Shown piece after piece: positions 1 to 32,000 of a stretch of DNA of 32,000 nucleotides (positions are counted from its first letter, which is position 1; each line of letters begins with the position of its first letter). The position numbers were made by a program, and so were the translations under genes. The DNA comes from Ureaplasma parvum serovar 3 str. ATCC 27815 (GTDB lineage: Bacteria; Bacillota_I; Bacilli_A; Mycoplasmatales; Mycoplasmoidaceae): assembly GCF_000019345.1 (NCBI RefSeq), contig NC_010503.1, positions 390,001 through 422,000 on the forward strand, written 5' to 3'. The notes under the pieces are model-generated. The model did no database searches. It worked only from the letters and a program-made list of their open reading frames with translations, and had not been told where the DNA came from.

Positions 1-2
1 TT

Positions 3-158
3 AAAGAACGTGATCATCGTGATATGACTCGCAAAATTGCTCCACTTAAAAAAGCAAACGATGCTGTTGAAATTTTTAACGATAACATGAAATTAGATGA
101 ATGTGTACAACATTTGTATGAAATTTATTTAAAAAAAATAAAAAAGCTAAATTTTTAA
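3..158 (+). CDS. cmk: cytidylate kinase, C-terminal fragment (5' end outside window)
   Basis: Frame 3 reads [28 protein letters not shown]...KKLNF and stops at TAA 156-158. ERDxRDxxRxxAPLxxAxDA matches the conserved C-terminal signature of Cmk. Confidence 0.65.
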
Positions 159-234
159 TAAAAAAATAACAAACAAAATTAAAACTTTCATTTTTCTATA
201 AATCTCATAATTTATTAATGAGGTGTATATATTT

Positions 235-522
235 ATGAATTTTGATATTAATTTAATTAATGAAAATGATTATGTTTTTAGTGGATACATTATTTTAAAA
301 AAACACAATGAAGAAATTATCGAATTACTAACTTATTTAGGCGATGATCCTATTAATGATGAAGCCAAAATCATAACTTTATATAATAATGATCATATTG
401 ATCTAAAAAATCTTAATGATGGAGATTTAATTATTGTAAAAGCAAGTTTAATTATAAATAATAAAAATAACAAACAATTATTGCTTAAAGATATTAATAA
501 ACTAGAGTTAAGTATTAACTAA
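235..522 (+). CDS. small hypothetical protein (95 aa)
   Basis: Track ORF 223..522. ATG at 235 follows AGGTG (221-225). No motif recognised. GTG at 223 is an alternative start. Confidence 0.5.
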   Translation: MNFDINLINENDYVFSGYIILKKHNEEIIELLTYLGDDPINDEAKIITLYNNDHIDLKNLNDGDLIIVKASLIINNKNNKQLLLKDINKLELSIN

Positions 523-543
523 TTATTTTCAAATAATTAGTTA
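516..543 (+). terminator. perfect 12-bp AT-rich hairpin overlapping the stop codon of the small ORF; possible weak terminator
   Basis: taactaattatt (516-527), loop ttca, aataattagtta (532-543). The arms are exact reverse complements. Only one G:C pair and no clean T-tail. Confidence 0.3.
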
Positions 544-573
544 ATCATATTTATAATAATTAATGGTGGTATA

Positions 574-1368
574 ATGAATTTTTTAAAAACCTTACTGTGA
601 TTTGTTGCATATCCTTTTGTAGCATTATACATAATAATTCAAATGATTTTAGCGGCTATGATGGCAAATAAATATAAAAATGATCCAGAGTCTGTTAGCG
701 TTAATGAGCGCTATAAAAAAATAATGGGTATTATTGATGCTATTTTATATTTAAAAAATATTAAAGTAGATTTGATTGGTAAAGAAAATGTTAGTATAAA
801 AAGCATGTTATACATAGGTAATCACAAATCTAATGGTGATCCAATTGTTTTATTAAAGGCTCTTTATCAAATTAGCCCTCATAATGTGCGTTTTGTTGCT
901 AAAATTGAATTAAAAAAATCATTTTTAAAATTTTTATTTAATTTAATTGATGTAATTTACATTGACCGTAATAATTTAAGACAATCAATTTCAACAATTA
1001 ATGAACAAGTTAATGCTTTAAAACAAGATTATCGTGGATTAGTTATTTTTCCAGAAGGAACACGAAATTTTAATCATGAATTTAATGAGTTTAAATCAGG
1101 CGCTTTAACAGCTGCTTATAATACATTATCTTCGATTCAACCTTTTGTGATTTTTAACTCACAAGGTTCGTTTGAAATGAAAAACGATCAAAAGCAAAAG
1201 TTAAGATCAAATCCTTTTAAAACCCAACATATTAAAGTTAGTTTTTTAGAACCAATTCATTCTTTTAATTACATTAATATTAATAAAGATATTTTAATGC
1301 GTAAGATTCAATCAAACATTAAAAAAAATTATGATGAATTGTTAAAATCAACAATTAAAACAAATTAA
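574..1368 (+). CDS. plsC: 1-acyl-sn-glycerol-3-phosphate acyltransferase
   Basis: ATG 574 follows GGTGG and is in frame with track ORF 643..1368 through one TGA (LLWFVAY). Acyltransferase HX4D motif (NHKSNGDP) and FPEGTR motif are both present. Confidence 0.85.
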
Positions 1369-1508
1369 TTTTCATTAACAGTAAATACTTTAAATAAATT
1401 AAAAAAAGTTTATTGAATTTATTGTTTTTTTATACTAAAAGTATTTTTAAAACTAATTTTTTTTATAATTAATTTATAAGTTTAATATAATAATTTTTGG
1501 TGAATAGA

Positions 1509-2384
1509 ATGAGTGAAAAGCAAATCCAAAATAGTTTATTTGAATATAAGTTTATTGATTTTAACGGTCCATTAGATACATTGTGTGTTTTAATTAAACA
1601 AAAACGTTTAGATATTAATAATTTAGATATTTTAGAGTTGTCAAAACAATATGTTAATTTTGTAAATCAATTAATTAAAACGATCGATATTGATATTTTA
1701 GGTGACCATTTAGCAATGGCTTCTTATTTACTAGAACTTAAGACTCGAATGTTGATGCCAACTGTTGATGAAAAACAAATTATGAGTATTGAAGAAGATC
1801 GCCAAAATTTAATTGATCGTTTAATTGAATACAATGGTTATAAAAATTTAAGCGAACATTTAAAACAACGTTTTGAATTTAGAGCAACTATGATGGATTT
1901 ACCACAACAAGATTATGAGCAATTTTATTTAAAAGATGCAATTTATAAGCCTTTGCCAAATCATTTAGACTCCATGATCTTAAAAAATATTATGGATAAA
2001 ATCATTTATGAAAATGAATTAAAAAATTATAAAATTAATAAGATTAAAGTTCATGAATATGATGTTAAACAATTAGAACAATTGTTATTAAATTATTTAA
2101 AACAATCGCCTAATCAACAAGCAAGTATGCTTAGTTTTTTTGATATACAAGCAGTGATTGATAAAAATAAACGTTTTTTTGCAATAATGTTTTTAATTAT
2201 TTTAATTTTAATTAATCGTAATGAAATTTTATTTGAAGAATTAGATAATGATTATTTATTAAAAATTAATATTGAAAGAGTTGTTGATGATTATAATTCT
2301 AGTAGTGTAGAACAAGCTAAAAATTTAACAAGTAATTTAACAAAAGATACAATTATTAATTTTAAAGGTGAAGACAATGAATAA
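1509..2384 (+). CDS. scpA: segregation and condensation protein A
   Basis: Track ORF 1497..2384. FNGPLDTLCVLIKQKRLDINNLDILELSKQY matches the ScpA N-terminal signature (FxGPLDLLLxLIxKxKxDI). ATG at 1509 preferred over TTG at 1497. Confidence 0.85.
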   Translation: MSEKQIQNSLFEYKFIDFNGPLDTLCVLIKQKRLDINNLDILELSKQYVNFVNQLIKTIDIDILGDHLAMASYLLELKTRMLMPTVDEKQIMSIEEDRQNLIDRLIEYNGYKNLSEHLKQRFEFRATMMDLPQQDYEQFYLKDAIYKPLPNHLDSMILKNIMDKIIYENELKNYKINKIKVHEYDVKQLEQLLLNYLKQSPNQQASMLSFFDIQAVIDKNKRFFAIMFLIILILINRNEILFEELDNDYLLKINIERVVDDYNSSSVEQAKNLTSNLTKDTIINFKGEDNE

Positions 2385-3471
2385 TGATAAAAAAAATAAA
2401 AAGAATTTATTAAATAATGAATTAGATTTAGCTAAATATACATTACATAATCTATCCGCAGATAACAATGATGATGAAAATGAATTAGAATTAGATTGAG
2501 ATGGTATTGATGATGAAATTATTGATAACAATCAACAAATTTATCAAAAAAAACACATTAATCATAAAACTCGTTTATTTATAGAAAAAGATGATAAGTT
2601 AAATAATCATGAACAAATTGAATCAGGCAACGAAATTATTAATCAACCAAAAGCATTATCAGGTCAAGATTTCTTAGAGTTTGTTAATTCTAAATTAGTA
2701 CAAAAAAATAATAATTTTAAGCAAAATTCTAAATTCTTGCAGAATCAATTAACCAATCATGAATTATTACGTGAAAAATTAAAACCACAAGAAGATTTTA
2801 ACAAGATATTTAAAACAAAAGATATTAATGTTACTGAAGAAATTAAAATTAAGGATGTTAAAAAAAATAGTAGTGTTTCTTTTCGAAATTCATTTAATAT
2901 AAATGATTTGAATCAAAATCAAATTACAAACATTAAATCAATTATTGATTCTACACTGTTTTTAGCTGGTGAAGAAGGTGTTTCTTTGCAAGATTTAAAA
3001 AGAACAACAGGATTAAATGAGAGTTCTCAACTTAAAACAATTTTAAATCAATTACAAAAAGACTATGACGTTGATGATTCGGGTTTAGTTTTAGTACAAT
3101 TTGGTGAAAAATTTAAATTATTAACTCAATCCAAAAATAAAGATGCTTTATCAAAATTTGTTACAACAAGTTTTAGAACTCCCTTAAGTCAAAGAAATTT
3201 AGAAACGCTTGCTATTATTGCTTATAATCAACCAACAACTCGTGCAAAAATTCAAGCAATTCGTGATCGTGATCCCAAACCTGCCATTGACGCTCTTTTA
3301 AAATTGAATTTGATTATAGAAGCAGGCCGTCAAGACACACCAGGTCACCCAATTTTATATACTGTTAGTCAAAAATTTTATGATTTATTTGGTATAAGAA
3401 ATTTAACAGAATTACCAAGATTAAATAAAGAAATAAATGAATTTAGTCCTATTGATGAATCAACTAACTAA
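2377..3471 (+). CDS. scpB: segregation and condensation protein B with long N-terminal extension (364 aa)
   Basis: ATG 2377 overlaps the scpA stop (ATGA). I translated 2377-2736 by hand and found it open, with one TGA=W, and in frame with track ORF 2737..3471. The ScpB core is LFLAGEEGVSLQDL...LETLAIIAYNQPTTRAKIQAIR...L...GLI. Confidence 0.8.
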
Positions 3472-3489
3472 TAAAAAAATCTTTATAAA

Positions 3490-3498
3490 TGTTAAAAT
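3490..3498 (+). promoter_or_regulatory. candidate extended -10 (TGtTAAAAT) upstream of tig
   Basis: tgttaaaat at 3490-3498, 68 nt upstream of the tig ATG. AT-rich context, so specificity is low. Confidence 0.3.
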
Positions 3499-3565
3499 AT
3501 AAAAATATTATGTAAACTTTATATTAACATACATGATGTAATAAACGTTAATTGGTGGAATATAT

Positions 3566-4915
3566 ATGAAATTACTAAATAAAATTAAGAACGAAAATGC
3601 GATTGAATTTCAAATTTTAATTGAAAAATCAGAATGAGAGAAAAAACACAAAGAATCATTTGAAAAAATTGCAAAAAAAACAGCTTCAAAATTAAAAATT
3701 CCTGGTTTTCGTCCAGGAAAAGTTCCGGTTGAAGAAGCTAAAAAACACGTTAATGAAATTGAAGTTTTTGAAACAACAACAAATGATTTAATACCGCAAG
3801 TTTTAACTTTTTTAGAACAAGATGAATCATTTATAAATGATGATTCAGAAACTGTTGACACTCCAAGTGTTGATATATTAGATTTTAAAGATGGAGAACT
3901 AAGTTTAAAAGTTGTTTATGATTTATACCCTGTTGCGACAATTGAAAGTTATAACGATTTAATTTTAACACCAATTGTGAATGAAGCTTTTGAACATGAA
4001 GTTAATGCTGAAATTGAACATGCATTAAATTCTAAATCACAAAGACGTGTTAAAGATGATAATGAATTCATTGAAAAAGGGGATGAAGTTCGATTTGATT
4101 TTAAAGGGATGATTGATAGTGTGCCTTTTGAAGGTGGAAGTGCTAAAGATCATTTATTAACAATTGGATCTAATCAATTTATTCCAGGATTTGAAGATCA
4201 AATGATAGGTTTAAAAAAAGATGAACGTAAAAATATTAATGTTAAATTTCCAGATGATTATCATGCAACCGATTTAGCAGGCAAAGCAGCAGTATTTGAA
4301 GTTTTTATCAAAGAAATTACAAATGTAAAGCCACAAGAATTAAATGATGAATTTGCTAAATCATTTAATTTGCCTAATGTTAATACAGTTCAAGAATTAA
4401 AAGATTATATTCACAATCAAATTGTTTTAGCTAAACAAGAAAAGAATAGTGAACGTGCCTGATTAGAGATTGCTCAACAATTATTAGCTAAAGCAAAGAT
4501 AACACCAATTCCTCAATCATTAATTGATCGTGAAGTTTCAACATTAAGACAACAAGTTTTATCACAATTATCACAATATAAAATTGAATTAAAACAATAT
4601 TTGGAATTTAGTAAAAAATCAGAAGCACAATTTCAAGAAGACTTGATAAGACAAGCTAAAGAAACTATAACTTTAGCACTGTTAGTTGATGATATTGCTG
4701 AAACACAAAATATTGTTGTATCTGATGAAGAAGTTAAAGAACGTGTTGCGGAAATGGCTAAACTATACCAAGGGGAAGAACAAGCTGTTATTGAACAATT
4801 ATCAAAAAATCCTGATGCTGTTAAAGAGTTCTTGTTACATAAAAAAGTTGTTAATTATTTAATTGACTTAAACAAAAATAATCAGCCAAAAAATACAACT
4901 TTATCTTCAAAATAA
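3566..4915 (+). CDS. tig: trigger factor
   Basis: ATG 3566 follows GGTGG. The frame runs through TGA codons into track ORFs 3977..4462 and 4601..4915. IPGFRPGKVP motif and an FKBP-type PPIase core (FDFKGMIDSVPFEGGSAKDHLLTIGSNQFIPGFEDQMIG) are present. Confidence 0.9.
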
Positions 4916-4975
4916 AGACAATCAAATAAGAATTAAAGAAAATTTAGGACAAAAAGGCAAAATCAATGTATAAAA

Positions 4976-5002
4976 TTAGCACTCGTAATAATAGTTTGCT
5001 AA
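4976..5002 (+). promoter_or_regulatory. CIRCE-like HrcA operator upstream of lon
   Basis: TTAGCACTC-N9-GTTTGCTAA. The left arm equals the CIRCE consensus TTAGCACTC. The right arm matches GAGTGCTAA at 7 of 9 positions. Spacer is exactly 9 nt. Confidence 0.7.
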
Positions 5003-5025
5003 TTTTTATTTGTTTTTGTTATAAT
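4996..5025 (+). promoter_or_regulatory. lon promoter: -35 TTGCTA, 18-nt spacer, extended -10 TGtTATAAT
   Basis: ttgcta at 4996-5001 lies inside the right CIRCE arm. tgt+tataat at 5017-5025, 36 nt upstream of the lon ATG. Confidence 0.5.
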
Positions 5026-5061
5026 ATCTTAATACAATAAAGATTAGAAAAGAGGTTGTTA

Positions 5062-7437
5062 ATGAAAAAACCTATCTTAATATCACGAGCAATTGTTGTT
5101 TTACCTTATGAAACAACAACAATTGAAGTAGGACGCCCTAAATCAATCCAAGCGATTGATTTAGCTAAACAATCTTCAAGTAAAGAAATTATTATTATTT
5201 CACAAAAAGATATTGATACTGATGAAGTTGTTAATTTTGATGAATTGTATAAAGTAGGAACGTTAGTTAAAATTAAATCTATTATTGATAATTTTGATGA
5301 AGGTTATTCAATTGAAGTTGAAGGATTAAAAGCTGTTTACATTAATAATGAGAATGATGTTATTGATGCTATTGAATATGAATATGAAGATGTCATTACA
5401 AACCCTATTTTATCAAATAAAGATGAAATAGCAATCAATGGTATTAATTCTGAAATTTTCAATATAATTAACAAGCGTTCAAGACATAAAAATATCAATT
5501 TTGATAATATGCACGCTTTAATTTCACTTGAAAAAGAAAAGTTTGCTTATTTAGCTGCGGCAACTTATATTAATGATTATGATAATGAAATTAGTGAAAA
5601 AACTATTGAAGATCGAATTAATATCTTATTGCAACCTAATTTATTATTAGTTCATGAGACAATTTTACATTTATTATTTGATCAATTAGTAGATAAGCGC
5701 GTTATTGAAGATGAAGTTGAAAAAACTATTACTGATAAAATTAATAATAATTTTCAAAAACAACAACGTGAGTTCTATTTACGCGAAAAATTAAAAGTTG
5801 TTAAAGAACAATTAGGTGAACTAAGTAGTCGTGAAGAAGACGCTGATAAAATTCGTGCAAAAATTGAAGATTTAGAATTACCACCAAATGTTAAAGAACG
5901 TGCTTTAGCTGAATTAAATCGTTTTGAGAATGCTATGTCATCAAATGAATCATCAGTTATTAAATCATATCTTGATTGATTATTGGATTTACCATGAACT
6001 CAACAGGGTGTTGATAATACTGATTTGATGTCTGTAAGAACTCATTTAGATGATAATCACTATGGTATTGAAAAGGTAAAAGAAAGAATTTTAGAGTATT
6101 TAGCATTACGTATGCGTAACCCTAATCTTAAAGGTCCAATCATTTGTTTAGTTGGCCCTCCAGGTGTTGGTAAAACATCACTTGTTACTTCGATTGCACA
6201 AGCTTTAAATAAAAAATTTGTTAAAGTTAGTTTAGGTGGTGTGCGAGATGAATCTGAAATTCGAGGTCATCGTAAAACTTATGTTGGAGCTATGCCCGGA
6301 CGTATTATTAAGGGTATGAAAAAGGCTGGCGTTATCAATCCTTTATTCCTATTAGATGAAATTGATAAAATGACATCTGATCAACGAGGAGATCCTGCTG
6401 CCGCAATGCTTGAAGTATTAGATCCTGAACAAAATAAAAATTTTTCAGATAATTACATTGAAGAAGAATATGATTTGAGCAAAGTGATGTTTATGGCAAC
6501 AGCTAATTATTATCAACAAATTCCTTATGCTTTGATTGATCGTTTAGAAGTAATTGAACTATCGAGTTATACAGCAATTGAAAAACGTGAAATAGCAAAA
6601 TCACATCTATTAAAAAGAATTTTTATGGATGCTAAATTAAATGAAAATGAACTTATTTTTACTGATGATGCTTTAGATTTTATTATTAATCATTATACTA
6701 AAGAAGCTGGAGTACGAGAATTAGATCGTCAATTAGGTCATATTGTACGCAAGTACATTGTTGAAACTTATAAGAATAAAAATAATCAATCACCTTTGAA
6801 TTTAAAAGTTGATGAAGCCATGATTATTAAATATTTAGGTAAAATTAAGTTTGATTTTAATAAAAAAGAAGAGACAACAATTCCAGGAATTGTTAATGGA
6901 ATGGCTTATACAGCGGCTGGTGGCGATTTATTGCCTATTGAAGTTAATCATTCAACCAATGGAAAAGGTGGAAATGTAACTATTACTGGAAATCTTGAAA
7001 AAACAATGAATGAATCTGTATCTGTTGCTTTAGGTTTTGTTAAAGCAAATGCAGATAAATATGGCATTGATACTAAAAAAGTTTCTTTTAAAGAAATTGA
7101 TATTCATGTTCATGTTCCAAGCGGAGGAATTCCTAAAGATGGACCGTCTGCTGGAATTGCGATTACAACAGCAATTATTAGTTCATTAAGTCAAAGACCA
7201 GTGCGTACAACACTATCAATGACAGGAGAAATTATGCTACGTGGTAATGTTGGAATTATTGGTGGTGTTAAAGAAAAAGTTATTTCAGCATATCGTGCTG
7301 GAGTTCGTGAAATTATTTTACCAATTGATGACGAACGTTACTTAGAAGATGTTCCAAAGTATATATTAGATGATATTAAAATTCATTTGGTAAAACACTA
7401 TGATGAAGTTTATAATATTGTTTTTGGAGAAAAATAA
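5062..7437 (+). CDS. lon: ATP-dependent Lon protease
   Basis: Track ORFs 5056..5979 and 6025..7437 are in frame, joined through TGA codons in YLDWLLDLPWTQQ. Walker A GPPGVGKTS and the catalytic PKDGPSAG serine motif are present. ATG 5062 follows GAGG. Confidence 0.95.
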
Positions 7438-7445
7438 GAAATATT

Positions 7446-7476
7446 AAAAAATAAACACTGAAGTGTTTATTTTTTA
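7446..7476 (+). terminator. rho-independent terminator after lon
   Basis: ataaacac (7451-7458), loop tgaa, gtgtttat (7463-7470), then TTTTT. Confidence 0.7.
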
Positions 7477-7480
7477 ATTA

Positions 7481-7489
7481 TGTTATAAT
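7481..7489 (+). promoter_or_regulatory. candidate extended -10 (TGtTATAAT) for rpoD
   Basis: tgttataat at 7481-7489, 34 nt upstream of ATG 7523. GAGGA ribosome-binding site at about 7511. Confidence 0.45.
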
Positions 7490-7522
7490 TAAAATTAAAA
7501 TATGAGCGATGAGGATATTTAG

Positions 7523-8869
7523 ATGTCAACAAAACAAAATGAACCATTATTTGTAAATCTAGAGGATTTAAAACAAAAAGTTAAATTATCATTTACTGAA
7601 GAATTCTCATTTTCGTATGCACTTTCTGAACTTGAAGCAGGAATTTTTGAAAGTCGTAATTTAAAAGGTGCAGATGCTGGTGATCCTGAAGAAATTTTAT
7701 TAAATGTGGTTTTAGATGTTAGTAAGAAAAAACGTTCTCGAAATGAAATTAAATTTAATAAACTTCAAAATTATTTTATTCATATGAATTTACGTGAAGA
7801 ACACTTTAGTGAAATTATTGATGTTCTAGAAGCTATTGGAATTCGTGTGCCTGATTATGATTTGGTGATGCAATCAAAATCAAAGACAAACACCAAAAAA
7901 AAGGATGAATATGGTATTGATGATACTTTAGAAATTAGCACATCAAAAATTGGTTTTTCATCAACAACAACCGAAAAAGTTGATGATGGTATTAAAGCTT
8001 ATTTAGGAGTACTTGGAGAATCAAAAATGTTACGCTCTGATGAGGAAACTGAATATGCTAAAATGGTTATTAGTGACGATCCATCTCTAGTTAAAATTGG
8101 TAAAAATCAACTTTATACATCAAATATGCGTTTAGTTACTTCTATTGCTAAAAAATATTTAAATCGTGGATTAGACTTAGAAGATTTAATTCAAGAAGGG
8201 TCATCCGGTTTATTAAAAGCAATTGATAAATTTGATCATGAAAAAGGACATAAATTTAGTACATATGCAACATGATGAATTCGCCAATCAATTACGCGCG
8301 CAATTGCTGATCAAGCTCGACAAATTCGAATTCCTGTTCATATGGTTGAAACAATTAACAAATTAACTAAAGCCGAGCGAAATTTAATTCAAGAATTAGG
8401 AAGGGATCCAACGGCTGAAGAAATTGCGCAAGCTATGAACAAAGTTTCACAAGCAAAAAATCAAAAAGAACAGTTAATCACTGCACAAAAAGTTGTTGAG
8501 ATTAAAAAATTAAATGTTGACCCAGTTTCATTAGATAAACAAATTGGTCATGATGAAGAATCACAATTTTCAGATTTCATTTCTGATGATGAAATTATTT
8601 CTCCAGAAAAATATACTGAAAAAAAAGCATTAAATGATCAGATTAATGAAATGTTTGAAAAAGTTTTAAACGATAATGAACAACGTGTTATTAAAATGCG
8701 GTATGGTTTATTACCCTTCGAACGTCCTTATACACTTGAAGAAGTTGGTGAATATTTAGGAGTTACACGCGAACGTGCACGTCAAATTGAATCAAAAGCA
8801 ATTCGTAAATTAAAACATCCATCAAAAACCGCAAAACTACGTTCATTTATTGGTGAATCCGAAAACTAG
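7523..8869 (+). CDS. rpoD: RNA polymerase sigma factor RpoD (sigma-70 family)
   Basis: Track ORFs 7523..8275 and 8342..8869 join across two TGA codons in the region 2.3 motif [19 protein letters not shown]. Region 4.2 is [26 protein letters not shown]. Confidence 0.95.
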
Positions 8870-9518
8870 AATTGCTTTTATTGCTGATTTAATTAATGAC
8901 GCTCAAAATGTTGTCGATGTTGGTAGTGATCACGCATATTTAGCTAAAATCTTATTGGTTAACAATAAAGCACAACATGTTACTAATATAGAAGTTAATC
9001 AAGGTCCATTAGAAAACGGAATCAATAATTTGACTAAAAATAATCTTTTAAAACGAACTACTAATATTTTGAATGATGGTTTCAAGGGATTAATTTTGGA
9101 ACAAACATTTGATTATTGTGTTATTGCAGGGATGGGAGCAACAAGTATAATAGAAATTTTAGAACAGAATAAAAATCAAATTAAAAATTATATTTTACAA
9201 CCAAATACTCAATCATATAAAATACGTAAATATCTAAATAATCACTCATATCAAATTAAAGTTGAACACATTTTTGTTGAAAAAAAAATTTTTTATGAAA
9301 TAATCATTTGTTCTAAAACTATTAATGTACCAAAATTAATAGAAAAAGATTATTATATAAGTAGCCAGATGCATAAGGATTCATTGAATTTATATTTTAA
9401 ATTTTTAAAGAGACGTTATGAATACTTAAAAGCTTTGGATATTTCGCTAGTTAGTGAAAATATAGTTAAAGAATATGAATATATAAAGGAATTTATTAAT
9501 GAAAAAAATGGATATTAA
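8850..9518 (+). CDS. trmK: tRNA (adenine22-N1)-methyltransferase, TrmK/YqfN family
   Basis: DVGSDHAYLAKILL ... NIEVNQGPL ... DYCVIAGMGATSIIEIL matches the TrmK signature (DVGSDHAYLP...IAGMGG..I..IL). Start is uncertain between TTG 8850 and GTG 8853. Overlaps the rpoD 3' end. Confidence 0.75.
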   Translation: MVNPKTRIAFIADLINDAQNVVDVGSDHAYLAKILLVNNKAQHVTNIEVNQGPLENGINNLTKNNLLKRTTNILNDGFKGLILEQTFDYCVIAGMGATSIIEILEQNKNQIKNYILQPNTQSYKIRKYLNNHSYQIKVEHIFVEKKIFYEIIICSKTINVPKLIEKDYYISSQMHKDSLNLYFKFLKRRYEYLKALDISLVSENIVKEYEYIKEFINEKNGY

Positions 9519-10287
9519 AGCACAAGATATTTTGAATTTTTTAACTAAAAAATATGACTTATCAAAAGCTGAAGCTTGAGATAAAAATGGTTTATTTTTT
9601 GATGAACAACAAACAATTAATAATGTACAAATAGCATTAGATATCACAGATGATGTTGTTAATGATGCAATATTAAATAATGCTAATTTAATTATTAGTC
9701 ATCATCCATTATTTACAAATCAAGATTCAAATGATGAAGTAAATTATTTTGTTAATATCGATTTAATTGAAAAAATTAAAAAAAATAAAATCAGCTTAAT
9801 TCATTTACATACAGCATTTGATGCATCAGCAAATGGAATGAGCATGCAAATGGCTAAACGTTTAGGCTTATTGAATCTTAAGCAAGATGAACAGAATCCA
9901 TATCTTGTTGTAGGAGAATTAAAATTAGGTGTTAGTGTTGATTACATTAGTCGGATTATTAAACAAAAATTTTTATCACCTATTATTAAATATAACAACG
10001 TTTTTAGACTAGAAACAAATCTTAAAAAAATTGGTATTATAGGAGGTAGTGGTTATAAATTTGCTGATGACGCATTTAATCGTTATCAACTAGATATGTT
10101 AATTACAAGTGATTTAAAATATCATAATTGATTAGATGCACAAGCTAAAAAACAAAATATTATTGATATGAACCATTTGTCTGAATCAATTTTTATAGAT
10201 GTAATTTATGATGAATTAACAAAATTTTATGGAAATGATGCAAATTTAAATAAATCTTTATCAATTATAAAAATTAACTATATTTAA
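9499..10287 (+). CDS. NIF3-family metal-binding protein (YqfO-like)
   Basis: ATG 9499 is in frame with track ORF 9838..10131 through TGA codons. AEAWDKNGLFF and IISHHPLF are NIF3 motifs. The sigA-neighbourhood pairing of trmK and NIF3 resembles that in Firmicutes. Stop is TAA at 10285-10287. Confidence 0.8.
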
Positions 10288-10290
10288 TTA

Positions 10291-10316
10291 AAAAAAGCCT
10301 TTAGGGCCTTTTTTAA
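10291..10316. terminator. bidirectional terminator between convergent genes
   Basis: aaaaaagcc-tttag-ggccttttttt. A GC-containing stem with one bulge, flanked by A6 and T6 runs. Confidence 0.5.
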
Positions 10317-10646
10317 TTAAATTTTTAAATCAAGATATGCAAGTAATTCAATAATTGCTTTTTTACGATATGCATAATATGTTGAATAACTATAAGGTAA
10401 TTCACAAATTCTTTTATTTTGAATATAAATTTCTTTAATAATTTGAGCACTAGTTTTATCTAATGCTTCTAGAACTTGCTCAACATATTCAACAAAATGC
10501 TCCCATTTTAAATATTTTTGATCATCTTTTGGATCATAATCTTTTAATTGACGATATAGTTCTCGATTTTTGCATTGAAATTTAGCAAATAAATATTCTT
10601 TAAAAAATTTTTTTACCTTAGCCATATCTATTTTACTAATACACAT
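10317..10646 (-). CDS. small (109 aa) putative DNA-binding regulator with a sigma-70 region-4 / ArpU-like C-terminal HTH
   Basis: Track ORF. GGAGG lies 4 nt upstream of ATG 10646; ATG 10625 is an alternative. The C-terminus SAQIIKEIYIQNKRICELPYSYSTYYAYRKKAIIELLAYL follows the pattern LSxxExxIIxLxY....E...S.STYYRxKKKAxxKLA by eye only. Confidence 0.5.
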   Translation of the reverse strand: MCISKIDMAKVKKFFKEYLFAKFQCKNRELYRQLKDYDPKDDQKYLKWEHFVEYVEQVLEALDKTSAQIIKEIYIQNKRICELPYSYSTYYAYRKKAIIELLAYLDLKI

Positions 10647-10830
10647 AAAACCTCCATCTTTTTTAATAAAAATAAAGCAAGTATAATTAAATTAAAATAT
10701 ATTTTTTCAGTTTAAGAATATCAAAAATGTACAGAAAATATTTATTTTTTTATATAAAATTTTAGAAATTTTTTCTAAATTTATTTAATATTTGAACTTT
10801 AAATATAAAAATAATTTATATTTACATGGA

Positions 10831-10875
10831 ACAAAAAAAGATGATAGCATTTTAAATGTGAAATCATCTTTTTTA
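10831..10875 (-). terminator. rho-independent terminator of the membrane-protein gene (minus strand)
   Basis: 12-bp perfect stem 10834-10845 / 10863-10874 (aaaaaagatgat / atcatctttttt) with a 17-nt loop. Read on the minus strand it ends in a T7 run and overlaps the TAA stop. Confidence 0.6.
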
Positions 10876-11898
10876 GTAAATGTTAATATCTTGAGTTTGT
10901 TGACTTTGATCAATTTCTTTATTATTAATGTTAATTAAATTAGTTTTTTTATTTAAACAACCATTTTGGTATTTTGATTTTAGTGACTCTGCTATTTCTT
11001 TTTCTATAATGATTAAATCTAAATTATCAAAATCTTGTTTAATTACTTTTTGTAATTCAAAAATTTTTTCATCACTATCCATATCAATAACCATAATGAT
11101 GTTTAATTCTGCCAAACCAGAATAAATATAATTCATTATTCTCATTAAATTATAATCAGCATTCATATTAAAAACAAAACGATGGTTATATTCTTTGATC
11201 CCTTCAATAAATAATACTTTACGTTTTAGTATAAATTTGAATGAATTAATTAAATTCATCCTTGCGATCAAATAATCTTCTAAGCTCATTTTATTAGTTC
11301 TAGGTCTAATTTTTTTAATCATGTATATATATAAACAACTAAAAAATAAAAAAAATAGGACTAATAAAATCAATACAACTACACTAGGACTTGAAAAATA
11401 AGCTTTTCAAACTTTTGGAATTAATTCTCATTGATCGACATTTAAGATTGATGATCCACCAGTTAATCCATTAATATTAGAAGGAGATAAATTTTTCATA
11501 ATAATCTGTCCATCAATAATTAAATCTCCTTTAAATTGACCACGACTTAATGTAATTGATTTGATAACACAGTCAATAATTGGCCTTGCAACACCAGCGA
11601 GAATACATACAATTAATGCAACGATACAAAATAAAAAAAAGATTTCGATTAATCATGAACGTAAAGAACGTTTTGCATGTGAAATTTCAGGATTTAATTT
11701 ATAATTTGTAGTTTGAAATCATCATTCCATGAAATAAAATAGAATTTTACTTTTTTTCTTAATATGAGCATCAAAGCTTTCACGCACAATTTTTAAAAAA
11801 CGATCATTACTATAAATCGTTCCACTATCATGCAAAAAACGAGTGTCAAAACTGCGCTTTTTACGAAATGATTTATTTACAATTAAAATTGTTTTCAA
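10873..11898 (-). CDS. hypothetical two-pass membrane protein (341 aa)
   Basis: Track ORF 10873..11373 extends upstream through 5 TGA codons (hand translation). It has a basic N-terminus (KSFRKKRSF), TM1 LIEIFFLFCIVALIVCILAGVA, a loop of about 70 aa, TM2 VVVLILLVLFFLFFSCLYIYMI, and a C-terminal domain of about 150 aa. The TTG start at 11898, after AAGGA, is uncertain. Confidence 0.65.
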
Positions 11899-12003
11899 TA
11901 AATATTTTCCTTTATCTTAATTAATACTATATAAACTTTATTTATTAATATTAACAAATTATTATTAATAATTTATTCTTATTACTGATAAAATAATAAC
12001 ATT

Positions 12004-12687
12004 ATGAGTGCTATTAGTAAAAATATTATTATCATTAACAAACCAATAAAATGAACTTCTAATGATGTTGTTCAAAAGGTTAAACGGGTTATTGGTGCTA
12101 AAAAAGTTGGACATGCTGGAACTTTAGATCCTAATGCTTCAGGTGTTTTAGTATTGGGAATTAATGAAGGAACAAAACTATTAACAAAATTAATACTAGA
12201 TAATAAATCATATATTGCTGAAATTAAATTTGGAACATCAACAAATACTTATGATGCAGCAGGTGAAATTGTTTCATCTACAAACCGAATGGTTACATTA
12301 ACTGAGGTTACTAAAATAGTTAAAGATTTTTATAAAAATGATTATTGACAAAAACCCCCACAATTTAGCGCTTTAAAAATCAACGGGCAAAAAGCTTATG
12401 TTTTAGCACGTCAAAAAGTTGATTTTGAAATAGCACCACGATTAGTTAAAATATTTAAATATCAAATTATGGATTTCAATTATGAAAAACAAATTTTAAA
12501 AATTTCTTTACATGTTTCTAAAGGTTTTTATGTTCGTTCTTTTGCTGTTGATTTAGCTACTAAAATTAATAATCTAGCTCATTTATTGACATTAATAAGG
12601 ACGCAAAGTGGACCTTTTGAGATTAAAGATGCAATTGAAATTGAACAAGTCTATGATTATTGAAATAACATCAACAAATATTTATAA
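12004..12687 (+). CDS. truB: tRNA pseudouridine(55) synthase
   Basis: ATG 12004 is in frame with track ORFs 12154..12348 and 12469..12663 through TGA codons. The catalytic motif VGHAGTLDPNASGVLVLGINEGTK is present. The frame reads through TGA at 12661 to TAA at 12685-12687. Confidence 0.9.
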
Positions 12688-13504
12688 AATTAAGCAACAA
12701 TTCGTCATTAATGAATTAATTATTGGTTTTTTTGATGGAATTCATTTAGGTCATATGAATTTATTATCAGATCCTAATAACCAAACTATTTTAACTTTTA
12801 AAAATATCCCACGTAAAATAAAAAAATTATATGATTTTAATGAGCGAATTCAACAATTAGAAGATTTAGGATTTAAAAGGATTTTTATTTATGATATTGA
12901 TCAAAACAATTTAAGTGGGGAAGAATTTATTGATCAAATTTTAAAGCCACTAACTCCAAAAAAAATTATTGTTGGTGCTAATTTTACTTATGGCAATAAT
13001 TTTTGTAATGCATCTAGTCTAAAACAATATTTTAATGTTGAAATTAAAATTATTACTAATGATGTTAGTACAACTAAAATTAAAGAATTAATTATAAATA
13101 AACAGGTTGAAATAGCTAATAAATTATTAATTAAACCATATTATCGTGTGGGAAATGTTGTACGTGGCGATCAAATAGCTCGTAATATTGGTTTTAATAC
13201 TGCTAATATTTTATGTGATAATAATTTAATTGATATTGCTGAAGGTGTTTACAAAGCACAAGTAATTTTTAATAATAAAAAGTATGATAGTGTAGTTTAT
13301 TTAGGAATCCCTAAAACAATTAATACTCGCTCTTTTTCAATGATTGAAGCACATATTTTAGACTTTAATCAAAATATTTATGACGAAAGAATTAAGATTG
13401 TTTTTTTGAAATATTTAGCTCCTAATTTAAAATTTAATAATATAGATGAATTAATCACTGCAATTAAAAATTATATTAAATTGGTTCTTGATAAAACAAA
13501 TTAG
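12653..13504 (+). CDS. ribF: bifunctional riboflavin kinase / FMN adenylyltransferase
   Basis: Track ORF 12608..13504. The N-terminal nucleotidyltransferase motif IGFFDGIHLGH is present, with a riboflavin-kinase-like region at the C-terminus (RGDQIARNIGFNTANI ... EAHILDF). ATG 12653 preferred. Overlaps truB by 35 nt. Confidence 0.85.
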   Translation: MIIEITSTNIYKIKQQFVINELIIGFFDGIHLGHMNLLSDPNNQTILTFKNIPRKIKKLYDFNERIQQLEDLGFKRIFIYDIDQNNLSGEEFIDQILKPLTPKKIIVGANFTYGNNFCNASSLKQYFNVEIKIITNDVSTTKIKELIINKQVEIANKLLIKPYYRVGNVVRGDQIARNIGFNTANILCDNNLIDIAEGVYKAQVIFNNKKYDSVVYLGIPKTINTRSFSMIEAHILDFNQNIYDERIKIVFLKYLAPNLKFNNIDELITAIKNYIKLVLDKTN

Positions 13505-13567
13505 GTATATAAACCAATAAATAATTTTTTATAGTAGTAAAATCTTAATGGCTATTATAAAAAAAAC

Positions 13568-13592
13568 ATAAACTTTCATGGTTTATTTTTTG
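13568..13592 (+). terminator. weak hairpin plus T-run after ribF
   Basis: ataaac (13568-13573), loop tttcatg, gtttat (13581-13586), then TTTTTT. The stem is short and AT-rich. Confidence 0.35.
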
Positions 13593-13646
13593 TTTAAAGT
13601 AGTTGTATATTTAATTATTATAAATAGAGTAAGGACTAATCATTTT

Positions 13647-15314
13647 ATGAAGATGAAAGCTAAGAAATTTTTAATTACAGGATTATTAGGTGTAGTTAGT
13701 TTAGCAACTATTACCACAGTAGCTACAGCTTGTACAAATGGCAATAATCAAAAGGCTAATACAGTAAATAATAAGTCTGATTTAAAAACAAATCCAAATA
13801 TTAATTTAACTCAACAAGATGTAGAAAATTTGGAAAAACAAAGACAACAATGAAGTGAAGATTTAGATGTTTATTTTAATGGTGGGTTAAGTAAAAGTGG
13901 CAAAAATTTTGACCGTATAAATACATTATCATCAAATGCAACGGAATGATTTAAGAATCATCAAAAATTAGCGGCAACACGTGATTCTGGATCATTGGTA
14001 CAAGATGATGCAGCTTATTCATTTGGAATTGCACCCGATTATGTTCATTATAAATGAGTTTCAAAAGATGGTGGCGACGTTTCTCCATCATATTTAAAAC
14101 CATATTGAAATAAAAATTTAACTGAAGGTAGAAACTTTTCAAAATTAGACCCAAAGACTTTGGATGATAATGGAATCGGTGTTTTATTAATATCTGATCA
14201 CCATTATGGTAAATGAAATGATAATTTTTTAAGCAAAAAAACTGTTGGTGGATTAATTATGCAATCACGAGTTTCTGGTTTGCCATCACACTATCCTGCT
14301 GTTCTAACACCAAAATTTTTATTTGATCCTAATTTAAATCCAAATTTAAAAAAATATGCTTCTGCTAATTATGCGTTACCTAATTATTACTCTGACCCAC
14401 TAGATGGGATTATTTTAACAGGAAAAACTTTAGATCGTATTTATGATGCTAAAAAGTTTTCTAATGTTTATAATGCACATGTAGCTGGCAAAACACATTT
14501 TGAGACATTCACAGATTTTGCAAAGGCAATGGTTGATGAAACGCGTCGTGGAATTTCACAATGATCTTTAAAAAATGATAAATGAAAAGATAAAACAGTT
14601 TTAATGGTTATGCCTAACTTTACTCCAACAGCTAAAATGGTAGATGTTAATTTTAAACCAGAAGACTTAGAATTCTTGAGTAATGTTTGCATTAATGAAC
14701 CTATGTATTGTCCAACAATATATAGTGATCCAAATGATAAATATTTACCTGGATTAGGTGCAAAATTCCCTATTCCAGTAAATCATATTTCACAAGTGCA
14801 AAATTATATTGATGATTATGGACAAATTGGTGGAAAAGTATTAAATGGTACTGGTAATCCAGAAGCATCAAAACAAGTTGGCCCAACTTTAGGTGATGCT
14901 TTTAAAGATACAAGTGACGTTGTAGTTTTCTGTTATAACGAATACGGTTTATTAAATTACAAACCCGGAACTGAAGAAGGCGAAGCTTTAGTACAACAAT
15001 TTGAAAAGAATTTAACAAATTATGTTAATGGTTTAACAAAAGAAACAAAAAATCAATTTGTGCCAACAAAAGTTTTAAAAGAAAAACCAGTCGTGGGTAA
15101 GAATTTCTTTATTGAACGTAAAGGTAAGTTCTATGATGCATGTTATGGTTTTGCTGGTCAAGATTTAGTAGTTAATACATTAAATAAATGAACAAGGGGA
15201 GCTAACGCTCAAAATATAGATTTAGGGTATCCTATTTTTAATAAAAATACAGTTAAACACATTAGAGCATTTAAGGATTCTTTAGGTGTTAAAGTTTTAG
15301 ACAAACAAAAATAG
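13647..15314 (+). CDS. lipoprotein, paralog 1 of an unrecognised family (555 aa); first gene of the permease operon
   Basis: ATG 13647 follows TAAGGA. Signal peptide and lipobox: MKMKAKKFLITGLLGVVSLATITTVATA|C. Track ORFs 13578.., 14259..14564 and 14604..15191 are in frame and joined only by TGA codons (hand-checked). Stop is TAG at 15312-15314. Confidence 0.85.
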
Positions 15315-15328
15315 AGAAATAAATAGTT

Positions 15329-16399
15329 ATGCAAATAAAACAAGTAAATATTAATAAAAAAGATCTTTCTATTTATAAAAAACTCATTGAAGCAAAAAAA
15401 TTTGTTAGTACACAAATTCGTCGTCCTTATATGATAACGATTATTGTATTAACATTTATTATCTTAGCTGTTGGTATGTTTTTTATGAATGTTTTTTATG
15501 AAAAATCTACATATTTTGATGCGAATTATAATACTCATGTAACCTATTTTCGAACTTGAGCTAAAGTAGTAGCTGATGATAAAAGTATTTTATTGTATTG
15601 GTATCCACCTATCGTTAAATTATTTGTAGCAATTTCTATGCCGGTTGCTGGATATGCCATTCAGATTACAACTCAGAATCGTTTATCATCACCTTCAACA
15701 TTAGGATACATTCCAGTTTCAATTTTGGCTTATGTAGCAATGTTGATGATTGATCAAGGTAAAAGCTGATTAGTATATGTTTTTGGGTTTATATTTTCAT
15801 CATTTATCATTTTAGTTAATTATATTTTACAACGACAAAAATCTAGTAATCGTTCATTTAAACCAGTTTTAATTGGATTTGCTATATCTGCAACAATTAC
15901 AGCGGTAGGTTTAGTAATTGCTGTTTCACGTCCAAATATTTTAAATCGAGTGACAATTTGAACTGGTGAATTACCAAATGTTTATGAGTGATTAAAATTA
16001 TATATTTCAATGCCTTTAATTTTGATTTGTTTATTTGCTTTTTTAGTATTATCACCAAAATTAAAAATTATGCAACGCGATTTTGCTTTGGCAAAATCTT
16101 TAGGAATCAAAGTTAATTTAATTTTTTGAGTCGTGACAGTTTTAACAGCAATTGTAACAATTGCAACTGTTAATATTACAAGTCCCATGATTCTATTAGG
16201 TTTAATTATTCCAAATATAGTTAGGGCAACATTTAATAAACATGAACCATTATTTGTATTTTTTGTATCTATTGTATTTTCATTAGCATTGTTAGAAGTT
16301 TCATTATTTTTATCACTAAATTATCGTTTTGGTCCTAACTTTTTAATGGCTATTGTTAGTGCATTTGTGTTAATTTTTATTATGCGAAAACACGGATAA
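15329..16399 (+). CDS. FecCD/BtuC-family ABC importer permease (356 aa)
   Basis: Starts 14 nt after the lipoprotein stop. Track ORFs 15329.. and 16133..16399 are in frame through TGA codons. The motifs VAGYAIQITTQNRLSSPSTLGY and LAKSLGIKVN...ILLGLIIPNIVR correspond to BtuC GxxxQxxxxNPLAxPxxLG and ARxLG...FVGLxxPHxxR. Confidence 0.8.
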
Positions 16400-16404
16400 A
16401 TAAT

Positions 16405-17508
16405 ATGAAAAATCCATCACGATTTATATTTATAATAAAAAATAATATTTTAAATACCATTAACAATGCATCATTTATTGAAAATGGAAATTTCAAGAAA
16501 AAATTTCGGGTTTATGCACGCAAGCAACATTTAGCAGCTTGAGTTATTAGTATTGTTACAATTCTTTTTTTATCGTTATTAGTTATGTTTATTAAAATTA
16601 ATAACCAAGGTCAATTATTAAATAATCGGACTCCTTTAGATTTGTTTAAAGTAAATTATGAAACAATCTTACAAATTTGAATTACAGGAGCATCATTAGG
16701 AGCATCAGCTTATATGTTCCAACGGATTACTAAAAATCGATTAGTTGATACATCAACTCTTGGGATAGGTAATGTTTGTTTGATTGGGTTATTTTTTTTA
16801 GCAATATCAATTAATTTTGAAAATTATGGTTCTCAAAAACTTTTTGAAAATTTATTACCTTTTATTTTTATAATATCAGGAGTATGTGCCGGATTAATTT
16901 TGTATTGATTTTCAAAAAAACGAACCGGTTTTAGCCATACAAAGTTAATTGTCTCTGGTGTATTCATTAATTTTATTGCTATTGCTTTATCAATTAGCTT
17001 AAAAGACAATTTAACTCTAGTTGCATCAAATTATATTGACGATCGTTTGTTAGGTAATTTTTCAAACCGTAATAGTACTGAAAAATATTTAAGTTATGCT
17101 GTTTTTTTATTTTTAATGATATGATGCTTTTTGCGTTCTGCTAAATTTAAAGTTGTTATTACAGATACAATGATTGCTGAACAATTAGGATTAAAAGTAA
17201 AATTATTGAATTTAGAAATGATTTTTATCTCATCTTGTTTAACAGCTGTTTCATATATTATGGGAGGAAATGTATTATTTTTAGGAATTGCTGCAGCAAA
17301 TTTAGGGTATGCGGTTTTTGGTAATCGCTTTAGTTCATCAATAATTTTTTCAAGCTTCATCACCATTATCTTTTTAATTTTTGGTCAATTTATTTTAGAT
17401 AATATCGTTCAAAATTTAACTAGTTTGGTATTTGACGCCCCTATTGTAACTCCTTTATTAGTAGCTCCAATATTTACATTTATTATCTTATTTAAAAATA
17501 ATATTTAA
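16405..17508 (+). CDS. second, more divergent FecCD/BtuC-family permease (367 aa)
   Basis: Starts 5 nt after permease 1. Track ORFs 16714.. and 17131..17508 are in frame through TGA codons. Motifs: GASLGASAYMFQRITKNRLVDTSTLG, IAEQLGLKV...VLFLGIAAANLG, and C-terminal PIVTPLLVAPIFTFIIL. Confidence 0.7.
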
Positions 17509-17519
17509 GCACAATCTTA

Positions 17520-17561
17520 GTAGTGAACAAGCCATATTGTTCACTATTTTTTTTTTTTTTT
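17520..17561 (+). terminator. strong rho-independent terminator ending in a 16-T homopolymer
   Basis: tagtgaaca (17520-17528), loop agccatat, tgttcacta (17537-17545), then T16 (17546-17561). Confidence 0.8.
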
Positions 17562-17656
17562 GGGTGGTAAATGGAAAAAAATATATTTATTTTTGTGTAT
17601 TAAAATTAAAGGTATTAATAATTTTTTTAAATAAAAAATAAAGAAAGAATATTGTT

Positions 17657-19291
17657 ATGAAATATAAAAAAATTTGAATTACTTCAATAGCTTCTATTGC
17701 TTTTATAACAACTATTGTAAGTACAACTACAGCTTGTAGTAAAGTTAATAATGAAGTTAAGTCTTCAAATGACATTTTTAAACAAATATTACCAACTAAA
17801 GAAGAACTTACAAATTTAATTAAAAGACGTAAGGATTGAGCTAATGATTTACAAGTTTATTTTGAGGGTGGAAAGTCTGCTTCAGGAAAAGAATTTGAGC
17901 GAATTCAAACTTTAGCAACAAATGCAAGTATATATTATCAAAAGAACCAAAAAATTGCTATGACGCGTGATTCTGGCTCATTATGTCAAGATGATGCCGC
18001 ATATTCATTTGGAATTGCACCAGATATTTCTAATTATCGTTGAAAAGCAGGTGATGTAGAAGAAGTTGTACCACATTATTTATCTTACCTTTATAATCCT
18101 AAATTAACTAAAGGTATGGAACTTAAAGGTGTTAAAGCAGAAACATTAGCTGCTGAGAATGTAGGTACTTTATTTATTGCAGATTTTAAATTTGGAAATT
18201 ATAAAACTAATTTTTTAGATAAAAATAAAATAGGTGGAATTGTTATGCAGTCACGATCATCAGGTTTGCCTTCAAAAACACCAGCTTTATTCATGCCTAA
18301 TTGGTTATTTGGTAAAAATAACCCTTATTTAGAGACTGACGTTAACGCTTCAGCTGGAATTACAGATTTTTTTGTTGATCCATATGATGGCTTAATCTTT
18401 ACAGGTAAAACCTTAGATCGCATTTATGATGCAAAAAAATTTGATAATGTTAATAAAGCGGTTATTGATGGTAAAAGCAATTTTCAAACATTTACAGATT
18501 ATGCAAAAGCAATTGTTAGTGTTGTACGAAAGAATGTTTCGAATTGAGCTAAACAACATAGTTATTGAAAAAATAAAACTGTTGTTATGACAATGCCAAA
18601 CGTAATGAAAGGAGCACGAATTATTGATCCTAATTTTAGTAAAGATGATTTACTATTCTTAGGTAATATTTTTATTCCACAACCTGTTTATTTTCCAATT
18701 TTATATGCAGACCAAAATGATGAATATACACCTGGATTAGGAGCTAAATTTCCTATTCCTAAAAAAGATATAAATGAAGTTCAACGCTATGTAGATAATT
18801 GAGGTTGAATAGGTGGAGCAATTTTAAGTGATGCTACTAATCCTGATGCTGCAAAACGTGTTGGTCCAACATTGGGTGAAGCTTTTGAAGGAACGGTTGA
18901 TAAAGTAATTTATTCATATAATGAATATTTAATTAAAGGATATAAACCAGGAACAGCAGAAGGTGAAGCTATAATTAAAAAATTCGAAGCTAATTTAGCA
19001 AAATATGTAAATAGTTTAGATATAAATACAAAAAATAGTTTTAATCCTACAAGGATTTTAAAAGAAAAGCCAGTGGTAGGTAAAAACTTTTTTATCGAAA
19101 GAAAAGGTAATATTTACGATGCTAATTATGGATTTATAGGTCAAAAAACTATGGTTAATATTTTAAATCGTTGAATGAATGGTGAAAATAGTCCAGAAGT
19201 TGATTTGGGTATTCCTAATTTTACTAAGGATAATGTTAAACATTTACGTGCTTTTAAAGATGAATTAAATGTTAAAAATACTGATGAATAA
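17657..19291 (+). CDS. lipoprotein, paralog 2 (544 aa)
   Basis: Signal peptide and lipobox: MKYKKIWITSIASIAFITTIVSTTTA|C. Track ORFs 18116.., 18587.. and 18872..19174 are in frame, and I translated the N-terminal 459 nt by hand without meeting a TAA or TAG. Stop is TAA at 19289-19291. Collinear with paralog 1. Confidence 0.85.
18347..18505 (+). repeat. 159-nt block identical to 20071-20229 (paralog 2 copy)
   Basis: Base-by-base comparison from gcttcagctggaattacag to cagattatgc shows no mismatch. Flanking coding sequence is clearly diverged. Confidence 0.9.
18839..19291 (+). repeat. 3'-terminal ~450-nt near-identical block (paralog 2 copy) interrupted by a divergent patch at 19075-19153
   Basis: Aligns to 20566-21018 at a constant offset of 1727. 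By manual alignment there are 2 mismatches before the patch, 2 after it, and about 20 inside it. Confidence 0.85.
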
Positions 19292-19383
19292 TAAAAATTT
19301 TACGCATTGGAAGTTTTTATGCATAAATTTTTTAAATTTATTAATTAATCATTTAAACTTAAAAAAGGAATTACTAAAAATAT

Positions 19384-21018
19384 ATGAAGTTGAAGTTTAA
19401 AAAAATCTTATTATCTATATCAACTAGTTTAATAATTTTATCATCAATTATTACAATTGCTGCATGTAGCAATCAAGTAAAATCTAAAACAAATTTTTCA
19501 AAAACAACACCAACTTTAGAAGAATTGACTGAGCTTAAAAAAAGAGAAGAAGCATGAAAAGCTGATTTAGAAGTTTATTTTGAAGGTGGAGTAAGTAAGT
19601 CAGGAAAAAAATTTAATCGAATTGAAACTTTATCATCAAAAGCTAGTTCTTATTATCAAAAAAACCAAAAAATTGCGGTTACTAATGATTCTAGTTCGTT
19701 ATGTCAAGATGATGCACTATATGCATTTGGAATCGCACCTGATTATTCTGGCTTTCGTTGAAAAACAAGCGAACTTGAAGAAGTACATCCTCATTATTTA
19801 AATTATTTATACAACTCTAAACTAACAAAGGGAATGAATTTCACAGGTAAAGGAGCATTACCAGAGAATTTTGCTAAATTAAATGTGGGTACATTATTTA
19901 TTGCTGATTTTAAATTCAATAAGTATAAAGAAAATTTTTTAGATAAAAATGAAATTGGTGGTGTAGCAATGCAATCACGATCATCAGGTTTGCCTTCAAA
20001 AACACCAGCCTTATTCATGCCTAGCTGGTTGTTTGGTAAAAATAATCCTTATTTAGAAACTGATGTTAATGCTTCAGCTGGAATTACAGATTTTTTTGTT
20101 GATCCATATGATGGCTTAATCTTTACAGGTAAAACCTTAGATCGCATTTATGATGCAAAAAAATTTGATAATGTTAATAAAGCGGTTATTGATGGTAAAA
20201 GCAATTTTCAAACATTTACAGATTATGCTAATGTTGCTGTAAAAGCTGTTCGAAAAAGAGTTTCACAATGAGCAAAACAAAATAATAAATGAAAAGATAA
20301 AACAACGGTTATGATTAGTCCTGATGTAATGCCAAATGGTCGAATTGTAGATCCAAACATTACTAAAGAAGATTTATTACATTTAAGTAATTTTTTTATT
20401 ACCCAACCCGTTTATTTACCAATTTTATATGCTGATCAAAATCATCCTTATACACCTGGAATGGGTTGTAAATTCCCTATTCCTAAAAAACACTTAGAAG
20501 ATGTACAAAAATATATTGATAATTGAGGTTGAATAGGCGGTGCAATATTATCATCTAGTGCAGAAAATCCTGATGCTGCAAAACGTGTTGGTCCAACATT
20601 GGGTGAAGCTTTTGAAGGAACGGTTGATAAAGTAATTTATTCATATAATGAATATTTAATTAAAGGATATAAACCAGGAACAGCAGAAGGAGAAGCTGTA
20701 ATTAAAAAATTCGAAGCTAATTTAGCAAAATATGTAAATAGTTTAGATATAAATACAAAAAATAGTTTTAATCCTACAAGGATTTTAAAAGAAAAGCCAG
20801 TTGTTGGTAAAAATTTCTTTATTGAACGTGAAGGAACATTCTGCGATGGTTGTTATGGTTTTATGGGTCAAAAAACAATTGTTAATATTTTAAATCGTTG
20901 AATGAATGGTGAAAATAGTCCAGAAGTTGATTTGGGTACTCCTAATTTTACTAAGGATAATGTTAAACATTTACGTGCTTTTAGAGATGAATTAAATGTT
21001 AAAAATACTGATGAATAA
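19384..21018 (+). CDS. lipoprotein, paralog 3 (544 aa)
   Basis: Signal peptide and lipobox: MKLKFKKILLSISTSLIILSSIITIAA|C, after AAGGAA. Track ORFs 19834.., 20311.. and 20599..20901 are in frame through TGA codons. Stop is TAA at 21016-21018. Confidence 0.85.
20071..20229 (+). repeat. 159-nt block identical to 18347-18505 (paralog 3 copy)
   Basis: Same comparison as for the paralog 2 copy. Confidence 0.9.
20566..21018 (+). repeat. 3'-terminal ~450-nt near-identical block (paralog 3 copy)
   Basis: Partner of 18839-19291. Within the patch (20802-20880) this copy shares exact runs with paralog 1 (aatttctttattgaacgt, tgttatggtttt). Confidence 0.85.
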
Positions 21019-21034
21019 TCCTTCGTAATTATAA

Positions 21035-21095
21035 AAAATGTGAATTATTTCTTTATATTTATAAGAAAGCGTTCACATTTTATTTATTATTTTTA
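21035..21095 (+). terminator. rho-independent terminator after paralog 3
   Basis: aaaatgtgaa (21035-21044) pairs with ttcacatttt (21072-21081). There is an inner tttctt/aagaaa pairing, and a T-rich tail follows. Confidence 0.7.
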
Positions 21096-21175
21096 GAGTT
21101 TATCTAAAAATTTAATTCTTACAAAAAGAATTAAAGTAGAATATATATTAGTTTTATAAAAATAAGGATTAATTA

Positions 21176-21700
21176 ATGAAAAATAAGTATTTTAGAAAAA
21201 ATAAATTTTGGTTATTAATACCAATAAGTTTTGTAAGTCTTGGAAGTATTACATTAGTTGCTACTGCTTGTGTAAAGAAAAATTTTTATCCTAATACATT
21301 TGCAGATGATCAGATTTATATCACTAAGAATAATGAAAAAACTGTTAAGTTTCGTATTAGTCGTAATGATGAAGAAAATAAAAAGTATTTTAAAGATGAT
21401 CTTAAATGAAATACTTTCATTAATAAACTTAAAAAAACTTATATTAATGTTGAAACTGTTATTCCAAAAGAAAACGCAAAACAAAATATTAAGCAACAAG
21501 ATTTATGCATGCGCGCATTACCTGTACAAGTTTTAAGTAATAATAAATATGTTGATATTTACGTAAAGATTCCTGTTTTATTAGCTAATACTAAAATGTT
21601 AGTTGTTGGTGATGATTTACTAAAATCATTTTATTTTGATACAGATAACTTAATAATGAATGCTAAACATTTTCAACCAATTCCTATCAAAATGCTTTAG
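21176..21700 (+). CDS. small lipoprotein (174 aa), unrelated to the large paralogs
   Basis: Signal peptide and lipobox: MKNKYFRKNKFWLLIPISFVSLGSITLVATA|C. Track ORFs 21176..21409 and 21509..21700 are in frame through one TGA. AAGGA ribosome-binding site. Confidence 0.7.
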
Positions 21701-21713
21701 TTTGTTAATAAAT

Positions 21714-21743
21714 AAAAACCTCTTTTTAAAGAAGGAGGTTTTT
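21714..21743. terminator. bidirectional terminator between the small lipoprotein gene and gapN
   Basis: aaaaacctc (21714-21722) pairs with gaggttttt (21735-21743). A/T runs on both sides. Overlaps the gapN stop. Confidence 0.6.
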
Positions 21744-23169
21744 ATTTATTAATGATTATTCCTTTGATTGTTGTCATTGATAAAATTGCATCAACAATAC
21801 CTTGAACACCAAATCCAGAATCTTTAACACCAAAAAAAGGTAAAATATCTGGACCACGTGAACTTGATTTATTAATGTTAATTGTTCCTGATTCAATTTG
21901 TAAAGCTAATTGTTCAATACTTGCATAATTTGTTGTAAAAATACAAGCTTGTAAACCATATTGTGATTGATTAATTAAATCAATAGCTTCTTGTATACTA
22001 TTATAAGTTATAATTGGTAAAATAGGACCGAATGGTTCTTCTCAAGCTACGCGCATTTCTTTTGTAACATTATCAATTACTAAAGGATGCAAAAGGTTAT
22101 TTTTTTCATTATAAACGATTTTTTGGTGTACTATTGCTCCTTTTTTGATTGCATCCTCAACTAATGATAAGTTATATTTTAATGAATTAGAATTAATTAA
22201 TGGAGTAATTATGGGATTTTGTTGTGGTAAACCGACTGTTAAAGCGTCAACTTTTTTGTTAATTAAATTAACTAATAAATCATGATTTTTATGCGAAACA
22301 AATACTCGTTTGATTGCAGTACATCTTTGCCCGCTAAAGCCATAAGCACCTTTAACTATTTCATTAGCAGCTAGTTCAAAATCCGCATCATCTAAAACAA
22401 GGGCTGGATCTTTTCCTCCTAATTCTAAAACTAAAGAAATCTTTGATGTTATTTCAGCAATATGATTGCCTACTTTAGGTCCGCCCGTAAAGCTAATCGC
22501 TTTAACATATTTATTAGTAACTAGTAGATCACCTGTTATACGTGCTTCAGTTGTTAAGCAGTTAACAACTCCTTTTGGAAAACCTACTTCATGAACTAAT
22601 TCACTAATTCGAATACCAATTAATGAACCTTGTGTTGATGGTTTATAAACTAAACTATTACCAGAAACTAATGCTGGTGCTAATTTTGAAATCAATAAGT
22701 TAATAGGATAATTAAAAGGACAAATTGCTAAAACAACACCAACTGGAATACGATAATATGTTGCCACTTTGTTTTTAACATGGTGAACTGTTTCATCAAA
22801 AATAATTGGTTTTTGCATTAATTTTTGATACTCAAAAACTGTTTCGCGTAAATAATCAGCACTTCGTTCAACTTCAATTAGGCTATCTTTTAATCCTTTT
22901 GCAATTTCAGTACTAATAATTTGTGCTAATTCTTGTTTATGTTCATCTAGTTTATCGGCTAATTTTAAAAGTAGATCACAACGATATTTAATTGGTGTGT
23001 CCTTAAATTTTAGATATGCTATATGAGCATTTTCAAAAATAGTATTAATTTCATTTTCATTATGAATGTTAGGAACATAAGCAATAATTTGATTATTAGA
23101 TGGATTATAAACTGGTAGTTTTTCTTTAGCATCAACAAATGCTCCATTAATTAATGTTTTATAGTTCAA
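21742..23169 (-). CDS. gapN: NADP-dependent non-phosphorylating glyceraldehyde-3-phosphate dehydrogenase
   Basis: Track ORF 22042..23169 continues through TGA in MRVAWEEPFGPILPII to TAA at 21742. The ALDH motifs ELGGKD and FGFSGQRCTA are present, and by eye it is collinear with streptococcal GapN over its whole length. TTG start is 8 nt after GGAGG. Confidence 0.85.
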
Positions 23170-23200
23170 ATTAAAAACCTCCTTTATTATTTAAATTAAA

Positions 23201-24190
23201 TTATAGTAATTTAATCCCTTTTTTTAACAATTCATCTTTATATTCATTTGGTCAAACTGAAACTTGTACCTCACCAATGTGTTTTTTGTTTAATAAAAAC
23301 ATACATAAACGACTTTGACCGATTCCCCCACCAATTGTTTGGGGTAGTTGATTATTTAAAATCATTTGATGATAAAAATTATTTTCTTGATCATTTTTTA
23401 AATTAGCAAAATTTGTTTGCTTAATAAAATCTTGTTTGCTAACACGAATTCCCATTGATGATAATTCAATGGCTTGATCATTTAATTTATGATAAACAAT
23501 TAAATCTCCATTTAAATTTCAATTATCATATTCTGGAGAACGTATTGATTGAATATAACCTGATTTTAGTGGATATCCAATTTGGTATATAAAAATTGCT
23601 TTATGAATTTTTGCAAACTCATATTCACGTCGAGATGGTGATAAATGTGGATATAAATCTTCTAATTCTTGTGAACTAATAAAAGTAATACTATCTGGTA
23701 AAATAATTTGTTTTGGATTATATAATTGATCAATTTCTAATTGAACAATTCTAATTGTTGAATAAATTTTATTAACGATTGATTTTAAAAAATCTAAGTT
23801 ACAATCTTGGTTATTAATTAAAATTTCTCAATCTCACTGATCAACATAAATGCTATGAATTTCATCGATGTCATCATCTGCACGAATTGCATTCATATCA
23901 GTATACAAACCTTCATATAAACTAAAACCATAATCTAATAAAGCTAAACGTTTTCATTTTGCTAGTGATTGAACAATTTCAAGTGTTTTATCTAATTTTT
24001 TAGCATAAAAACTTACTGCTTTTTGTTTATGGTCTAAATGATCATTTAGACCTGATTGTCCTTCAACAAATAATGGTGCTGTTACACGTGAAAGATTTAA
24101 ATTTTTTGCAAAATGTTTTTGAAAAGAATTTTTAATCTCTACAATTGCTTTTTGTGTTTGATTAATTTTAGCTTTTTGTAATTGATCCAC
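23201..24190 (-). CDS. asnA: aspartate--ammonia ligase (asparagine synthetase A)
   Basis: The C-terminus [28 protein letters not shown] is the AsnA signature. Track ORFs 23252..23455 and 23954..24235 are in frame and joined by TGA codons. GTG start at 24190 is 9 nt after AAGGAG. 329 aa. Confidence 0.9.
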
Positions 24191-24824
24191 GTTTTTTAAC
24201 TCCTTTGTAAAAATTAATGTAGTAAATAATACCACTGATTACAGATAATGATGTTGCAAAAAATAAAGGAATATTAAATAAATAAACGTTTTTTCATGAT
24301 GAGGTTAAGCTTAGTAAAAATAAAATAAAGCAAATACTAATAAATAGTAGAATGGATTTAATTTTGCCAAAAATATTTGCTGGAATAATAATTTTCTTAC
24401 TTGAAGCAAACATTCGTAAACCATCAATAAAAATATCTCGTAAGATATTAATAATTGTTAAATAAGCTAGTGCTGTATGATCTAGTGTTAAACAAATTAA
24501 AACACCATTAACAAGGATTTTATCAGAAATAGGATCTAAGATTTTCCCTAAATTTGAAACTAAATTATATTTACGAGCTATATATCCATCTAAGAAATCA
24601 GAAAAAGCAGCAATAATAAAAATAATTGTTGCACTTAAACGCAATGCACTAATATTGGCATCTAAAACTTCATAGACAATATTTAAATTTTTTGTGTAAA
24701 AATCAACTAATAATAAGATGATGCAAATAAGTGCTAAAAAAATTCTAAAGATAGTGATAATATTAGGAATGTTTCTAAAAAAAGGTGATGATGAGATGTT
24801 TTTTTTAAAATTCAATTTGGCCAT
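24168..24824 (-). CDS. pgsA: CDP-diacylglycerol--glycerol-3-phosphate 3-phosphatidyltransferase
   Basis: CDP-alcohol phosphatidyltransferase motif [27 protein letters not shown]. Track ORF 24294..24824 reads through TGA to TAA at 24168. Overlaps the asnA start by 23 nt. Confidence 0.9.
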
Positions 24825-26169
24825 GACTTCGTGGGAATGGGATTGTATCTTTAATATTATTAACTCCTGTTACATACATCACTAAACGCTCAAAACCAAT
24901 TCCAAAACCTGATGACATATAATATCCGAAACGACGTAAATCTAAATATCATTGTAAACTTTCAATTGGCATTTTTAATTCTTGACATCGTTTTAATAGT
25001 TTCTCATAACTATCTTCACGTTGTGATCCACCCACTAATTCGCCAACGCCTGGAATTAATAAATCTGTTGAAGCTACAGTTTGTTGATCATCGTTTAATT
25101 TCATATAAAATGCTTTAATATCCTTTGGATAATTTTGTAAGAACACAGGACCTTGATGATATGTTTCACACATGTATCTTTCGTGCTCTGATCCTAAATC
25201 CATTCCAAAAAAGATTTCATTATTTTCGAATTGATGACCATTTTTAACAGCATCAGCTAGGATTTTAACTGCATCTTTATATTCAATACGTTCAAATTTA
25301 GACTCAACAACTTTTTGTAGTTTTTTAATTAAATTTTCATCATTTCTTTGAGCTAAAAATTCTAATTCTTGTTGATTTTTTTCTAAAACAGCCTTAATAA
25401 CATGTTTAACTAAATCTTCAACAATATCTTGCATACCTTTTAAATCAACAAAAGCCATTTCAGGTTCAATCATTCAAAATTCTGCTAAATGACGATTTGT
25501 GTGAGATTTTTCAGCTCTAAAAGTAGGACCAAATGTATAAACATTACCAAAAGCTTGTGCGTATGCTTCAGCTTGTAATTGACCTGTTACAGATAAATGA
25601 GTTTGTTTACCAAAAAATTCTTCATTATCAAATTTTTGAATACTAAAAGTTTCGCCAGCTCCTTCAGCATCATTTCCTGTAAACAATGGTGCAGCTAATC
25701 AACTATATTCGTTTTGATTCATAAATTCATGAACTGCAAAAGCAAGTGTTGCCCTCACTTTCATAATGGCATGAAATAAATTTGTTCTTGGTCTTAAATG
25801 AGCATTTAAACGCAATGTTTCTAAATTTAAATCATTGTTTGATAATAAAAAATCTTCATCACTTTGTTTTAAAATTTGAGCATTTAATACTTCTAGTTCT
25901 AATGGTTGTTTAGCTGTTGGAGTTAATTTAATTACACCTTCAATAACAACAGCGGCTCACATTCGTGCTGCAGCTATTTCTTCATAATTGTCAATTTTAT
26001 CAACACGATATACAGCTTGTAAATTTGTTAAAGAACTACCATCATTTAGAACTAAAAAACCAATTTTTTTTGAATCACGGTTTGAACGAACTCAAGCTTT
26101 AATTTGTATCTTTTGGCCTTCAAGTTTTACATAGTCTTGATTAAAAATTTCTTTAATTTTTAATTGCAT
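24805..26169 (-). CDS. asnS: asparaginyl-tRNA synthetase
   Basis: Class IIb motifs [21 protein letters not shown] (motif 2) and [15 protein letters not shown] (motif 3). The N-terminal OB region is [21 protein letters not shown]. Fragments 24949..25473 and 25474..25686 are joined by TGA. 454 aa. Confidence 0.95.
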
Positions 26170-26211
26170 AATAAAATCATTACCTTTTTTTTCTTTTTTA
26201 AATAATATATA

Positions 26212-26252
26212 AATAAAAAAGCAAAACATCATTGATTAATAAGTTTCGCTTT
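26212..26252 (-). terminator. candidate terminator after the coiled-coil gene (minus strand)
   Basis: On the minus strand, aaagcgaaac pairs with gttttgcttt (10 bp including one G:U), the loop is 15 nt, and a T-run follows. Confidence 0.4.
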
Positions 26253-26262
26253 AAATTAGTTT

Positions 26263-26886
26263 TTATTGCTCGTTTTTTGCTTCTAGTTTTTGTTGCTTTT
26301 CAAGACGCTTTTGTTCACGTTGACGTTTCTTTTCTTCTTGTTGTTCATCAAAACGCTTTTCAGCAGCAACCTTATCTTGTTGAGTTTGTTTTACTAATTC
26401 AAAAATCTTTCAACCAGCATCTGACATACCATTATTTTTTAAACGACGATATTTAACGTATTTGCCAGATTTAACAGGTGTTTTTGGTTCTTTTTCTTCT
26501 TTAATACTTTCTTGTTTATTAACTTGATTATCTTGGTTAACATAAACAATTTTCTCAACAATTTTTTCGATTGGCTTTTCAACTTCAATAACTTTTTCAA
26601 TATAAACAGGTTTTTCAACTTCAACAATTTTTGTATTGCTTAGGTTTGTTAAATCATTTAAATCAACACGTAATTTAACAATTTGTGTTTCATGATTTAA
26701 TGACACTTCTTGTTCATAAACATTATTAGTTTCACCATCATCACTATCATAATTTTCGTGTTCACAATAATGGTTATATTCAATTGTTTTTAATTTTCTT
26801 TTTAAATTATCAACTTTATTAGCTAAATCACGAAGCTCTAATAATTCGCTAATTTGTGGATCATATTTTTTATTAGTTGCAGACAT
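26263..26886 (-). CDS. hypothetical charged/coiled-coil protein with EKP/IEK repeats (207 aa)
   Basis: Track ORF 26410..26898 reads through TGA (DAGWKIFEL) to TAA at 26263. ATG 26886 is 5 nt after GGAGG. It contains KIVEVEKPVYIEKVIEVEKPIEKIVEKIVYV and a K/E/Q-rich tail. Confidence 0.65.
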
Positions 26887-26956
26887 TTGTTCCTCCACTA
26901 AACGACTTGGACATTTATATTTAAATATAACATTAAAATATTATTAAATATTAATA

Positions 26957-26965
26957 ATTTTAACA
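26957..26965 (-). promoter_or_regulatory. candidate extended -10 (TGtTAAAAT, minus strand) for the coiled-coil gene
   Basis: The reverse complement of 26957-26965 is tgttaaaat, about 70 nt upstream of ATG 26886. Confidence 0.3.
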
Positions 26966-27025
26966 TAATATAAGGAATTGAAATGTGGTTATGATCATCA
27001 AGAATTAATAATTTATGAAATTTAT

Positions 27026-28549
27026 TTATTCTTCATCATTTTCATCATCACTAACTTCTAACAAAAGTTTATTTGGATCAATTTTTCTAATTGTTAATTC
27101 ATTGATTTTCTTTTTTAAAGTATTTAGTTTTTTGTTAATAATATCTTCAGCACTTTCTTCAATACTTTCTGCTTTTTTAATAATAGCTTTTGAATCATCG
27201 ATTATTTTTTTAGTTTTATCATTGATGTATTTTAGAGTGTTATCAACAATATCTTTTTTTAATTCATCAAGATTTTCTTCAATTTTTGCACGATCTTCAT
27301 ATCTTATGATTTGTGAATTAATTTTTGCTTTAAGGGTTGCAAAATTTCGAATCATATCAACTAAAGGAATGAAGTATTGTGGCCGTACAGCAAACATATT
27401 TTTGTATTCATTAATTTTTTTAATTACAAAATGATCTTCTGGTTCTAATTCAGTTACTAAAATTGCATATTCAGATTTTTGATTAATACGATCTTGATCT
27501 AATTTTTTATAGTGAGCACTATTTTTTGTACCTTTTTGATTGTCAAAAAATTCTGTTTTCGCTTCAATTGTCGCACTAAAAATTAATTTTTTATCATCAT
27601 TTGACATTTCTTTACCAAAATCAAAAAATTCTAATAAAAAGTCAGCTTTTTTACCATCAATTGCTTCATTAATTTTAGTGAATGTCATATCAGGACATGA
27701 AAATGAGTAAGTTTCATCAAATTTATTTTTTAATCATTGTTCAAGTTCTTCACCAACAAGTTTAACATTTGATGATTTTTCACGTTTTAATTGTTCAATA
27801 CTTTCTGTTAATTTATGGATCTCTTTATCTTTTTTACTTTCAAGTTCCTTAATTTCAACAATTTTTTTAGACTCTCAATTTTCTTTAGCAGCCTTCATAT
27901 TATCTTCATGAGCTTGAATAGCAAATTTTAATTTTTCTATTTCAATATCTAAATCTATTTTATCTTTAATAATTTTTTGATATTCATTACTTTCTTTAAA
28001 ATTAATAATTGCCATTTTTTCAGCATTATCTAATTTAATTTCTTGTTTAGCAATAGTATTTTTTAACGATTTTGTTTCTTCATCAAATTGGCTTTTTAAC
28101 TTTAATTCTATATTTTCAATTTCTTTTTTGTAGCTTTGTTCATTACTTTCAATTGTCTTATTTAAAGAATTAATTTTTTCTTGTGCTTTAATTAAATTTT
28201 TGTATTCATCACTATCTTTAAAATGAGCAATTGCTTTATTTCCCTCATTTTTTAATTTTTCTTTTAATTCATCACGTTGTTTTTCTAAATCATATCTTTG
28301 TTTAACTAACTCATTGTAATCACGATCATTAGCTAAAAAATTATTTCTTCAATTTTGTTCTTCTTCTTCACGAATTTTTTTGATAAATTCATCACGTTGT
28401 TTTTCTAAATTTTGATTAAAAGATTCATAAATAGTTGAATTTTCATCTTTGAAAACCAAAATCTCATTGGTATTAATCGGCTCAAGAATTTCAAATTCTA
28501 ATTTTTCAATATTAATTAATTTAATTTTTTTATTAGCTGTAGTTTTCAT
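27026..28549 (-). CDS. DUF2130-like protein: long N-terminal coiled coil plus C-terminal PD-(D/E)xK-type nuclease-like domain (507 aa)
   Basis: Track ORFs 28349..28549 and 27026..27688 are in frame and joined through TGA codons. GEELEQWLKNKF ... KADFLLEF ... ATIEAKTE resembles the D...ExK core. AGGAG lies 6 nt upstream of ATG 28549. The family assignment comes from memory of DUF2130 architecture, not from a search. Confidence 0.6.
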
Positions 28550-28790
28550 AAACGACTCCTTTGTGTTATTTTAGGATCATACTTTTATTATAATGTGTTC
28601 TAAAAAATATCATCTTTAAATAAATATTTATTTTTGGTACATTAGTTAATAATTAATGTTTATTCATAATTAAAATCTTAATCCTTAATTTATTAATATA
28701 GATTAGTAAAACTCACTTATTTTAAAAACTTTCGTGTTTTTCTTTGCTAAAATTAAAGATAAGTTTTTAAAAATTAAATTGGTGAAATTT

Positions 28791-30092
28791 ATGTTAAATG
28801 TTGTAGAAATTATTAGCAAGAAAAAAAATAATATTGAATTAAGTGAACAAGAAATTAAATTTGTTTATGATGGTTTTGTTAATAAGACAATTCCAGATTA
28901 TCAAATGGCAGCTTTTTTAATGGCTGTTAATTTTTGTGGATATAGTGAAAATGAACAATACTATGCAACTAAAGCAATGGTTGAATCTGGTAAATTATTA
29001 GATTTGCGTGTTGAAAATAAAATTGTTGTTGACAAACATTCATCTGGTGGTGTGGGAGATAAAGTTTCAATTATTTTAACTCCTTTACTATCAGCTTTAG
29101 GATTATACGTTGGAAAAATGTCTGGTCGAGGATTAGGGCATACTGGTGGTACAGTTGATAAATTAGAATCATTGAATTTAAATTTAGATTTTGATTTAAA
29201 AACATACATGAATCAGCTAAAAGATAATGGTTTATTATTAACTGGTCAATCAGATGATATGGTTGTGGCTGATAAATATATTTATGCATTACGAGATGTA
29301 ACAGCAACAAGTGATGTGTTTGATCTTATGATAGGATCAATTATGGCTAAAAAATTAGCTTTAATTACTGATTATATTTTCTTAGATGTTAAAGTTGGTG
29401 AAGGAGCATTTTGTAAAAATGTTGCACAAGCAGAATCTTTAGCAACAAAGATGTTAAAATTATCAAAGAAATTTAATCGTAATACAATTATCCATTTAAC
29501 AAATATGGACCAACCTTTAGGAAAAGCAATTGGTAATGCTATTGAAATTAAAGAAAGTATGGATTATTTATTAGGTAAACCAGTGCCCCAAGATTTATAT
29601 GATTTAATTAATCAGTTTGCTTTAGACATCTTAATTGATACAAAATTCGCTAAAAACAAGGAAGATGCTCAATCTAAGATTGATAACGTCATTAAAAATG
29701 GTTTAGCTTATCAAAAATTTGTGAATTGAGTAAAATGATACAAAGGTGATTATATTAGTCTTGAAAATGATACATATTTTAACCCTAAATACAAATTAGA
29801 GATTTTAGCAAAACAAGATGGATATTTAGACTTTAAATCAACAAAAGAATTGGGTATGATTGCTGTTGATTTAAAAGCAGGACGTAAAGTTAAAACTGAT
29901 CAATTAGATTTTCAAGCTGGAATTTATTTAAATAAGAAAAATAATGATTTCGTTAAAACAAATGAAGTTATTGCTACACTTTATGCTAGCGAGCCAATTA
30001 ATGATGAAGTTGTTAATAAATACCATAACAATGTAGTTTATTTAAAAACACCAAAACAAATTGCACCATCAATTATTAAAGTAATGCGTTAA
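28791..30092 (+). CDS. deoA: thymidine / pyrimidine-nucleoside phosphorylase
   Basis: IPDYQMAAFLMAV ... DKHSSGGVGDKVS ... SGRGLGHTGGTVDKLES. Track ORFs 28734..29729 and 29850..30092 are in frame through TGA codons. ATG 28791 aligns with the family N-terminus. Confidence 0.9.
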
Positions 30093-30122
30093 ATAATAAA
30101 AAAGTAAGGAAGAATATTTATT

Positions 30123-32000
<1,878 letters not shown>

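Follow-up and report, generated by a model that had tools for sequence, protein, structure and literature searches.

The type II ABC importers FhuBCD and BtuCDF of Escherichia coli and HmuTUV of Yersinia are canonical systems built on permeases of the FecCD family (Pfam PF01032) and a substrate-binding protein (SBP). In the BtuCD-F structure, the arginines of an R-x-P-R motif pair with conserved glutamates of the SBP. FecCD operons can also be found without an ATPase gene: in Staphylococcus aureus, the ATPase-less operons Hts, Sir and Isd are all served by FhuC, for which other ATPases can partly substitute (PMC10147376).

Here, we present an analysis of the UU356-UU360 locus of Ureaplasma parvum serovar 3, included in a stretch of 32,000 nucleotides referred to below as the window. 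A first-pass annotation made from the sequence alone had described a pair of FecCD-type permeases without an ATPase, headed by a large lipoprotein in the binding-protein position. The reading which we favor, with reasonable though not strong confidence, is that the locus encodes a type II (BtuCD/FhuBCD-type) ABC importer with a divergent SBP and with an ATPase, UU069, supplied in trans. The apparent anomaly of an engine-less transporter with an unplaceable SBP would then be resolved into a standard arrangement whose ATPase is encoded in trans. This is a known kind of system with a divergent family of binding proteins; the locus is otherwise largely ordinary and its annotation as an iron ABC transporter with SBPs already existed.

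Genetic organization of the locus

Genes were called with genetic code 4, in which TGA specifies tryptophan. Each gene includes 4 to 8 in-frame TGA codons; table 11 breaks every one of them into fragments and under table 4 the ORFs are unbroken. The features of the locus are as follows:

13647-15314, + strand: lipoprotein A (UU356 position), 555 aa, code-4 ORF
14406-14429, + strand: fortuitous P-loop pattern GIILTGKT in lipoprotein A, regex match
15018-15035, + strand: recombination crossover in lipoprotein A, from the switch of informative sites against the undeleted locus L002
15329-16399, + strand: permease 1 (UU357, 'fecD'), 356 aa, Pfam PF01032
16405-17508, + strand: permease 2 (UU358, 'fatC-2'), 367 aa, Pfam PF01032
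17519-17561, + strand: intrinsic terminator at the end of the lipoprotein A-permease-permease unit, stem and T run
17657-19291, + strand: lipoprotein B (UU359), 544 aa, paralogous predicted binding protein
19384-21018, + strand: lipoprotein C (UU360 position), 544 aa, paralogous predicted binding protein

Lipoprotein A, the two permeases and the terminator form a tight unit. The gaps of 14 nt (lipoprotein/permease 1) and 5 nt (permease/permease) are exactly those given by the first-pass annotation, and the terminator which it had placed at the end of the unit is indeed present, with a stem of 12 pairs (17519-17548), a loop of 6 nt and then 13 T. An SD-like AAGGA is located 5′ of the lipoprotein A start codon. 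The interval as first drawn nevertheless ends short, since the two paralogous lipoprotein genes B and C, directly downstream, had been overlooked.

The permeases

The assignment of both permeases to the BtuC/FecCD group was borne out over the entire profile. They cover positions 3-311 of the 311 in PF01032, permease 1 with an E value of 3e-40 (138.6 bits) and permease 2 with 5e-57 (193.7 bits) for a cut-off of 26.5 bits, and their alignments with the PDB sequences of BtuC, HmuU and FhuB run over the full length. The best PDB match of permease 1 is HmuU, followed by FhuB, and its exact sequence is on record as AAF30766.1. Permease 2 gives full-length alignments with BtuC and FhuB, and its identity to the U. 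parvum iron ABC transporter permease P0016 is 100%. Strains do not differ in this protein (100% identity), and other Ureaplasma species retain it at down to 45-49% identity. That the ORFs are unbroken in species with only 35-50% protein identity indicates that they are under purifying selection.

Both proteins retain the coupling-helix motif A-x-x-L-G on which the ATPase docks (IAEQLGL in permease 2 against SARQLGL in BtuC; LAKSLGI in permease 1 against EAHYLGV in HmuU). The R-x-P-R motif which precedes TM2 is absent from both, as it is from all 21 aligned Mollicutes permeases, and is replaced by YPPIVK- or ETILQ-type sequences. In E. coli FhuB, the C-terminal half carries RWPR and the N-terminal half LPR, and R-x-P-R is treated here as a variable rather than a strictly defining feature of FecCD proteins. 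Its absence from every Mollicutes permease examined suggests that docking may differ from the canonical mode.

The lipoproteins

Lipoprotein A carries an N-terminal signal peptide with a lipobox (...VATAC) and matches the NCBIfam model for Vmc-like lipoprotein signal peptides (24.5 bits for a cut-off of 19.3). Its exact sequence is recorded as a 'putative lipoprotein' of U. parvum serovar 3 (ACA33261.1). Apart from the signal peptide model, no Pfam or NCBIfam match and no PDB sequence match was obtained, which agrees with the initial description of a lipoprotein without placeable motif and nearly double the usual SBP size (~520 vs ~290 mature residues). Pfam and NCBIfam searches with close and distant family members returned noise alone: PF01497 (Peripla_BP_2) was unmatched by 17 close and 10 distant members at E <= 1-10. 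Alignment profiles A1 and A3, compared with PDB sequences, gave chance matches alone (DegV, E 1.3; YIR035C, E 0.026).

An AF2 model was made on P0001, which is 94% identical to lipoprotein A. Distant relatives were needed for this: just 14 close Ureaplasma homologues led to an unusable model (pLDDT 39) while 29 input sequences, distant relatives included, gave a pLDDT of 83.4 and a pTM of 0.85. In a Foldseek comparison of this model with the PDB, the top 50 matches are all class III siderophore or heme SBPs and include PiaA, Rv0265c, MhuP, YfiY, HtsA, SirA, FhuD2, FtsB and CeuE, with probabilities mostly of 0.9-1.0 and a TM (normalized to the target) of up to 0.63. The predicted fold is composed of two alpha/beta lobes and a single long rigid connecting helix. 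The context is also that of a class III SBP: extracytoplasmic, as judged from lipobox and signal peptide, and adjacent to FecCD genes. The search for a hidden class III fold, proposed in the first-pass annotation, was therefore positive by AF2 and Foldseek, and the prediction supports the view of the lipoprotein as a capture component. Judged from the model, lipoprotein A is a very divergent and enlarged class III SBP.

In the original genome annotation, UU356 was labeled 'ATP/GTP-binding', which implied a P-loop protein able to bind nucleotides; as such, the lipoprotein would replace the ATPase. All three lipoproteins do match the PROSITE-type pattern [AG]-x4-G-K-[ST] in the form G[IL]I[LF]TGKT, so that Lon is not, as initially stated, the only place where a Walker A pattern occurs. 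This is, however, no real P-loop: the motif is lost in the orthologues (GRM in P0023, AKM in P0024 and AGQ in P0026), there is no match in the lipoprotein to ABC_tran or to another NTPase Pfam domain, the predicted fold resembles class III SBPs only, and a secreted, lipid-anchored protein is not on the side of the membrane where an ATPase would have to act. These observations rule out a P-loop NTPase and make the replacement of the ATPase by the lipoprotein extremely implausible.

Recombination between paralogues

Comparison with L002 shows that lipoprotein A is 100% of the 'LP1' paralogue type upstream of the crossover and of the 'LP2' type downstream. The switch is clean, the last LP1-type site being at 15017 and the first LP2-type site at 15036. 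From this pattern of sites, the 555-aa lipoprotein A is an in-frame hybrid of two tandem paralogues, generated by a recombination-deletion of ~2.9 kb which is rare among sequenced strains. Lipoprotein A is 51% identical to B and 50% to C; B and C are 76% identical to each other and share blocks of 98-100% identity, suggesting gene conversion. The lipoprotein C position varies between strains, with 1-2 downstream copies and one truncated copy of 422 aa. The hybrid gene shows that recombination between tandem paralogues is remodeling the locus.

Strain-variable copy number and gene content (including the deletion observed here), the gene-conversion-like blocks of B and C, a Vmc-like signal peptide of a type also found in variable lipoproteins and the solitary location of some distant relatives might all be expected if the lipoproteins served above all as variable surface antigens or in interactions with the host, proteins whose SBP-like fold would be ancestral and whose neighboring permeases would be decaying duplicates with no role in transport. 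We consider this quite improbable given that every ORF is unbroken, that the hybrid gene is in frame, that permease 2 is maintained both between strains and in other Ureaplasma species, and that the lipoprotein-FecCD adjacency is conserved across large evolutionary distances and even across a swap in domain order.

Distribution in other Mollicutes

Family members immediately upstream of FecCD pairs occur in U. urealyticum, U. canigenitalium and U. diversum, at the UU401 locus and in other Mollicutes. Distant relatives are located directly upstream of FecCD pairs at 7 of the 9 Mollicutes loci examined; the other two are solitary and lack FecCD genes to a distance of 10 kb. This is the co-occurrence across Mollicutes for which a check had been suggested. 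The two halves of the protein are in swapped order in most of the Mollicutes relatives, UU401 (P0032) among them, compared to the UU356/359/360 group. Two of the seven loci (L014 and L017) include complete lipoprotein-FecCD-FecCD-ABC_tran operons, and a third contig stops 35 codons into a gene which matches the ATPase N-terminus and is apparently an ATPase gene. A scan of genome contigs yielded a single locus, in U. canigenitalium, and a metagenome scan for Ureaplasma paralogues yielded none. In U. diversum, a 256-aa ORF lies upstream of a second FecCD pair; examined as a candidate short member of the family, it proved not to belong to it.

The ~30 clusters of large Mollicutes lipoproteins merit a profile model of their own. 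A more far-reaching interpretation, to which we give only limited credence, is that they represent a Mollicutes-specific class III SBP family which has no sequence model. This family would have become twice as large, would comprise two circularly permuted forms, with the lobes in canonical order in the Ureaplasma UU356/359/360 group and swapped in most others, and would have co-evolved a new docking interface with FecCD permeases from which the R-x-P-R arginines have disappeared. The ~230 additional residues might serve to take up a host-bound source, for instance a heme or iron carrier protein, and not a free chelate. If true, this would explain the presence of nine paralogues in a 0.75-Mb genome.

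The ATPase

In keeping with the absence of an ATPase ORF first noted from the sequence, no ABC ATPase was detected in the window by tblastn (code 4, E <= 0.01) when FhuC of E. coli and two FecE-type ATPases from Mollicutes were used as queries. Nor is there an ATPase beside the FecCD genes at any Ureaplasma locus examined. The ATPases of the homologous Mollicutes operons are FecE/FhuC-like and are 29-34% identical to FhuC. The U. parvum annotation includes a single fecE ATP-binding protein, UU069, adjoining the FecCD permease UU070 and the binding protein UU071, for five FecCD loci (UU022-028, UU069-071, UU356-360, UU399-401 and UU515-517; PMC2751442 supplement). One annotated fecE for five loci suggests a shared ATPase, as is FhuC in S. 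aureus. By this analogy, and from an annotation of the 2000 era, UU069 acting in trans is most likely the ATPase for UU357/UU358.

The first-pass annotation had named a binding-protein/ATPase set elsewhere in the genome as an argument against its own proposal. The annotated UU069-UU071 group comes close to such a set, and the capture role proposed for the lipoprotein stands beside it. A system altogether devoid of ATPase, or the recruitment of the permeases to another partner which it had also considered, is not supported in view of the complete homologous operons, the A-x-x-L-G motif, the annotated UU069 and the S. aureus precedent.

The permeases could still be driven by an ATPase other than UU069, such as ECF A-components, or function as a lipoprotein-gated facilitator without ATP hydrolysis. 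The lack of an adjoining ATPase at the Ureaplasma loci examined, an EcfA/EcfA'/EcfT module ~1.5 kb downstream of one U. diversum FecCD pair and the partial replacement of FhuC by other ATPases in S. aureus (PMC10147376) are compatible with this. The preserved coupling-helix motif, the dedicated FecE/FhuC-like ATPase of the homologous operons and the fecE gene named in the annotation all argue in the opposite direction, and we regard it as unlikely. As for a facilitator, we know of no type II importer which is independent of an ATPase.

A model for the importer

In the reading with UU069 as the trans-acting ATPase, the unit would encode those components of a type II ABC importer which are located outside the cell and in the membrane. 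Lipoprotein A would be anchored on the outer face of the membrane as a two-lobe class III SBP with a single backbone helix, hidden from sequence models by its insertions and its divergence. We infer that its ligand is an iron chelate, heme or a similarly bulky compound, and that it would dock on the permease 1/permease 2 heterodimer. Siderophore synthesis by Ureaplasma is, to our knowledge, not known. Lipoproteins B and C may be alternative SBPs which probably feed the same permease pair. UU069, the sole annotated FecE-type ATPase, would most likely serve all five FecCD loci.

Comparison with known systems

The lipoproteins resemble members of PF01497 (cluster A-II/class III) in their predicted fold, in their position upstream of FecCD genes and in the lipid anchor, which is that of Gram-positive members. 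They differ in having no sequence match to this model at E <= 10, in their length (~520 vs ~290 aa mature) and in the swapped halves of most Mollicutes relatives.

With FhuBCD, BtuCDF and HmuTUV, the Ureaplasma system shares PF01032 permeases and a predicted two-lobe SBP with a backbone helix, and related Mollicutes operons carry a FhuC-like ATPase as do canonical type II importers. In contrast to these, the presumed ATPase is encoded outside the Ureaplasma operon, the enlarged SBP carries a lipid anchor, and the permeases are without R-x-P-R.

S. aureus HtsABC, SirABC and IsdEF are likewise FecCD operons which begin with or include a class III lipoprotein SBP and have no ATPase gene of their own, and the Foldseek matches of the lipoprotein model include HtsA and SirA. 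There, one FhuC-type ATPase from another iron-uptake operon energizes all of them (PMC10147376), a role for which the Ureaplasma counterpart is proposed from annotation. Staphylococci also have several SBPs for one transporter (FhuD1 and FhuD2), as lipoproteins A, B and C would be in Ureaplasma, although the Ureaplasma proteins are nearly double the staphylococcal length and invisible to the Peripla_BP_2 model.

Organization of the UU356–UU360 locus

The window has a G+C content of about 25% and, in ORF calling, its genes are fragmented under the standard bacterial code and intact under genetic code 4, with 4–8 in-frame TGA codons in each of the five genes of interest. Exact-sequence assignments, read alongside the gene list of the PMC2751442 supplement, identify the locus as UU356–UU360:

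13647–15314, + strand: lipoprotein A (555 aa), code-4 ORF, exact match to ACA33261.1 ("putative lipoprotein", U. parvum serovar 3 str. ATCC 27815)
15329–16399, + strand: permease 1, full-length FecCD (E 3e-40), exact match to AAF30766.1
16405–17508, + strand: permease 2, full-length FecCD (E 5e-57), 100% identical to a U. parvum "iron ABC transporter permease"
17519–17561, + strand: terminator closing the lipoprotein-permease unit, 12-bp stem followed by 13 T
17657–19291 and 19384–21018, + strand: lipoproteins B and C, paralogues directly after the unit

The first-pass annotation had described three tightly packed genes closed by a strong terminator, and the gaps of 14 nt and 5 nt and the hairpin bear this out. 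Its interval correctly included the lipoprotein and the two permeases of BtuC/FecCD type but overlooked the two paralogous lipoprotein genes just outside. The existing annotation of the locus is that of an iron transporter and its substrate-binding proteins, and the system is most likely a known kind of type II ABC importer. In the same window, the ORFs of truB (12004–12687) and ribF (FAD synthetase/riboflavin kinase, 12608–13504) share 80 nt if each is taken from its first start codon; ribF probably begins further downstream.

Lipoprotein A resembles class III binding proteins

Lipoprotein A had been said to show no motif that could be placed and, indeed, searches of Pfam, NCBIfam and PDB sequences gave no match except for the signal peptide. 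A word-indexed protein search returned matches from Ureaplasma only, all from this same locus. An exhaustive profile search (1.84 billion representatives) retrieved 31 related proteins, which have no Pfam or NCBIfam family; all those inspected are 450–670 aa long and have a signal peptide of lipoprotein type. With 14 close sequences alone, the AlphaFold model was unusable (pLDDT 39), while 29 sequences including distant relatives gave a pLDDT of 83.4 and a pTM of 0.85. This model includes a long helix (residues 288–309) between two beta/alpha regions. The suggested check for a hidden class III fold was positive: in Foldseek against the PDB, the best 50 matches were all class III siderophore/heme binding proteins, including PiaA, Rv0265c, MhuP, YfiY, HtsA, SirA, FhuD2, FtsB and CeuE (probability mostly 0.9–1.0; TM normalised to the ~290-aa targets ≤0.63). 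Extreme divergence of the predicted binding protein would explain its apparent anomaly, and the model provides new, fold-level support for the existing substrate-binding-protein annotation.

The first-pass annotation had also overlooked a PROSITE-type P-loop pattern, G[IL]I[LF]TGKT, present in all three (extracellular) lipoproteins and located at 14406–14429 in lipoprotein A. The pattern is a chance match and is not conserved in orthologues, those of U. canigenitalium and others. It is probably the source of the old UU356 label "ATP/GTP-binding protein" (PMC2751442 supplement).

Gene context and domain order in the Mollicutes

A FecCD pair lies directly downstream of the lipoprotein gene in seven of the nine distant-relative loci examined, and two relatives stand alone without one. 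Two of the seven linked loci (L014 and L017) are complete operons in the order lipoprotein-FecCD-FecCD-ABC_tran; in L016, the contig stops 35 codons into a gene matching the ATPase N-terminus. In U. canigenitalium, the orthologous lipoprotein precedes two FecCD genes and the ATPase is absent. Co-occurrence with FecCD genes across Mollicutes is thus upheld, and these contexts show the family taking the place of the binding protein in FecCD-type importers throughout the group.

Profile-profile alignment (hhalign) of the Ureaplasma UU356/359/360-type group with the other relatives gave two matches in swapped order: query 233–541 to target 66–335 (99.8% probability) and query 103–217 to target 340–448 (81.5%). 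In most of the relatives compared (P0029–P0047), the N-part matches the C-half of lipoprotein A and the C-part matches its "AYSFGIAPDY" N-lobe region; P0034 retains the canonical order. Such matches indicate that the two halves have probably been circularly permuted within the family, with the opposite order in most Mollicutes relatives. A Mollicutes-wide lipoprotein family without a model and with a domain-order swap is a new observation.

A hybrid origin for lipoprotein A

A longer locus, in the order LP1(549)-FecCD(366)-LP2(541)-FecCD(356)-FecCD(367)-LP3-LP4, is present in the closely related assembly L002 (GCA_000169575.2) and in U. urealyticum strains. Compared with L002 10001–14570, the window DNA matches the LP1 region at 100% identity as far as 15017 and is LP2-like from 15036:

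15018–15035, + strand: recombination crossover in lipoprotein A, switch from LP1-type to LP2-type sites

On the basis of this switch, lipoprotein A is an in-frame hybrid of tandem paralogues generated by homologous recombination, an origin of UU356 not previously described. The deletion of about 2.9 kb removed the 3′ end of LP1, the third FecCD gene (carried by other strains) and most of LP2. Only 2 public contigs have the exact 555-aa hybrid, compared with well over 100 for the undeleted 549-aa forms. The 14-nt lipoprotein-permease junction is inherited from LP2, and its pairing with an LP1-type protein is rare in the strains sequenced.

The downstream array also varies. Lipoproteins B and C are 76% identical overall and include blocks of 98–100% identity (alignment columns 250–300 and 450–500), which suggests gene conversion between them. 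Strains differ in copy number at the UU359/UU360 positions, with one copy, two, or a copy truncated to 422 aa. A 174-aa lipoprotein without a family match (21176–21700) follows the array and is kept in all strains examined. After it, a hairpin (21705–21752, 20-bp stem), which could be a bidirectional terminator, lies between convergent genes, a gapN-like aldehyde dehydrogenase gene being on the opposite strand. In U. urealyticum-type strains (loci L003, L005 and L006), two additional small genes lie some 170 bp beyond the 174-aa gene (e.g. L003 16452–17230), encoding 101 aa with HTH_38/Sigma70_r4 matches and 112 aa; at the corresponding position the window has no ORF of at least 80 aa.

The permeases

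The alignments of permeases 1 and 2 to BtuC, HmuU and FhuB run over the full length and take in the cytoplasmic coupling helix (A-x-x-L-G). None of the 21 Mollicutes permeases aligned has the R-x-P-R motif that precedes TM2 in BtuC and in the C-terminal half of E. coli FhuB:

~15590–15610 (permease 1) and ~16650–16670 (permease 2): site of the missing R-x-P-R, also in the L001, L008, L010, L013, L014, L016 and L017 permeases

Loss of this motif in permeases linked to the lipoprotein family raises the possibility that the docking surface for the binding protein has co-evolved or been altered in Mollicutes FecCD importers. U. diversum CP009770 (L013 4198–7021) has a second FecCD pair, preceded by a 256-aa ORF with no signal peptide, lipobox, Pfam match or similarity to the lipoprotein family; this pair may lack both a neighbouring binding protein and a neighbouring ATPase.

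The ATPase

A code-4 tblastn search with FhuC of E. coli and two FecE-type ATPases of Mollicutes detected no FecE-type ATPase in the window, and none occurs at any Ureaplasma locus retrieved. The first-pass picture of FecCD permeases with an unrecognisable lipoprotein and no ATPase was therefore correct; the apparent anomalies of the locus would come down to a binding protein that has diverged extremely and an ATPase gene located elsewhere. The FecE/FhuC-type ATPases of L014 (9421–10524) and L017 (13655–14728) are 29–34% identical to FhuC and about 100 aa longer (357–367 aa versus 265 aa); in the L014 protein, tblastn alignment places the extra residues between the Walker A and Q-loop regions.

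The U. parvum annotation includes five FecCD loci, UU022-028, UU069-071, UU356-360, UU399-401 and UU515-517 (PMC2751442). The single annotated fecE gene, UU069, has the permease gene UU070 and the binding-protein gene UU071 as neighbours (PMC2751442 text and supplement). In S. aureus, it is established that FecCD operons lacking an ATPase gene are powered by a single ATPase from another locus, FhuC serving Fhu, Hts, Sir and Isd (PMC10147376). Taken together, the most economical reading is that UU069 would be an ATPase shared by the FecCD loci, this one included. The S. aureus Hts, Sir and Isd operons, like the UU356–UU360 locus, contain FecCD genes and lack an ATPase gene, and it is the sharing that we infer for Ureaplasma.

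Follow-up and report, generated by a model that had tools for sequence, protein, structure and literature searches.

Probable recurrent segmental gene conversion between two adjacent binding-lipoprotein genes in Ureaplasma parvum

Results

Two adjacent lipoprotein genes of Ureaplasma parvum serovar 3 str. ATCC 27815, here called paralog 2 (p2) and paralog 3 (p3), are very probably old tandem duplicates between which the same blocks of sequence have been copied repeatedly, and independently in at least two lineages after their split. Their great age is indicated by silent-site divergence (dS), which is about 0.7 to 1.5 outside the blocks. Within the blocks it is about 0 to 0.04. Both genes lie in the window, the 32,000-nt stretch of contig NC_010503.1 that was analyzed; all coordinates are those of the window and all features are on its forward strand.

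The genome of the window uses genetic code 4 (TGA = W) and has a GC content of ~25%. Read in this code, p2 (17657-19291) encodes a 544-aa lipoprotein with its lipobox cysteine at Cys27, a predicted substrate-binding protein, and p3 (19384-21018) encodes a 544-aa lipoprotein that is 76% identical to it. Each is a complete open reading frame with its own start codon, signal peptide and lipobox, and the regions upstream of the two genes are unrelated to each other. A signal peptide and lipobox cysteine are also present in paralog 1 (p1; 13578-15314, with the likely true start at 13647), which is a p1a::p1b fusion with a crossover at 15018-15035. Between p1 and p2 are two FecCD-family ABC permease genes (15329-16399 and 16405-17508; PF01032, E = 3e-40 and 5e-57, respectively). 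Beyond p1, no further close copy of p2 or p3 was found in the genome, which thus holds only three close paralogs. The genome encodes RecA (PF00154, E = 4.8e-96), and MutS domain V was not found in it.

In a codon-guided alignment of p2 and p3, 301 of 1617 columns were mismatched. A sequence-only reading of the window had described patchy identity with sharp borders between the two genes, and both sliding identity and exact runs bear this out. A shoulder (18245-18346; p3 copy 19969-20070) is ~91% identical and partly homogenised (dS 0.49, dN 0.013), and leads into block A (18347-18504; p3 copy 20071-20228), which is 100% identical over 158 nt rather than the 159 nt first counted, an off-by-one difference. 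The ~330 nt that follow are diverged, as had been described: this middle segment (18505-18838; p3 copy 20229-20565) is paralog-specific, ~72% identical (dS 0.73, dN 0.27), and holds Cys362 of p3. The expectation that the last ~450 nt would be nearly identical, with about four mismatches outside one patch, proved exact, with mismatches in this 453-nt 3' block (18839-19291) only at 18964, 18971, 19212 and 19257 once the patch is excluded. Two of these fall in block B1 (18839-19074; p3 copy 20566-20801) and two in block B2 (19154-19291; p3 copy 20881-21018). The patch between them (19075-19153; p3 copy 20802-20880) has 21 mismatches in 79 nt, where about 20 had been estimated, and contains a 26-nt core island (19100-19125; p3 copy 20827-20852). 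Homology had been said to stop at the stop codons, and we found that identity runs one base past them.

This mosaic is not due to chance, since the observed identical runs were matched in none of 20,000 shuffles in a GENECONV-style permutation of polymorphic columns (P < 5e-5). When the same permutation was restricted to synonymous codons, the longest run remained significant (P = 3e-4), and the second and third were again reached in 0/20,000 shuffles. Segment by segment in order, dS between p2 and p3 of the window was 0.84, 0.49, 0.03, 0.73, 0.04, 1.49 and 0.00.

We compared p2 and p3 of the window (W2 and W3) with p2 and p3 of a U. urealyticum strain, referred to as lineage A (A2 and A3), whose alleles are ~12% diverged. 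Sites informative in this quartet were scored as concerted when the paralogs of one genome group together and as orthologous when orthologs do. The blocks hold 46 concerted sites versus 1 orthologous site, and the diverged segments and the patch hold 141 orthologous versus 17 concerted sites. These counts, together with the near absence of silent divergence in the blocks, support the repeated segmental gene conversion that had been proposed from the letters of the window. Concerted and orthologous sites numbered 6 and 1 in the shoulder, 9 and 0 in block A, 15 and 0 in block B1, and 16 and 0 in block B2; the order was reversed in the middle segment (5 and 52) and in the patch (2 and 12). Consistent with these counts, tree topology switches from segment to segment with support of 0.9-1.0.

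The blocks might instead owe their identity to strong purifying selection on the protein or nucleotide sequence, acting without recombination. Block dN is indeed low in every comparison, and some flanking motifs are conserved throughout the family. However, silent sites in the blocks are free to vary between strains, with an orthologous dS of 0.37-0.77 between window and lineage A alleles (0.37 in block B1), and yet are identical or nearly so within one genome (0-0.04; 0.04 in B1). Together with the significance of the synonymous-only permutation and the switching topologies, this leaves selection of that kind with hardly any likelihood. Equally little can be said for assembly collapse or a consensus artefact of the window genome. 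Short-read assemblers can go wrong on repeats of 158-236 nt, and in one public contig (L022) a cyclic path traverses block A, but the window genome is a single closed contig. Moreover, the same kind of mosaic is present in the independent assemblies G017, L019, L032 and L033, which argues against a collapse peculiar to the window genome: in G017, 328 of 341 variable sites carry the same base as in the window, and in L019 an equivalent mosaic is built from different bases.

One segmental replacement or partial duplication long ago, with no recurrent conversion afterwards, would account for block borders that are alike in the two lineages compared. It is nevertheless very unlikely, because B1 and B2 differ by only 1-2% within a genome, in both lineages (~2% between A2 and A3), versus ~10% between W and A alleles, indicating that conversion took place in both lineages after their split. 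Block A points the same way: it is identical in the window lineage, whereas A2 and A3 are 18 nt apart there (11% diverged), so that the window lineage was converted more recently in this block. That the mosaic arose by recombination of alleles across strains or species, rather than between paralogs, is comparably improbable. Such horizontal exchange does occur here, as the locus (~13000-22500) is 0-1% diverged from the U. urealyticum genome G017 while its flanks are 4-19% diverged. Allelic exchange, however, moves orthologs, and cannot equalise p2 and p3 of one genome while both differ from those of another. Since the whole locus in G017 is a recent interspecies import, we rejected this genome as a clock for the conversions.

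The 26-nt core at 19100-19125 has been spared by conversion and is paralog-specific in both lineages, encoding RKGNIYDAN in p2 and REGTFCDGC in p3. Three cysteines, C362, C487 and C490, are specific to p3 and conserved in W3 and A3; two of them form a CxxC in this core, and Cys362 is in the middle segment. Between p2 orthologs, the island has 11 synonymous changes but a dN of 0, whereas between paralogs its dN reaches 0.17-0.19, a contrast drawn over only 26 codons. It suggests that the island most likely survives by selection, with overwritten variants losing the distinct function of one paralog. Some strains can dispense with p3, which carries a nonsense mutation in G017 and has been lost by fusion in others, an observation that counts against this role for selection.

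The sequence-only reading had also noticed that p3 and p1 have exact runs in common inside the patch where p2 uses different codons. The 18-nt run is real and the p2 codons do differ, but we found no sign of conversion from p1: A2, A3 and the p1b genes have the run too, which marks it as ancestral sequence, and the informative sites were only 11 versus 5, so p1 was rejected as a source for the p3 patch. The odd one in the patch is p2 of the window lineage, with a cluster of six synonymous changes. A search for an outside donor found no second copy of a p2-specific 27-mer in the genome at ≤3 mismatches.

In the complete U. parvum genome CP021988.1 and on other contigs, one p2::p3 fusion gene takes the place of the pair. 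Of 300 diagnostic sites in this gene, 298 are of the p2 type and only the last two are of the p3 type, after which the gene continues into p3 downstream sequence. Its breakpoint is between 19153 and 19212, placing the crossover interval in the first 58 nt of block B2 (19154-19211). No sign of concerted evolution emerged between p1a and p1b, the two being 40-80% identical throughout with one conserved window of 90%. Among contigs from metagenome assemblies, L032 is a p3 with a p2 middle and L033 a p2 with a p3 core; the cyclic path of L022 ends in the p2-p3 spacer. These alternative mosaics are 100% identical to a co-resident paralog over 728-1142 nt and could be mis-joins by the assembler. Given the cyclic path of L022 and the identity of the others to a co-resident copy, we did not accept the three contigs as proof of ongoing conversion.

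The p2/p3 family is confined to Ureaplasma. No Pfam family matched the lipoproteins at E ≤ 0.01, hence no match to Peripla_BP_2, NCBIfam likewise gave none, and a PDB sequence search with the family profile found no match. An AlphaFold2 model of p2 (pLDDT 88, pTM 0.88) gave 14 Foldseek hits at E ≤ 1e-3, all of them class III siderophore/heme binding proteins (target TM 0.41-0.64; query TM only ~0.35, p2 being about twice as long, 544 aa versus ~290). The best structural matches were HtsA, SirA, CeuE, PiaA, FhuD and Rv0265c/MhuP (Foldseek probability ~1.0, target TM 0.57-0.64). On the strength of this model, p2 and p3 are predicted to fold like the siderophore/heme binding proteins of FecCD-type importers, and their ligand would be of the iron-chelate/heme type. 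Beyond the fold, p2 resembles such class III (cluster A) proteins in its lipoprotein anchor and its adjoining FecCD permeases; it differs from them in length, in its lack of Pfam or PDB sequence matches and in belonging to a Ureaplasma-only family.

Discussion

We propose that p2 and p3 are lipoprotein substrate-binding proteins of a FecCD-type (iron-chelate/heme-type) ABC importer, and that their genes act as two direct repeats between which RecA-dependent homologous recombination may take place, a pathway that we infer. Three stretches would be copied non-reciprocally: the shoulder with block A, block B1, and block B2. If tracts begin and end within stretches that are already similar, the same blocks would be re-homogenised repeatedly. 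Paralog-specific sequence has meanwhile persisted in the 5' half, the middle segment and the 26-nt island, most likely because variants overwritten there lose what distinguishes one paralog in function; it is in exactly these parts that the cysteine triad of p3 is located. The same homology may also allow unequal crossovers that delete one repeat unit, leaving a p2::p3 fusion.

A more far-reaching reading, which we consider unlikely, is that the blocks serve as fixed recombination linkers that shuffle the N-lobe, the Cys362 middle and the CxxC island between p2 and p3, yielding chimeras like L032 and L033 and copy numbers of one, two or possibly three. The locus would then generate combinatorial variants of a nutrient receptor at a low rate, instead of only undergoing passive homogenisation, and linker-shuffled chimeras would have changed ligand specificity or antigenicity.

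Gene conversion of the kind we favor for p2 and p3 is an ordinary mechanism, well known for duplicated genes. Our literature search found no description of conversion at the p2/p3 locus, and a comparison of 19 Ureaplasma strains makes no mention of iron or gene conversion. The closest known case is babA/babB of Helicobacter pylori, where, as in homA/homB and sabA/sabB, sequences sort by gene in the 5' and middle regions but by strain in the 3' segment (PMC3960876). This pattern has been taken to reflect concerted evolution by gene conversion that is intragenomic and RecA-dependent, and chimeras of the genes are found as well (PMC3960876). The Helicobacter paralogs, however, are adhesins at distant loci, and the rates at which conversion switches their expression and binding can be measured, whereas p2 and p3 are adjacent, are predicted ABC-importer binding lipoproteins, and have three separate tracts and a protected 26-nt island.

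In Mycoplasma genitalium, homologous recombination between repeated gene segments makes mosaic surface-protein genes in the MgPa/MgPar system, the MgPar donors being partial, silent copies from which a single expressed operon is diversified. The p2/p3 pair is similar in that a Mollicute with a minimal genome recombines repeated gene segments. Unlike in MgPar, both partners are complete genes with a start and a lipobox of their own, and the process makes them more alike instead of diversifying them; thus, neither is a silent promoterless donor cassette of the MgPar, vlsE or pilS type. Abdulkarim and Hughes reportedly found in 1996 that tufA and tufB of Salmonella and E. coli are kept nearly identical at silent sites via RecA-dependent gene conversion. 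The tuf genes are homogenised from end to end and have one function, whereas in p2/p3 only segments are homogenised and the remaining parts appear to have diverged in function.

The locus thus offers a clean, well-bounded bacterial case in which segmental gene conversion recurs while a small island resists it, in a human commensal and pathogen with a minimal genome that has RecA and in which no MutS domain was found. Such conversion explains why nearly identical Ureaplasma strains differ in the copy number and boundaries of their "iron transporter" lipoprotein genes, why orthology-based typing of genes of the p2/p3 type will mislead, and why short-read assemblies of this locus contain doubtful chimeras. 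Finally, judging from their place in the middle segment and the protected island, C362, C487 and C490 of p3 are probably the residues that separate the functions of p2 and p3.

Organization of the locus

The window has a GC content of ~25%, and its open reading frames close under genetic code 4 only; the host genome is closed, at 751,679 bp. Downstream of truB and ribF lie the gene for the p1 lipoprotein (paralog 1; ORF 13578-15314, probable start 13647), two FecCD permease genes (15329-16399 and 16405-17508), the p2 and p3 lipoprotein genes (paralogs 2 and 3; 17657-19291 and 19384-21018) and a gene for an unrelated 174-aa lipoprotein. No further close paralog was found in the genome, where the next best match is 30% identical. 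A 12-bp hairpin with a T16 run at 17519-17561, between the permease genes and p2, was the sole terminator-like site found in a terminator scan of 17400-21300. The gene order is the same in L019, a U. urealyticum draft genome (GCA_000255395.2). Two additional small genes (L019 12498-13276), lacking from the window, lie there between the 174-aa lipoprotein and aldehyde dehydrogenase genes, one encoding 101 aa with HTH_38/sigma-70 region 4 matches and the other 112 aa.

Mosaic identity of p2 and p3

In a codon-guided alignment p2 and p3 mismatch at 301 of 1617 columns and, as the sequence-only reading had claimed, like and unlike segments alternate along the genes. Window identity is 53-80% over the first ~590 nt, rising to ~90% in a shoulder (18245-18346) and to 100% over the 158 nt of block A (18347-18504), then falling to ~72% in the middle segment (18505-18838). 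From 18839 to the stop codon the genes are near 100% identical, save for a patch at 19075-19153 that separates block B1 (18839-19074) from block B2 (19154-19291). Four mismatches lie outside the patch in this 3' block (18964, 18971, 19212 and 19257) and 21 within it, where about 20 had been claimed. Similarity stops one base past the stop codon, agreeing with the limit placed at the stop codons, and the upstream regions resemble each other no more than shuffled sequence does. The earlier description of the mosaic was correct in each element, except that block A had been given as 159 nt.

Polymorphic columns in an alignment of p1, p2 and p3 were permuted 20000 times. Runs as long as those observed (49, 41 and 29 sites) arose in 0 of 20000 permutations; using same-residue codons only, the longest run had P=3e-4 and the next two were again matched by 0 of 20000. 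The p2/p3 dS (Nei-Gojobori) was 0.03, 0.04 and 0.00 in blocks A, B1 and B2, and 0.84, 0.49, 0.73 and 1.49 in the 5' segment, shoulder, middle segment and patch, respectively. Orthologous dS in the blocks reaches 0.37-0.77 between the window and L019 lineages, and silent sites there are therefore free to change.

Comparison between lineages

The p2 and p3 alleles of L019 (A2 and A3) are ~12% diverged from those of the window (W2 and W3). Informative sites among the four were scored by whether orthologs agree (O) or same-genome paralogs agree (C). The diverged 5' segment (O77, C10), middle segment (O52, C5) and patch (O12, C2) group by ortholog; the shoulder (O1, C6) and blocks A (O0, C9), B1 (O0, C15) and B2 (O0, C16) group by genome. 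The topology of segment trees changes in step with these counts, with support of 0.9-1.0. In B1 and B2, A2 and A3 are ~2% apart and W2 and W3 ~1% apart, with ~10% between lineages; homogenization therefore took place in both lineages after their split. In block A, W2 and W3 are identical and A2 and A3 are 18 nt apart, which points to an old event followed, in the window lineage, by a recent one. The p2/p3 pattern is one of concerted evolution through recurrent gene conversion, the process that the sequence-only reading had proposed.

The GTDB representative G017, a U. urealyticum-type genome, carries the p2/p3 mosaic, agreeing with the window at 328 of 341 variable sites. From the 3' end of ribF to gapN (window ~13000-22500, G017 contig C1 ~401300-413100) it is 0-1% diverged from the window, with flanks 4-19% diverged. 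This indicates that the whole importer locus (~9.5 kb in window coordinates) was exchanged recently between species, so that G017 is uninformative on the age of the conversions. Downstream of the locus, the metagenome contig L020 (~13000-19000, equal to window 23000-28500), which has a protein named U. parvum, is 9-15% diverged from the window, exceeding the divergence of U. urealyticum; the contig is possibly mosaic or from a distinct lineage.

The patch and its protected island

The patch was dissected with a column table and a 12-gene alignment. At 19075-19108, six synonymous differences in 34 nt set p2 of the window lineage (alleles W2, U2 and B2) apart. The other state is common to A2, A3, W3 and the p1b genes, and the 18-nt run that p3 does share with p1 is therefore ancestral and no trace of p1-to-p3 conversion. 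No donor for the p2 version of this synonymous cluster was found anywhere in the window genome.

The core of the patch, an island at 19100-19125 (plus 19153), has a paralog-specific sequence in each of the two lineages, with residues RKGNIYDAN in p2 vs REGTFCDGC in p3. Across the patch, p2 orthologs differ by 11 synonymous and 0 non-synonymous changes; dN between paralogs is 0.17-0.19. Three cysteines of p3 are absent from p2: one (C362) lies in the middle segment and two (C487 and C490) in the island. W3 and A3 keep all three, which fall precisely in the two downstream parts escaping conversion. We infer that selection purges conversion products that overwrite the middle segment or island. 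Tracts probably tend to end where identity falls to ~70%, which would make block borders self-reinforcing.

Predicted protein function

Searches of the p2/p3 family against Pfam, NCBIfam and PDB sequences gave no match except the lipoprotein signal peptide. Among 1.84 billion cluster representatives only 20 belong to the family, and all source-given names are Ureaplasma. An AlphaFold model built from a 23-sequence alignment (pLDDT 88, pTM 0.88) matched exclusively class III siderophore/heme binding proteins in Foldseek (Rv0265c, MhuP, PiaA, YfiY, SirA, HtsA and CeuE; target TM 0.41-0.64, probability ~1.0). Together with the adjoining FecCD permeases, these matches support the prediction that the p2-type lipoprotein is an enlarged substrate-binding protein. 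In the model the island occupies the end of strand 478-482 and the following loop, before a long helix (495-508); the equivalent element is a ligand contact in CeuE and HtsA, and we treat this as a lead only.

Likely mechanism and unequal crossover

RecA is present in the genome; a MutS domain was searched for and not found. The likely mechanism is RecA-mediated strand exchange that pairs the tandem copies of a single chromosome or of two sister chromosomes; resolution without crossover would yield conversion, and resolution with crossover would lose one unit. The closest analogue is found in Helicobacter pylori babA/babB and homA/homB, where sequences cluster by gene over the 5' and middle regions and by strain over the 3' segment, and where chimeras are the product of RecA-dependent conversion (PMC3960876). 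Unlike these, the Ureaplasma genes are adjacent, encode predicted ABC-importer binding lipoproteins, and have three tracts and a protected 26-nt island. Conversion at this Ureaplasma locus was nowhere described in the literature searched; the case is solidly supported.

Other recombinants were also found. Window p1 is p1a-type through 15017 and p1b-type from 15036, which identifies it as a fusion of p1a and p1b by crossover in the 18-nt identical stretch 15018-15035; the relatives G017, L019, L020 and L029 retain p1a, p1b and an additional FecCD permease gene encoding 366 aa. In G017 p3 (L015 10976-12610), a G-to-T change equivalent to window 20650 introduces a TAA stop following codon 422, and the same truncated protein is on record for several U. 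urealyticum strains. Three metagenome contigs carry further mosaics, with every breakpoint inside identical blocks: p3 with the p2 middle segment (L032), p2 with the p3 core (L033), and the p3 5' half joined to the p2 3' half (L022). These could be assembler mis-joins. Their exchanged segments match the co-resident gene at 100% identity over 728-1142 nt, and the L022 contig ends in the p2-p3 spacer, so we did not count these mosaics as evidence.

One gene replaces the window's two in two complete U. parvum genomes (CP021988.1 and CP021991.1) and in several other contigs. A p2::p3 fusion gene lies at L029 6001-7623 (CP021988.1) and also occurs in L024, L028 and L030. In the two sequences compared, CP021988.1 and the Logan contig L024, 298 of 300 diagnostic nucleotides in the single gene have the p2 state and the last two the p3 state, and what follows the gene is identical to the sequence downstream of p3; the CP021988.1 flanks show 0.0% divergence from the window. 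This pattern marks the single gene as the product of unequal crossover within 19154-19211, with loss of one 1727-bp unit. Copy number at the locus thus differs among near-identical U. parvum strains.
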